From NCBI GenBank assembly GCA_039024555.1, contig JBCCQQ010000017.1, positions 38,252 through 102,251 on the forward strand: a stretch of DNA of 64,000 bases. The letters run 5' to 3'. Both the position numbers and the translations under genes were made by a program. The notes beneath the pieces are model-generated. The model worked only from the letters and a program-made list of their open reading frames with translations, ran no database searches and had not been told where the DNA came from. This DNA is from Cyanobacteria bacterium P01_D01_bin.156. GTDB lineage: Bacteria > Cyanobacteriota > Cyanobacteriia > Phormidesmidales > Phormidesmidaceae. Below are positions 1 to 64,000 of the stretch, one piece after another (the first letter of the stretch is position 1; every line of letters begins with the position of its first letter).

Positions 1-92
1 GGGTTTACTGTATCGAGTACATAGCTGATGCCCACTAGGTGCTTTGGCGACAACCCACGGCCTGAGCTATGTGCACCAATGGCATTTTGAAT

Positions 93-142
93 ATCCATAA
101 AAAGAGCAGGGGATAAAACTGTCCCCTGCTCTTTTTATGGAT
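93..142. terminator. Bidirectional intrinsic terminator (21-bp perfect inverted repeat)
   Basis: ATCCATAAAAAGAGCAGGGGA-taaaactg-TCCCCTGCTCTTTTTATGGAT; GC core flanked by A and T tracts. Confidence 0.85.
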
Positions 143-454
143 TTACGAATTGTTTAGGAAGTTGGTGTGGTTTTTTCTGAAATAGTGCTGCAGGTTTGCA
201 AGAAGAGTTTGTAAAACCGTAAATATGCCGTTTTTTCGTTAAGGGATAAATCGCTCTGTCAGCGATGTAATTTCCTGGAATTTCTCAGATGTAATCACTT
301 TGAGGCTGAAAAATCTATCCACATCTATGCAAGATTCTTTTGAAACGCCCCAATGAGAATAGATAACTATGGAAAATTAAAAGAAAATCACGCCAGTTTG
401 GATGGGCATCTACTGAATTTTAGACAGACTATTCATTTATTTTTCAATAAAACC

Positions 455-2050
455 GTGCCTAAGCCCCCCAATTCCAACCTTATCGGATGTTTGACCCTAC
501 TCGCTGCGTCTGGTACTGCCAGTTTAGACGCCGTCTATGCAGCAGAGGCTTTGCCAGATGGAGATACCCACGCTGATGCTAGCAATCTTAACCATGCTGA
601 ACCCACCAACTCATTGGAGCCTGGGGAGGTCATTCGCACCCACGCTCAAACCCTTAACCCCGATGACAGCAGTCAACCTGTCTTTATTTCTCACAGTGAT
701 CGTCTCGGAGATACTACATTAAACAATCACGTAGCCCTGGAAAAAGAGGATACCACCCAATCAGAGAAATTACAGTGGTTGATACAAACAGCAACCCGTG
801 ATACATCCACTAATAGTAATCTGTTGGCCGAAAGAAGAACAGCTAGCTCCGGGGTTCTAGAGGGGGAGCCAACCAGCCAAATCTTTGAACCAACTGGTTT
901 AGACGCTAGGGTAAACCAGGATGAAATCGAATTAAGTGTTACCGATCATGCGTCTACGGATAACCTCGCTGAGACAGCAGAGACTCTGCACTCAACGATA
1001 GCTCGGTCCGAGGAATCGATTTTAGCATCACCTGAATTGTTGATTTTGTCTATTGAACAAGAACAGATTGTAGAACCTCCTGTTCTGTCTGTGGAACCAG
1101 AGTCACTATCATCCTATACCGTTGATGGAACCTCACCTGATACTGTTGATACCCCTGTGGTAACGTCGGCTCAATCTTTAACTGCGGAATACACTGAAGA
1201 GCCGGTATTAGTAACTGATACACCAGCCCAGCTGAGGACATCTGCCGCATTAGAAACAGATGTTATAGCTCAGCTGCCCATTGAGCCACCTTTACCAGGA
1301 GGGCGTCCTGATGAAGCAACTGAGCAGCTTCTGGACGAACTTTTTCAGGCGGGTGAAACTATTAGAGAAAATAGTGGCTACAGTAGCTCCCCATCCGTTA
1401 CCATCTCTAACCCATCGGGGTTTGGTGCCGATAACAGAACGGCTTTTATAGGTGTAGGTTATCAAGAACGTACACGTTTTGCTAATAAAGATGATGGTGG
1501 ACTGGTGGTAGGTGTTGGTTTGGGAGATGCTCGCGATAATGTTGGTGTGCAGCTCTCCTACACAGTCGCTAGCTTTGGAGGCAGTCGTGACTTTGGTGCG
1601 GGTGGATTCAATGCCAAGCTCCATAAGCGCTTGGCTGAAGACTGGTCCGTAGCCCTAGGTTGGGAAGGATTTATAACCACCGCCGATGTGGTGGACTTTG
1701 AAGACTCGATCTACGGCTCTGTTTCTCATATTATTCGAACTCGGGATAGTATTACTCAACCCTTTAGTCGGGTGGCCCTTACTGCGGGCGTGGGGAATGG
1801 TAGGTTTCGCACTGAAGATGATGTATTTGATGATCGCGACAGTATTGGTGTTTTTGGTAGTGTTGCCGTGCGGGTGGACGAACCAGTTAGTGCCATTGTG
1901 GAATGGACGGGGCAAGATTTGGCTGTAGGGCTATCGATTACGCCCTTTAAGGATGTGCCTTTGGTGATACTACCCGCAGTTCGTGATATTGCCGGCGCTG
2001 GTGATGGTGGTCGTTTTGTTATGGGTGCTGGTTTTTCATTCCGGTTTTGA
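455..2050 (+). CDS. Secreted protein with long acidic low-complexity N-terminus and C-terminal putative outer-membrane beta-barrel
   Basis: ORF 353..2050; in-frame GTG at 455 gives a signal-peptide-like start (VPKPPNSNLIGCLTLLAASG...VYA-AE); C-terminal ~220 aa has alternating Gly/aromatic strands and ends FSFRF (terminal Phe). Start uncertain. Confidence 0.65.
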   Translation: MPKPPNSNLIGCLTLLAASGTASLDAVYAAEALPDGDTHADASNLNHAEPTNSLEPGEVIRTHAQTLNPDDSSQPVFISHSDRLGDTTLNNHVALEKEDTTQSEKLQWLIQTATRDTSTNSNLLAERRTASSGVLEGEPTSQIFEPTGLDARVNQDEIELSVTDHASTDNLAETAETLHSTIARSEESILASPELLILSIEQEQIVEPPVLSVEPESLSSYTVDGTSPDTVDTPVVTSAQSLTAEYTEEPVLVTDTPAQLRTSAALETDVIAQLPIEPPLPGGRPDEATEQLLDELFQAGETIRENSGYSSSPSVTISNPSGFGADNRTAFIGVGYQERTRFANKDDGGLVVGVGLGDARDNVGVQLSYTVASFGGSRDFGAGGFNAKLHKRLAEDWSVALGWEGFITTADVVDFEDSIYGSVSHIIRTRDSITQPFSRVALTAGVGNGRFRTEDDVFDDRDSIGVFGSVAVRVDEPVSAIVEWTGQDLAVGLSITPFKDVPLVILPAVRDIAGAGDGGRFVMGAGFSFRF

Positions 2051-2173
2051 ATCTAGGGTTTTTCTTACAGTATCAATGATGATTTTTGCCTTGGGACGGT
2101 AATACTGTAGGCAGAAGGCTCTACCAATATCTAATGAACTAGAAATGTCTGATAGCTAGCCCCTCACATTGAG

Positions 2174-2668
2174 GTGGACAATCAAAATATGCTCTTGCTA
2201 AAACTGTTTCGATCCACGGATTATCTCTGGAAACTGTTCATGGGTAGTGTGGTTATGCTCACACTTTTTCCCACAGTTGCTTTGAGTCAGAACAACCAGT
2301 CGGATGTTACCGGTCCTAATCTATCAGATGTCACTGGACCAAACCTATCGGACGTTACTGGCCCTAATCAATCTGACAATACTGGCATTTTAAGGGAAGA
2401 AATTTTTCAAACTTCCACTGGCGACTTTGTCACTCTCGGAGAATTCTTCCAGGACTTTTTTGAAACCTATGGAGAAGAATTTGCCTTAGATTCTAGCGGT
2501 AGCCTAGAAGAAAGCTTGAGGGAGGTCGGCCGAGCCTGTTCTAATGATCAGCCCAATAGCACTGCCTGCATTGAGTTTAGCGATCTTGTGCAAGTTGCTA
2601 GACTGTCTCTAGAAAACTATAGACGGACCGCTAATGAGTCGCTTCCAGCCAATCGTCGAGTGTGGTAG
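2174..2668 (+). CDS. Small secreted protein with SDVTGPN(L/Q) tandem repeats
   Basis: Hydrophobic signal ending VALS-Q; 3.6 copies of an 8-aa repeat; Cys pair near C-terminus; start may be a downstream ATG. Confidence 0.7.
   Translation: MDNQNMLLLKLFRSTDYLWKLFMGSVVMLTLFPTVALSQNNQSDVTGPNLSDVTGPNLSDVTGPNQSDNTGILREEIFQTSTGDFVTLGEFFQDFFETYGEEFALDSSGSLEESLREVGRACSNDQPNSTACIEFSDLVQVARLSLENYRRTANESLPANRRVW
2300..2386 (+). repeat. Intragenic 24-bp tandem repeat encoding SDVTGPNL x2, SDVTGPNQ, SDNTG
   Basis: TCGGATGTTACCGGTCCTAATCTA / TCAGATGTCACTGGACCAAACCTA / TCGGACGTTACTGGCCCTAATCAA / TCTGACAATACTGGC. Confidence 0.9.
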
Positions 2669-2785
2669 TAACTCTTTTGACACGTGGGGTATTCTCCTTG
2701 AGATGGACACCATTGTTAAATTTGGCTTTCTAGCGCTCAACGGATGTTGCTCCGTCTAGGGGAATTTAAGAAACAATACAGTGAT

Positions 2786-2824
2786 GGGCAGGTTTTTATT
2801 ATGGGAGACCTGCCCTTAATTTTT
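2786..2824 (+). terminator. Putative intrinsic terminator
   Basis: GGGCAGGTTT...AGACCTGCCC followed by TTAATTTTT. Confidence 0.55.
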
Positions 2825-2881
2825 GTGGTATTGCTATTCTTGAACTATCTCCCTACGGAGAAGTGAGAAACCACAATTACG

Positions 2882-3964
2882 ATGAGAATAGTCGGGTTGC
2901 CAGAACATCGCAAAATCTTGCATGTGGATATGGATGCCTTTTATGCGTCCATTGAGCAGCGAGATAATGTTGACTATCGACAGCGTCCCATTGTGGTTGG
3001 TGGCCGTCCAGAGCAGCGAGGGGCGGTGGCTGCTGCCAGCTATGAGGCCAGACGTTATGGGATTCATTCAGCGATGCCGGCTCGCGTGGCTGTGCAGCGC
3101 TGCCCCCACGTTATTTTTGTGCGTCCTCGATTTGATGTGTATCGAGAGGTTTCGGAGCAGATTCGAGCCATTTTTCGGGACTATACAGAATTAGTGGAAC
3201 CCCTATCTTTGGATGAAGCCTATCTGGATGTTACGGGGTGTGAGTCTGCGATCGCAACTGCTAAAGCCATCAAACAGCGGATTGTAGACACCACACAGCT
3301 CACCGCATCGGCGGGGGTATCGATTAATAAGTTTTTAGCCAAAATGGCCTCTGATGTGAACAAACCTAACGGGCTCTATGTCATTTTGCCCCAGGATGCC
3401 ATGGCCTTTATTGCCACCCTTACCATCGAAAAATTCCATGGTATTGGACCAGCTACCGCCCGGAAAATGAAGCAACTGGGTATTAGCACAGGAGCCGACC
3501 TGCAACAGTGGAACGAACCTGACCTGGTGGAGCACTTTGGTAAAGTTGGTCGTCACTATTTTCGGATTGCCAATGCTCAAGATAATCGCCCGGTAGATCC
3601 TAATCGCATTCGTAAATCCATTGGAGCTGAGCGCAGCTTTACCGAGGATTTGATGAGCTTAGACTCAATGACAATGGCCCTAACCAAGATTGTGACGGAC
3701 GTAGAAGAGCGCTTGCTCAAGGCCAAAAAGATGGGCTACACCTTAACGCTAAAAATTAAATATGCCGACTATCGTCAAATTACCCGTAGTCGCACCGTCG
3801 AGATTCCCATGCAGCGGGCTACGGAGATGGGACCCCTAGCCCAAGCATTGCTAGAACATTACCTAGAACCGACACCCCAGGTGAGGCTTTTAGGAGTGGC
3901 TATGGCTAATTTGGTGCCTGCGACCTATGGAGGATATCAACAACTGTCGTTGCCTGTGCAGTAG
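2882..3964 (+). CDS. dinB: DNA polymerase IV (Y-family)
   Basis: KILHVDMDAFYASIEQRD, AASYEARRYGIHSAMP, SLDEAYLD, RKSIGAERSF motifs; C-terminal QLSL clamp-binding motif. Confidence 0.97.
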   Translation: MRIVGLPEHRKILHVDMDAFYASIEQRDNVDYRQRPIVVGGRPEQRGAVAAASYEARRYGIHSAMPARVAVQRCPHVIFVRPRFDVYREVSEQIRAIFRDYTELVEPLSLDEAYLDVTGCESAIATAKAIKQRIVDTTQLTASAGVSINKFLAKMASDVNKPNGLYVILPQDAMAFIATLTIEKFHGIGPATARKMKQLGISTGADLQQWNEPDLVEHFGKVGRHYFRIANAQDNRPVDPNRIRKSIGAERSFTEDLMSLDSMTMALTKIVTDVEERLLKAKKMGYTLTLKIKYADYRQITRSRTVEIPMQRATEMGPLAQALLEHYLEPTPQVRLLGVAMANLVPATYGGYQQLSLPVQ

Positions 3965-4009
3965 TTGGCTGCCAATGCGTCCCTGTCTCGACGGCTCTAT
4001 TCCCGTGTA

Positions 4010-6301
4010 CTAACGCTTGAGCAGATCGCTGATGCTTAAACCGTCTTGGTTAGTGCTGCCATTTTTACCAGCGGCCACTAGAACCTTGGGATGTTCATGG
4101 GACATTAGCTCATCGTTGGCTGTGGGGAATTCAGGTTTGGTATCGTAGCCGTAGGCAGAATAGTACTTGTAACCATTGCCCTGAGCCTTAACACCGTTGG
4201 CGACCATCCCTAGTACCGGAATGTTGGTAAAACTGATGTTGTCCATGGCATGGCCGAGAATGTTGCGATCGCAAGTATTGATTCGAGATACCAAAATCAA
4301 TCCATCCGTATGTGGAGCAATTAACGTAGCATCAGCCAAACCAACAATGGGTGGAGCATCATAAACAATCAGATCAAACTCTTTTTCCAACCGTCGCATC
4401 AACAACCGCATCCGTTTAGAAGATAACAGCTTGACAGGGTCAGGAGGGAGCGTACCAGCTGTGATTGCATAAAAATGCAGAAAGGGCATGGCCTTATTTA
4501 ATACATTACCCACGCTAGCGTTGCCCGATAGTAGGTCGCTTAGCCCTTTGCTGTTGTTAATTCCTAATCGATGATGTACCGTAGGCCGTCGCAGATCCGT
4601 ATCCACTAATAAAACCCGTTTACCCATGGTGGCGGCTGTTTGAGCTAGATGTCTGGCTACCGTTGATTTTCCTTCATTGGGCATTGCCGAACTGAGAATA
4701 ACCGACTGAATGGGCCGATCGGCCCCCATCAACATCAAATTTGTCTGCAACAGTCGCATAGATTCCAAAAACTGCGAGCCACCATATCCGTAGTAGCCAT
4801 TGGTTGTTGCCGGATCTTTCTTAACCAGCTGTTGTTTTAGCCACTGGTCTATACCTCCGGCCTGCTGCGTATGGGCATCATCAAACTCTGGCTGGTACGG
4901 AATTGTCCCCAGTAAAGGTAGTTTTACGATTCCCTTGAGTTCATCTACCGTACGACAAACCGTATCTAACTTCTCCAGGAGTAGAGCTGCCCCTACGCTT
5001 ACCAATAGACTAGCCACAATGCCGAGTACCAAACTACGTTTGGCATTGGGAGAAATCGGAACCTCTGGTTTGCTAGGTGCTTCAATCACTTCCCAAGGAA
5101 TTTCCGTTTGGGCCGCTTCGATTTGTAACGTCTCTCGGGTTTCCAAAAATCGCCCCAGGGCACCGACGGCAATGTCCAACTCCCGCTGTAGGTCGCTATA
5201 TTGTCGGGCCAGGGTGGGCAGCTGGGTCAGCGTATTTTGTAACTGAGCTTCTGCCGCTGCAATCGTCTGATTTTGAGTTTCCAAGATTTGAATGGCATTT
5301 TCAGCTTCGATATAGCGGGCATTTACCACGCGCTGGGCCTCTGCCTCAATCACCGGCAGCATCCTGGTCCGTTGCTCTTCGAGGATCTGAATCCTAAGAC
5401 TGCCCGGCTGAAACCGTGTTAATTCTGTGGCAATTTCTGTTTCTACCTGACGCAGTTCTTGAATCAGCTGCTGGTATACCGGTGCCATCTGTAAGGCTAC
5501 TTCGCCGCCGCCGTCTGCCAATAACAACTCATAGTTCGCCCGTGCTTCTGCTAGCTGTCGGTCTACTGCTAACCGCTGGGTGCTCAGCTGCTGGATCTGG
5601 GCTGCAATTTGTTGGTTTTGAGTTGCTGGATCGATAAAGTTGTAAGTCTGACGAAATCTTTCCAGCTGGCCTTGGAGTTCGTTTACACGGTCTTGGAGCT
5701 CTGGCAGCTGACCAGCTACAAACTGAATTCCCTGACGCAAATTGGTTTGGCGCTCGTCCAAACTGTATTTGAGATATACGGTAGCTAGGGCATCCAGAGT
5801 GGCCTGAATTTTTGTAGGATCCGTGCCGCGATAGCTTACCTCAATAATTTTGGTCTCTCCCACTCGTCGGATGGTGAGATTTCTGAGTAGACTCTCATAG
5901 TCTAGGTTTGGATCAACCGTTTTTAGCTCTTCTATCACCTGGTCAATGAGTTCAGGGCTGCGTAATACCTGTACTTGCGTTTCATAGTCTAGCCCTGATT
6001 GTTTTGTAGAGGCACCTTCTGCGAGTAAACCACTTAAATCGGAGAAATTATTGTCTGCATTAACCGGTTCCACTAGGACTTCAAAATTTCCCTCGTAGAC
6101 TGGTTCCTGACGCAGGGTGTTAAACATAACCGTTCCCAGGACTCCAGCCGCCACCCCAGTGATCATTAAAGACCGACGACGCAATACTGTGAGCAACTGG
6201 GCCAAATCCAGCTCATCGTCATCCCTGGCCCATGGCATTGGTGTGGGCGTAATTGCTAAACCGTTAGGGGGAGCACCGTTGGCTGAAGCAAAATTATCCA
6301 T
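4010..6301 (-). CDS. wzc: Polysaccharide co-polymerase / tyrosine autokinase (Wzc/GumC family)
   Basis: Two TM segments around a coiled coil; Walker A SAMPNEGKST, VLLVDTDLRRP, DAPP, C-terminal Tyr cluster YKYYSAYGY. Confidence 0.93.
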   Translation of the reverse strand: MDNFASANGAPPNGLAITPTPMPWARDDDELDLAQLLTVLRRRSLMITGVAAGVLGTVMFNTLRQEPVYEGNFEVLVEPVNADNNFSDLSGLLAEGASTKQSGLDYETQVQVLRSPELIDQVIEELKTVDPNLDYESLLRNLTIRRVGETKIIEVSYRGTDPTKIQATLDALATVYLKYSLDERQTNLRQGIQFVAGQLPELQDRVNELQGQLERFRQTYNFIDPATQNQQIAAQIQQLSTQRLAVDRQLAEARANYELLLADGGGEVALQMAPVYQQLIQELRQVETEIATELTRFQPGSLRIQILEEQRTRMLPVIEAEAQRVVNARYIEAENAIQILETQNQTIAAAEAQLQNTLTQLPTLARQYSDLQRELDIAVGALGRFLETRETLQIEAAQTEIPWEVIEAPSKPEVPISPNAKRSLVLGIVASLLVSVGAALLLEKLDTVCRTVDELKGIVKLPLLGTIPYQPEFDDAHTQQAGGIDQWLKQQLVKKDPATTNGYYGYGGSQFLESMRLLQTNLMLMGADRPIQSVILSSAMPNEGKSTVARHLAQTAATMGKRVLLVDTDLRRPTVHHRLGINNSKGLSDLLSGNASVGNVLNKAMPFLHFYAITAGTLPPDPVKLLSSKRMRLLMRRLEKEFDLIVYDAPPIVGLADATLIAPHTDGLILVSRINTCDRNILGHAMDNISFTNIPVLGMVANGVKAQGNGYKYYSAYGYDTKPEFPTANDELMSHEHPKVLVAAGKNGSTNQDGLSISDLLKR

Positions 6302-6359
6302 AGGACAAATTAAAAATAAACTTAGAGTCTAAGCGATCAAAAAAGAGATAAATGGGCTG

Positions 6360-7790
6360 TTAAAAGAGATTTCGGAATGGCAAAATTTGCAGGAAGGGAC
6401 GCAAAATACTGCTAACACTATCAGTAAATCGAGCCGTTGCATTAGGATCAACAACAACAATGTCGTTATGCTGCAAAATCGGATTTCTCTCGTCGTCTAG
6501 TCCTTGAGCCAGGTCTACCTCAATGGCTCGTTGGGTCACCGAACCATTAGGATTCAACCGAATTAAGGCCACCTTTTCTTTGGCTCGGTTGTTGAAGCCA
6601 CCGGCGGCTAATACCGCCTGGTTCAGGGTAGTGTTAGCCGCCACAGCCACCGGACCAGGAGATTCCACTTCGCCAACAACATTAACGGCAATGGAGTCTG
6701 GCGACAGGTTGGTAGCGGTGAGAATACTAATCTGATCGGGGGTAGCGTTAAAGTCGGTGGGTACCAAAATGGTGTCGCCTTCTTGCAAAATCAAGTCCTG
6801 TCCCCGGTCTCCTGCCTCCACCAGCTGCCATAGGTTGAGGTCAATAATGCGACTCTCGCCAGAGCGCATCGTCCGTTTCACCTGTACCTGACGCAGGTCC
6901 GCCATGGGTTTGACGCCACCAGCCAGCTGTAGCGCCCGGGTTACCGTTAATCGCCCCGGCTGTTGAACGCTGGCGTTGTTCCCCACTACGGACTGGCTAG
7001 AACTAGAGCGAGAGGCGTAGTTATAGGTGCCGGGGCTAAATACTTCTCCTACGATTGCCACACTAATGGGTGCCTGGGCATCGGTAGAGATGTTAGATAG
7101 GGCAATCTGTCGAGACGCTTCGAGATCAATCTCCTCCGCTTGAGTGATAACAATGGAGTCCCCATCCCGTAGGGAAAAATCTTGACTGAGGTCGCCCTGC
7201 CGCAACAGAGCTGACAGATTACTGATTACTCGCTGGATGCCGCCATTTTCCACCTGGCGCTGAATTTCCACCTGGCGCAGATCCGCTGCTTGGGTAATTC
7301 CCCCGGCTAGTTTAATAGCTTCGATCAAGCTGGGAAACTGGCCTTGTTCTCCGATATTTAGGGTGTAAAGACCCGGCGCGTGAATTTCTCCTGTAAGGGC
7401 TACACGCAGCTGACGGGGCGTGAGCAGGTTCACGGTAATTTGGGGATAGCGCACTTCGGTGCTGTATTTTGTACTGATAGCCTGTTCTGCCTGCGCTAGA
7501 GTGAGGCCATTGACGGATACTTGACCCACTGCAGGTAAGTTTACATTGCCATTAGCTAGGACTCGTTGTTGGCCGCTGTATTCTGGAACATTAAATACAT
7601 CGACGGTAATTAAGTCCCCAGGCCCTAGAAGATAATTTTCATCTAGTAGAGTGACCGGAGCTACAGTATTGCCAGTCAAAATTGGTAAAGTCGCTAGGGC
7701 TATCTGTGCGCTGCTGACCACAGTTCCTAGGGCCAATCCGGCCCCGATAATAGTACGAACTACGGTAGAAAAACTGACAAGGTTGGTCAT
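6360..7790 (-). CDS. wza: Polysaccharide export protein (Poly_export + SLBB repeats)
   Basis: YLLGPGDLITVDVF, three VxGEVxxPG...A..AGG SLBB repeats, amphipathic C-terminal helix; adjacent to wzc. Confidence 0.93.
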   Translation of the reverse strand: MTNLVSFSTVVRTIIGAGLALGTVVSSAQIALATLPILTGNTVAPVTLLDENYLLGPGDLITVDVFNVPEYSGQQRVLANGNVNLPAVGQVSVNGLTLAQAEQAISTKYSTEVRYPQITVNLLTPRQLRVALTGEIHAPGLYTLNIGEQGQFPSLIEAIKLAGGITQAADLRQVEIQRQVENGGIQRVISNLSALLRQGDLSQDFSLRDGDSIVITQAEEIDLEASRQIALSNISTDAQAPISVAIVGEVFSPGTYNYASRSSSSQSVVGNNASVQQPGRLTVTRALQLAGGVKPMADLRQVQVKRTMRSGESRIIDLNLWQLVEAGDRGQDLILQEGDTILVPTDFNATPDQISILTATNLSPDSIAVNVVGEVESPGPVAVAANTTLNQAVLAAGGFNNRAKEKVALIRLNPNGSVTQRAIEVDLAQGLDDERNPILQHNDIVVVDPNATARFTDSVSSILRPFLQILPFRNLF

Positions 7791-7871
7791 TGATGTTAAA
7801 ACCTGCAGACATTATCAGTGGAGAATTAAGCACAGCGTTGCTATGGAAGCGAATAATTCAAGCCCCTTAGG

Positions 7872-7903
7872 ATAACTGCGATTGTAATTGCAATAAATCC
7901 GGA
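7872..7903 (-). promoter_or_regulatory. DIF1-like promoter candidate for wza-wzc
   Basis: Minus strand TCCGGA (7903-7898) N17 CGCAGTTAT; resembles TCCTGA-N16-CGTAGATAT of the sRNA repeats. Confidence 0.4.
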
Positions 7904-8139
7904 AAACTTAATGGTTCTGTCGGGTTTTAACGGGAGATAGACATTAGGACATTCTCTTCTAAAATGAACTCTCTTCCCCTATTGGAAAATAATTTAAGGC
8001 CTTTATGTTGTCTAATAATTCAAAGTGTAATTGGCTTAATAATTAACCTCAGACGATACTAATATCCTATTCGTTTGCCTAGATACGGCTTGATCTTCTA
8101 GGAAAAAGCATGGGTTTCTTCGTGTGGGAATCGTTTTTA

Positions 8140-8165
8140 TCCAGAAAGCGGCAATTATTTTGGTA
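8140..8165 (+). promoter_or_regulatory. DIF1-like promoter candidate for the WecA-like gene
   Basis: TCCAGA-N17-GTA, same spacing as the sRNA promoters. Confidence 0.35.
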
Positions 8166-8792
8166 TAACCTTTATGGTGGATTTACTTAGCACAGACAAG
8201 AATTAACTTAAAAATGACTGCTTTGTGGTTATTTCATTTTTATTTCTTGAATTGCTGATGACAAGAAACGATTTTATTTACTCAATATTTTATTTCCGTA
8301 TTCTTTACTTCTTTAGTCCTGAAACGCTGCTCTATATTTGAACGTGTTGTAGACTTTCCGAGTCAATTTTGTTTCCTATACCTAAGTCTTGGGTAGGCTT
8401 GTAGTATATGGAAATGTCTGCATCGAATCGTTTATCGAGTAAATCAATGCATCTGCTGTGCAGGCAACAAATTTTAGATGGGTTTTACAGGGTTGATCGA
8501 GTATTTCTGATTTGTCGATGACTACCTATCAAAGGGGTTTAATGACCGTAATGTCACATAAATCAGCAGTAGTGAAAGTCGCTATCATCTCGTCCGTTAA
8601 AGCAATATCACCCGTGTTTTTTGGGTTGGTAAAACCCAGATTCTAATGTTTGGGTGTCGTTGATGCTGTGTGTGGTTTTATCTGAAAAAATATAGTTGTC
8701 TGTGTTTTAGGCAGATAATTTCATGCTCTAAATTAGCAGCGGCACTGTTTGTAGCATATTGAACATCTGTCCTGTTCGCTATTGGCATTGGT

Positions 8793-9863
8793 GTGATGCT
8801 TAATCTTTTAGCATTGTCGTTTGTCTCTGACTATGTCTTTTATTTGGTTGCGTTTGCCAGTGCGTTTTCTGTTGTATTAGTTAGTGTTCCTGTTGTTCGT
8901 TATGTAGCCATTTATGGTGGTTGGGTAGATGTGCCCTGCGATCGCAAAGTTCATAAAAACCCCACAGTACGTTTAGGGGGGCTAGCTATTTTTGCTGGAA
9001 CTGTTGCAACGGCTACAGGCCTCTGGTGTGTCGGTGGCTTTAGTGGCCTACTTTCTAAAGAACAGCAAGAGATCTTAGTTATGTTGTGGGGGGGGACTGG
9101 TTACTTCCTGCTCGGTTTTTTGGATGATCTGTATTCTCTATCACCTAAGTTTCGCTTAGGATGTCAGTTGGCCATTGCAACCTTAGTGTGGTGCTTTGGT
9201 ATTCGCATTGATTTTATTACAGTGCCCGGTTTTGGCCTTGTGCATCTGGCCTGGCTTAGTTTGCCTGTTACCCTGCTGTGGATTGCAGGGATGGTGAATG
9301 CCATCAACTGGATTGATGGTCTTGATGGGCTAGCATCCGGTGTGAGCGCTATTTCTACGCTAATCACCGTTGGCATTTGTTTATTTGTTGGTGAGCCCTC
9401 AGTAGCCCTGTTAGCGCTGTGTCTACTGGGCAGCCTTTGTGGCTTTTTGGTGTATAACTTTAATCCAGCCTGGATTTTTATGGGCGATGGCGGATCTTAT
9501 TTTATTGGCTTTATGCTGGCGGTAATCAGCATTACCGGTCTAGTGAAAGGGGCTACAGCCATAACAATTCCCTTTGTCGTTCTGGCTGTTCCCATCTTTG
9601 ATATGGCACTTGTGATTATTTCGAGGTTAGTTCGTCGAAAATCTCCCTTTGAAGCCGACAAAAGTCATTTACATCACAGATTGCTCAGGGTGGGTTTACC
9701 CCATCGATTAACGGTGTTGTTTATTTATGCCCTTAGCTTCTGGATCGGTAGTTGGGCTTTTACATTAGCCCCGATTCCCAATGGGTTGTTGGTCTTGTTA
9801 GTTGCAACCCTTGTTTTAGGTCTCATGTTCTGGCAAGCCTGGCAGGTAGCGCGTGTTTCATAG
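8793..9863 (+). CDS. Undecaprenyl-phosphate alpha-N-acetylglucosaminyl 1-phosphate transferase (MraY/WecA family)
   Basis: RKVH..P..RLGGLAIF, GFLDD, NAINWIDGLDGLA, NFNPA.IFMGDGGS, D..HLHHRL; ~11 TM segments. Confidence 0.92.
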   Translation: MMLNLLALSFVSDYVFYLVAFASAFSVVLVSVPVVRYVAIYGGWVDVPCDRKVHKNPTVRLGGLAIFAGTVATATGLWCVGGFSGLLSKEQQEILVMLWGGTGYFLLGFLDDLYSLSPKFRLGCQLAIATLVWCFGIRIDFITVPGFGLVHLAWLSLPVTLLWIAGMVNAINWIDGLDGLASGVSAISTLITVGICLFVGEPSVALLALCLLGSLCGFLVYNFNPAWIFMGDGGSYFIGFMLAVISITGLVKGATAITIPFVVLAVPIFDMALVIISRLVRRKSPFEADKSHLHHRLLRVGLPHRLTVLFIYALSFWIGSWAFTLAPIPNGLLVLLVATLVLGLMFWQAWQVARVS

Positions 9864-10050
9864 AGGTTTGAACTTTAGAGAATGTGTGAGCTTCTAAAAA
9901 CTTACGGTTTGCTGTCTGTATAGGCTATGGGCCTTAAAGCTTTGACCTGTTTAACAAGTCTCCCATTGTGTAGAGACTTATCAAATTTTATTTATTTCTC
10001 AGCTAAACGCTCGCTGCTTTTTTGTAGCTCAATCATTAATTTTCTTTCCT

Positions 10051-11358
10051 ATGGTTCTTGGCAAAATTGATACGCCCCCCAATGCTGCCTATTTTGTAGA
10101 GCGCACAGAAGGTTGTTCTACACAGCAAACTATAAAACTGGTAACCCAGTTTTTTGCACCAGACTATGCGGCTACAGGACAGTTGTTGGATGAGTTGGTA
10201 CGACAGCTGGCAAAACAAGGAATGCCAGTGGAAGTATTTACAGGGCAGCCAGGATATGCAGATGGGATAGAATCAGCTCCCCATCATGAAACGTCTCACA
10301 ATTTGGATATTCGTCGCTCACGTTTAACAAAACTGTGGTCTAGACGAATTCGTGGTAAGGCACTAAATGGTGTGTTGTTTATGATTCGAGCGTTTTTTCA
10401 TCTGTTGTTTGATGGGAAAGACAAAATGCTGTTGCTGACAACAGCTCCTCCGTTTTTGCCAGTGGTAGGGTATTTGATTAGTCTGTTGTTTAATACACCC
10501 TACGTTGTTATTCTCTACGATCTGTATCCGGATATCGCTATTGAGCTGGGGGTGGTGGACTATCACCATCCGGTGGCGAAGCTGTGGCGCTGGGTGAATC
10601 AGCGGGTGTGGCGTCGGGCAAAGTCGTTAATTGTGTTGAGTCCGTCGATGAAGGAACGGGTGGTAGGGCACTGTCCGGATATTGCGGATCGTGTGGAGGT
10701 AATCCATAGCTGGGCGGACCCCGAACTGATAAAACCCATAGAAAAGAAGGATAATTGGTTTGCCCGCCAGCATGGCTTAGTAGACACGTTTACGGTTCTA
10801 TATTCGGGGAATATGGGCCGCTGCCATGATATTGATACGATCTTTGAAGCGGCCAAGTTGTTGCGGAATGAGCCGATTAAGTTTGTATGTATTGGTGGCG
10901 GGGCGAAACGTGAAAAGTTGATTGATGATGTTAAGGCGGAGGGTTTGGATGAGAACTTTTTGTTTTTGCCTTATCAAGACAAGAAGGATATTCCGTATTC
11001 GATGACGGCCTGTGATGTGTCGTTGGTTAGTGTGAGTGAAGGGATGGAGAGTTTGGTGGCTCCAAGTAAATTGTATCCGGCCTTAGCTGCAGATCGACCA
11101 ATTGCGGTGATCTGTCCCCAGAGTGCCTATTTACGGAAGTTGATCAGCCAGGCTCGCTGTGGTGCTAGCTTTATCAATGGAGATAGTGCTGGGCTAGCCA
11201 AGTTCCTTCGTCAACTTTCCCAGACCCCCAATCAGAAACGAACGATGAGTGACGCTGGTCGCAGATATCTAGAGGCATTTTTTACGGTTGATGTAATTGC
11301 TAAACAATATGCCTCTGTTCTAAGCAAGGTCAGCTTGCCTCAGCGCGGAACTCAATAA
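10051..11358 (+). CDS. Glycosyltransferase family 4 (WcaI-like)
   Basis: QFFAPDYAATGQLL, YDLYPD, LYSGNMGRCH, APSKLY motifs. Confidence 0.9.
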   Translation: MVLGKIDTPPNAAYFVERTEGCSTQQTIKLVTQFFAPDYAATGQLLDELVRQLAKQGMPVEVFTGQPGYADGIESAPHHETSHNLDIRRSRLTKLWSRRIRGKALNGVLFMIRAFFHLLFDGKDKMLLLTTAPPFLPVVGYLISLLFNTPYVVILYDLYPDIAIELGVVDYHHPVAKLWRWVNQRVWRRAKSLIVLSPSMKERVVGHCPDIADRVEVIHSWADPELIKPIEKKDNWFARQHGLVDTFTVLYSGNMGRCHDIDTIFEAAKLLRNEPIKFVCIGGGAKREKLIDDVKAEGLDENFLFLPYQDKKDIPYSMTACDVSLVSVSEGMESLVAPSKLYPALAADRPIAVICPQSAYLRKLISQARCGASFINGDSAGLAKFLRQLSQTPNQKRTMSDAGRRYLEAFFTVDVIAKQYASVLSKVSLPQRGTQ

Positions 11359-11452
11359 ATAATATCCAGTGCTCTAATTTTCTATCATGTGTAATATTCT
11401 ACCTCCCTGTAAAATTTGTACGGGTGTCATATGTATACGTAGTCTTCTTTAA

Positions 11453-11477
11453 ACCGGAATATATGAGATTTTCTGTA
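11453..11477 (+). promoter_or_regulatory. DIF1-like promoter candidate
   Basis: ACCGGA-N16-GTA upstream of the 11654 gene. Confidence 0.3.
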
Positions 11478-11523
11478 ATTCTGAATAGGTTTACGACTGT
11501 AAACAATCGTTTATAACTCTCAC

Positions 11524-11625
11524 TATAATTATTCCCGCTAGTTTAGGCGGGCTACTTGTTACAAGAGGGAGCATGGGCTTTGGTGGTCTACGGATCTCAG
11601 TCTCTCCCACCGTAGCCTTCTTTTT
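11524..11625 (+). promoter_or_regulatory. -10 box (TATAAT) followed by a structured, attenuator-like leader
   Basis: TATAAT at 11524-11529; hairpin 11534-11551; GGGCTTTGGTGG (11575-86) pairs with CCACCGTAGCCT (11607-18), followed by TCTTTTT; competing complements at 11550, 11567, 11588. Confidence 0.4.
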
Positions 11626-11653
11626 GTCAGAGGCCGAACGATAGGATGGATCT

Positions 11654-12100
11654 ATGCAAAAGTCTGTGCCAACAAATAGTCCTAAGAGTCGTAATCGCAG
11701 GCGTTCTAAACGTCGCCAAATCTGTTGCCCTCACCATGGGTGTTTGGTAATCAGCACCAGTCCCAAGTATCCCCTCTACGCGGATCGGGCAGAACATCTT
11801 AGCCAGCGAGGAATGGGGTGTACCCTGGCGAAGCGGGTGATAGCCACCCACACCACTGTGCTGCTGAAGGGAGAATGGTTGGAGCAGTTTTGGTGCGATC
11901 ATTGTGAAGCCAGACACTGGTATTACATTAAAGAATCCCTACCTCGAAGCTATCGCGTTAGCTTTGCCCCCGAGGAACTATGGCACCAGGTGCAAGGGGG
12001 CATTCATCCTCAGGGAAACCCATCCGTGGGAGAATTTACCCGACGACAATCGAAAATAGTCACCTACCGTGGCATCCGCGACTTCCAGGCCATTGGCTAA
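11654..12100 (+). CDS. Conserved cyanobacterial hypothetical protein, Arg-rich N-terminus, putative Zn ligands
   Basis: KSRNRRRSKRRQ; CCPHH and WCDHC; NPSVGEFTRRQ; AGGA upstream of ATG. Confidence 0.75.
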   Translation: MQKSVPTNSPKSRNRRRSKRRQICCPHHGCLVISTSPKYPLYADRAEHLSQRGMGCTLAKRVIATHTTVLLKGEWLEQFWCDHCEARHWYYIKESLPRSYRVSFAPEELWHQVQGGIHPQGNPSVGEFTRRQSKIVTYRGIRDFQAIG

Positions 12101-12169
12101 GCGTGTCTCTGCGGTTCTCATGGAACATGCAATCGTCATACCCCATAACCTATTCCCTATTTCGAAATC

Positions 12170-14017
12170 GTGGATATGTTAAGAAAAAAAATGCAACGCA
12201 AACGACACAATCGAAGTGGGACTTTGAGTCAAGATCTGCGGCAACTTTGGGGCTACTTGAGTCCACGGCGTCAATGGCAGCTTGGGGTGTTGTTGTTACT
12301 GCTGATTCTGACTGCACTGAGTGAGATGACTAGTGTGGGAGCAATTTTCCCCTTTTTAACAGCGCTGGATAATGCTGAGTCATTATTAAATAACCCACAC
12401 TTGCAGCCAGGGATAACCTTATTACAGGTTAAGACAACACAGCAGTTGGTAACCTGGCTAGGCATGATATTTATTGGTGTTGTGCTTTTGGCCAATGGAT
12501 TGCGTTTGGTGACATTACATATTCGTACTCGTTTAGCAGCAGCAATTGGGGCTGACATCAGCAGTCAGGTGTACTGTAATACATTGCGGCAGCCCTATAA
12601 TTTTCATGTGACTCAAAATAGCAGCGACCTAATCCAGACACTGACTGCTGATGTTGAAAGTCTCACGTCTGGCGTTTTGCTCCCATTTCTTGTACTGGTG
12701 TCTAATGCTTTGCTTATACCCGCTTTGGTTGTAATGCTGCTATTAGTTGATGGCAAGATTGCTCTAGGAACAGCGATACTCTTGGGTGGTACCTATGTAA
12801 TAATCTATCGTACTCGTCAGCACTTGCTAAAGCGAAATAGTAAGATTTTAGCTTACTCAAATCAACAAAAGATTCAAGTTGTACAAGAGGGAATCGGTGG
12901 TATTCGGGATGTGCTGTTAGGCAATTCTCAACACTTTTTTGAGCAGATATATCTCCGACATGAATCTGCGTTGAGACAGGCAAAGGCGACGAATTTAACT
13001 GTTTCACAGTCACCCGCTTATGTTATTGAAGCGCTAGCGCTCTCAGCCATTGTGCTCCTCGCCTTGTCACTAGGACAGAGTGGTGATTTTAGTCGGGTTA
13101 TACCGGTGTTAGGTAGTTTGGCCTTGGGGGCAAAGCGATTACTACCGGCTTTTCAATTTGTATTTAGCTCCATGGCAAAAATCCAGGGCGCACGGGCATC
13201 GTTGGTGCGGGTATTGTTAGCCTTGCAACGCCCCATTGATCCGTTGATGACAACTGTGCCAGTGGAGCCTTTGAGGTTGGAGGGAGAACTTCGCCTTGAG
13301 CAGGTTTGGTTTCGTTATGGTGAGGAGACTGACTGGGTACTGCGCGATCTCAATTTGACGATCGGGGCTAAGACAATGGTTGGATTTGTAGGTAGTACAG
13401 GTAGTGGAAAAAGTACCACGGCTGATCTGATTTTAGGATTGTTGCAGCCTCAGCAAGGAACGATATTTGTGAATGGACTACCGCTGAAAGGTGAACGGCT
13501 GCGGCAATGGCAGCAGAGCATTGCCCATGTTCCCCAGAGTATCTTTCTGAGTGATGGAACAGTTGCAGAAAATATCGCGTTTGGGATTCCACGAACGCAG
13601 ATTGACTTTAATCAGGTGCGGAAGGCAGCACGGTTGGCTCAGGCTGAGAATTTTATTGAGAGCTTGCCAGCGGGCTATGAGACCTATGTGGGTGAGCGAG
13701 GGATTCGTCTGAGTGGCGGACAAAGGCAGCGAATTGGAATTGCACGGGCACTGTATAAAAATACATCGGTGATTGTGTTCGATGAGGCGACGAGTGCTTT
13801 AGATAATACAACAGAGCAGGAGGTGATGGCAGCGATTGACGCGTTAAGTGGGGAGTTTACAATTATTTTAATTGCCCATCGTTTAAGTACAGTTGAGCAG
13901 TGTGATTTAGTAGTGGAGTTGAAGCAGGGGCAGGTAGTGGCCCAAGGGAAGTATAGAGATTTGATAAACTACTCTACTAGTTTTCAACAGATGGCGGGAG
14001 TAGAGACGACAAAATAA
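12170..14017 (+). CDS. ABC exporter, fused TMD-NBD (PglK/HepA/MsbA-like glycan flippase)
   Basis: Six-TM N-terminal half; GSTGSGKST, LSGGQRQR, VFDEATSALD, IAHRLST; start may be ATG 12191. Confidence 0.92.
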   Translation: MDMLRKKMQRKRHNRSGTLSQDLRQLWGYLSPRRQWQLGVLLLLLILTALSEMTSVGAIFPFLTALDNAESLLNNPHLQPGITLLQVKTTQQLVTWLGMIFIGVVLLANGLRLVTLHIRTRLAAAIGADISSQVYCNTLRQPYNFHVTQNSSDLIQTLTADVESLTSGVLLPFLVLVSNALLIPALVVMLLLVDGKIALGTAILLGGTYVIIYRTRQHLLKRNSKILAYSNQQKIQVVQEGIGGIRDVLLGNSQHFFEQIYLRHESALRQAKATNLTVSQSPAYVIEALALSAIVLLALSLGQSGDFSRVIPVLGSLALGAKRLLPAFQFVFSSMAKIQGARASLVRVLLALQRPIDPLMTTVPVEPLRLEGELRLEQVWFRYGEETDWVLRDLNLTIGAKTMVGFVGSTGSGKSTTADLILGLLQPQQGTIFVNGLPLKGERLRQWQQSIAHVPQSIFLSDGTVAENIAFGIPRTQIDFNQVRKAARLAQAENFIESLPAGYETYVGERGIRLSGGQRQRIGIARALYKNTSVIVFDEATSALDNTTEQEVMAAIDALSGEFTIILIAHRLSTVEQCDLVVELKQGQVVAQGKYRDLINYSTSFQQMAGVETTK

Positions 14018-14047
14018 GTCTTTTATGATGTTCATGTAGCCTAAAAT

Positions 14048-14902
14048 ATGAATTGTTATTTATGTAATTCCACTTCTTTCAAACGTCGAACTGGTTCAGT
14101 TCGCGATAATCCAAAGTTGCAGATACTAGAGTGCACGGACTGCGGATTAGTTTTCCTCAGTTCTCTGGATCATATTCAACCCGGTTTCTACGAAGAATCG
14201 GGTATGCACGGCCAAACACTGCGTCCTATTGAAGACTGGTTAAAGGATACGGAGTGGGATGATCAACGCCGTTTTCAAATGCTCAAGTCTATGTTGGTCA
14301 ATAAAAAGGTGCTTGATTTTGGTTGCGGAGCAGGGGGCTTTTTGAAACGTGCTCAAAAACTAGCTTCTGAAGTGGCAGGAGTTGAATTAGAAAAACGGGT
14401 GCGAGAGTATTGGGGAGCGCAAATCAAAATTCATCCTGATGTCGAATCTATAGATATTGTAGATGGCTACGATTTAATTACTGCTTTTCATGTTGTGGAG
14501 CATTTGCATGAGCCACGAGAAATGCTTGTTCAGCTTGGCAAGATGCTGAAATCAAGAGGCCGATTAGTTATCGAAGTGCCTAGTTCTGATGATGCACTAA
14601 TTACCCTCTACGATTGTTCACCCTTTCAATCCTTTACTTACTGGAGCCAGCATCTTTATCTGTTTAATAGCGAAACATTGAAAAAGTTGGCTCTTCAGGC
14701 TGGGTTACGTGTTGTATCGATTCAACAGTTTCAGCGTTACCCGTTGTCTAATCACCTCTACTGGCTGAGTCAGGGTAAACCAGGTGGCCATTCGAAATGG
14801 TCTTTCTTAGACAGTTCTGAGTTAACTGATGCCTACGCTGCGTCTTTGGCCGCTGTAGGAAGGTGCGATACATTGGTAGCACATTTAGAGCTAAACAGTT
14901 AA
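14048..14902 (+). CDS. Class I SAM-dependent methyltransferase with N-terminal Zn ribbon
   Basis: CYLC...CTDCG; VLDFGCGAG; FHVVEH; IEVP. Confidence 0.88.
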   Translation: MNCYLCNSTSFKRRTGSVRDNPKLQILECTDCGLVFLSSLDHIQPGFYEESGMHGQTLRPIEDWLKDTEWDDQRRFQMLKSMLVNKKVLDFGCGAGGFLKRAQKLASEVAGVELEKRVREYWGAQIKIHPDVESIDIVDGYDLITAFHVVEHLHEPREMLVQLGKMLKSRGRLVIEVPSSDDALITLYDCSPFQSFTYWSQHLYLFNSETLKKLALQAGLRVVSIQQFQRYPLSNHLYWLSQGKPGGHSKWSFLDSSELTDAYAASLAAVGRCDTLVAHLELNS

Positions 14903-14991
14903 CAAGAGCAAATACCTCTAGTGTTTTTAATTATATTAAAAATGCTACAATCTCTAGCAAACAAGTCCTTCTATTTGTAATTATTGTTGTT

Positions 14992-15705
14992 TTGAATCCT
15001 GTTATTACTATTATTCCAGCTAGAGGTGGTTCCAAAGGTATTCCTGGAAAGAATGTGCGTTGCCTTATAGACAAACCACTCATCGCTTACTCTATCCTTG
15101 ATGCTCAAGAATCTCACCAAGTCGATCAAACCTACGTCACTACTGATGACTCAGAAATCGCATCAGTATCCCGCCACTATGGAGCAGAGATTATTCAACG
15201 TCCTCCAGACTTAGCTACAGATACAGCAGCATCTGAATCAGCACTCATCCACGCTCTAACTGCCATTGAAACAGAAGGTACCTGTCCAGAACTAATTGTT
15301 TTTCTACAATGTACTTCTCCCTTGCGAACTGGTGCCGATATTGATCATGCTATTCAACAGCTGCGGGATGAGAATGCTGACTCTTTGCTTTCTGTTTCAC
15401 CCTCCCATAGATTTCTCTGGCACATGGTAGATGGTGTAGCCCGGTCTATAAATTATGACTACTGTCATCGCCGTCGTCGCCAAGATATGAACCCTCAATT
15501 TGTCGAAAACGGTTCAATTTATGTCTTCAAACCCTGGGTTCTTAAAGAACTCAGAAATCGACTGGGAGGTAAGATCTCGCTCTTTCCTATGAGCGAAGCT
15601 GCCGCTCACGAAATCGATTCCACGCTAGATTTTAAAATAGCAGAGTTTTTGATAAAAAACTATCAAATTACTAATAAGGAGGACAGTAATGATCGAACTA
15701 CCTAA
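14992..15705 (+). CDS. neuA: Acylneuraminate cytidylyltransferase (CMP-nonulosonate synthetase)
   Basis: IIPARGGSKGIPGKN, LQCTSPLR, ENGSIY, EIDS..DF; likely TTG start at 14992 inside ORF 14863..15705. Confidence 0.9.
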   Translation: MNPVITIIPARGGSKGIPGKNVRCLIDKPLIAYSILDAQESHQVDQTYVTTDDSEIASVSRHYGAEIIQRPPDLATDTAASESALIHALTAIETEGTCPELIVFLQCTSPLRTGADIDHAIQQLRDENADSLLSVSPSHRFLWHMVDGVARSINYDYCHRRRRQDMNPQFVENGSIYVFKPWVLKELRNRLGGKISLFPMSEAAAHEIDSTLDFKIAEFLIKNYQITNKEDSNDRTT

Positions 15706-16351
15706 TTTCGAGAATAGCTTTCAATATGAGAATGATTTTTTCCTTTCTTGTAACCCTGCTCGAATAGGAAAACTCTTGGCTCATTATGAACTTTACAAGA
15801 AAATCCTAGAACTACCAGGTAGCATCGTTGAATGCGGTGTATTTAAAGGGGCTTCTTTTTCAAGATTTGCTATTTTTAGAGAACTCTTTGAAAATACTTA
15901 TTCTAGGAAAATTATTGGTTTCGACATTTTTGGCAAATTTCCTGAAACAAATTTTGAAGCAGACAAAAAAACTCGTAGTAAGTTCATCGAGTCTGCAGGA
16001 GAAGATAGTATATCGAGAGAGCAACTCCTCAAAGTTCTTGAGAACAAAGGTATCCAGAAAAACGTGGAGCTTGTGAGTGGAGATATTGTTAAGACTGTTC
16101 CTTTGTTTGTCCAAGAACATCCGGAATTAAAGATCTCTCTCTTGAATCTTGATACAGATATTTATGAACCTGCAGTAACTATATTAGAAAATCTTTGGCC
16201 TAAGATTATTGTCGGTGGAATTTTAATTTTAGATGATTATGGAGTTTTTCCTGGAGAAACCAAGGCAGTCGATGATTTTTTTGGGGATCATCACGTAGAC
16301 ATTCTTAAGCTTCCTTTTTGTATGACTCCCTCCTACATTATTAAAAAATAA
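15689..16351 (+). CDS. TylF/NovP-family sugar O-methyltransferase
   Basis: PGSIVECGVFKG, GFDIFG.FP, LLNLDTDIYEP, GGILILDDY; AGGAGG RBS; overlaps neuA stop. Confidence 0.85.
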   Translation: MIELPNFENSFQYENDFFLSCNPARIGKLLAHYELYKKILELPGSIVECGVFKGASFSRFAIFRELFENTYSRKIIGFDIFGKFPETNFEADKKTRSKFIESAGEDSISREQLLKVLENKGIQKNVELVSGDIVKTVPLFVQEHPELKISLLNLDTDIYEPAVTILENLWPKIIVGGILILDDYGVFPGETKAVDDFFGDHHVDILKLPFCMTPSYIIKK

Positions 16352-16361
16352 AGATCAGGCC

Positions 16362-18608
16362 ATGTTAGTTGACAGAGATCTTGCTAAATATATTGTTTTT
16401 GCTGAAGACAGTGTTCTCAACGCGCTTAAAAAGATCAGTGACAATAAAAGCCGTATTATCTTTTCTGTTACAGAGTCAGGCTTCCTAGAAGGTCTTATGA
16501 CTGACGGTGATTTTCGCCGTTGGCTTGTTAATCAAGATAATATTGATTTAAATCAAGCTGTCTGTGAAGTCTCTAATAAGAACTATAAATCTGTCTCTGT
16601 CGATGCAGACCCTAAGCAAATTTTGTCCGCATTTTCAGCAGGTGTAGAATTTATTCCGCTAATTGATGCCGCAGGTCACCTGGTCGCAGTTGCCCGCAAG
16701 CGACCAGATGGCGTGCAGATTAGTAATTTCAAAATTGATGCCAATTCGCCAACGTTTGTCATTGCTGAGATTGGCAATAACCATAATGGTGATCTGGGGT
16801 TAGCCAAGAAGCTTGTTGATTTAGCGGTGGAATCGGGGGCCAACTGTGCCAAGTTCCAACTGCGTAGTATGAAAACCTTATATCGCAATGCTGGCAATGC
16901 TAATGATGCTAGCGAAGATCTTGGCTCTCAGTACACACTTGACCTGTTATCACGCTTCCAGCTTTCGCCAAATGCTATGCTGGAAGTGTTTGACTACTGT
17001 AAGTCTCGAGGTATTTTACCTCTTTGTACACCTTGGGATCTAGACAGCCTCGAAATTCTCGAAGGTTACGGCATGCCAGGCTACAAGGTCGCATCTGCCG
17101 ACCTAACGAATCATGACTTACTACGAGCCTTAGTTAAAACGGGTAAGCCTCTGATCTGTTCTACAGGCATGTCTACTGAAAGTGAAATTACTGAATCAGT
17201 GCGGTTGTTGCAGCAACTCGGTGCAATGTATGTGTTGCTGCACTGTAACTCTACCTATCCTGCACCTTTCAAAGATGTTAATCTCAACTATCTGGAGCGG
17301 CTCAAGGAAATTGGTGATTGTCCTGTAGGTTATTCAGGGCATGAACGGGATATCAATGTGGCTATTGCGGCTGTAGCTAAGGGCGCTAAGGTGATTGAAA
17401 AGCATTTCACTATCGATAAATTTATGGAGGGTAACGATCATAAAGTAAGCCTGTTGCCAGATGAATTTCAAAAAATGGTGAAAGGCATTCGTCAGGTGGA
17501 ATCAGCGCTTGGTACCAGCGGCGAACGTCGCCTTAGCCAAGGCGAATTAATGAATCGTGAAACCTTGGCCAAGAGCTTGATCATTAATTGTGATTTAAGG
17601 GCTGGTCAGATTATTATGGCCGACATGTTGCAAGTCAAAAGTCCTGGAAAAGGTCTGCAACCGAACCGTAAAGCAGAGTTAATTGGACAACCAGCAAAGC
17701 GCGATTTTAAGTCAGGTGATTTCTTCTATCGCAGCGATCTTGAATTCGCTCGTGTTAAAGCAAGACACTACAAGTTTGATCGGCCTTGGGGCTTACCTGT
17801 ACGCTATCACGACTTCAAGAGTATTCTTGAAAAAACCAATCCCGATCTGTTGGAATTCCACCTAAGTTATAAGGATATGGAGGAAGACCTGCATCAGTAT
17901 TTTGATCAGGACTACAATTTGGGTTTAGTTGTACATAGTCCTGAGCTATTTGCAGGGGATCATACACTGGATTTATGTTCTGAAAATGAGGATTATCGTC
18001 AGCGCTCCATTCAAGAATTGCAGCGTGTCATCAATGTTACCCGCGAATTAAAACCCTACTTTAAACAGGCTAGCTGCCCTTGTATCGTCACAAATGTTGG
18101 TGGTTTTAGCCTTGATGCTCCTCTGTATAGCTCAAAACGCGAGCACCTCTATCGACTACTACTCGATAGTTTTTCTGCTATTGATGCCGATGGAGTGGAA
18201 ATCATTCCTCAGACCATGCCTCCTTTCCCCTGGCACTTTGGTGGGCAGCGCTATCACAATTTGTTCCTAGACGCTGAAGACATCACTAAGTTCTGTAATC
18301 AGCATGGCTATCGAATTTGTCTTGATGTGTCCCATTCTCAGCTAGCCTGTAATCATCACAAGTGGTCATTCAAGAAGTTTATCGAACAAGTTGCTCCCTA
18401 TACAGCACATATCCACATTGCTGATGCTGAAGGAGTGGATGGAGAAGGGTTACAGATTGGAAAGGGGGGAATTGTTTTTTCTGATTTAGCAGAAGATTTA
18501 CGAAAGACAACCCCTAATGCTTCGTTTATTCCTGAGGTTTGGCAAGGGCATAAAAATGAGGGAGAAGGTTTTTGGATAGCTCTCGAGAGCTTAGAGCAAT
18601 TTCTATGA
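16362..18608 (+). CDS. neuB: Nonulosonate synthase, multidomain (CBS pair - NeuB - SAF - xylose-isomerase-like TIM barrel)
   Basis: LMTDGDFRR (CBS); IAEIGNNHNG, AKFQ, KVASAD, LHCNSTYP, GYSGHE, IEKHFT, KSPGKGL; C-terminal CLDVSH, HIHIADA, FIPEVWQGH. Confidence 0.9.
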   Translation: MLVDRDLAKYIVFAEDSVLNALKKISDNKSRIIFSVTESGFLEGLMTDGDFRRWLVNQDNIDLNQAVCEVSNKNYKSVSVDADPKQILSAFSAGVEFIPLIDAAGHLVAVARKRPDGVQISNFKIDANSPTFVIAEIGNNHNGDLGLAKKLVDLAVESGANCAKFQLRSMKTLYRNAGNANDASEDLGSQYTLDLLSRFQLSPNAMLEVFDYCKSRGILPLCTPWDLDSLEILEGYGMPGYKVASADLTNHDLLRALVKTGKPLICSTGMSTESEITESVRLLQQLGAMYVLLHCNSTYPAPFKDVNLNYLERLKEIGDCPVGYSGHERDINVAIAAVAKGAKVIEKHFTIDKFMEGNDHKVSLLPDEFQKMVKGIRQVESALGTSGERRLSQGELMNRETLAKSLIINCDLRAGQIIMADMLQVKSPGKGLQPNRKAELIGQPAKRDFKSGDFFYRSDLEFARVKARHYKFDRPWGLPVRYHDFKSILEKTNPDLLEFHLSYKDMEEDLHQYFDQDYNLGLVVHSPELFAGDHTLDLCSENEDYRQRSIQELQRVINVTRELKPYFKQASCPCIVTNVGGFSLDAPLYSSKREHLYRLLLDSFSAIDADGVEIIPQTMPPFPWHFGGQRYHNLFLDAEDITKFCNQHGYRICLDVSHSQLACNHHKWSFKKFIEQVAPYTAHIHIADAEGVDGEGLQIGKGGIVFSDLAEDLRKTTPNASFIPEVWQGHKNEGEGFWIALESLEQFL

Positions 18609-19020
18609 CTTGTCATAACATGGAAAACTGCTAACTTAGCTAGCATAAAGAGTGAGTAAGACTACAGCATTTCTTAGGTTTACTATCAGAGAAAAGCAAC
18701 GCAATTGGGAACGTTTAGTGATTCCATGAAATAAAAAATTAAGAAAAGCATGGATCAGGTTTTTTATATTGCTCAACTTCGAAAGACTTAAAGAAACTCT
18801 CTCTTTAAAGATCATTGATTCTCGTTGAAGAGTAGACAAAGATACCTCTCAGGTGAAGAGCCATTATGAGCAACTTTGGGCATGATGGGACATTAAAATT
18901 ATTCAGTATCAAATTTCTAGAATCTTCCACAAAATATAATTTTCAAGCTATTCAAGAGGGGAAAGGCCATTTTTTATATTATTTAGTTAGGAAACACCAT
19001 ACCTCACCAGATAGAGAAAC

Positions 19021-19040
19021 TCTATCTATCTATCTATCTA
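19021..19040. repeat. (TCTA)5 microsatellite
   Basis: TCTATCTATCTATCTATCTA in AT-rich intergenic DNA. Confidence 0.9.
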
Positions 19041-19204
19041 TTACTTATTGTCATATCAGCATTTATTCACAGTAAAAGCCTTTAACTATAAAGATAAAGT
19101 AAGCTTTCAAATAGGTTTAAATAAGACAAACCTTTTTAACCTAAATAACCAATATCTTTTAACTTTTGAACGATCAAATGTAATGCGCAATGCAATGAAA
19201 AGCC

Positions 19205-20023
19205 ATGATGAAAAATCAACTTCGGTCAAAAATTTTACCTTATTATTTTAATATACCTCCTATAACAGAAAATCTGCTTGCTTCAAAAAAACAATCTGAA
19301 ACTCTTTTCGTTTTAGGATCTGGAACTTCAATCTGTGAATATACTGCTCGAATGTGGAATCACATTCAGAGAAATGACTCTATTGGATTTAATTTTTGGA
19401 TTCTACATGAATTTGTTCCTACATTCTATGTAACAGAACTTATCGCATCTCCTTTGAGTTCAAGATATATTTCACTTATCAAAAATTTGACTTTAGTTAA
19501 GGACCGGTATGCTTCCTGTTTAAAGATGTTTAAATCGCCGATTTCAGGCAGTAGATACAGGCAAATTAAAAAAATTGGGGGCTATACGGCTAATTCTCAC
19601 TGGATTGCAGCAAAAGATCAGCAAGATCTTCAGAATCAACTCCAAGTGCTGACTCAAAAGAAGAGTTTTTATCCAGTATTTTGCCACCAAACAGCAACGG
19701 TAGATTGGACAATATTCTTCTCTATAATATTGCGCTATAAAAAAATTGTTCTGTGTGGTGTTGATTTGAATAACGGAGATTACTTTTACGAATCATATCG
19801 TGAAAAAATAGAGTCTCGTGGGTTAATTGTTCCAGAAAATGTACAAGGCCGTGTGCATAAAACTAATGATCCAGAGCAAAATAAAGGAATCACTATAGCT
19901 GAAGTCATTCGAGCTTATCAGTCTGCTGACTTGAAATATTTACCTGACATGTATATTGCTTCGAAGTCATCCGCATTATATCCACAACTTTCTTTGTATG
20001 ATTGGGACAACGCAAGTCTCTGA
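19205..20023 (+). CDS. Maf/DUF115-like protein, candidate nonulosonate transferase
   Basis: LFVLGSGTSI, SIGFN, YKKIVLCGVDL..YFY motifs typical of the Maf/GT42-like fold; follows neuB. Confidence 0.55.
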   Translation: MMKNQLRSKILPYYFNIPPITENLLASKKQSETLFVLGSGTSICEYTARMWNHIQRNDSIGFNFWILHEFVPTFYVTELIASPLSSRYISLIKNLTLVKDRYASCLKMFKSPISGSRYRQIKKIGGYTANSHWIAAKDQQDLQNQLQVLTQKKSFYPVFCHQTATVDWTIFFSIILRYKKIVLCGVDLNNGDYFYESYREKIESRGLIVPENVQGRVHKTNDPEQNKGITIAEVIRAYQSADLKYLPDMYIASKSSALYPQLSLYDWDNASL

Positions 20024-20403
20024 AGTTAAAAGACCTAAGAAATGGATAATTTGTTATCCACTCTGGTTGACTGACAAAAGATTTAAGCCGGAATGCACGC
20101 GATGAAATTAAATTCACATTCATATGAACGTTCTCGCTGACGCTTGGAGACACAAGTAGTCTGCGAGTCAAGTGTATTGGATAAATGCTGTGGGACATTA
20201 ATTAAGCTTGAGGTATTGGTTGATGGCTTGACGAATTCCATTCCAGCCAATTTCGGGATGAGACTTCATGTCGTGCTGTCCAATGGGGGCAACGAGCTAG
20301 CATTGACCTTGAAGTACAACCTGTGTGGCTTGCAGTATTAAAAACAGGATAGTTAAGACAACAGCCGACAGAAACTTTATCAACTCAACCAAGGATCAGA
20401 ATT

Positions 20404-21687
20404 ATGGCAAGAATAGTTTATTTCCCTCTTTTTTCTTCAAGCGTTGATTCAAAAGTATTCTCTCTGGATGAACCAAATCCTGGGGTAGGAGGTACACAAT
20501 TTACGACTATTCGTCTGGCAATTCTGTTGAGTATAGCCTGCCCAACATGGAACATCCATTTAGTAAATAATCTGCCATTTAAGATTAAGGATAAGCCAAA
20601 TAATCTTAACCAACTACACTTTAATACTCCTGATGATTTCTTTAATCATTTAGATGAATATTTTCCGGGAGTGGTTGTGTCAACTCCGTCCGTTTTATGT
20701 AAGACCAATTTTAATATTCTCCGAAAAATAGAAGAGAAGATAATTTGCTGGAGTCGTCATCCATTTGACCCAGGTGCTGACAAAGTGGCTAGAAATCTTA
20801 AGGTGAAAGGGATTGTCTGTGTCGGCATTTATCAATTCTTTTCAAATAAGTTTATTCATTCAGATTTGTTCAGTATCCAAAATGTATTTATTTATCCGGA
20901 AGTTGCTATTGATGACGATAAGGATATTTCGAGAAAGGAAAAAATTGATGTCGTTTACTTAGGCGCGTTACGCCCGAGTAAGGGATTTTTAGATGTCGCA
21001 AAGTCGTGGTGTGCATTGAAAAGTAAATTCCCTGGTATAAAGCTACATGTTATCGGCTCTGCTGAAACACATGCGCTGCAGTCCGTGTCTAGTCCTGTAC
21101 CAGCTTCTTCTACAGAATATGCTAACCAGATTCTTGAATTTATTGATGCAGAAGATATTGTGCATGGTAATGTCATATTCTATGGAAATTTGGGTAGAGA
21201 AAAATTTGACATTATCAAAAATTGTGATTTTGCTATCCTGAATCCGACAGGCATAGGCGAGGCTTTTCCAGCTTCACCGCTTGAGGTTATGTCATGTGGT
21301 GTGCCTGTAATCACCTCAAATGACTATGGAATGTCTGATTGTATGCGCTTCTTTCCTGAACTGGTCATAAATAGTTATCAGGAAATTGTGTATAAAGCCA
21401 TATGGCTAGTAGAAGATCCTTTGAGGTACCGTGAGGTTCAGCGCAGAGCAGTTGCTGTTGCTAAATGGTTTGACCTTCAGACAGATGGCATAGTCGTTAA
21501 TTGGATTAGACTAATTAACTCAACCATTGAAAATACCGGTATTAGTCTACCGCCCATTATGCCCTTCAATGGTTCAAGGGCTAAACTGTATCGCAGGCTT
21601 TACTTTGGTCCTGTAATGAACAAAATACAGAGAATACCGGCCAAGTTGTTTGGTAAGCAAGCGAAAATAAAGAATATATCTTCCTGA
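20404..21687 (+). CDS. Glycosyltransferase (GT-B, family 4-like)
   Basis: NPGVGGT; YLGALRPSKG; EAFPASPLEVMSCGVPVI. Confidence 0.82.
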   Translation: MARIVYFPLFSSSVDSKVFSLDEPNPGVGGTQFTTIRLAILLSIACPTWNIHLVNNLPFKIKDKPNNLNQLHFNTPDDFFNHLDEYFPGVVVSTPSVLCKTNFNILRKIEEKIICWSRHPFDPGADKVARNLKVKGIVCVGIYQFFSNKFIHSDLFSIQNVFIYPEVAIDDDKDISRKEKIDVVYLGALRPSKGFLDVAKSWCALKSKFPGIKLHVIGSAETHALQSVSSPVPASSTEYANQILEFIDAEDIVHGNVIFYGNLGREKFDIIKNCDFAILNPTGIGEAFPASPLEVMSCGVPVITSNDYGMSDCMRFFPELVINSYQEIVYKAIWLVEDPLRYREVQRRAVAVAKWFDLQTDGIVVNWIRLINSTIENTGISLPPIMPFNGSRAKLYRRLYFGPVMNKIQRIPAKLFGKQAKIKNISS

Positions 21688-21834
21688 GTCTTGCAGATCT
21701 CATGCCCTTATATCTTAGCTTGACTTTATCGATATGAAGCTGGTGCTAGCTACCGTGGAAAGTCAGTTTTACGCTAGGCGTTTTTGTTAGTCAAGCAGCT
21801 TTCTAAGCTAAGCCCAAAACTTATAATCACTCAA

Positions 21835-22827
21835 ATGATATCTATTGTTATTGCTAACTATAATAAGGAATCTTTTATCAAAGAGACAATTCAATCTGTA
21901 ATTAATCAAACGTACTTTGATTGGGAAATTGTCTTTGTTGATGATGGATCGACTGATAACTCGATACAGGTCATTTTAGAATTAGCGCGTCAAGATCCAA
22001 GGATTGTTGTAGAGCATACTCAACCATCTATGAGAGGTGCTAATGCAGCTCGTAATATTGGATGGCAGAGGTCAAAATTTGACTATATTTTGTTTTTGGA
22101 TTCTGACGATATTTTGGCACCTCAATGTATTGAAGATCGTCTGAGTCATTCAAGGGGAAGTGAGCTAGACTTTAATATTTTCACTGGTGGAACTTTTTTG
22201 CGTAAGGTTGGAGATCGAAAAATATTATGGCAGCCTAAAAAACATAGTTGTCATCTGGAGTCTTTTTTAAGACATGATCTACCTTGGCATTTGACTTCCG
22301 CTCTTTGGACAAAAACAGGGCTTAACAAAATTAATGGTTTTTCTGAGGAATTACCTCGCCTTCAAGATGTTGATCTATATATGCGAGCATTATTGCTGGG
22401 GCTTAGATATCGTGTAATCGGTGACGAGAAACCTGATTTTTTCTATCGAGTATCTCCTGAAAGATGCAATTATAATGCTTACGAATTGGGCGAAAGATAT
22501 GTAGCTGCGTGTGATATTTTCCAAAAATCAACATATGATTTAATCCAATCGACAGGCTATAAAGAAAATCTTAAAAAATTATACATTCGTCGATTGCGCG
22601 GTACTACGTTATCGATTATGTATAGATTTGCTATCGAAGGTTCAAAGGGACTTATGACTAATTATCAAATGCATAATCTTCAAAAGAATCTGCGTAATTT
22701 ACCAAGTACTTTATTGGTGTTTGATGGAGTTTCAGAGAATTATTTAGATGCATATATGCACTTAGTAAATATAGGGTTTTGGCGCTTAAGAGGATTTACA
22801 AAGTTAACTAAAGCTCTGATCTGTTGA
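21835..22827 (+). CDS. Glycosyltransferase family 2
   Basis: MISIVIANYNK, VDDGSTD, AARNIG, FLDSDD, QDVDL; ATG 21835 within ORF 21784..22827. Confidence 0.9.
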   Translation: MISIVIANYNKESFIKETIQSVINQTYFDWEIVFVDDGSTDNSIQVILELARQDPRIVVEHTQPSMRGANAARNIGWQRSKFDYILFLDSDDILAPQCIEDRLSHSRGSELDFNIFTGGTFLRKVGDRKILWQPKKHSCHLESFLRHDLPWHLTSALWTKTGLNKINGFSEELPRLQDVDLYMRALLLGLRYRVIGDEKPDFFYRVSPERCNYNAYELGERYVAACDIFQKSTYDLIQSTGYKENLKKLYIRRLRGTTLSIMYRFAIEGSKGLMTNYQMHNLQKNLRNLPSTLLVFDGVSENYLDAYMHLVNIGFWRLRGFTKLTKALIC

Positions 22828-23191
22828 CACGGAGAATACTTTAATAATGCCACAGATTTGAGATTAAATTTTCTGGTTTTTCTGTTACATCTTGAAAGCA
22901 GCTAAAGCCAATTATGATGTCAATCCAAAAGGTTTTTAAAGAACTTAATGAATCAAATAGAAATCAAGAAAATTTAGGGCGTTCGGACTCTTAGAGTAAG
23001 GAGTCAACTGTCTGAATATGGATTCCTTATAAACAAGATTTTTTACGACTTAAGAGAGCTTGTAAAAGACAAGTGTGCGATAGATATTAATTGTAGAAAT
23101 TGCCGTACTAAATCAGTTGTTGAAGAGGTTCATAGAACATGAATCAGTACGGATTTAAATTTGTTATTATCAAGTCTGAGGATCATCAAAG

Positions 23192-24349
23192 TTGATGAGA
23201 ATAGCACTTTTAAGCCCTGGAATTTTCCCGTATGTTGTTGGCGGTATTCAAAAGCATAGCTTCAACTTAGCTAAGCATCTGGCCATACTAGGAATTAAGG
23301 TTGATCTTTATCATACAGACTTTTCAGATGCAGTAGATATAGACCAGTTAGATGGAATGACCAATGCAGAAAAAGAAAATATAACTAGTATCGCTATTTC
23401 TTGGTCGAAGAGGGATCCTTTTCCCGGACACTATATTCGGTCTCTCCAACACTTCTCGACAAAGCTATACCATCAATATTGTCAACGCCCACCTGCAGAC
23501 TTTATTTATGGCCAGAGCCTGACTGCATTCAGCTTCATAAAAGCAAAACGGCATGGTGAAAAGCTACCTCCGATTGGTGTGAATCTCCATGGCTATGAAA
23601 TGTTTCAACTACCAGCAAGTTGGAAATCATATCTCCAGAATCAGATAGTGCTGCAATCCCCCTTTCGACGGCATGCACTTGAAGCAAATTATGTTTTTTC
23701 TTTAGGTGGTAAGCTTACTGAGCTAATTCAGGATGAGCTGAATATACAAGCCGAGAAAATCATCGAAATTCCAGGTGGCATAGATTCTTCATGGTTAGTT
23801 GATCAGATTAAAACTGCTTCTAGACCAATTCGTTTTATCTTCGTTGGTCGCTGCGAGCGGCGTAAAGGTATTCAAGAGCTACAGACAGCAATCTGCACAC
23901 ATCCTATCTGGAAAAGTCGTGCGCAGTTTCGCTTCATTGGTCCCATTCCAGAAGATAAGCGTTTGTCTATGCCACATGTCAGCTATGCCGGTGCTATTCG
24001 TGATGAAACATTACTGAAGCATGAGCTATCCCAAGCTGATGTTTTAATTTGCCCCTCTCATTCTGAAGGGATGCCCACTGTAATTCTTGAAGGGATGGCT
24101 TCTGGCTTAGCTATACTAGCCACTGATGTTGGTGCAGTGCGCCTCTTAGTTGATTCCAAAAATGGGGTGCTTCTACCCAAAGTCAGCATTCCAAGCATTA
24201 TCCAAGGAGTAGATCGCCTGCTTGATCAAAGTGAGAATCAATTGAAGAAGATGAAGCAGACTTCTCTCGATCGTGTGCAATCTTTTACCTGGGATCGTAT
24301 TGCAGCGTGCACTTTGGATGAAATTCAAAAGATTATTGTTAAAGTATGA
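23192..24349 (+). CDS. Glycosyltransferase family 4
   Basis: VVGGIQKH; FVGRCERRKG; PSHSEGMPTVILEGMASG. Confidence 0.9.
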   Translation: MMRIALLSPGIFPYVVGGIQKHSFNLAKHLAILGIKVDLYHTDFSDAVDIDQLDGMTNAEKENITSIAISWSKRDPFPGHYIRSLQHFSTKLYHQYCQRPPADFIYGQSLTAFSFIKAKRHGEKLPPIGVNLHGYEMFQLPASWKSYLQNQIVLQSPFRRHALEANYVFSLGGKLTELIQDELNIQAEKIIEIPGGIDSSWLVDQIKTASRPIRFIFVGRCERRKGIQELQTAICTHPIWKSRAQFRFIGPIPEDKRLSMPHVSYAGAIRDETLLKHELSQADVLICPSHSEGMPTVILEGMASGLAILATDVGAVRLLVDSKNGVLLPKVSIPSIIQGVDRLLDQSENQLKKMKQTSLDRVQSFTWDRIAACTLDEIQKIIVKV

Positions 24350-25407
24350 AAATTGCGCTTCTACACACACGCCTATCTGGTTATCTAGCAGCTTGCTTGC
24401 GAGAATTCAAACACCAGACAGGTGCGCAGCTTTTGATCTTTGCCTGGCCCAACCAGCCAGATGCTCCCTTTGACACTTCGAAGTTCGCCGACTTAGGAAA
24501 AGTCATCAATCGCTATGACTGCAGTAACGGAACTATCTTAAAGCAGATTCTAGAGTTTCAACCCACAGCTATACTTGCCAGCGGTTGGCGCGATAAAGGC
24601 TACGCTAAAATATGTCGTGCTCTAAAATCTAAAGATATTCCGATCATAGCGGGCTGTGATACCCAGTGGAAAGGTTCACTGAAGCAGTATTTTGCATCTT
24701 GGGTGGCACCTCTGCACATACAAAAATTTATCGATGTTCTTTGGGTTACTGGGGAACGTCAACGTTATCTAGCCCAAGCTCTAGGATACACCGGAGAACA
24801 ATGCTGGGAAGGCTACTACGCTTGTGATTGGGCATCATTCGCTAATCAGTCGATTCATCAAAATATTGCCTATTCCCCTTACTTTCTATATGTTGGCCGA
24901 TATGCACCTGAAAAAGGGTTGGACACACTCTCGGTTGCATACAAGAATTACGTTGCCCAAGTACAAAACCCATGGCGTTTAGTGTGTGCCGGGGCAGGAC
25001 CGCTAAACGCTATGTTGTTGGAAAGCGGGGCAGAGGATAAAGGATTTGTTCAACCGGAGAATCTGCCAAAACTTATGAAAGGGGCATCAGCCTTCGTACT
25101 ACCTAGTCGATTTGAGCCATGGGGAGTCGTTGCTCAAGAAGCTGCTGCTAGCGGTTTACCGCTGATTCTATCAGATGCTTGTGGTGCAGGTGTTTCCCTT
25201 TTACATAAGCATTACAACGGATTTGATTTTTCAAACGGTTCAGTCGAAAGTTTAACGCAAGCTCTCAAAGCGATGCATTCGCTTCCTCTGCAGCAGCGAC
25301 AACTTTTTGGCCAAGCAAGCTACGAACTTTCGAAGCAATATACACCAAAGCGCTGGGCAGAAACCTTATTACAGGGACTGCAGCAGTTAGATACTCAAAG
25401 CACCTAA
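24346..25407 (+). CDS. Glycosyltransferase family 4
   Basis: YVGRYAPEKG; LPSRFEPWGVVAQEAAASG; ATGA overlap with previous gene. Confidence 0.9.
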   Translation: MKIALLHTRLSGYLAACLREFKHQTGAQLLIFAWPNQPDAPFDTSKFADLGKVINRYDCSNGTILKQILEFQPTAILASGWRDKGYAKICRALKSKDIPIIAGCDTQWKGSLKQYFASWVAPLHIQKFIDVLWVTGERQRYLAQALGYTGEQCWEGYYACDWASFANQSIHQNIAYSPYFLYVGRYAPEKGLDTLSVAYKNYVAQVQNPWRLVCAGAGPLNAMLLESGAEDKGFVQPENLPKLMKGASAFVLPSRFEPWGVVAQEAAASGLPLILSDACGAGVSLLHKHYNGFDFSNGSVESLTQALKAMHSLPLQQRQLFGQASYELSKQYTPKRWAETLLQGLQQLDTQST

Positions 25408-25478
25408 AGATCCTGACCAACAACTAAATAAGCTGAAAAACAAGGTACTGACACATCAAGGGAAGATGTCTGGCTGTC

Positions 25479-26687
25479 ATGAGTAAATTTTTCTGGAGAC
25501 ATTTTTTAGTGCTTTACACGCTACCGTTTTTTCTGGCGACCAGTCAGATCACGCAAGTAGCCACAGCCGGCAAAGCACTAAGGTGGCTGATTTTGGTTAT
25601 TGGGTGCGTCATGACGGCTAGTTCAGGCTTTCAAAGGGCTGGTTCTAAGCGCATCCTTGTGACATGGACCGACAGAATAATTATTGCGTTTCTTTTACTG
25701 TTCTTAGTCTCTGAATACTGGACTATTGAGCCTTGGGCTACAGCTCAACGCGCGATCAGCCTGTTGTTGTTGTATGGCTGCTCATTTTGGACACTATGGA
25801 GATATGTTGATCAAATATCAGAACAAGAGTTTTTACAAAGATTTTTACAAGTATCAGGTATTATCTTCACTTTAAATTTATTATCGGCTGTCCTTCTCCC
25901 GAATGCATGGTTAGTAGGACGATTTAGAGGATTTTTCAATAACCCTAACAATATTGGTCTTACTTTAAGTTTAGTTATACCTCTAGCCATTTCTCAATGG
26001 CTTTATAGCAAACAAAACAAAAGCCTTTTTGTAGTAGGAATACTTATCTTAAATTTGTTGGCTTGTGGAAGTCGCAGTTCTATGTTGGGAATAGCAAGTG
26101 CGACGATTATAGTTTTAATATCGCTTTTTGCTAAACGTCCTAGCCAAGCTGTTATAGCTACAGCAATTGCCATTGTAGGTTTGGGGATTTTTATTCAAAC
26201 AGATTTCTTTATTGAGCAAGTTTTAAGAGATAGTTCCTTACAGACAGCTTCAAATCGAACCTATTTCTGGGAGTTAGCTCAAGAATATATTGCTAAACGT
26301 CCCGACTTTGGTCATGGTTTTGGAACAGATGCTGTAATTCATGACTATTATGGAGTTGTTTTGCGAGATCTCAAGTTACGGGGACATGGCGTTATGAGCA
26401 GCTATTATGGACTAGCCGTGCAGATTGGTTGGCCTCTAGCATGTTGTTTTTTTGCTTCGCTATGGGGATTTGCAGCATACTGTATTACCCAATTTTGGCG
26501 TAACTATGAGCTTATCTCTTTAGTCTCTTGCCTAGTCAGTGGACTAATTGTGTGCATTTTTGAACCCGCAATTTATTCTGCTGGAAATTGTTTCTCATTT
26601 CTTTTTTGGACAATTTTAATGCTGGCAACTCGACGTCTGTATTATCGAAAGCTATCTAAATCTAGATCTATACCCATCGCCATATAA
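25479..26687 (+). CDS. O-antigen ligase / Wzy polymerase family membrane protein
   Basis: ~11 TM; RFRGFFNNPNNIG, GSRSS, R..FW......P.FGHGFG. Confidence 0.82.
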   Translation: MSKFFWRHFLVLYTLPFFLATSQITQVATAGKALRWLILVIGCVMTASSGFQRAGSKRILVTWTDRIIIAFLLLFLVSEYWTIEPWATAQRAISLLLLYGCSFWTLWRYVDQISEQEFLQRFLQVSGIIFTLNLLSAVLLPNAWLVGRFRGFFNNPNNIGLTLSLVIPLAISQWLYSKQNKSLFVVGILILNLLACGSRSSMLGIASATIIVLISLFAKRPSQAVIATAIAIVGLGIFIQTDFFIEQVLRDSSLQTASNRTYFWELAQEYIAKRPDFGHGFGTDAVIHDYYGVVLRDLKLRGHGVMSSYYGLAVQIGWPLACCFFASLWGFAAYCITQFWRNYELISLVSCLVSGLIVCIFEPAIYSAGNCFSFLFWTILMLATRRLYYRKLSKSRSIPIAI

Positions 26688-26804
26688 AGTGATAACTTGC
26701 CTAACCACTTTCCAAGTAAATAATCTGAAATTTCTGTAACTCCCATAACTAAGATTCAGAAATAAAGAATATTTACTAAACACTGTGCACTTTCTTCTTG
26801 ATTC

Positions 26805-27968
26805 ATGAAAATTCTGCATGTGATTCCCTCCCTAAGCCCTAAATTAGGAGGTCCCACTCAAGCTGTTCTCCATTTGAGTAAAAACTTGCAGAATTGCGAC
26901 GTAGATGTGCAAATTCTGACGACTAACGACAATACCGATCAGCTTCTAGATGTACCTTTACTGAAAACCACCCTCTACAAGGGAGTTAAGGTAACATTTC
27001 TGCCACGCACTCTTCGAGCCAAAGAATTCATCTATGCTCGTGCATTAAATCAGTGGCACCAACAGAATTTAAGTTCTTTCGATGTCGTTCACACACACTA
27101 TATTTTCTCCTATCTTTCTAGTTGGACTGCCCGTGCTGCTCGTCGTAGAAAAATACCATACTTGATGAGACCTCTAGGACAGCTAACACCATGGGCACTA
27201 TCCCAATCAGCGCTTAAAAAAAGGCTGTATCGTAACATCCTCGAAAATAAGAACCTTCAAGCAGCTAACACCATTCACTGTACATCTCCAGGTGAAGCAG
27301 ATGACGTTAGCAAGCTGGGATTTCAGACTCCGAAGCTTTGTTTGCCATTGGGCGTAGAGCTACCTAACCTTGACCGTTCACAAGCCCGTGCCCAGCTCAA
27401 AAAACAATATCATCTTAAAGATGCTCCAATATTGTTATTTCTATCACGTCTGCATCTAAAAAAACGACCAGAGCTATTGTTAAAAGCAGTTCAACATTGG
27501 AGGCAAAGAGACTTACATGTAAATTTACTTATTGCTGGCAGTGGAGAACCCACCTACGAAAAACAACTGCGCAATCAAGTAAAAGAACTAGAAATTAATG
27601 ATTTAGTCACTTTTACAGGCTTCGTAGATGGTGCAGACAAGGAATGTCTCCTACAAGGAAGCGACCTATTTATGCTGCCCTCCTACTCAGAAAATTTTGG
27701 CATTGCTGTAGCAGAAGCTCTTGCAGCAGGAACACCAGTAGCCATTACTCCCGAAGTGCAAACATCTCCATGGATAGAAAAAGCAGACGCCGGTTGGATC
27801 GTTCCAGGAAATCTTGATATGTGGGTCAAGACATTAGAACCTATTTTGCAACGTCCCCAGATTTTGCTTGAAAAAGGCTTAGCCGGACGAAAGTTAGCCG
27901 CTGAGACCTTTAGTTGGTCGAAAATTGCACAAGAGCTTGCAAGCAGTTATTCGAAACTTGTGAGTTAA
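26805..27968 (+). CDS. Glycosyltransferase family 4
   Basis: MKILHVIPSL...GGP; FLSRLHLKK; LPSYSENFGIAVAEALAAGTP. Confidence 0.92.
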   Translation: MKILHVIPSLSPKLGGPTQAVLHLSKNLQNCDVDVQILTTNDNTDQLLDVPLLKTTLYKGVKVTFLPRTLRAKEFIYARALNQWHQQNLSSFDVVHTHYIFSYLSSWTARAARRRKIPYLMRPLGQLTPWALSQSALKKRLYRNILENKNLQAANTIHCTSPGEADDVSKLGFQTPKLCLPLGVELPNLDRSQARAQLKKQYHLKDAPILLFLSRLHLKKRPELLLKAVQHWRQRDLHVNLLIAGSGEPTYEKQLRNQVKELEINDLVTFTGFVDGADKECLLQGSDLFMLPSYSENFGIAVAEALAAGTPVAITPEVQTSPWIEKADAGWIVPGNLDMWVKTLEPILQRPQILLEKGLAGRKLAAETFSWSKIAQELASSYSKLVS

Positions 27969-28026
27969 ATGCAATCCTGCATACTCTGTACTTCTAACAA
28001 ACAAGATATTCTAGTTTCAACAAAGA

Positions 28027-28620
28027 TTGTACGTAACTAGAACCTTGAAAAAGAAGATTCCACGACTCATCGTTTTCATATTTTGCGTTGTTTTTACAAC
28101 AGTTCTAGTAATACGGATTAGAATCACCATAGCAATGTATCAATCTCCTTATCCACAAGCTGTTCTGGTGCTTGGCGGTGGAAAGGAACGAGAAATAGCC
28201 GCTGCAAAGCTTGCGGCACAGGAGCCCAATCTTAAAGTATGGGTATCGAGTGGCTCACTACCGCCACAAGCTAATAAAACCTTTTTGGCAGAAAATATTG
28301 CACTCTCTCGCGTAAGTCTTGACTATGATGCTACGGATACAGTGACAAATTTCACAACTACGGTTAATAAACTTAAAAGTGAGGGTATTCAAAATATTTA
28401 CATAGTCACCTCAGACTTTCACATGCCACGAGCCAGTGCGATCGCCTTCTGGGTTCTCGGCAGCAACAGCATCGCCTATACCCCAGTTCCAGTGCCCTCA
28501 CAACAACCCACCGAACCCCTCCACAAAACCCTCCGCGACATCACCCGCAGCTGGCTCTGGCTCCTCACCGGACGCACCGGCTCCAGCCTAGATCCAAACC
28601 CACCCGCCAAATCATCCTAA
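28027..28620 (+). CDS. YdcF/DUF218 (ElyC/SanA-like) protein
   Basis: N-terminal TM; VLVLGGG, VSSG, DTVTNF, VTSDFHMPRA. Confidence 0.85.
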   Translation: MYVTRTLKKKIPRLIVFIFCVVFTTVLVIRIRITIAMYQSPYPQAVLVLGGGKEREIAAAKLAAQEPNLKVWVSSGSLPPQANKTFLAENIALSRVSLDYDATDTVTNFTTTVNKLKSEGIQNIYIVTSDFHMPRASAIAFWVLGSNSIAYTPVPVPSQQPTEPLHKTLRDITRSWLWLLTGRTGSSLDPNPPAKSS

Positions 28621-28936
28621 CCAACCGCATAATCCGTAAACTGTCGCATGTAGGGCGTATGAAAACCGATGACAATATCCGTTTTTGGCACCCCTAACTC
28701 CACTAGCTCCTGAGCCAGATCATCCTCAGTACCATTCCACTGAATCCAGATTTTTCCATCTTTAATATCCACATGTACAGAACAACTGTGGACCCAGCGC
28801 AAACCCTGACGGGCGCATAATCTGATAATGATTCCGCACAGTATCAAAAACAGCCTGAATTTCAGTCTCTCCCGATGTTGGCGGATGTTCTATGTATCGA
28901 CTTAACAAACTTTTGATACTGTTCTAACTTTTTCAC
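28617..28936 (-). pseudogene. xisI: XisI-family pseudogene with two frameshifts
   Basis: Three frames read VKKLEQY / IKSLLSRYIEHPPTSGETEIQAVFDTVRNHYQIMR / QGLRWVHSCSVHVDIKDGKIWIQWNGTE...GVPKTDIVIGFHTPYMRQFTDYAVG. Confidence 0.85.
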
Positions 28937-29104
28937 AGAACAATATCCCCCTTTTATTACCTTCTAAAGAAACCTTCAGCGCATACTCATAGAGTGATGG
29001 CTTGCCTGTAGCACCATTAACGATTGTATCGGTATCCACTAATATACGATAAGCCGTTTTCTCAGCAGCTCACCTCGACGTTAGTTTCGCAAGGCCCGCT
29101 TATC

Positions 29105-30259
29105 ATGAGTTTATACAGCACTTTTACATCAGAGTCAGTCTCCGAAGGCCATCCCGATAAAATGGCCGACCAAATTTCCGACGCTATTTTGGATGCCCTG
29201 CTCAAGGACGACATCCACTCCCGTGTCGCGGTAGAAACCATGGTCAAAACCGGTATGGCCATTATCGCTGGGGAAGTTCGCACCAGTACCTATGTTGACC
29301 TTGAAGACATCGTCCGCGACGTCATCCTTGGTATTGGTTACGATAGCTCGGATGTCGGCTTCGATGGAGCTTCCTGTGCGGTTATCAATGCCATTGGTAA
29401 GCAATCGGCTGATATTGCCATGGGTGTGGACGAGGCGGAAAATAAAGACCTTGGGGCAGGCGATCAGGGCCTGATGTTTGGCTACGCCACCAACGAAACC
29501 GACGTGCTCATGCCCGCACCCATCTACTACTCCCATCGGTTAGTAGAGCGTCAGGCAGAACTACGCAAAAGCGGCAAGCTGGGCTGGCTGCGCCCCGATG
29601 CTAAAAGCCAGGTCACTCTACGCTACGAAAATGGTAAGCCCGTCGCTGTAGATGCTGTTGTTTTGTCTACCCAGCACGACCCAGAGATTACCCTTGGCGA
29701 CATCCGCGAAGCCGTAATGGAAGAAATCATTAAATCCGTCCTGCCTAACGACTGGTTCCATGCGGGTACCCAGTACCACATTAATCCTACAGGCCAATTT
29801 ATCATTGGCGGTCCTGTGGGTGACTGTGGTCTTACCGGACGCAAAATTATTGTGGATACTTATGGTGGCATGGCCCGCCACGGTGGCGGTGCCTTCTCGG
29901 GCAAAGACCCTTCTAAGGTAGACCGGTCTGCTGCCTATGCCGGTCGCTATGTGGCTAAAAACATTGTTGCGGCTGGTCTGGCTGACCGTTGTGAAATCCA
30001 GGTTTCCTATGCCATTGGCGTAGCTGAGCCTACATCGATTTCGATCAATACCTTTGGTACTGGCAAACTTGCCGACGACACGATTGTCCAGCTAATTCGC
30101 GATACCTTCGATCTGCGTCCCCAAGGTTTAATCGATATGCTTGACCTGCGTCGCCCTATTTATAGTGCAACCGCTGCCTATGGTCACTTTGGTCGCGAAC
30201 TGTCTGATTTTACTTGGGAAAAAACTGACAAGGTGGAGCAGCTAAAAGCGGCCCTTTAA
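29105..30259 (+). CDS. metK: S-adenosylmethionine synthetase
   Basis: [31 protein letters not shown] at 29105 within ORF 29024..30259. Confidence 0.98.
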
Positions 30260-30350
30260 GGTGGCCATATCATCAGAATCTGCTTAGATAATCGTCTGAC
30301 GGCATAATAGAAAGGCTGGACAGATTTAACACTATTCACTACAGGAGCCC

Positions 30351-31736
30351 ATGAGCGCACAAACCCTCACCAGAGATTACAAAGTAGCCGATATTAGCCT
30401 TGCTAGCTGGGGTCGCAAGGAAATTGCGATCGCTGAAGGTGAAATGCCTGCACTGATGGCAATTCGTCAAAAATATCGCGGCACCAAGCCCCTAGCCGGC
30501 GCCAAGATTATCGGCTGCATCCACATGACCATCCAAACTGCGGTCCTAATCGAAACCCTAATCGAACTAGGTGCCGACGTTCGCTGGTCCTCCTGCAACA
30601 TCTTCTCCACCCAAGACCACGCCGCCGCTGCCATCGCCGAAGCCGGTGTCCCCGTCTTCGCCTGGAAGGGTGAAACCGAAGAAGAATATATCTGGTGTAT
30701 TGAGCAAACCTGTCGCACCGCTGACGGTAAGCTCTGGGAAGCCAACATGATTTTGGATGACGGTGGTGACCTGACTGGCCATATCCACGAAAACTATCCT
30801 GAGATGCTGGCAAACATCCATGGTGTGACTGAAGAAACCACCACGGGTGTACACCGCCTCTACGAAATGATGGAAAAGGGCGAGCTGAAGATTCCCGCCA
30901 TCAATGTTAATGATTCTGTTACTAAGGCGAAAAACGATAACAAGTACGGCTGCCGTCACAGCCTGAACGACGCCATTAAGCGAGGTACAGATCACCTGCT
31001 AGCGGGTAAAAAAGCCTTGGTCATTGGCTATGGTGATGTGGGTAAGGGCTCTGTTGCCTCACTCCGCCAGGAAGGCATGATTGTGAAGGTGACAGAAGTA
31101 GACCCCATCTGTGCCATGCAGGCGTGCATGGACGGATTTGAATTGGTGTCTCCCTATATCGATGGTGTAAATGACGGCACTGTTGCCAGCCTAAATAAGG
31201 AGCTACTGGCCAATACGGACCTGTTGGTGACTGCCACTGGCAACGTCAACGTATGCGATGCCAACATGCTTGCTGCCCTCAAGCCTGGTGCTGTGGTGTG
31301 TAATATTGGTCACTTTGACAATGAAATTGACACGGCTTATATGCGCCAAGCCTGGCAGTGGGAAGAGGTCAAGCCCCAGGTCCATAAGGTGTACCGCAGT
31401 GACGATCCTCAGGACTTTTTGCTCTTGTTGGCTGAAGGTCGTCTAGTGAATTTGGGTAATGCTACAGGGCATCCTTCCCGCATTATGGATGGGTCCTTTG
31501 CAAACCAAGTATTGGCCCAGATGTTCCTATATGAGCGTAAGTTTGCAGAGCTACCCGCCGCTGAAAAAGCAGATGCCATCACCGTTGAAGTGCTACCCAA
31601 GCATTTGGACGAAGAAGTAGCCCGCTATATGGTAGAAGGCTTTGGTGGCGTAATTACCCAGCTTTCCTCAACTCAGGCCGAGTATATCAACGTGCCGGTC
31701 GAGGGACCCTTCAAGACCGATAACTACAAGTACTAG
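30351..31736 (+). CDS. ahcY: Adenosylhomocysteinase
   Basis: [64 protein letters not shown]. Confidence 0.98.
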
Positions 31737-31854
31737 GGACTGGCTGATTGCAGCATAGCTTAGACAACTAGTAATAGACTGCATCTATTTAATAGACTGC
31801 ACCTATCGAATTCGGCCTATTTGGGTAAAGACCAATAGAAGGCAATTCATTATT

Positions 31855-31887
31855 AAAGCCTTTCTCCATATTGGAGAAAGGCTTTTT
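31855..31887 (+). terminator. Intrinsic terminator of metK-ahcY
   Basis: AAAGCCTTTCTCCA-TAT-TGGAGAAAGGCTTT-TT. Confidence 0.85.
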
Positions 31888-32269
31888 GTGAGTTTAATGC
31901 GATTAACCTCTTTGCTTTATCAGTAGCAACTATGTCAACGTAAATGATGTCCCGTTGCTCAGTCTTTTTATTGTAGCAACAACATTCTTTAAACAGTATT
32001 CCCCTTAGGCCCGATGCCCGTGAGCTATTTTGTTCTGCTTCGTTCCTACTCAGGTTATAAAACTGAGATATTCTAAAGCTCGCTGTTTACTGAACGTGAA
32101 ATTTCCATGAAACTACGACCAGAGTGGAATGTCTGCAACAGCTCTGACCATGGGTACAGGTAAACTAAAACTATTCTCCATGTAACACCGCCGCTTTACA
32201 TGCAAGGTTTCGACTTGCTAGCGCTCGGATTGCTATTAAATTGCTTACTCTTATAGATATAAACGCACT

Positions 32270-33214
32270 ATGGAAAAGAACGCTAAAGTCTATGTTGCAG
32301 GGCACAACGGCCTGGTGGGCAGCGCCATCGTTCGCGCCCTAAAAGATCAGGGATATACTAACCTGATTTTCAAAAGTAGTAAGGACCTAGACCTTTGTCG
32401 TCAGACGGAGGTTGAAGCGTTTTTTGAAGCGACGAAACCCGACTATGTATTTTTGGCTGCGGCTAAGGTTGGGGGGATTCATGCGAACAATACCTATCGT
32501 GCTTCATTTCTGTACGACAACATGATGATTGAGGCGAATGTGATCCACAGTGCCTATAAAGTAGGGGTGAAAAAGCTGTTGTTCTTGGGGTCGTCCTGCA
32601 TTTATCCGAAGCTGGCTCCCCAGCCGATGAAGGAAGATCATCTACTGACAGGTTTTTTGGAGCCGACCAATGAACCTTATGCGATCGCAAAGATTGCTGG
32701 TCTGAAGCTGTGTGAAAACTACTGTCGGCAATATGGCGTCAACTTTATTTCCGCCATGCCCACAAACCTATACGGCCTTAATGATAACTTTGACCTGGCC
32801 AACTCCCATGTATTACCTGCCCTAATGCGCAAATTTCATGAAGCCAAACTGGCTAACCAGCCTACGGCTGAAGTATGGGGTAGTGGTAGCCCCCTGCGGG
32901 AGTTTTTGTATGTAGACGATTTAGCCGACGGTCTTTTGTTTTTGATGAATCATTACGAGGGTATCGACTTTATCAATATTGGCAGTGGTAGAGAAGTTTC
33001 TATCAAAGAACTGGCCCTCACCGTGAAGGATGTGGTGGGTTATGAAGGAGAGATTGTTTTTGATAGCAGCAAACCCGACGGCACCCCCCGAAAGCTCATG
33101 GATGTGTCTCGTCTGAGTGCCCTGGGTTGGGAAGCTCAAACCTCTCTCAAAGAAGGCATTGCCAAGACCTACGAGTGGTTTCAGCTGCACTATGAAACTC
33201 TGCGGGGAGTATAG
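32270..33214 (+). CDS. fcl: GDP-L-fucose synthase
   Basis: [46 protein letters not shown]. Confidence 0.96.
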
Positions 33215-33314
33215 TTTGGTAGGTATGGGATATCAGCGCAACAGAAGCGTTGTTCGCTGTGGTAGTCCTGTATTTTGTGCTATTACCGGTATGGTTTCAT
33301 TAGGGTAGTTGTTT

Positions 33315-36002
33315 ATGGGTCAGCGCTTAGCGCATCGTTACCGCATCGATAAACTGATGGGCCAGGGTGGCTTTGGTAAAGTGTTCCTGGCCTATGATGA
33401 GCAACTGCCCGGTGAGCCTGTCTGCGTCGTTAAGCAGCTTAACCCGCCGTATACTCAGTCTTCTGAGGCCTTAGCCATTGCCCAGCGACTGTTTGACCTA
33501 GAAGCAAAAACGCTTTATCGCCTGGGGGAACATCCCCAAATTCCAAGATTATTGGCTCACTTTGAAGAAGCGGGGCATCAATACCTAGTACAGGAATACA
33601 TTCCCGGTCACTCCTTAGCAGATGAGTTTGCCTCCGGTCCCATAAGTGTTACGGCGGCTAAGGCCTGTCTTCAGGACCTATTGACGGTGCTAGCAGCGGT
33701 TCACGAGCAAAATGTTATCCACCGGGATATCAAACCCAGTAATATTTTGCGACACCAGGCGCCGGGACAGGTTCCTGGATCGCTCGTTTTGATTGACTTT
33801 GGCGCTGTCAAAGCCCTTCAAACAGCCCCTGCCCCAACGGTAGCCATCGGTTCCTTAGGCTATATGGCCCCCGAACAACAGGCTGCCCACCCTTGCTTTA
33901 GCAGTGATTTATACAGCTTGGGCATGGTTATTCTTCAAGGGTTGTCCGGGCGTCACCCCATGGGGTTTAGTATTCCTGCTAGCTGTGCAAGTGTTGGAGT
34001 GTCTGTGCCTCCAGAGCTGGCCCGGTTTATTGATCGGCTGGTGTATCTAGATCATCACCAGAGGTACAGCAATGCTAAGGACGCATTAGCTGCTTTAGAG
34101 GGGGTACCTTTGAATGCAGAAACGGTCTGGCCGACGACCATACTCTTACCTTCTCCATCGGCCCCTAAATCCGTTTCTGAAACTCAACGTTCCCGTGTTT
34201 ATTCCCAACAAAACCATCGCAATCGGCAAGCGCTACTGAATAAGGTTCGACGTTTCTGGATTGAAGGTGTTCTGGAACGGTCGCTCCATGGTCAGGTGAT
34301 GCTTACCTTAGGGTTAGAAGAGCGTCCTGATGCGATCGCACCTCCCTGGCAGATTACCTATGCGAGTCCGGGACAAGCGGCCCAGCCCCTACCCCCAGGC
34401 ACCCAGACTAGCCATATCTTCGATGCCATTGGTGAAGGTCGCACCTTACTCATTCTGGGAGAACCCGGTGCTGGTAAAACCACTACGTTATTAGACTTGG
34501 CCCGCACCCTACTCAATCGGATGGAGCAGACTGAGCATCCACGACTGCCAGTAATTTTTAATCTCTCTTCTTGGTGCAATCAGCCTATGGAACAGTGGTT
34601 GGTGCATGAACTCAACAGTAAATATCAGGTACCTAAGGCCATCGGTCGCAGCTGGGTTGACGCGCAACAATTGCTGTTACTGCTAGATGGACTAGATGAA
34701 GTTGCGATAGAACGACGGGCTGCCTGCGTGGGTGCCCTCAATCAGTTCCACCAAAACTATGGTCCAGAAATGGTGGTGTGCAGCCGTATTCGCGACTATG
34801 AGGTGCTACCGGTAAAGCTCTCGTTTCAGGCAGCTCTGTTTTTACGTGCTCTAAGCGATCAACAAATTTTGGCCTATCTCAACCAGCCTGATCGAGGGTT
34901 GACAGGGCTAAAATCCCTGTTGGAAAAGGACGCAGCGGTACAGGACGCTACGGGTTCATTGTTTGAGCTGGCCCGCTCGCCGCTAATTTTGAACATTATG
35001 GTGCTGACCTATCAGGGGTTAGCGGTAGAGGAGATTTTTCCAGAAACACCTGCAGGGACGCCACCCAACTATCAGCAACAGCTGTTTGATGCCTATATTC
35101 ACCGCATGTTAGCCCGTTGCTCCCAGGTAACCTACCGTCCAGAGCAGATTGAGCATTGGCTGACAACTTTAGCTCAGCGGCTGATGGCCACCTCTGAGAC
35201 AATTTTTCTGATTGAGCGCATGCAGCCAGACTGGCTATCGCCATCGATGCGACGATTCTATGTAGCCGGACTATGGGGTAGCTTTTTTGCGATCGCAACC
35301 GCCCTTGGTTCCCAGGTACTTGCTCAGGATCGTCTATTTTTAGCGGTTTTTCTAGGGGGAATTCTTTGCAGTCGTATTTTTGGCGTCAGCCGTATTACTC
35401 CTGCCGAAACTCTGCGATGGTCTTGGCAGACAGCTCGCAATAATCTACTCCTGGGGGTGACCCTCGGACCACCTATCGGCTGGGGATTAAAGGTGGGCTT
35501 TGGTTTGCTATTTGGCGACCGAGTTTGCTTACTCAATGCCACCTGTCTTGCTAACCACAGTTTTATCGGCTTAGCCTTTGGGACCACTCTGGGGGCCACC
35601 TATGGTCTGATTCGAGGGCTAAACGGTAAACGTGTGAGCAATGCCAGTCACCCTAATGCGGGCATGTGGCAATCGGCCCGTAATGCTTTCCTGTTTGCCG
35701 TGGTTGCCATGGTCACTTTATATATTCCCGGTACTCTGATCGGCAATACCAAAGCTACGTTTTGGGCTGCCACTGGTTTAGCATTTGGTTTTGCAGCGGG
35801 TGGGGGTGAGGCCCTGATTAAACATTTACTATTGCGATTGTTGTTGACCCTTAGCGGTACTACTCCCTGGAACTATAGAAAATTTCTAGACCATGCCACG
35901 GCTAGCATTTTTCTGCAAAATGTAGGTGGTGGCTACTTATTTATTCATCGCCTATTGCTAGAACACTTTGCGAATCTGTCGCATCCACCTCAAGACTGGT
36001 GA
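33315..36002 (+). CDS. Ser/Thr protein kinase - NACHT NTPase - multi-TM fusion
   Basis: GQGGFGKV, VVK, HRDIKPSN, DFG, YMAPE; GEPGAGKTT and LLLLDGLDE; Gly-rich TM region; ATG 33315 in ORF 33309..36002. Confidence 0.9.
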   Translation: MGQRLAHRYRIDKLMGQGGFGKVFLAYDEQLPGEPVCVVKQLNPPYTQSSEALAIAQRLFDLEAKTLYRLGEHPQIPRLLAHFEEAGHQYLVQEYIPGHSLADEFASGPISVTAAKACLQDLLTVLAAVHEQNVIHRDIKPSNILRHQAPGQVPGSLVLIDFGAVKALQTAPAPTVAIGSLGYMAPEQQAAHPCFSSDLYSLGMVILQGLSGRHPMGFSIPASCASVGVSVPPELARFIDRLVYLDHHQRYSNAKDALAALEGVPLNAETVWPTTILLPSPSAPKSVSETQRSRVYSQQNHRNRQALLNKVRRFWIEGVLERSLHGQVMLTLGLEERPDAIAPPWQITYASPGQAAQPLPPGTQTSHIFDAIGEGRTLLILGEPGAGKTTTLLDLARTLLNRMEQTEHPRLPVIFNLSSWCNQPMEQWLVHELNSKYQVPKAIGRSWVDAQQLLLLLDGLDEVAIERRAACVGALNQFHQNYGPEMVVCSRIRDYEVLPVKLSFQAALFLRALSDQQILAYLNQPDRGLTGLKSLLEKDAAVQDATGSLFELARSPLILNIMVLTYQGLAVEEIFPETPAGTPPNYQQQLFDAYIHRMLARCSQVTYRPEQIEHWLTTLAQRLMATSETIFLIERMQPDWLSPSMRRFYVAGLWGSFFAIATALGSQVLAQDRLFLAVFLGGILCSRIFGVSRITPAETLRWSWQTARNNLLLGVTLGPPIGWGLKVGFGLLFGDRVCLLNATCLANHSFIGLAFGTTLGATYGLIRGLNGKRVSNASHPNAGMWQSARNAFLFAVVAMVTLYIPGTLIGNTKATFWAATGLAFGFAAGGGEALIKHLLLRLLLTLSGTTPWNYRKFLDHATASIFLQNVGGGYLFIHRLLLEHFANLSHPPQDW

Positions 36003-36100
36003 GAGATTAGCAATAACAATTTTGTAAAAAATATTAGATAATCTACCCGGTTAATTGAGTTAAACGGTGTATCCTGATACAGAATTTATTGAGCATCCTT

Positions 36101-36184
36101 ATGTATTCCACTGTTTTTATACTCATGGCAGTGTTGTTAATTATTGTTGTTGCTGTTGCCACCATATCGTTCAAGTTGTTTTAA
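36101..36184 (+). CDS. Candidate 27-aa single-TM small protein
   Basis: ATG..TAA reads MYSTVFILMAVLLIIVVAVATISFKLF; below the ORF-track cutoff. Confidence 0.35.
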   Translation: MYSTVFILMAVLLIIVVAVATISFKLF

Positions 36185-36490
36185 GCATTGCGGCAGTTTG
36201 TTGATGGCCAATTTCTGTTCAATGGTTTCTATTCGTAAACTATCGAGTATGGACTATTGTCGTAAAACATTACATAGATTGGTTCATACAAGCTAGACTA
36301 ATGGCTAAATGCTAGATGGCTCATGGTGTGTAGGCTGAGTTTTAGCTACATCTCGCGGCAAAACTACATATTGGGTCACAAAATAGAACGCGATTGGCCT
36401 GATATATTAGTGACTTCTTGCTATTGATGCTTATAGGAGGTCCATCTACAGGCAGTGCTTTTCTATACACTTAACTAATGGTGGTGCTCC

Positions 36491-37810
36491 ATGTCGCCTG
36501 AAGATGCCATCACTCTTGTGGATAAACTGCTCTCACCGTATCGCCTAACGGCCATTCAAGAGGTCGTTTTTAGACGATGCTGGCAGGGCTCAACCTATGC
36601 TGAAATTGCTGCTAGTGAGGGCTATGATGCAGACTATGTAAGGGTTACTGGCTCCCGCCTTTGGCAAAAAATTTCCCAGGTTCTGGGGGAGCGAGTCACT
36701 AAAAAGAATATTCACGCAGTTCTCCGGCAGCAGGCCCATCAGCTACATCAACCTGATACTCCAGATGTCTGGTGGCCCGGTGGTACGCAGCAGGCAGACA
36801 CACCTTTTCCTGGCAGTCCTCTGCCCCTAGGCAGTCCTTTTTACATTGATCGTCCTCCGGTGGAGAAACAGGCCATGGGGGAGTTGCTTAAGCCTGGAGC
36901 ATTACTCAGGATTCGAGCACCGGAACGGTGGGGAAAAACGTCTCTAGTCAATCGTCTTGTGGCCCAGGCCCAGGCATTTGGTTTTCATGTGGTGCGACTA
37001 AACTTTCGCCAAGCCGATGGTGCGGTACTTGCTAACTTTGATAAATTTTTGCGATGGTTTTGTGCCAACATTGCTCAGCAGCTAAAACTGTCTGCCTGTT
37101 TAGATGATGTATGGAATAGTGATCTCGGTAGCAAGGTTAGCTGTACTAACTACATGCAAACCAATGTCTTGACGCCGCTTCAGCAGCCCTTGCTATTAGT
37201 GATTGACGATCTCCAGGCAGTCTTTGAGCATCCCGCGATGGCTCAGGAGTTTTTACCAATGCTGCGGGTATGGCATGAGGAAGCTAAAAATTTACCAGAA
37301 TGGGGACACCTGAGGCTGCTTGTCGCCTATGCAACCGAAGCCTACATTCCCTTACAGATTCATCAGTCCCCTTTTAATGTTGGTCTGCCGTTGCGACTGC
37401 CAGCCTTTACCATTGCTCAAACCCGGCAGCTGGCACAGCGTTACAGGGTGTCATGGGAAGATGGCCTGAGTAATCTCCATACCTTAGTAAATGGCCATCC
37501 TTACCTGATTCATCTAGCTTTGTATAACCTCAGTGTTTGCAAAATGGACTTGCAAGCACTTATTGATGAAGCTCCGCAACACAGTGGCATATACAGTGAT
37601 CATCTGCGTAGCTACTTAGCGATTTTTGAGACAGAACCCAAGCTGTGTCGTTCGTTTTATCAAGTAATCAAAGAAGATACAAATACAGAGCTAGAACCCA
37701 TGGCAGCCTATCGCTTAGAAAGTATGGGTCTGGTAACTCTGAGCGGTAACACAGCAACGGCTAGCTGCAATCTATATAAGCAGTACTTTGGCGGCCGCTT
37801 AGGCGTCTAG
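36491..37810 (+). CDS. N-terminal HTH + AAA_35 (STAND-like) domain protein
   Basis: WQGSTYAEIA...GSRLWQKISQVLGERVTKKN HTH; PFYIDRPP, APERWGKTS, LLVIDD, QSPFNVG, GHPYL. Confidence 0.85.
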   Translation: MSPEDAITLVDKLLSPYRLTAIQEVVFRRCWQGSTYAEIAASEGYDADYVRVTGSRLWQKISQVLGERVTKKNIHAVLRQQAHQLHQPDTPDVWWPGGTQQADTPFPGSPLPLGSPFYIDRPPVEKQAMGELLKPGALLRIRAPERWGKTSLVNRLVAQAQAFGFHVVRLNFRQADGAVLANFDKFLRWFCANIAQQLKLSACLDDVWNSDLGSKVSCTNYMQTNVLTPLQQPLLLVIDDLQAVFEHPAMAQEFLPMLRVWHEEAKNLPEWGHLRLLVAYATEAYIPLQIHQSPFNVGLPLRLPAFTIAQTRQLAQRYRVSWEDGLSNLHTLVNGHPYLIHLALYNLSVCKMDLQALIDEAPQHSGIYSDHLRSYLAIFETEPKLCRSFYQVIKEDTNTELEPMAAYRLESMGLVTLSGNTATASCNLYKQYFGGRLGV

Positions 37811-38197
37811 TCCAGCTGAAGATGTGACTACTTTGCCGATTGAGGTTTGACTCAACGACATTAATGCCTGGATGTGGGCAAATATGTCTTCGGCATCATA
37901 GGCCCCAGCAAGATAGGCATCCGCTCCGCCACAGGCGGGTGCTACATAGGTGTTACTACACACCATGACAGGGATATGGCCCACAACAGAACTGTGCTTG
38001 ATGCGATCGCAGACCTCCTGAATATCTAACCCAGGAGCAGATTCCACGAGCACCAGTTCAGGCGCAATAAAGCTTAACAGGGGGAGTAAAGTCTCATCGC
38101 TTTCAACCTGGAAAACAGAAAGCCCATGCCAATGTAACAAGTCAGTCAACAGAGCTTCTGGCTGATGAGTATTTCCAACGATTGCAATGGCTTTCAT
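37799..38197 (-). CDS. Stand-alone degenerate receiver (REC-like) protein
   Basis: PELVLVE...PGLD..EVC..IK....HIPVMV...GADAYL fold pattern; phospho-Asp replaced by Glu and conserved Lys missing; AGGAGG RBS. Confidence 0.7.
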   Translation of the reverse strand: MKAIAIVGNTHQPEALLTDLLHWHGLSVFQVESDETLLPLLSFIAPELVLVESAPGLDIQEVCDRIKHSSVVGHIPVMVCSNTYVAPACGGADAYLAGAYDAEDIFAHIQALMSLSQTSIGKVVTSSAGLDA

Positions 38198-38526
38198 AAC
38201 ATACCTCCTGAGAGTCTTAAAGCCTGTAACAATGCCAACACGGCACGGAAAAATGGCTAAAAGCCATCATTAAAAACGAAAATGAGAATGCAAAACAGCT
38301 GAGTAAGGCGCTTTCACCAACCTTTACGCAACAATCAAAGCAGCAGAGCTGCCAAATCATCTGGCCCTTAACACAGACGCTCTTAAGTGATGTGAACCAA
38401 GCCTGTGATCAACTAACGGTTAGTTGGAATCACTGCCATGGATGTAATCTAAGGGAAAACACCAAAATTCTGTAAGGCTAAAAAAGTAATTTAAAAGAAG
38501 ATCCTAGGGGTTTTCCTGGATACCAC

Positions 38527-41500
38527 CTAAATGCCCCCACTACAGAGCTGCCGGTCAGTATCCGATAAGTTATCCCCGTTGGCTAGGTAATTATCGAGCC
38601 AACGGCAGCCGTCTTCTAGTAACTGTTCAAAATTACGATTGTCTTGCCAGTTCCATAAAATGACTTGTCGATCGTGGCCGCTAGACACCACTGTTTGCCC
38701 ATCGGGACTAAAGGCTACGTCCCAGGTGAATCCATTGTGTCCGTACAGGGTGGTTACCAAGGTGCCATCCTGTCGCCAAATGCGAACGGTGCGATCGTAG
38801 CTAGTGGAGGCTAGGAGCTGGCCATCGGGACTAAAGGTGACACTATGTACGCGGGCTCGATGGCCATTCAGTACGGCTACAGGTTTACCCTCAATGGACC
38901 ACAACCGTACGGTGTGGTCGGCGCTAGCTGAGGCAATCAGCTGACTATCAGGGCTGACGGCGACGGCCCAAATAGGTGAACGATGACCGTGAATACTTTT
39001 GAGCAGTCCTCTATCACGGCCCCACACTTTGATGGTGTGGTCCCAACCAGCAGACACTAGATACTGGCCATCGGGGCTGTAGGCAATGCCATATACGCGG
39101 TTGCGATGACCTGTCAGGGTATGCAAGAGGTTTCCCTGACGATTCCATAGCTTAACGGTGCCATCCCAGCTCGCGGAAGCAATCTCCTGACCCTCAGGGC
39201 TAAAGGCCACCCCCCAGACGCGATCTTGATGACCCTTTAGCGTGTTTAGCAGGGTCCCGTTGGGCCGCCATAGCTTAACGGTTTGATCCGCGCTGGCAGA
39301 TGCTAATGTGCGTCCATTAGGGCTAAAGGCTACCTGTCGAACCCGATCGGTGTGTCCCCGCAGCACAGATTCTAGGGTTCCTTGCCAATCCCACAGCCGG
39401 ATCGTGTTGTCCCAACTGCCAGCTGCCAAGGTCCGTTGATGAATGGCTAATCCGGTGACTGGCCCGTCATAGCCGTCAAGTGTAGTGTTGATTTTATCCA
39501 AGCGCCACAGCCGTACGGTGGCATCGTCGCTGCTGGAGGCCAATAAATCCCCGGTGGGGTTAAAGTCAACGCTCCAAGTCCCGGCATCATGACCTTGAAG
39601 GGTGGTGACCAAGGTGCCGCTGCTGGTCCAGAGTTTGACCGTATTGTCCCAACTCGTGGAAGCCAGTCGTCGTCCATCTGAGCTAAACCGCAGATTCCAC
39701 ACCCGGTCTTGGTGCCCCTCTAACGTCATGGGTTGAAGCGGTTGCTCGGTGGCCGTGGACTGGTCGCTTAGATACTCCTCAATGGACCACAGCTTAATAG
39801 TTTTGTCATCGCTGCCAGAGGCTAAGAGCCGACCGCTTGGAGTAAAGGCCAATCCATAGATACCCGCTTGGTGACCCCGTAGTTCGTTTAATAATTCCCC
39901 ACTGGTGGCATCCCACAGTCGAATTGTCTGATCTTCACTAGCGGTTACTAATGTCAGTCCATCGGGACTAATCAGTGTCTGGGTAACACTGGCATCATGG
40001 GCGGGAACATCTAGCAATAGCTCTCCGGTTCTATCCCAGAGTTTGAGGGTGCCATCGTCCCCACCGGTTACAAAGGTTTGACTATCGAGGGCGATATCCA
40101 CACTATTGACCCGACCTCGATGCCCCTGCAGCGTAATAGGGGGGGCAACGCTGGTGGGCAAATCATTTTCATAGCTGATGGGCCAGACTTTAGCTGTGGC
40201 ATCCGCGCTTACGGATACTAAATACTCTCTATCGGGACTAAAGCTAACGTCCCAAACAGCATTGGTGTGGCCACTGAGGGTGGTGATTAGCTGGCCATCC
40301 GCATGCCACAGCTTGATGGTGTTGTCCCAGCTGGCGGAGGCCAAATACTCTCCATCAGGACTAAAGGTAACCCCGTATACGGGGGCTCGATGTCCCCGTA
40401 GCTGATTAGCTTCGGAAATACCTTGCATTATCTTCCGTAGGGTTTTTTCTACTTCCTGTTTCACCAGGGGTTGAGGTCTGGGTAAACGCTGTAGCTGTTG
40501 CCCAGACCGCACGGCTTCTAGAAGAGATTTTAGACGATTGTTTTGGTTAAACAGGGCATCGGCCCGATAGCTTGCCGATAGGGCCTGGTTATTTTGGTTA
40601 TCTTGACGGGTGAGCATGGTTTGCCGTGACTGGCGATAGGCCAGCATGGCTACACTGGTAATGCTCAAAAATGCGATGCCCATCCCCACTAATAGAAAGC
40701 GTTGTAGGGTAACATTGCGCTGCTGGGCTTGCAGTTTGGCTTCAAGTTCCTTTAACCGTTCTGATTCCAGTGCCTGCTGTACTTCCTGACGGTCTACGGC
40801 TTCACTGTCGGATAAGAACTTATAGTCTAGATCGCTGAGCTGTTGGCCCTTTGCCCAGGCTTGGGCTTCCACAAGAGACTGACCTCGCAATAGTCGAGAA
40901 CGATCTTGTTGTCCAGACTGTATCCAGGCTTCAAAGGTCTGGGAATAGGGGCGCAACCGGTCTAGGTGATAGTCTATCCAGGCATCGTTAAATACTTTAC
41001 GATAGAGCTGGTTGCGAATGGTTAACTGGCCTGCCTGTTTAATAATTAATCCTGACAACAACAGCTCCTCTTTGAGGTGATTATCTTCTAAGGTGAGCGA
41101 GTTACCCGATAACAGTTTTTTGTAACTACCCAACAGTCGACTAATCAGCTGAGGGCGAGCCAGTAGACGGTCTTGAATAATACGCAAATGGGGAGGTTCA
41201 TCCTGGGCCTCCCAGTTTTTGACCAGTTGAGACCGCACCAAGCCATCCACCCAGAGTTGTTCCACATACACGTTGGTACGTGATGAGAGCTTATTGACCA
41301 CCAGCTGACAGAGCTTTTGGGTCAAAAATGGCTGACCGTTGGTCCAGGTTAAAATATAGTCGAGAGTTTCTACCGGGTTACTTATTTTTGTGGACAATCC
41401 CTCGGTCAGGGGCATCGCTTCATCCAGGGTAAATCCCCCCAGTTCTATGGCAGTACCAATATTAAAAGGAGTACGATTGGGGTTGTGGCACAGATCTGTT

Positions 41501-42099
41501 GGTGTCGCCACACCAAACAACGCAAAACTCAATCGTCGATATTGAGGGTTGTCTACCCGTTGATTGTAACAATAGCGAATTAATGTAAATAGATCGTCGG
41601 CAGGAAAAGGAAGAGCTAGAACACTGTCGATTTCATCAATAAAGATAACAATGCGGTCAGCTTCAATTTGTTTAAGTACCGCATCTTTCATAAACCTTTC
41701 TAGACGATGCACGGCGGATAGACTATCCACCTGTTGCCACCACTGTTGAAAGTTACCCTGCAGTTTTAGGCTACGCCATAGCTCTGCTGCAATTCCCATA
41801 TACCAAGTTTCAGCAGTCACATGGTCACTGCCCAAGTTAGTCAAATCAATCGCTGCACAGCATACTCCATCTTGCTGTAAGCGGTACTTTGTTCTTACCC
41901 GCAGGCTAGATTTACCAATCTGGCGAGTGTTGAACACATAGCAAAACTCTCCTTGCTCTAGACTACGGTATAGATAATCATCGGCCTGGCGTTTGATGTA
42001 TGTGGGGGCCTGAGCGTGGAGACTGCCGCCGACTTGATAGGAGTATAGGGTGATTGGGGACATGGGGCTATCGTCCGAGGGAGCAGAAAAAGTGGGCAC
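38527..42099 (-). CDS. AAA_35 NTPase - TM - WD40 repeat protein
   Basis: YQVGGSL..APTYIKRQAD, NTRQIGKSS, IFIDEID, TPFNIG; one TM; ~14 GH...WD/W repeats; start may be ATG 42063. Confidence 0.9.
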   Translation of the reverse strand: MPTFSAPSDDSPMSPITLYSYQVGGSLHAQAPTYIKRQADDYLYRSLEQGEFCYVFNTRQIGKSSLRVRTKYRLQQDGVCCAAIDLTNLGSDHVTAETWYMGIAAELWRSLKLQGNFQQWWQQVDSLSAVHRLERFMKDAVLKQIEADRIVIFIDEIDSVLALPFPADDLFTLIRYCYNQRVDNPQYRRLSFALFGVATPTDLCHNPNRTPFNIGTAIELGGFTLDEAMPLTEGLSTKISNPVETLDYILTWTNGQPFLTQKLCQLVVNKLSSRTNVYVEQLWVDGLVRSQLVKNWEAQDEPPHLRIIQDRLLARPQLISRLLGSYKKLLSGNSLTLEDNHLKEELLLSGLIIKQAGQLTIRNQLYRKVFNDAWIDYHLDRLRPYSQTFEAWIQSGQQDRSRLLRGQSLVEAQAWAKGQQLSDLDYKFLSDSEAVDRQEVQQALESERLKELEAKLQAQQRNVTLQRFLLVGMGIAFLSITSVAMLAYRQSRQTMLTRQDNQNNQALSASYRADALFNQNNRLKSLLEAVRSGQQLQRLPRPQPLVKQEVEKTLRKIMQGISEANQLRGHRAPVYGVTFSPDGEYLASASWDNTIKLWHADGQLITTLSGHTNAVWDVSFSPDREYLVSVSADATAKVWPISYENDLPTSVAPPITLQGHRGRVNSVDIALDSQTFVTGGDDGTLKLWDRTGELLLDVPAHDASVTQTLISPDGLTLVTASEDQTIRLWDATSGELLNELRGHQAGIYGLAFTPSGRLLASGSDDKTIKLWSIEEYLSDQSTATEQPLQPMTLEGHQDRVWNLRFSSDGRRLASTSWDNTVKLWTSSGTLVTTLQGHDAGTWSVDFNPTGDLLASSSDDATVRLWRLDKINTTLDGYDGPVTGLAIHQRTLAAGSWDNTIRLWDWQGTLESVLRGHTDRVRQVAFSPNGRTLASASADQTVKLWRPNGTLLNTLKGHQDRVWGVAFSPEGQEIASASWDGTVKLWNRQGNLLHTLTGHRNRVYGIAYSPDGQYLVSAGWDHTIKVWGRDRGLLKSIHGHRSPIWAVAVSPDSQLIASASADHTVRLWSIEGKPVAVLNGHRARVHSVTFSPDGQLLASTSYDRTVRIWRQDGTLVTTLYGHNGFTWDVAFSPDGQTVVSSGHDRQVILWNWQDNRNFEQLLEDGCRWLDNYLANGDNLSDTDRQLCSGGI

Positions 42100-42135
42100 A
42101 GGAAGTGTAACAGTGGCACAGACAATGAATGCACC

Positions 42136-43083
42136 CTATTCGAGCACCAGCTTAGCAATGGGGGGTGTCGCCTTTTGTTTCCGAAAACTGACTGCCTGCT
42201 GTAATAGTTGCCAGGCACTTGGAAAGAAGATAGCCGGTAAGCTAAAGCGAATGGCATTGGCCAAGCGTTTCTGTTTGAGGGCGACTATCATCCAATGGAG
42301 ACTTAAGTACTGACGGATGGTTTGAAGAGTGGGTAGCTTGTCCTGATGTTTGGGGCTAACGTGTTGGTAGATACGTTCCTTGATCAGAATATTGGTATCT
42401 AGACGAGTGCGCAGGTTGATTTTTTGGTCGTAGCCACCGGGCCAAACTGTCCGGTAGGTGAGGCACTGATTAACAAATAAGGCATCTCCATGGTCGGCCA
42501 CCCGAATCCAGGAATCAATGTCATCAAAGCCCGTCATGGTCAGATCCCATCCTCCGGATTTGATAAAGGCATGCCGCTGCACGGCTACCTGGATTGGTGT
42601 ACCAAAGGGAACTACTTCCAGGAACATACCGTAGTGAATATCTACCTGGGGAATATAAAACATCTGCCCTGGCCCAGTAGGGGGAGTACGGCTTAATTCC
42701 TGACCGTTGGTGTCCACCTGGGCTGCCTGACAGGAGCAGATTACGGCTTCGGGCCGCTGTTGAATAGCCTGGATCAGGGTTTCAATGCAGTTGGGGGCTA
42801 GGTAGTCGTCATCGTCTACGAGCTTAACCCAGTCCCCTGTGGACCGTTCTACTCCCGCATTGACGGCTCCTGAGTGATTGGTATTGATGTGATTGCGGTG
42901 GTATGTAACTCGGTCCCCTAGGCTCTCTAAATAGTCCTGGGTGCCATCGGTGGATGCATTGTCTACCACGATGACTTCGCATGGAACGGTTTGGGCCAGG
43001 GAGGTTGCGATCGCACGCTTTAAAAGCTCCACCCGGTTGTAGGTGGTGATAACAATACTGAATGATACGGTGTCTGCTGCCAT
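42136..43083 (-). CDS. Glycosyltransferase family 2
   Basis: SIVITTYNR, VVDNASTD, VDDDD, DDIDSW; likely ATG 43083 (ORF to 43098). Confidence 0.9.
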   Translation of the reverse strand: MAADTVSFSIVITTYNRVELLKRAIATSLAQTVPCEVIVVDNASTDGTQDYLESLGDRVTYHRNHINTNHSGAVNAGVERSTGDWVKLVDDDDYLAPNCIETLIQAIQQRPEAVICSCQAAQVDTNGQELSRTPPTGPGQMFYIPQVDIHYGMFLEVVPFGTPIQVAVQRHAFIKSGGWDLTMTGFDDIDSWIRVADHGDALFVNQCLTYRTVWPGGYDQKINLRTRLDTNILIKERIYQHVSPKHQDKLPTLQTIRQYLSLHWMIVALKQKRLANAIRFSLPAIFFPSAWQLLQQAVSFRKQKATPPIAKLVLE

Positions 43084-43349
43084 GGCACCATGCCTCATAA
43101 GTGCTACACGCTATTGTGCCAAATTCAAGCCTGGGACTGACAAATATGTGTCTTTTTTTGATAGATACAGGAGGGCATTGCCATTGTGTAGGTGGCAAAT
43201 AGGTTAGGGGGGTGTTCTTCTAGGCAGTTGATTCCATGGTCCACAGGTTCCTATTTTGGTTCTGATTATTTGCCCTTACAAGTGACCTTAGCAATAAGCC
43301 TTTCGTAGGCTATGCCCATTACAAATGCATCTGTGATTTTCCAAAATTG

Positions 43350-43380
43350 TCCTGAACCTGAACGGCAATTTCGTAGATAT
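43350..43380 (+). promoter_or_regulatory. DIF1-like promoter of sRNA copy 1
   Basis: TCCTGA (43350) N16 CGTAGATAT; 35 nt before GGTAGATGCACCC. Confidence 0.65.
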
Positions 43381-43383
43381 GGG

Positions 43384-43444
43384 TGGTAGATGCACCCTGA
43401 TGATTTCCTTAGCCCTTCGGGGCTAGGGAATTTTTTTGTCTTTT
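43384..43444 (+). ncRNA. nsiR1: NsiR1-like small RNA, copy 1
   Basis: TGGTAGATGCACCCTGA 5' end matches the NsiR1 5' sequence as I recall it; TTCCTTAGCCC-TTCG-GGGCTAGGGAA-T7 terminator; 61 bp identical to copy 2. Confidence 0.7.
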
Positions 43445-43476
43445 TTTAATGCGGTACATCAGACTTCTTAAAACTA

Positions 43477-43507
43477 TCCTGACCCCTTAGGGGGTGTTCG
43501 TAGATAT
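43477..43507 (+). promoter_or_regulatory. DIF1-like promoter of sRNA copy 2
   Basis: TCCTGA (43477) N16 CGTAGATAT; identical spacing to copy 1 although the spacer is largely unrelated. Confidence 0.65.
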
Positions 43508-43510
43508 AGA

Positions 43511-43571
43511 TGGTAGATGCACCCTGATGATTTCCTTAGCCCTTCGGGGCTAGGGAATTTTTTTGTCTTTT
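43511..43571 (+). ncRNA. nsiR1: NsiR1-like small RNA, copy 2
   Basis: Exact copy of 43384..43444 at 127-bp period, with own promoter and terminator. Confidence 0.7.
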
Positions 43572-43615
43572 ATGAGCTTTGTAAATAAACGGTTCATTCA
43601 CCACCAAGGTCGAGC

Positions 43616-44197
43616 TTATTGTTCATCAAACTCCACCGCTTCATAGAGATCCGTCAGCTTTATCTCCACACCGACAGATTCCAGCCGAAAGCTAGCTTCT
43701 AAACCCCGATACTTGGTCAGTAACCACTGGTCTGCTGACTGTTTGGCATAATGATCCACCTGGGGTTGATACTGGTCAATCAGCACATATTCCTCAAAGC
43801 TCTCCATCGTACGATAGGCTTCAAATTTGTCACCTCGATCATAGTTCTGAGTAGATTTTGAGAGCGTTTTCGCAATCAAAACAGGGTTCATTACCGTATC
43901 CTTGCGACCGGGTTGTAGCTCCAGTGGTTTAGGGACAACCATCACATCTGGATAGGTGTAAAGTTTCACCGCTGGTATCCACAGTCGTTGATCGGTTACA
44001 AAGATGCTGTACGGCTGTTTACGTAAACTTGCCTTGAGCAAAAAAATGAACATGCCTGTAATTTCGTTATGCTCTGGCGTGCCCCCTGTCATTTCAACAA
44101 TTTTTCCATTCTGAAATTCATTGCGTGTATCCGCTTCGATTTCTAACGCCAGATATTCTTCAGCAGTGTAGGTTTTAGTCGTAGTTGCAACGGTCAT
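43616..44197 (-). CDS. Uma2/DUF820 family protein
   Basis: YTAEEYLALE, MTGGTPEH, YTYPDV, LSKST..YDRGDKF..YR, EYVLIDQ. Confidence 0.92.
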   Translation of the reverse strand: MTVATTTKTYTAEEYLALEIEADTRNEFQNGKIVEMTGGTPEHNEITGMFIFLLKASLRKQPYSIFVTDQRLWIPAVKLYTYPDVMVVPKPLELQPGRKDTVMNPVLIAKTLSKSTQNYDRGDKFEAYRTMESFEEYVLIDQYQPQVDHYAKQSADQWLLTKYRGLEASFRLESVGVEIKLTDLYEAVEFDEQ

Positions 44198-44311
44198 GAC
44201 TCAATCCCTCCTACATTAATCACCTGCTTTAGCATCGTCTATCCAAACTTAGTCTCGATCAAACAACTAAAATTCGCAAGAATGTTGTTTGCTGTATCAA
44301 TACAAAATCTC

Positions 44312-45439
44312 TTAATACAACTCATATTTCAAAAACTGACATGGAATGGACCCGTTGTATATCGGAATTTTTCTAGCAGTTCTGAGGCCAATGCATTTAG
44401 TCAGGGCTTTGTTCCCACTAAGAATATAGGCGGTCCAGCCCTTGAAGCGCTGTTTGAGAATATCCCCCATGAGTTTATAAAACGGTGCTAAATTCTCCGC
44501 CTGTCCCAGCCGTTCTCCATAGGGGGGATTGCAAATGAGAATGCCGCTGTCGCTGGGGGCTTCGATGTCGGCAAAGTCGGTATAGGTAAAGTCAATATAT
44601 TCACTTACGCCGCTGTTGCTAGCATTTGTTCTTGCCTGGGTGAGAACCTCTAGATCGCGATCGCACCCCGCTAATGCCCCATCAATGTCACTGCGCTGTT
44701 GTTCTTTGGCATCGGCTACCAGTGACTGCCAGAGACTCTCGCTGTAGTCTGGCCAGGTTTGAAAGCCAAATACCTGCTCACGAAACAGCCCTGGGGCAAT
44801 ATTTAGAGCCTGCAAACTGGCTTCGATAGGCAGGGTGCCCGACCCGCACATGGGGTCTAAAAATGTCACATCTCCCGACCAGTCAGTTAAGGTTACTAGA
44901 GCTGAGGCTAAAGATTCTTTAAGGGGGGCCGCCCCCATGGCGGGACGGTAGCCGCGTCGGTGCAGGCTGCTACCGGAACTATCCAAGCTAACGGTGGCTT
45001 GATGGTGATCAATGTGAACATTGACCTGCACGTCGGGCTTTTGGGTATCCACTGCGGAGCGATCGCCATGGCGATCCTGTTGTTGATCAACGATGGCATT
45101 TTTTATCTGGAGGGCGGTGAAGTGACTGTGGTTGAGACGCTGATTTTTACCCGTAGCTTTGACGGCAATGGAGTAGTCCGGTGAGAAATATACGTCCCAG
45201 TCGATGGTTTGAATACCGTGATAGAGGGAATCGCGATCGCGGCAGGCTACTTTCCCAACGGTGACCAAAATTCTAAACGGCAGTCTGGCCCAAAGGTTGA
45301 TTTTGTAGAGGTGGGTGCGATCGCAGCGAAAACTCACCCCACAAAATCCTGGTTCTACGCCTGCGGCCCCCAACTGTTCTAGCTCACCAGCCGCCAATTC
45401 TTCTAGGCCACGGGCTACGGTCGCAAAGCAGTTAAACAT
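44312..45439 (-). CDS. THUMP-domain class I SAM RNA methyltransferase (RlmL-like)
   Basis: SLHRRGYR...APLKESLA, DPMCGSGT, NPPYGER. Confidence 0.92.
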   Translation of the reverse strand: MFNCFATVARGLEELAAGELEQLGAAGVEPGFCGVSFRCDRTHLYKINLWARLPFRILVTVGKVACRDRDSLYHGIQTIDWDVYFSPDYSIAVKATGKNQRLNHSHFTALQIKNAIVDQQQDRHGDRSAVDTQKPDVQVNVHIDHHQATVSLDSSGSSLHRRGYRPAMGAAPLKESLASALVTLTDWSGDVTFLDPMCGSGTLPIEASLQALNIAPGLFREQVFGFQTWPDYSESLWQSLVADAKEQQRSDIDGALAGCDRDLEVLTQARTNASNSGVSEYIDFTYTDFADIEAPSDSGILICNPPYGERLGQAENLAPFYKLMGDILKQRFKGWTAYILSGNKALTKCIGLRTARKIPIYNGSIPCQFLKYELY

Positions 45440-45812
45440 AAAGGCATAAACTCTCGAAAAACCTTACGATCATGCCCCATATTTGTGCAGTTGCACACAG
45501 AAAACTAAACTTTTAGGGGGATGTAGCTATTTACTACTTAAGCTGTAAAAACAGCGCCACAATAGCCACAGTACCATTGCATAAGCTTGTCTTTAGGGAT
45601 GGTTTTGGAGCAAAGTCTATATTAGCAATTAGATCGGCCACATAATTATGAGGCAGTGGGACATCTCCACGTTGCATTGCTAAAAAAAAATCTGACCCAT
45701 CTTACCTAAGGCCTTTTCAATCCTTTCAAAAAATGGTGGCACATCAAGGGTAAGGATACGAATACGAGACTAAGTAGCAAAGGGGAAAAAGACAAATGTG
45801 TGTAATGCATCG

Positions 45813-46625
45813 TTAAGAGGTTAGTTGTGGCGGAAACCGAAATCGTTCTGCTTTATAGTTTCCAGCCTCAGCCCTAGTCTCAACTCCATCCATCACGACA
45901 TAGGCTAGATCGACTTCATAGTCGAACATCTATTCCTTCAATTTGTTGGTTCTGAGCCGATACCAGTCGGTTTTAATCGAATTCAACTCTGAACAGTATT
46001 TTGGGAGGAAGAAGAAATAAAGTCCTTGGGCTTTCCAGTTCGTCCATTTCGCCTTCACCTTTTTGCAGGTATGAACCGGTCCATTGTCTTGGACAACCAC
46101 CGGAATTCGTCCTGTCTTATCAAGTTGTTGTTTCGCTTGACGTGCTTGATCATCCATCATAATGATGTAGCGATCTCTATCGAAACTCCCGACGACCATA
46201 CCATAGACAAAACTAACCAACGGTTGGAGGAGACCCAAAGTATAATTCGTTTGCCTCTACGCTTGGTTTGTTAAAGACGCTTCTGTTCACCTCGAAAGAA
46301 ACAGCTGTATTCCACGGGCATCCATAGACAAACGCCAGACTCATCGAGATAATAGAGAAGGTCAATCTCTTCGAGTGTGGCTGACCATTGCAACATATCC
46401 AGGTCTGCAAGTTTGGTCGCTTTCTCAACTGGATCTAGTTTGCCACGGTGACTACGGTGAGCTCGCTTCCAAATTACCCCCTTTTTTGGAGAATTTGTCT
46501 GAGATGCTGGTACTCAACAGCACATTGCACTCAGTTTTCAACTTCTCAGCCAACTAGTGGCTGTTTTAAGTGCGCTGCTCATCACGTAAACAGGTTTCAA
46601 GATACTCCATATCCTCGGGCTGCCA
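45813..46625 (-). mobile_element. IS630-family transposase remnant (5'-truncated, stops and frameshifts)
   Basis: WQPEDMEYLETCL...T*NSH*LAEKL...KKGVIWKR...ADLDML...LDESG...VVVQDNGPVH...FLPKYCSELN...DLAYVVMDGVE..ERFRF. Confidence 0.85.
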
Positions 46626-47104
46626 ACGCGTCGATTGAAACCCTGTTTGGCATCTTTAAGAGAGTCAAGGGTTTTATCTTGGAGAGACTTGGATGAGAGA
46701 TGTAGAGTGGTTGAAGAAGCTCTTTGCCTTACTCACCATCGCCTTGTGCTGGTCCGTTAAACTTGGACGGTGGCTGAATGAGTCCAAACCCTTAACCATC
46801 AAGGCTAATGGTCGATTAGCCAAGAGCATTTTTCGAGTACATCTCAAATTTGCAATGAGTAAAAATGCTTAACAATACATTTCATAATCTTTCGCTATGC
46901 TGAAATCATTCAGGCTGTTCAGTTTCTTCTTATCCCCATGGATGTACCTAAACAATATGGAGGCACTCATGCCTGTCATAAAGTAAAAATGCACCCCATT
47001 TTCTGGTATGGCTTTAACCACCTCAGCCATATTTTACTAAATTTGATCAATCCAAGCAGCAGAAAGATTTTCAGTAAGTTATCATGCTTTTGTTCTGCGC
47101 ATAG
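46626..47104 (+). mobile_element. IS4-family transposase 3' remnant, interrupted by a MITE-like insert
   Basis: IETLFGIFK..GF.LE; LKKLFALLTIALCW..KLG.WL...KPL.IKANGRLAKSIF // FWYGFNHLSHILLNL. Confidence 0.75.
46835..46996. mobile_element. 162-bp MITE-like element
   Basis: Degenerate TIRs (GAGTACATCTCAAATTT vs reverse complement GGGTGCATTTTTACTTT, 11/17); flanks CATTTTTC / CATTTTCT look like an 8-bp TSD; removal rejoins the IS4 frame. Confidence 0.55.
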
Positions 47105-47134
47105 TAACCGATAGACAAATTTAACTCAAAGCCT

Positions 47135-47923
47135 TTAAGGTACAAATTTCTCATAAAGTGCCATAGCCTCTCGCCGTATGTTTGTTAGTGAATCTGTGTG
47201 AAACTGGCTCCGTAACAACTCTTTCTTCTGCTTTCGATTTTCAGATGGACGCGCAACAATTTGCTCCGGCACCTTGCCAGCCCCTGCTTTTCGATAAAAT
47301 TCATCAATAATATCAAAGCAGCGTTTGACGTTTTCTTCTGTATGGTCAAATTCAACGAACTGAGTACCAAATTTATCATTGACATCCCGTATTACTTTTC
47401 CGTAGTCGGATACGGTTGTATTAAATTCAGCTACCACCATATCATTTAGATAGGGAAGGACTCGTTTATAAAAACGAACATAGCCCTGTAACGCCTGAGG
47501 AATAGTTAAATGTGGTCGATGGATCACCCAAGATAGAACAGCATCTTCAGGATTACGAACTAGAACTACTGCTGGAATTTTTCGATGAATAGCCTCAATT
47601 AACTGAATTGGGGCGTGCAATCGGTAGGCCATTCTAATGGGCGCAGGCTGAGCGTACCGAAAGGCCACTGAGGCAAAGGTGTTACCAGAGCGAGGATAGC
47701 CCTCAATGACAACATCGGTCGTGCTACGAATAACACCCCAACGAATACCTTCAACTTCTGTATCAAGTGAATGCTTTTGCCTATAGCGACTGTATTCCCA
47801 ACGCTTTAATGGCAAATACGGAAAAGAACTTTGGGATAAAACTGTCCTGAAATCATAATGAAAGCGCTTAACTCTGTCTGAAACTGTTATAGATTCAGAG
47901 CTTCGTACAGTTATATGAGACAT
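47135..47923 (-). CDS. Putative PAPS-dependent sulfotransferase
   Basis: VVIEGYPRSGNTF (5'-PSB-like) and VLVRNPEDAVLSW (3'-PB-like) motifs. Confidence 0.7.
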   Translation of the reverse strand: MSHITVRSSESITVSDRVKRFHYDFRTVLSQSSFPYLPLKRWEYSRYRQKHSLDTEVEGIRWGVIRSTTDVVIEGYPRSGNTFASVAFRYAQPAPIRMAYRLHAPIQLIEAIHRKIPAVVLVRNPEDAVLSWVIHRPHLTIPQALQGYVRFYKRVLPYLNDMVVAEFNTTVSDYGKVIRDVNDKFGTQFVEFDHTEENVKRCFDIIDEFYRKAGAGKVPEQIVARPSENRKQKKELLRSQFHTDSLTNIRREAMALYEKFVP

Positions 47924-48395
47924 CTTTATACAGAAAAATACTGTTTAAGCGAACACAGATAAAAATTTAGTACGAATATATAGTTTCCTCAATTATACAC
48001 TAGGTTCAAGTTGATGGCCCTCTTAAACAGAATCGCTCACATCAGCGCATAAAAGACCTATTTATTCGTCATTCTGAAAGTTTAGAATAAAAGCATATGA
48101 AGATTTCTCATTGAAAAGATGGATACTGTAAGATTTTTCGTAAGTTAGTGGAACCTATCATCAATTATTAAATTAGAGTAGAAGCTATATACTTTCTAAG
48201 TAAGTCAACATCGCTAAGGACAGGTATGAGGTGATCTCAAAAATGATAAGAAGCTTTTGTAAAGATCGTTTTATCACCTATGCCAGCAATAGTACGAAGC
48301 TAAAACTCAAAAAAACTAATTTGCATTAGATAAAGCTGAAACCAATTACTATTTGTGCCTACCATAGACCAAAGCTTTCAATTTGGTTGTAAGCT

Positions 48396-49811
48396 ATGAC
48401 TTCAACAACAATTCTTTCTAAAGAATCTTCTAGAAAAGGGCTATTAATACAGTCTTCAACCATTGTGTTAATAGCATTTTTCACACTCTTTTTCTCACGC
48501 TGCTTAGATACTTTGGGTGCCCCTGCACCTATTAATTTTCTGCACTTCATCTCAGTTCCGTTTGCTTTATATGTTGTAGCAACCAAAAGCCGCTTTAAGA
48601 GCGTACAGCAAAACGAAACAGTACTCCTTTTAATAGTTGGAGTACTCGCTCTTGTAGCCATAATTACATTAAGTGCCTTATGGAACAGTGCAGGCATTAT
48701 TAATGCAATATTATCTTTCTTGCTACTAGGTGAGCCATTTTTAATGTTAATGGCCATTATGATGTTGCCAGTAGGTACAGAAGGACTACAAAGACTTACC
48801 CTTTGGTTACACCGTTCTGTATTTTTCCACCTTGGTTTAGCGATGGTACAGCAGTATGTATTCAAAATGCATACATGGACTGGACGTGGACTTATTCATG
48901 GTGATCATATTCAGGGGGTATTTTACAAATCTGGCGCAGGTCATGTAGTAGGCGCTTCAGTATCATTATCTTTTGGACTTTACTATTTCTTGAATGCGAA
49001 AAACAGTGCTCTGTGGCAAAGGTGTCTAGTTCTGGCGGTAGCGTTTTGGCATGTGCTACTGGCCGATGCCAAGCAGGTACTATTTTGTTTTATGGTTTCA
49101 GCTGTTTTATTACTAATAAGTAAATCAGCCAATGTAATACGGGCAATTCAGTACTTAGTTGTTGGTTCAATACTAGGGTCTATTTTTTGGTGGTGTATTC
49201 AAAACGTAGAAGCCTTTGAAGCTTACACCGTATGGATTCGACCTGAAATCTATGGACCAGAAGGTAATGCGACCATTGCAAAAACTATGGCTTTCAGAGT
49301 CCTACCAGATTACTTTAGTTCGCCCGTTAATTGGCTAGTAGGGCTTGGGCCAGGACATACCGTAGGCCGATTAGGGGGGTGGATGATTCATGAATATGAC
49401 AGTTTACTGTCACCATTAGGATCAACTATACAAGAGACAAACTTTGCGGTTTGGGTTGCTGTTGGAGCAAGTCGTAAAACATTACACTTAGTCCAATCTA
49501 GTAGTATGTTTTCCCCCCTATTTGGCTGGGCAGGGATTTGGGGCGATCTTGGTCTTCTCGGCTTGGCTACTTACTTAGGCTTGGGCTGCATAATTTGGAA
49601 GTTTATTTGCGTCAATGACTTGAGCAAATTTTTTCTTCTCAATGTTCTTGTTTTCGGTTTGATTTTTACTCAGATGGAGGAACCCGCTTACACCGTTACT
49701 ATAGGTATTTTAATTGGCTTACAGTGGCATCATAAGCAAGCTGAAAAGAAAGCAACAGCAAGCAATTTATACCCAAGTGAAGATAAAAAAACTACCACGT
49801 TAAAGCCATAA
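48396..49811 (+). CDS. Polytopic membrane protein, probable Wzy-like polymerase
   Basis: ~11 TM with large loops; DHIQGVF, WLVGLGPG; located among GT genes. Confidence 0.55.
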   Translation: MTSTTILSKESSRKGLLIQSSTIVLIAFFTLFFSRCLDTLGAPAPINFLHFISVPFALYVVATKSRFKSVQQNETVLLLIVGVLALVAIITLSALWNSAGIINAILSFLLLGEPFLMLMAIMMLPVGTEGLQRLTLWLHRSVFFHLGLAMVQQYVFKMHTWTGRGLIHGDHIQGVFYKSGAGHVVGASVSLSFGLYYFLNAKNSALWQRCLVLAVAFWHVLLADAKQVLFCFMVSAVLLLISKSANVIRAIQYLVVGSILGSIFWWCIQNVEAFEAYTVWIRPEIYGPEGNATIAKTMAFRVLPDYFSSPVNWLVGLGPGHTVGRLGGWMIHEYDSLLSPLGSTIQETNFAVWVAVGASRKTLHLVQSSSMFSPLFGWAGIWGDLGLLGLATYLGLGCIIWKFICVNDLSKFFLLNVLVFGLIFTQMEEPAYTVTIGILIGLQWHHKQAEKKATASNLYPSEDKKTTTLKP

Positions 49812-49834
49812 TACAGTAATTAGATTATCTATAC

Positions 49835-50656
49835 CTATGTAAGCTGCTTGTATATTGCATCTGCTGATTTGCGCAGATGTTCGTATTTATCTCCATAAAA
49901 TTCATCTTTCACTTTTTGTTTAAGGGATTCTCGAGATTCTGAAGGACGGCAAACCACCTTCTCTGAGAGTTTTCCAAAGGTTTGCTGAAAGCCCTCTTCA
50001 ATCCATCGAAAACACTCTTTAACATTCTCATCAGAGTGCTCAAATGAAGTAAATGAAGTTTCATATTTCCTATTTACTTCTTCAATAATGCTTCCATAGT
50101 TGTTTGTTACGGTCTCAAACTCTGCTAGAACAAACTTTCCACGATAAGGAAGTAAAGCTTTATAAAAGCTAATGTATTCATACAAAGACTGCTCAATAGA
50201 AAGGGATGGGTCAAAATCACCAACAATATAAGAAATTACAGCAGATTCAGGATCTCTGATTAATACAATAGTTGGGATCTGTCTTCTACAACCTGCAATC
50301 ACTTGAGCCGCTGCATGGGTGTGATGGGCAATTTCAACTGGTTGCTGTTGCGCCATTTTGAATGCAATATGGGCAAAAGTATTTCCCATTCTGGGAAAAC
50401 CTTCGATAACTATTTCTGTATTCTTATTAACAATATTGGGGGCAGCTGGTTCAGGTCCAAGGGGGTTAACAATATACTTTTTACGCCAGCGAGTCCATCG
50501 CCAGCGGGCAAATGGGATAAATAGTAAGGGATATTGGCGGCTAAAGTTACGCAGCTTATAGTACAGAGATGGTGGGATTGCGCGCCTTAGTAAATACTGA
50601 GTGTCAGAATAAGCTTGGGTTTGACTACTATTCTGAGTCTGAACAACGTTATTCAT
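49835..50656 (-). CDS. Putative PAPS-dependent sulfotransferase (paralog of 47135..47923)
   Basis: IVIEGFPRMGNTF; VLIRDPESAVISY; shared FEH..ENVK.CF and V.RPSE.R C-terminal motifs. Confidence 0.68.
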   Translation of the reverse strand: MNNVVQTQNSSQTQAYSDTQYLLRRAIPPSLYYKLRNFSRQYPLLFIPFARWRWTRWRKKYIVNPLGPEPAAPNIVNKNTEIVIEGFPRMGNTFAHIAFKMAQQQPVEIAHHTHAAAQVIAGCRRQIPTIVLIRDPESAVISYIVGDFDPSLSIEQSLYEYISFYKALLPYRGKFVLAEFETVTNNYGSIIEEVNRKYETSFTSFEHSDENVKECFRWIEEGFQQTFGKLSEKVVCRPSESRESLKQKVKDEFYGDKYEHLRKSADAIYKQLT

Positions 50657-50786
50657 AATGAAACCTGATTTTTAAGTTACTAGCTAATAACTAACGTATT
50701 TTTTTAGCGATAATGGTCTGATAAGCCTACTCAACCAATATTTGATTATAGAAACTATTACGATTCTAAAGAATTACTCGGGTTAA

Positions 50787-51938
50787 CTACACCTGTTGTA
50801 GAACCTTATCAAGAAATGACTTCCACTGTTCTGCAATAATATTTGGGCGAAAGTCTTCACTTCGCTTTTTGCCAGCATAGCTAAGTTCTTCTCGATAACC
50901 CTGAGATTTAAGCAATTTAACTAAAGAACTTGCTATTTCTTCTGGGTCTTTTGAGCTGATCAACACACCCGATTTGCCGCTGTCTAAAATATTTTTGGGG
51001 CCTCCACCAATAGCATCTGTGGCTAGTACGGGTGTGCCACAAGCTAAAGCTTCAACTAACACTAGGCCAAATGGCTCTTCTTCAGAGGTTAAGGCAAACA
51101 CATCAGCCTTAGAAATATTACACCACGGGTTTGCAGAAAACCCTGCTAAATCAACACTGTCCTCAAGATTTAACTGTCGAATTATAGCTTGGAGATTATC
51201 TTTTTCTGGACCTTTGCCAAAAATGATCAATTTGGCGTTTTCAGTTTGCCGAACAATGGAAAAGGCTTTGAGTAAAAGTGGAAAGTTTTTTTGCTTGGCA
51301 AGTCGTGCGGCACTAACAATCACAGGCCCTTGTTTTTCCTTTAACCAAGGATGTTCAGACGCTTGCTTGCTCTTTCCAATAATTGAGTCAAGATCAATCG
51401 AGTTGGTAATCGAGACTGAATACTCTTTGGCAGACCTAATTTTGATAACGTTTAGGAGATCGTCCAGAACTTCTGGACTATTTGCTCGTACACCATCAGC
51501 CATGGGATAAAGCACCCGGGCTAGCCAAGGATAGAAACGAACAAAACTATTTTTTTGCTCAATATAGGCCTTATAGCTCATGGTTGAGTGCTGACTGACA
51601 ATTAATTTTGTTTGGCCCTTTCCTTTCCTTGACAGTAGCCAGCCCATAGCGGCAGGCATGTTAACAAACATGGAAAGAGATATTAGTACCGTTGGCTGAT
51701 ACTGATTAATAAATTTAGCAATTGGAAAAGCAGCCCATCTTGCCCGTTTTGCTTGAAGGCTAACGACTTCAACGCCTTCAGGAATTACGATTGATTCAGA
51801 TGGTTGAGCTACTAAAAATGCTAGATATATTTTCCCAATACCGATATCATGCAGTCCTTTAGCTAGAGCGATCGCATTATTTGCGATCGCTCCCCCCTTG
51901 AGCCCCCAAACTAAGATAGCAATCGAAAAATCTTTCAC
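50787..51938 (-). CDS. Glycosyltransferase family 4
   Basis: LKGGA; AARLAKQKNF; SEEEPFGLVLVEALACGTP; GTG start with AGGAG. Confidence 0.9.
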   Translation of the reverse strand: MKDFSIAILVWGLKGGAIANNAIALAKGLHDIGIGKIYLAFLVAQPSESIVIPEGVEVVSLQAKRARWAAFPIAKFINQYQPTVLISLSMFVNMPAAMGWLLSRKGKGQTKLIVSQHSTMSYKAYIEQKNSFVRFYPWLARVLYPMADGVRANSPEVLDDLLNVIKIRSAKEYSVSITNSIDLDSIIGKSKQASEHPWLKEKQGPVIVSAARLAKQKNFPLLLKAFSIVRQTENAKLIIFGKGPEKDNLQAIIRQLNLEDSVDLAGFSANPWCNISKADVFALTSEEEPFGLVLVEALACGTPVLATDAIGGGPKNILDSGKSGVLISSKDPEEIASSLVKLLKSQGYREELSYAGKKRSEDFRPNIIAEQWKSFLDKVLQQV

Positions 51939-52038
51939 TTCTGTAATCTCCTCATATCTGGACTAGATATCCAAATATTTAAATTATTACTAACTAATTA
52001 AAAGAATCTCTAGAATTGACTGATCAATAAAATCTCTC

Positions 52039-53190
52039 TCAGACCAAAGCTTCTACAACATTAGAAAGAGATCGAGATGAAATCACTGGTGTATGACTTT
52101 CCATAATGATCTTAGACGTTCTCTGCATAGCAGGAATAATGTCTGGATTATCTATGAATTTCTGCATCAGGTCAGCCAAAACTTCAGGCTTTTGAGGTTC
52201 AAATGTATAACCATTGCCACCATCTTTGATAAGTTCGGAAGCTCCAGCTCCTGTCGAGGCAAGAATTGCTTTTCCCAGTAGCATTGCTTCGAGAATTACT
52301 ACCCCCCAAGTATCCTCTAAGGTAGGCAAAACGAAAACGTCTGCCTCCTGAAAATAGATACTAACTTGCTCATAGGGAACACTACCCATCCAGTGCACTA
52401 AGCCGTCTAAACCCTCTGTTTTGCTGTAAGTTTCCAACTCCTGTTGCTGATCTCCATCGCCTACTACAACCAAGGCAAAATTATTACATCCTCGTGCCTG
52501 CAAAATGGAACAGGCCGTAAGCAATGTTTTTAATCCTTTTCTGGGAATAATCCTGCCGAGAAATAGGAACAATGGTCGCTGAATATTGTTGAAGTCCAAC
52601 TGACTGACAGTAGAAAGGTGAGTGTCAGCATCTGGCAATAGGCTTTCTAGGGAAGGTATCTCATAGGGAACTGTCAATGTATCTTCCTTAGAGGCATTAA
52701 GTACCTCTACAAGATATTTTTCACCTTGTTTACTATTGGTGATGTAGCTGTCAGCCCATTTGACCATAAGACGACGAGCAAACAAGCGAACAGGTGAATT
52801 TAAAAAATCCACTCCTGGGGCACTGCCTTCGTAGGCTATGATTACTCGCCATCGCCCAAAAGGCTTAAGCAATAGAGCTAAAATTGTCCATACGCCAAAG
52901 GAACTAGCAAAAATCAGAGTTGGCTTAAATTGAAAAAGCTCACCAATAATTTTTAGAGATAAATATGTGAAGCCAGAGCCATAGCCCTGTGCTTTTTTTC
53001 TAAAAACCTTTCTCTCTCCAACAACTTTGATATTTAAAGCATTCTCATAGCCTTTAGCATATCCAGGACATCGCCCCGTAAATACCATAGTGTCTGGATA
53101 TAACTTAGCTAGTTCACTCAACACAGGTTGCCAGTAAAAGAACGCAACAGGTAGAAGCCAAGCAATTCTTATATTTGCTGATAGGGACAT
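52039..53190 (-). CDS. Glycosyltransferase family 4
   Basis: FLGRIIPRKG; LPTLEDTWGVVILEAM. Confidence 0.9.
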   Translation of the reverse strand: MSLSANIRIAWLLPVAFFYWQPVLSELAKLYPDTMVFTGRCPGYAKGYENALNIKVVGERKVFRKKAQGYGSGFTYLSLKIIGELFQFKPTLIFASSFGVWTILALLLKPFGRWRVIIAYEGSAPGVDFLNSPVRLFARRLMVKWADSYITNSKQGEKYLVEVLNASKEDTLTVPYEIPSLESLLPDADTHLSTVSQLDFNNIQRPLFLFLGRIIPRKGLKTLLTACSILQARGCNNFALVVVGDGDQQQELETYSKTEGLDGLVHWMGSVPYEQVSIYFQEADVFVLPTLEDTWGVVILEAMLLGKAILASTGAGASELIKDGGNGYTFEPQKPEVLADLMQKFIDNPDIIPAMQRTSKIIMESHTPVISSRSLSNVVEALV

Positions 53191-53375
53191 GATAGGAAAC
53201 CTCCAAACCGAATTAATATCTAAAAATCAGTCGATTATTGATAGGTTTTTCTAAGAAAATAGTTTTCTCCGTATTAACGAGAAATAGGAATCAGTACAAT
53301 CTAACCATTACCTTAAAACTTTTATCTGCTGATCCTATGTTGTTAGCACACGCATCAACGTTAAATAAGTAAAAA

Positions 53376-54653
53376 CTATAGCGCTGCTGAAGGTTGAAGC
53401 AGACTCAGTAAAGTTTTTGAAAAGTTTTGCCAAGCATTTTTCTCGGAAAATTTCATCATAAGTGTTTCGTCGTAAGTACTAGTAATATCAGATGTTAATA
53501 ATTGAGTTAATGCGTAGGATATTTCTTTAGAGTTAGCTGAATCTACGGTCATACCTAACCGATATTGATTAACCAGTTTGCCCATCAGTCCATAGTTGGT
53601 AGATAAAACTGGTTTTTGAGCAGCAGCAGCTAACAAAATTATACCGCTCATACCGACATGGCGTTGATAAAGAGCTAGAGCAAAATCACTAATTTCAAAG
53701 TAAGTTGGAATCTCCTCTTCTGGTATAAACTCATACCGACTAATAATTTGAACCGGGCAGCTATCTAAAACATCTGCAACCACCAACTTGATTTTTTCCA
53801 TTTCGGTTGGACTGGCCGCGCCAACTAGTAGTAAACAAAATTGCTCGCACTGCTCAGGAGAAAGTTCCTTAATGGCATTAAGTAATGGATAAATCCCTTT
53901 GCGACGAGTTAAGGCACCCATTAGAATTCCTACCTTGCGATGGCTTTCTATTCCTAGGGTTTGTTTGAAATGCGCCGTATCTAAGGTAGCCGGAATTGTA
54001 ACCTCGACCGGATCTGCTAATTGGGAAATCTTAGCTTGTGGATCACGTTTCTTTAAGTAATCTACAGCGAAACTATCGAGGGAAAATAGTTGTTGCAATT
54101 GAGGGTTTTGCAATACCCTCATGATGGAAAAATATTCCCACTGACGTTGAACCCTAGCCTTAAAGCCTGTAGGGGGATTGCCCAATTCGGAATAATGAAA
54201 TGTAGGTCGAAAATAGATGCCAGAAAATGGGCAGGGAGAAGATTGCCCGAACGCTAAAAGCAACTGATAGGTATCGATATACATGATCAGGCTTTGAGTT
54301 ACCTCAAGGTTTTTAGCATAGCGACAATGAAGCTGCCATTCACTCCAATTGCGCAGGTTACGATTAAGGCTTGAGCGACGTGAGGGGAGCTGGGCCTCTT
54401 CTGCTTCAGTAATGGCTACAAATCTAATATCTCCTTGGGCACCAACATTTGCTAACTCGACAACATCATGATGAATGCTTAAAAATCTCGGAGAGACAAC
54501 GATAACTAATTTATGCTCAATCTGTTCTTGCTGCCAGTAACGGATTAGATACTGTATGTAGGTAGCATGATGACCATATACTGACAGGTCAAACAACATC
54601 AGTGTTTGCCGATCCGCAATTTTTCCAGGCATAGATAGTTGCACTATAGCCAT
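53376..54653 (-). CDS. Glycosyltransferase (GT-B)
   Basis: FDLSVYGHHATY; GALTRRKG; YQRHVGMSGI..AAAAQKPV; start uncertain (54725/54653/54632). Confidence 0.82.
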   Translation of the reverse strand: MAIVQLSMPGKIADRQTLMLFDLSVYGHHATYIQYLIRYWQQEQIEHKLVIVVSPRFLSIHHDVVELANVGAQGDIRFVAITEAEEAQLPSRRSSLNRNLRNWSEWQLHCRYAKNLEVTQSLIMYIDTYQLLLAFGQSSPCPFSGIYFRPTFHYSELGNPPTGFKARVQRQWEYFSIMRVLQNPQLQQLFSLDSFAVDYLKKRDPQAKISQLADPVEVTIPATLDTAHFKQTLGIESHRKVGILMGALTRRKGIYPLLNAIKELSPEQCEQFCLLLVGAASPTEMEKIKLVVADVLDSCPVQIISRYEFIPEEEIPTYFEISDFALALYQRHVGMSGIILLAAAAQKPVLSTNYGLMGKLVNQYRLGMTVDSANSKEISYALTQLLTSDITSTYDETLMMKFSEKNAWQNFSKTLLSLLQPSAAL

Positions 54654-54757
54654 ATGACTTAGAAATAAATGTAATAAAACTGGAGCAATTAAATTGGACC
54701 ACAATTGCTCCCTAAGGCAATTCATGGTTCATTATTAAAACAAATCAATACACTTAC

Positions 54758-55996
54758 TTAATGTTTTATGAGTTCCTCATAAAGTTTCTCATAACGAGTA
54801 GCCTGCAGAGCCAGAGAAAGACTTTTTTCAGCATGTTCACGACTCTGATGGGATAGCTGACGTTGGCGTTCAGGGTTTTCAAGTACCCATAGGATACCGT
54901 TGAGTAAATCCTCTACTTCGTAAGGATTTGCCAAATAGCCTGTCTGTTGGTGGTCAACAATATCCTTAAGCCCGGTAGCATTGAATGCGACAACCGGAGT
55001 AGCACAGGCTAGCGCTTCTGAAGCCGTTTGCCCAAAAGACTCTTGCATGGAGGGAACGACCATCACATCAGCAGCAGAGTAGGTCAATACCAGCGATAGT
55101 TCATCACGAAATCGTCCTAAATAACGAGTAGGCAACCCTAACTCAGGAGGATTATCAGGCTCTTTTATACCAAAGATTACAACTTCTAACCGATCAGACC
55201 ATCCTAACCGACCTAGTTCCTGCAAGGCTGCTTGCAGAAATTGAAACCCTTTGCGTGGATCGTTAGTGACACCTGATGAAGCCCCAAATAGAAGAATTTG
55301 CTTATCTTGCGGTAATCTCAGCACACTGCGAGCCGTAGTTGGCTCAATTGGATAATATTGTTCTAAATCGAGCCCGTGAGGAATAACCTCGATACGACGG
55401 TCTTGAAATAAAGAGCTTTTAGCCATAAGACTGGCAAACCAATGGCTCGGGGCTACCAGTGTCAAATCTACATCCCGCCAAGCATTAGCTTTACGTTGCC
55501 AAATCTTATTGGACAGGTCACGCTTGACCTGGCTTTTGAGCTGGGGGCATTGTCCACAAGATTGGGTGTAGCGATCGCAATCTTGTGCGTAGTGACATCC
55601 TCCAGTAAATGGCCACATATCATGGGCTAGCCACACCACTGGTTGAGTAAATTGATTAAGGGTTTCGATGCGCAAAAAGCCATTGCATATCCAATGCAGC
55701 GTTACAACATCAGGGGCTAATGCTCGGACTCTAGGCGCCAATTTGTCAGGGAACCATTGTGGAGAAAATAACCCACGGTTACGATTTTTATAGCGTTTAA
55801 CTAGTACGCCATTCATTCTGGGACCCATTTGGGTTCTAAAACTCTTTTCCGCAATAACTGCAGAGTGACCGCTATCTTTAGCCCGTACCAACATCTGTGA
55901 ATCAACATTCAGACATCGTAAACCCTGATGCAGACGAAAAGCTGCTCGGGCTGCTCCACCATCAAGGTCAGAAGTACTAAGATGTAAAACCTTCAT
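54758..55996 (-). CDS. Glycosyltransferase family 4 (WcaC-like, Cys cluster)
   Basis: GGAARAA; HDMWPFTGGCHY...C...CGQCP; PSMQESFGQTASEALAC. Confidence 0.92.
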   Translation of the reverse strand: MKVLHLSTSDLDGGAARAAFRLHQGLRCLNVDSQMLVRAKDSGHSAVIAEKSFRTQMGPRMNGVLVKRYKNRNRGLFSPQWFPDKLAPRVRALAPDVVTLHWICNGFLRIETLNQFTQPVVWLAHDMWPFTGGCHYAQDCDRYTQSCGQCPQLKSQVKRDLSNKIWQRKANAWRDVDLTLVAPSHWFASLMAKSSLFQDRRIEVIPHGLDLEQYYPIEPTTARSVLRLPQDKQILLFGASSGVTNDPRKGFQFLQAALQELGRLGWSDRLEVVIFGIKEPDNPPELGLPTRYLGRFRDELSLVLTYSAADVMVVPSMQESFGQTASEALACATPVVAFNATGLKDIVDHQQTGYLANPYEVEDLLNGILWVLENPERQRQLSHQSREHAEKSLSLALQATRYEKLYEELIKH

Positions 55997-56754
55997 CTTG
56001 TTTACCTAGCGTATAAAATTAATAAATAGAAGATCACTAATTAACAAACCAAAAGCTCTATGAAGAGTTATCTATTCATCAGTAATAGAAAGACCTAATT
56101 AATCGCTTAATGGTACTGTCCGCATAGACCGCCTCAGGTGACTTAAATGATAATGTTTGTCGCTAATAATTTTAGGTTAATAATTAGATTGAGATTATCA
56201 CTACGTAGCTGGAATAGACTTATTTCTGGATAGCTGCGTAGAACACTTGCTGTCTGAAAGTTTCACATTACGTTATTACATCATGTACTAACCTACCTTG
56301 GCGCAACTGAATAACCTGGCTTCGCTTGGATTTAGGCAAGTCCATCATAAGCATTGGCAAATCGAATAATCAAGTAAGTGTGCGATACTTAGAGCCTTTA
56401 TGTTCGGACTTAACAGGCCTGTTAACAATCATGTCTAACCTGTGTTACTGGTATTCGGTAAGTTACAAACTTTTTACGGGCAAGTGGTGACTGAAAACTG
56501 TTACAAGATATCGAGACAGTTATTTATGCCATTCACTCGTCGATTTATGCTGGGCAACATCACAGAAATCACATTTGCTTGGCGCTAGTAATAATTTAAT
56601 CAATGCGTAAGTCCTAGCTCGCTAACAACTTCATGAGTTCAAAATAAAATCTCTGTATTGCTTCAGGCTTCACGCTCTATCTTATTCTTCTGATGGCTCA
56701 AGAATGATGGAACCTTCATAAAAAACGCATTAAACACCTAATCCTAATTTTTCA

Positions 56755-56880
56755 TTCCGATTTATGGAAGCTAGCATTATCCATCAAGACACCTGCCCAG
56801 CTTTAATTCAGATACAGGGACGTATGCAATCTAGACTTCCACCAGATCCGTAATAGGTCTGAAAGGTTAAGGAGGCCAAG
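56755..56880 (-). mobile_element. Short, heavily decayed IS630-family fragment
   Basis: Minus strand reads across indels LASLTFQ...ELKLG(Q)V.LMDNASFHKSE. Confidence 0.55.
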
Positions 56881-57081
56881 ACTTGACGATGGGCACCATC
56901 CAGCGATCCTTCTGATACGCTGAGTTTTATTGACAAGTATCAGACTGAAAACACTCTGATACGAACACCACACTCATTGAGAGGGCACTAGTCATACGTA
57001 AACCGCAATCCTCAAGTGTTAGCTCAAATAAGCATTGACACCTTCAATAGAAAGATGATTATCATTATTTTCCATTAATTA

Positions 57082-57118
57082 TTCTCTATTCAATTAAAGA
57101 TTTCTCTATTCAATTAAA
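57082..57118. repeat. 17-bp direct repeat, 20-bp period
   Basis: TTCTCTATTCAATTAAA at 57082 and 57102. Confidence 0.9.
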
Positions 57119-57139
57119 AATTTATAGAATATCTCCAAA

Positions 57140-57824
57140 ATTGAAACTTTCGAAGAACCTTAATGTGAATCAAAGGTATGTGAAATTACCTTAGGAAATG
57201 GTTTCTGACAGCTCTACCGCAAATGGAACTTAGAAATATCTTTTTTGCTCAACGTGTATTACGCCATTAAACGTAATGAGTGCTAATTCTTCTTTAAAGC
57301 ATTCTTTGTATAAATAAAGCTGTTTGAGCAGCAGGAGTAAACGTTTTGAAACTTACTGATTTACATGTCTCATTCAGTACTTTGTCTAGCAGTGCTGTCA
57401 GTCTTCTTTCTGTTGAGTAAGCATTTGGGCTAAATAGGCTTGCTGGAAAATCGAACCAGTTAATGGTTGTTGATGCAGGCATTATTGAAACTTTCGAAAA
57501 CCCTTAAAGTGAATATAAAGCATGCGCAATTACCTAGAAAATTACATCTGATAGTTCTACTGTGGACGTAACTTAGAGCCATCTTTTCGCTCAATTTGTA
57601 TTACGCCATCAGACGTAGCTAGTGCCAGTTCTTCTTTAAAGCATTCTTTTATAAATAAAGCTGTTTGAGCAGCAGGAGTAAACGTTGTGGAACTTACTGA
57701 TTTGGATTTCTCGCCCAATATTTTGTCCGGCAGTACGGTTGGTCTTCTTGCTAGTGATCAGGCATTTGGGCTAAATAGGCCTGTTGGAGAATCAAACCAG
57801 TTAGTGGTTGTTGATGCAGGCATT
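57140..57824 (+). repeat. Diverged tandem duplication (~344 + 341 bp) of upstream region, RBS and first 46 codons of the giant gene
   Basis: Both copies run ATTGAAACTTTCGAA...GTTGTTGATGCAGGCATT (57140-57483, 57484-57824). Confidence 0.92.
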
Positions 57825-60800
57825 GGCGAGTACACCGAACTTGTTGAGGGTTTAGGAGCTAGTGCTGCTGTTTTAATACTCGACCCAACAGTTGACGGCA
57901 TCTCTCAGATTGATAGTGCTATTAGTCAGTTTCAAAGCCTGGATGCTGTACATATTGTCTCCCACGGTAATGCGGGGCAGCTGCAGCTTGGTTCGACCCA
58001 GCTCAATTCAGAAACGTTAGCGGTTTATAAAGACGTTCTAGAAGGCTGGGATGATGTTCTCACCGATACTGCAGATATTCTTATTTATGGATGCAATGTA
58101 GCTGAAGGAGAGCGGGGTCAGAGCTTTGTACAGCAGCTCAGTTCAACTACGGGTGCAGACATTGCCGCCTCAGTTGACTTAACGGGGTCAGCAGCATTAG
58201 AAGGCGATTGGGACTTAGAAGTCAAGGTCGGTTCGATTGAAACAGACTTAGCATTTGACAATACTGTCATAACTAATTTCGACGGCGTCTTGATGAATGA
58301 CTATGTCGTTCAGACAGATCCTAACTTTCAAAATGAAGTTATCGTTACAGGGCTAACATCACCAACTGCTGCTGAGTTTTTACCCGATGGGCGAGTGCTT
58401 GTTTCAGAGAAGAATGGCACTATAAAAATTATCGATCCCAACGTGACGGTGCCATCTACAAGTGACTATCTGGTTTTACCAGATGTGACCACCAGTGGTG
58501 AAAAAGGCCTGATTGATATCGCTTTGGATCCAGATTTTGAGACTAATAACTACATCTATGCGTTCTACACATTAGGTTCTGATACAACGTTTCAAATATC
58601 TCGATTTATCCATCAGGGTAATACAGCAGACCTTAGTAGTGAGTTTGTGGTTTGGAAAGATCCAAACGCAGCTAGTTCTCCAGACCACTTTGGTGGTGGA
58701 TTGAATTTTGGTCCTGATGGCAAGTTGTACTTAACAACTGGTGATAAAGGACAAAATACACCTCAACTTGCACAGGACTTAACTCGAATTGAAGGTTCAA
58801 TTCTTCGTATTAATAAAGACGGTACAATCCCTGAAGATAACCCCTATTTTGGTAACACACAGGGGTATGCAGAAGAAATTTGGGCTTCTGGATTGCGTAA
58901 TCCCTTCCGCTCCGATTGGGATTTGCAAACTGGCGATCTGTATATAGGTGATGTTGGCTTTAACGATATCGAAGAAGTTAATCGTATTAACTTCTTCGAT
59001 GCTCAAACAACGATTCAAAATGGTGGCGATTTAAACTTTGGATGGCCTTTTCATGAAGGAACCTCTGGTGGTGATCCAAACTTTATTGACGCTATTTATG
59101 AGTACCCGCATACGAATGACAGGTTTGGTAGCGGTGCAGTTATTAGCGGTAGCGTTTACCGAGGATCTATGTTCCCAACGGAGTTCCAGGGAGCGTATTT
59201 CTTTGGTGACTTTACCCAAGACTATATCAAGTACTTAAAGTTTGATGGCAATGGTGATGTGATTGATGCCGACCCATCTACTGCAATCATTGATCCATTC
59301 AACTTTGAGCAAAAGACAAGTAACGTAAATCCTGAAATCAAGGACTTAGTGTTTATTGATGAGGGTGTAGATGGCGCATTGTATTACCTTAACTTTACAG
59401 GTGAACTGCGCCGGATTACTTATTTTGATGCAAGCGGTGGGAATCAGCCTCCCCAGATTGATGAGCAAGCAACTGGGGCAACGTCGTTAGGAGGCTTGGC
59501 ATATCAGTTCACTGGTGTAGCCAACGATTCAGATGGTGATACGCTCACCTATCTATGGGACTTTGGGGATGGAAATCAGGCGACTGGGGCAACAGTCACT
59601 CACACCTACACTAGCAATGGCACCTACGAGCCAACTTTGGTGGTTTCGGATGGTCAAGCTTCTACGCCTGACGATAGCTACAAGCTGTCGGATATTAATA
59701 TAGGAACGCCACCCACTGCTGCCATTACTATCCGCACGGCTGATGGCACTGCTCTAATCCCAACTACTGATACAGATCCCCTAACTGGCGAGCCAAGACT
59801 GGTTATTCAAGACTTATTTCGGGCTGGTGATACTGTCTTCTTTGAAGGTCTTGGTAATGATCTGGATGGTATCTTGGGAGAAAGCAACTACGACTGGAAA
59901 GTTCAATTTCTCCATGATGATCACACTCACCCGACGATTGATAGTCTGATTGCATCCAGTGGCTCCTTCGAAATTACAACCACTGAGCATGGATTTTCAG
60001 CTGACCTTCAAGTTGGTTTTACGATCGACTTGACTGTTACAGATGCAGATGGCTTGCAGATAACCGAACGGGTAGTGATTTTCCCAGAAAAAGTTGATCT
60101 TTCATTTAATGACAACTTACCTGGAGACTTTGAATACATTATCGATAGTATTGGACGAACAAGTACTGATACAGATCCATTTGTTCTAGATACAGCGATC
60201 AATTTCGAACATACAATAACGGCTCCCGAGACTCGCGATGTTAACGGATTCACCTATATATTTGATAGCTGGTCTACCGGTGAAACAAATCGTGTGCTGA
60301 ATCTAGCTGCTCCCGAGACTGCACAGACCTATATTGCTAATTATGTCGAGCCCAACCCGGATCCAGAACCGCCAGTAGCTCAAAACGATGGTCCAATTAC
60401 TGTTGCTATCGATAGTGCCAACAATGTTCTAAATGTGTTGCAAAATGATAGCGACCCTGACCCAGGAGATACGCTTACAGTTGTGGGTCTTAGCCTGACC
60501 GATACAACATCTACAGATACCTCCATCTCTACTGGAAATGGAAGTGCTGTTGATATTAGTGCTGCAGGTGATAACCTCCTTTACACACCAGCAGCTGGCT
60601 TTGTTGGAACAGAAGTTGTCTACTATACAATTTCGGATTCAACAGGCCGAACGGCTACGGCTAGCGTCACTATTGGCATCGACGATGGTCAACTGCCTGT
60701 TACATCGGGTCTAGTGCTTCATTTAGATGCAGATAAGAACGTCACGACCGATGGTAGTGATTTAGTGACTGGATGGCTTGATCAGTCTTCTTCTGGTAAT

Positions 60801-63800
60801 GACTTAATAGGAAGTGGAGACCCCAGATTAGCTACAGGTGTTGTTAACGGGCACAATGCTATTCGCTTTGATGGAGATGGCGATAAATTAGAGCGCACGC
60901 TTGATGTCAACCTTCCCTCGGGAAATAGCGATCGCACCATCTTTCTTGTTGCTAAATATGACAGCACTGGCAATGGTGGTTTAACCTATGGTCAAACATC
61001 GCGAGGTAGGGCATTCGGCCTAGTTGTTAACGAAAGTGGTAATCTTGGTGTCCAAGCTTGGGGTAGCGCTAATGACGAGTTTACGTCAGAGGCTGGTACT
61101 GGTCAGGGCTGGTTAGTTCAATCCATTAAACTAGAATCCGGCAGCCTCACTCAGTATAAAGATGGCAATTTAATCGATACAGCTACTGTAGATTACGACA
61201 CTTCTTTAGCTCAGTTGTTAATTGGTTCGGAACTTGATGGTAGCCCATTCCTAGATATGGATGTGGCCTCCGTTGTTACCTATGATCGTGCCCTTTCCGA
61301 AGCAGAACGTCTGCAGGTAGAAAACTTCTTGCAGAATCGTTACCTTGGTTCCGGCAGTCCTGTAAATAATGCCCCTGACGCTGTAGAAGATAGCTTCAGC
61401 GTAGATGCAGGTAGTACCAACAATATCCTCACTGTTTTGGCCAACGATAGTGACCCAGATGGCGATCCGCTTACTATCGTTGAAGCTAGCACAAATGGCA
61501 GCGGTGCAGTCACTATTGCTGGCAATGCCTTGAGCTACACGCCCAATGTTGGATTTACCGGGACAGAAACAGTGACCTACGTTGTTTCGGATGGTAGGGG
61601 TGGTACTGATACGGCTCAAGCTACGATCAATGTAGCCTTGAATACTAATCAGCCTCCCGATGCAGTCAATGACAGCTTTACAGTAGATGAAGACAGTAGC
61701 AATAGCGTACTACAGGTTCTATCTAACGATAGCGATCCGGATTCAGCATCAGGGCTGATTGATCTCAACGATTATTTGATTGAATTAGCTCCCACTTATA
61801 GCAAGCCGCTGAAGGTGATTGACGATGTCGCTGGCGGGGCTTTAGACGGTGTGAGTTTTGTCTTTGATTCCACTGATGTGGGCGGAGAAGCTCACTTCCA
61901 TCAGCCACAGGCCCCTGACTATTTGACACAGCATAATGTAGCTAGTAATGGTCCACAGATTAACTTTACTTTTGCCAGACAAGATGGACAGGCATTTTCC
62001 TTCGAGAGCTTTGACTATACCAGTGACCTCCAGTTTGACTTGAATGGGTCTGCTAATGCGGGCTTTACGGTGATTGGTTCTGTTGCTGGTGGTGGCACTG
62101 TTTCTCAAACCTTTGGAGCTGCCAGTGCAATTGATACGTTACAAACGGCAACTTTGAACGGTATTGGTTGGGATAATGTCACATCAGTTCGATTCCTAGG
62201 TGATCGGATTGAAAACGACCTCACTGCGCAGCTGACCCAAGAGTTAAACATTGATAATGTTGTTGTTGGAGCAGCACTATCGATTACTTCGGTAGGTACC
62301 CCCGATCAGGGTGGAACAGTCTCCATCAGTGGTGGCACGCTGGTTTACACGCCTGCTTCTGACTTCAATGGTCAAGAAACCTTTACCTATACTGTTCAAG
62401 ATGCTTTAGGTGCTACAGATACGGCTACGGTGACGGTAACGGTTGCTCCAGTTAACGATACTCCTCTTGCTGTAGGGGATAGTTATAGCGTTGCCCAAAA
62501 CAGTACGGATAACGCTTTAAATGTCTTGGTCAATGATTTTGATCCAGATGGAGATCCGTTGACCATCATTGACCTTACCCAGCCTGATAATGGTGGTACG
62601 GTTGTTGTTAGTCAAGATGGTAATAGCCTCATATATACTCCAGCACCTGGATTCACTGGAACAGAGACCTTTAACTACAATGTTGAGGATCCATCGGGCG
62701 CAAGTAATCCCTTTATCCCTGGTTTCCCTGTTGGTCCGGCTGCTGTCAGCATTACAGTCACTGAACCCTCCAATTTGCCCATCACCAGTGGTTTGGTTCT
62801 GCAGTTAGATGCCGACAGTGGTGTTACTACAAATGGATCTCAGGTGGCCAGTTGGGCTGATCAGTCTGGGGCTGGTAACGATTTAACTGCTTTGGGTGAT
62901 CCAAATCTAATTATTGGTGCCCTCAATGGTCATAACGTTATTGACCTAGATGGTAATGGTGATGCACTGCAGCGTCTGACAGATATCAGTGGTTTACCAG
63001 AAGGCAACAGCGATCGCACAGTCTTCTTTGTTGCTAACTATCGCAGTGTTGGCAACGGTGGCTTTAGCTATGGCAGAGACAGACGTGGTGAAGCTTTTGG
63101 TGTAGTTGTTGATGAAAATGGCAATCTGGGTGTTCAAGGTTGGAGTAATGCAAGCGATCAAATTACAAGCGAATCAGGAACTAACCAGGGCTGGTTATTA
63201 CAGACTGCCAAGTTAGAAGCCGGTACGCTAACTCAGTACAAAGATGGCACCCTGATTGATACCAGTACGGCTGACTACAACACCACATTAGATCAGATTC
63301 TGTTGGGCTCTGAGATTGATGGCAGTCCATATGTGGATATGTCGGTAGCATCCGTTCTGGTCTTTGACCGGGCCCTTACAGCCACTGAACAACAACAGAT
63401 TGAAGCTTATCTTCAGAGCAAATACTTTGGCACAACACCCGGTGGTGGCAACACTGACCCTGTAGCCACTGCAGACACAGCAGTCACCCCCCAAGATACT
63501 GCGGTCAACATTGATGTACTGGCCAATGACAACGATACTGACGGTGACCCACTGACCCTAAGTATCTCAACCCAGGCCAACAGTGGAACCGCTTCGGTTA
63601 ACGACAATGGAACCCCTGGCGATGTCAGTGATGACTTCATCAGCTACACGCCTAATCCTGGTTTCAGTGGTAACGACTCGTTTGCTTACCAGGTGAGTGA
63701 TGGTAACGGTGGTACAGACACAGCAACCGTTAATGTTTCTGTTAGTGCGACTGGTGGTGGCAACACTGACCCTGTAGCCACTGCAGACACAGCAGTCACC

Positions 63801-64000
63801 CCCCAAGATACTGCGGTCAACATTGATGTACTGGCCAATGACAACGATACTGACGGTGACCCACTGACCCTGAGTATCTCAACCCAGGCTAACAGTGGAA
63901 CCGCTTCGGTTAACGACAATGGAACCCCTGGCGATGTCAGTGATGACTTCATCAGCTACACGCCCAATCCTGGTTTCAGTGGTAACGACTCGTTTGCTTA
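57687..64000 (+). CDS. Giant surface protein (partial, >2100 aa): DUF4347 - GSDH/PQQ-type propeller - PKD - Ig/cadherin-like repeats - two LamG-like domains
   Basis: AGGAG + GTG at 57687; HIVSHGNAGQLQLG..ADILIYGCNVA..GDWDLE; DHFGGGLNFGPDGKLY, GLRNPFR, NFGWP; TYLWDFGDG; LANDSDPDGD repeats; same frame confirmed at start, middle and window end. Confidence 0.9.
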   Translation, partial: MELTDLDFSPNILSGSTVGLLASDQAFGLNRPVGESNQLVVVDAGIGEYTELVEGLGASAAVLILDPTVDGISQIDSAISQFQSLDAVHIVSHGNAGQLQLGSTQLNSETLAVYKDVLEGWDDVLTDTADILIYGCNVAEGERGQSFVQQLSSTTGADIAASVDLTGSAALEGDWDLEVKVGSIETDLAFDNTVITNFDGVLMNDYVVQTDPNFQNEVIVTGLTSPTAAEFLPDGRVLVSEKNGTIKIIDPNVTVPSTSDYLVLPDVTTSGEKGLIDIALDPDFETNNYIYAFYTLGSDTTFQISRFIHQGNTADLSSEFVVWKDPNAASSPDHFGGGLNFGPDGKLYLTTGDKGQNTPQLAQDLTRIEGSILRINKDGTIPEDNPYFGNTQGYAEEIWASGLRNPFRSDWDLQTGDLYIGDVGFNDIEEVNRINFFDAQTTIQNGGDLNFGWPFHEGTSGGDPNFIDAIYEYPHTNDRFGSGAVISGSVYRGSMFPTEFQGAYFFGDFTQDYIKYLKFDGNGDVIDADPSTAIIDPFNFEQKTSNVNPEIKDLVFIDEGVDGALYYLNFTGELRRITYFDASGGNQPPQIDEQATGATSLGGLAYQFTGVANDSDGDTLTYLWDFGDGNQATGATVTHTYTSNGTYEPTLVVSDGQASTPDDSYKLSDINIGTPPTAAITIRTADGTALIPTTDTDPLTGEPRLVIQDLFRAGDTVFFEGLGNDLDGILGESNYDWKVQFLHDDHTHPTIDSLIASSGSFEITTTEHGFSADLQVGFTIDLTVTDADGLQITERVVIFPEKVDLSFNDNLPGDFEYIIDSIGRTSTDTDPFVLDTAINFEHTITAPETRDVNGFTYIFDSWSTGETNRVLNLAAPETAQTYIANYVEPNPDPEPPVAQNDGPITVAIDSANNVLNVLQNDSDPDPGDTLTVVGLSLTDTTSTDTSISTGNGSAVDISAAGDNLLYTPAAGFVGTEVVYYTISDSTGRTATASVTIGIDDGQLPVTSGLVLHLDADKNVTTDGSDLVTGWLDQSSSGNDLIGSGDPRLATGVVNGHNAIRFDGDGDKLERTLDVNLPSGNSDRTIFLVAKYDSTGNGGLTYGQTSRGRAFGLVVNESGNLGVQAWGSANDEFTSEAGTGQGWLVQSIKLESGSLTQYKDGNLIDTATVDYDTSLAQLLIGSELDGSPFLDMDVASVVTYDRALSEAERLQVENFLQNRYLGSGSPVNNAPDAVEDSFSVDAGSTNNILTVLANDSDPDGDPLTIVEASTNGSGAVTIAGNALSYTPNVGFTGTETVTYVVSDGRGGTDTAQATINVALNTNQPPDAVNDSFTVDEDSSNSVLQVLSNDSDPDSASGLIDLNDYLIELAPTYSKPLKVIDDVAGGALDGVSFVFDSTDVGGEAHFHQPQAPDYLTQHNVASNGPQINFTFARQDGQAFSFESFDYTSDLQFDLNGSANAGFTVIGSVAGGGTVSQTFGAASAIDTLQTATLNGIGWDNVTSVRFLGDRIENDLTAQLTQELNIDNVVVGAALSITSVGTPDQGGTVSISGGTLVYTPASDFNGQETFTYTVQDALGATDTATVTVTVAPVNDTPLAVGDSYSVAQNSTDNALNVLVNDFDPDGDPLTIIDLTQPDNGGTVVVSQDGNSLIYTPAPGFTGTETFNYNVEDPSGASNPFIPGFPVGPAAVSITVTEPSNLPITSGLVLQLDADSGVTTNGSQVASWADQSGAGNDLTALGDPNLIIGALNGHNVIDLDGNGDALQRLTDISGLPEGNSDRTVFFVANYRSVGNGGFSYGRDRRGEAFGVVVDENGNLGVQGWSNASDQITSESGTNQGWLLQTAKLEAGTLTQYKDGTLIDTSTADYNTTLDQILLGSEIDGSPYVDMSVASVLVFDRALTATEQQQIEAYLQSKYFGTTPGGGNTDPVATADTAVTPQDTAVNIDVLANDNDTDGDPLTLSISTQANSGTASVNDNGTPGDVSDDFISYTPNPGFSGNDSFAYQVSDGNGGTDTATVNVSVSATGGGNTDPVATADTAVTPQDTAVNIDVLANDNDTDGDPLTLSISTQANSGTASVNDNGTPGDVSDDFISYTPNPGFSGNDSFA
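63441..64000 (+). repeat. Near-identical 312-bp (104-aa) Ig-like tandem repeat, running off the window
   Basis: GGTGGTGGCAACACTGACCCTGTAGCCACTGCAG... at 63441 and 63753. Confidence 0.93.

Follow-up and report, generated by a model that had tools for sequence, protein, structure and literature searches.

The window, by which we mean the whole stretch of 64,000 nucleotides that was analysed, carries a tandem pair of short repeats between a divergent GT2 glycosyltransferase gene and a convergent Uma2-family gene, the latter followed by an RlmL-type methyltransferase gene (Table 1). Comparison of the two copies gave an identical run of 61 nt (43384-43444 and 43511-43571) with a period of 127 nt, exactly the coordinates reported in an earlier note on this DNA. 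Both copies have the layout TCCTGA-N16-CGTA-N8, followed by TGGTAGATGCACCCTGAT, a UUCG-looped hairpin of 11 bp and a run of seven T, and in each GGTAGATGCACCCTGA begins 35 nt 3' of the TCCTGA. The distance to the start, the -10 box and the UUCG hairpin with its T7 tract were thus recovered in both copies as described there. The 16-nt spacers between the boxes are identical at only 7 of 16 bases while the boxes and their spacing are kept, as had also been claimed. Folding of the terminator hairpin (11 bp, UUCG loop, U7) gave -20.5 kcal/mol and a z-score of -2.45, with 5 of 200 shuffled sequences equally good.

The same note placed the repeats inside a polysaccharide locus. We found that they lie beside the polysaccharide genes and not within them, the main run of these genes beginning near 47 kb. 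Elsewhere in the window, at 36491-42099, a small receiver-like ORF lies between convergent AAA_35 genes, of which one has 14 WD40 repeats, and a kinase-NACHT gene lies immediately upstream of this group.

Table 1. Predicted features of the tandem nsiR1 pair and the two flanking genes, in window coordinates.
Feature	Position	Strand	Basis
Copy 1 -35 element, TCCTGA (DIF1 / sigma-HetZ type, fourth base G to T)	43350..43355	+	consensus and tolerated positions, PMC13342950
Copy 1 -10 element, CGTA (consensus TGNA), 16 nt past the -35 element	43372..43375	+	GTA invariant in 13/13 aligned genus copies
nsiR1 copy 1, predicted 54-nt sRNA, inferred start 43384	43384..43437	+	Rfam RF02399, 55.8 bits, model 1-60
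Copy 1 invariant 18-nt 5' seed, predicted mRNA-pairing region	43384..43401	+	alignment invariance and pairing tests
Copy 1 intrinsic terminator, 11-bp stem, UUCG loop, U7	43405..43437	+	folding and 13-copy alignment
Copy 2 -35 element, TCCTGA	43477..43482	+	motif position
Copy 2 -10 element, CGTA	43499..43502	+	motif position
nsiR1 copy 2, RNA identical to copy 1 (seed 43511-43528, terminator 43532-43564)	43511..43564	+	Rfam match and identity
GT2 glycosyltransferase gene, divergent flank (context only)	42136..43098	-	PF00535
Uma2-family gene, convergent flank (context only)	43616..44197	-	PF05685

Against the Rfam NsiR1 model (RF02399) both copies scored 55.8 bits each (E 8.4e-10), above the gathering score of 39 and over the whole model (1-60). 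The repeats starting at 43384 and 43511 are almost certainly NsiR1-family sRNA genes. The traits of the family are present, namely a 5' segment that is invariant and leads into an intrinsic terminator, a DIF1-type promoter for each copy, and multiple copies that are partly in tandem. The earlier proposal of a divergent NsiR1 homolog therefore holds as to homology, while the full-length match speaks against divergence, and the different terminator is no distinguishing mark because terminator stems vary among all NsiR1 homologs. Matches to the PyrR and PhotoRC-I models fell far under their cut-offs. Across the 6.62 Mb of the host genome we found seven NsiR1 matches at five loci, six of them above the cut-off, including two tandem pairs. 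An eighth core-like match on contig C13 had neither promoter nor terminator and was discarded as chance. Thirteen copies from seven genomes of the genus were aligned. They agree in the -35 box, in GTA within the -10 box, in a spacing of 16 nt and in the first 18 nt at the 5' end but differ in the spacer sequence, the pattern seen in the window. Among these 13 copies, which are related sequences, 93.7% of the cells in the terminator stem are paired and 3 of the 11 pairs have two-sided changes. We conclude that the pair adds a new member to a known family and that the locus itself is ordinary.

The predicted RNA shares with NsiR1 of Nostoc/Anabaena PCC 7120 the 5' sequence GUAGAUGCACCCUGAU, a length of about 55-60 nt, the intrinsic terminator and the tandem arrangement with a DIF1-type promoter for every copy (PMC9045159). 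There are two copies here and 12 in PCC 7120, and the -35 box is TCCTGA here and TCCGGA there. Unlike the PCC 7120 array, the pair does not lie upstream of hetF, so that there is no cis-antisense copy here, and the host is most likely without heterocysts. The host also differs from PCC 7120 in having further copies at four other loci, one of them behind a HetR box. A further hallmark of NsiR1 is cell-specific transcription under HetR and NtcA on nitrogen step-down.

The sigma factor HetZ recognises TCCGGA-N16-17-TGNA-N7-9-T, and in this consensus the fourth base of the -35 element (G-32) is replaceable and T-13 is partly replaceable by C (PMC13342950). TCCTGA-N16-CGTA-N8-T of both copies fits with two changes, both at tolerated positions. 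The TCCTGA variant is also found in the hepA promoter of Anabaena, where a HetZ ChIP peak of 8.4-fold covers the nsiR1(1-12) array and is decreased in the mutant; in the dataset of the same paper, nsiR1 RNA is listed as up in the hetZ4-201 mutant despite the lower HetZ ChIP peak (PMC13342950). The pattern TCC[G/T]GA-N16/17-NGNA occurs at 4.6e-5 per base genome-wide, yet it stands at -34/-35 in six of the seven nsiR1 copies of the host. This suggests that the pair is likely transcribed by HetZ (or HetZ').

A wider scan of upstream regions covered at least 191 seed copies with 60 nt of upstream sequence. Among the matches listed, 125 have DIF1 within one mismatch, the definition used for the DIF-positive set, and of these 81 have TCCGGA and 25 TCCTGA. 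Forty-four of the other 66 copies among the matches listed carry GGG-N5-CCC, mostly at -40, compared with 2 of the 125 in the DIF1 class; nine of the 66 are in non-cyanobacterial records and look like chance. GGG-N5-CCC is the core of the HetR-binding site (PMC4649674, PMC4192349). We conclude that there is a sibling class of predicted NsiR1 genes in which a HetR box replaces DIF1, with at least 44 copies at at least 32 loci. This genome contains one such copy, on contig C34 (51881-51931, minus strand) downstream of gatB, which scores 32.1 bits, below the Rfam cut-off, and whose upstream region has, in place of DIF1, a HetR-type GGG-N5-CCC box together with a TATAAT-like -10 element.

The host genome has 47% GC, and for both the cassette and the C34 copy the nearest named records among the matches listed belong to Leptothoe, a genus in Nodosilineales. 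Leptothoe is a non-heterocystous genus, and no PfaA/HglE-type synthase reached the cut-off in the host genome. The host is thus most likely without heterocysts, as the earlier note had supposed from the letters alone. Its genome contains patX-hetR, hetZ (over the cut-off) followed by patU, hetZ' and hetF; both hetR and hetF, the presence of which was to be established, were therefore found. The gene that we take to be hetF, from its N-terminal CHAT layout and its likeness to HetF, is on contig C19 with no NsiR1 copy near, so that the reported lack of hetF beside the pair was correct and hetF is unlinked to it. Orthologs of this gene adjoin NsiR1 copies at 8 of 26 loci; the copy antisense to hetF is found at 8 of 26 hetF loci and is not a family-wide arrangement. 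PatX (L160:4451-4699) has four RGSGR motifs and a TCCTGA-N17-TGTA promoter, upstream of hetR. What part hetR and patX play in filamentous, non-heterocystous cyanobacteria has been called a mystery (PMC11298460). At hetZ-patU junctions, non-coding ones included, TCCGGA lies 15-18 nt ahead of the patU ATG in 23 of 24 loci, and the host junction has TCCGGA-N17-TGAA, a predicted sigma-HetZ promoter overlapping the patU start. The host assembly also has two similar nif clusters of the order nifB-fdxN-nifSU-nifHDK-nifZ-nifEN-like (C59:14973-27090 and C71:14058-26289), which reflect either duplication or binning.

NsiR1 was found over the cut-off in 35 of 41 relatives including the host, in all 24 genomes of the family, and in 42 of 150 genomes across the phylum, again including the host. 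We compared this distribution with that of the circuit genes in 48 genomes chosen from the relatives and phylum sets. hetZ was present in 25/25 genomes with NsiR1 above the cut-off and in 0/23 NsiR1-negative genomes, and hetF, followed in 36 genomes, was present in the same 25 positives, the 11 negatives yielding a single weak partial match. Since these genomes are related by descent, no statistical test is claimed for the counts. Of 40 relatives, 32 had hetR, as did 42 of the 64 genomes checked among the 149 of the phylum. It was rejected as the best companion gene because it follows NsiR1 less closely than hetZ does, G031, G034 and G153 being the three exceptions. In G031 and G034 hetZ is present and hetR was not found, and all five NsiR1 copies (5/5) have DIF1 promoters; G153 has hetR, hetZ was not found there, and its single weak NsiR1 match stands behind a HetR box. 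One further genome, G169, has a copy with intact seed and terminator (C1:2922721-2922775) and neither DIF1 nor HetR box, and hetR and hetZ were not found in it, so the seed appears able to persist outside the HetZ circuit. A weak match in genome G106 was rejected because the seed is absent. The suggestion that the pair may represent a pre-heterocyst form of the circuit is compatible with this distribution.

To ask which mRNAs the seed may pair with, we took the 18 nt at the 5' end of the window copy, scored their pairing with start regions (-30 to +15) and ranked the scores against those of 4727 host start regions. Of six circuit genes tested, five were followed across genomes; targets that score better may lie elsewhere. 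Starts were assigned by rule, hetZ at the aligned GTG position and hetZ' at the first in-frame ATG. At L292, L295, L299, L307 and L311 in-frame stops just upstream of hetZ force the GTG start of the 'VEA' motif; in other lineages the hetZ frames start at an ATG and are longer.

In 18 of 24 genomes the hetZ start region ranks in the top 5%, and the count for hetZ' is the same; none of 150 shuffled seeds did as well for either gene. The patU start region ranks in the top 5% in 12 of 23 genomes (it was not located in one of the 24), with 5 of 150 shuffled seeds as good. For hetF the top 5% was reached at 8 of 26, and 19 of 150 shuffled seeds did as well, which is not significant across lineages. 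When ACCCU, the anti-Shine-Dalgarno part, was held fixed and one genome of this genus was used, shuffles as good numbered 0, 0 and 6 of 150 for hetZ, hetZ' and patU; the 18 hetF loci that lack an antisense copy gave 20 of 150. Other ORF starts at the fetched loci reached the same top-5% threshold in 8% of 195 cases. Against a background of Shine-Dalgarno-bearing starts the top-5% counts are lower, at 13/22 for hetZ, 7/22 for hetZ' and 9/21 for patU. The motif GTGC-N2-4-AC[C/T] is present in 14 of 24 hetZ' leaders compared with 0.5% of the background, and in two long-array genomes of the family (L300 and L302) a nearly complete complement of the seed abuts the patU start on its 5' side. The patU site shares sequence with the end of the hetZ coding region in 14 of 23 genomes and is also the spacer of a sigma-HetZ promoter, so its conservation could stem from either. 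Within the host the ranks are top 0.3% for hetF, 0.5% for hetZ', 0.8% for patU and 1.9% for hetR, while hetZ is weak, at only 12-30%. hetR was rejected as a family-wide target, reaching the top 5% in 6 of 29, every one in this genus.

Our model starts from what was observed, namely that the pair belongs to the family, how its promoters are built, that NsiR1 co-occurs with hetZ and hetF, and that the complementarity is conserved. For this organism we infer transcription, dependence on sigma-HetZ, actual pairing and repression as follows. Each nsiR1 copy would be transcribed by HetZ (or HetZ'), the tandem arrangement would raise the dose of NsiR1, and the RNA would act in trans, its invariant 5' seed pairing with the start regions of HetZ-circuit mRNAs. 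By masking ribosome-binding and start regions the seed would lower translation, which we propose by analogy because NsiR1 of Nostoc represses alr3234 and hetF by pairing at their start regions (PMC9045159). The predicted targets best conserved across lineages are hetZ, hetZ' and patU. Pairing at the first two would act as negative feedback on the sigma factors, and pairing at the mRNA of the anti-sigma factor PatU would form a positive loop that relieves the sigma factors of PatU. The balance of damping and relief would differ by lineage, the strong sites in the host being hetF, hetZ', patU and hetR. The C34 sibling would place the same seed under a HetR-box promoter. That the pair is driven by sigma-HetZ and that its seed pairs with the starts of HetZ-circuit mRNAs and blocks their translation is, taken as a whole chain, an account that we consider slightly on the probable side.

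More tentatively, and with something less than an even chance in our estimation, NsiR1 could be a pre-heterocyst RNA arm of the HetZ-PatU-HetR switch, with the seed frozen by joint pairing of its different parts to the start regions of hetZ, hetZ' and patU and fed by both sigma-HetZ and HetR-box promoters. If so, the hetF-linked array of Nostoc would be just one arrangement among others, and the core circuit of the heterocyst as it is drawn now would miss a direct RNA feedback loop that was already present in a non-heterocystous form. The known targets of NsiR1 offer no obvious reason for the invariance of its 5' end across lineages. The interest of the pair lies in a testable, base-precise prediction of feedback on the HetZ circuit.

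The occurrence of NsiR1 in a non-heterocystous organism is not new, since homologs outside heterocyst-formers are already in print, and the novelty that the earlier note saw in it is reduced accordingly. A 2016 supplement (Table S3, PMC4734099) has 11 non-heterocystous filamentous strains among the 38 positive strains of 89, including Trichodesmium IMS101 and Leptolyngbya PCC 7375 and 6406, and RNA162 of Limnospira indica PCC 8005 was described as an NsiR1 homolog in 2021 (PMC8400943). The accessible portions of these two sources give presence or expression, and no promoter class, hetZ link or target. The host resembles Anabaena PCC 7120 in its sigma-HetZ/PatU/HetR circuit, as the promoter consensus fits and hetZ, hetZ', patU, hetR and patX are all present; the main text of the Anabaena circuit paper, as far as it is accessible, has no mention of NsiR1 and no RNA feedback on hetZ, hetZ' or patU (PMC13342950). 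Neither hetZ, hetZ' or patU as targets nor a HetR-box class was found in the accessible parts of PMC9045159, PMC11797042, PMC12288457 and PMC3610870 or elsewhere in the NsiR1 literature searched, and Brenes-Alvarez 2020, Ionescu 2010 and supplements may hold such. Within the literature searched, then, the co-occurrence of NsiR1 with hetZ, the complementarity of the seed to the starts of hetZ, hetZ' and patU, and the HetR-box sibling class are apparently new.

Two other explanations treat the pair as something other than a trans-acting sRNA, and we regard each as very improbable. The pair could be no more than a silent repeat, or could represent an IS or MITE end, and the occupancy of the locus is indeed patchy among congeners. 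However, the genome holds just seven copies in 6.6 Mb, each with a promoter and a terminator, their common part is the 5' core alone, and no terminal inverted repeats flank the pair; because of the low copy number and the complete units we agree with the earlier note that this is not an IS or MITE end, the many dispersed copies expected of one being absent. Against silence stand the promoter boxes held at fixed spacing while the spacer varies, and the compensatory changes in the terminator. The pair could also regulate the divergent GT2 gene as a cis-antisense RNA, in the manner of nsiR1.1 and hetF, with which it shares the divergent layout, and a cassette adjoins the same neighbour gene in 6 of 21 congeners. 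Its distance to the GT2 start varies from about 0.13 to 1.4 kb, however, and no cassette was found in the ~1.5 kb examined at the GT2 gene of the other 15/21. Because the cassette stands beside this gene in so few congeners and at variable distance, the polysaccharide context looks incidental.

The remaining explanations accept a functional sRNA and dispute its targets. NsiR1 could be driven by sigma-HetZ and keep its Nostoc targets, hetF in trans and hetP-like genes, with the complementarity to hetZ, hetZ' and patU incidental. hetF and the hetP-like alr3234 are the two demonstrated targets of NsiR1 (PMC9045159). hetF is also the strongest circuit site in the host, within the top 0.3%, and hetF loci without an upstream antisense copy pair better than those with one (7/18 against 1/8 in the top 5%). 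Across lineages, however, hetF was not significant (19/150 and 20/150) whereas hetZ and hetZ' were (0/150), and we consider this explanation unlikely. Slightly less likely again is a genuine sRNA that has its main conserved target outside the het circuit or that acts through protein binding. PatR binds NsiR1 in Nostoc (PMC11797042), G169 has a seed-bearing copy with neither hetR nor hetZ found, and 45 other genes rank above hetF in a single-genome screen. Against this, the copies above the cut-off track hetZ exactly in the 48 genomes, and two distinct parts of the seed match the conserved leaders of two sigma-factor paralogs. Feedback on the HetZ circuit is our preferred reading.

The single-genome screen covered 5371 start regions of the host and is too noisy for use alone. 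patX, which ranked 2166 of 5371, was rejected as a target. The top match is a 137-aa ORF of unknown function (C48:7439-7852, minus strand) beside relaxase-like and conjugation-like genes, with a 14/15 complement of the seed about 35 nt ahead of its likely ATG.
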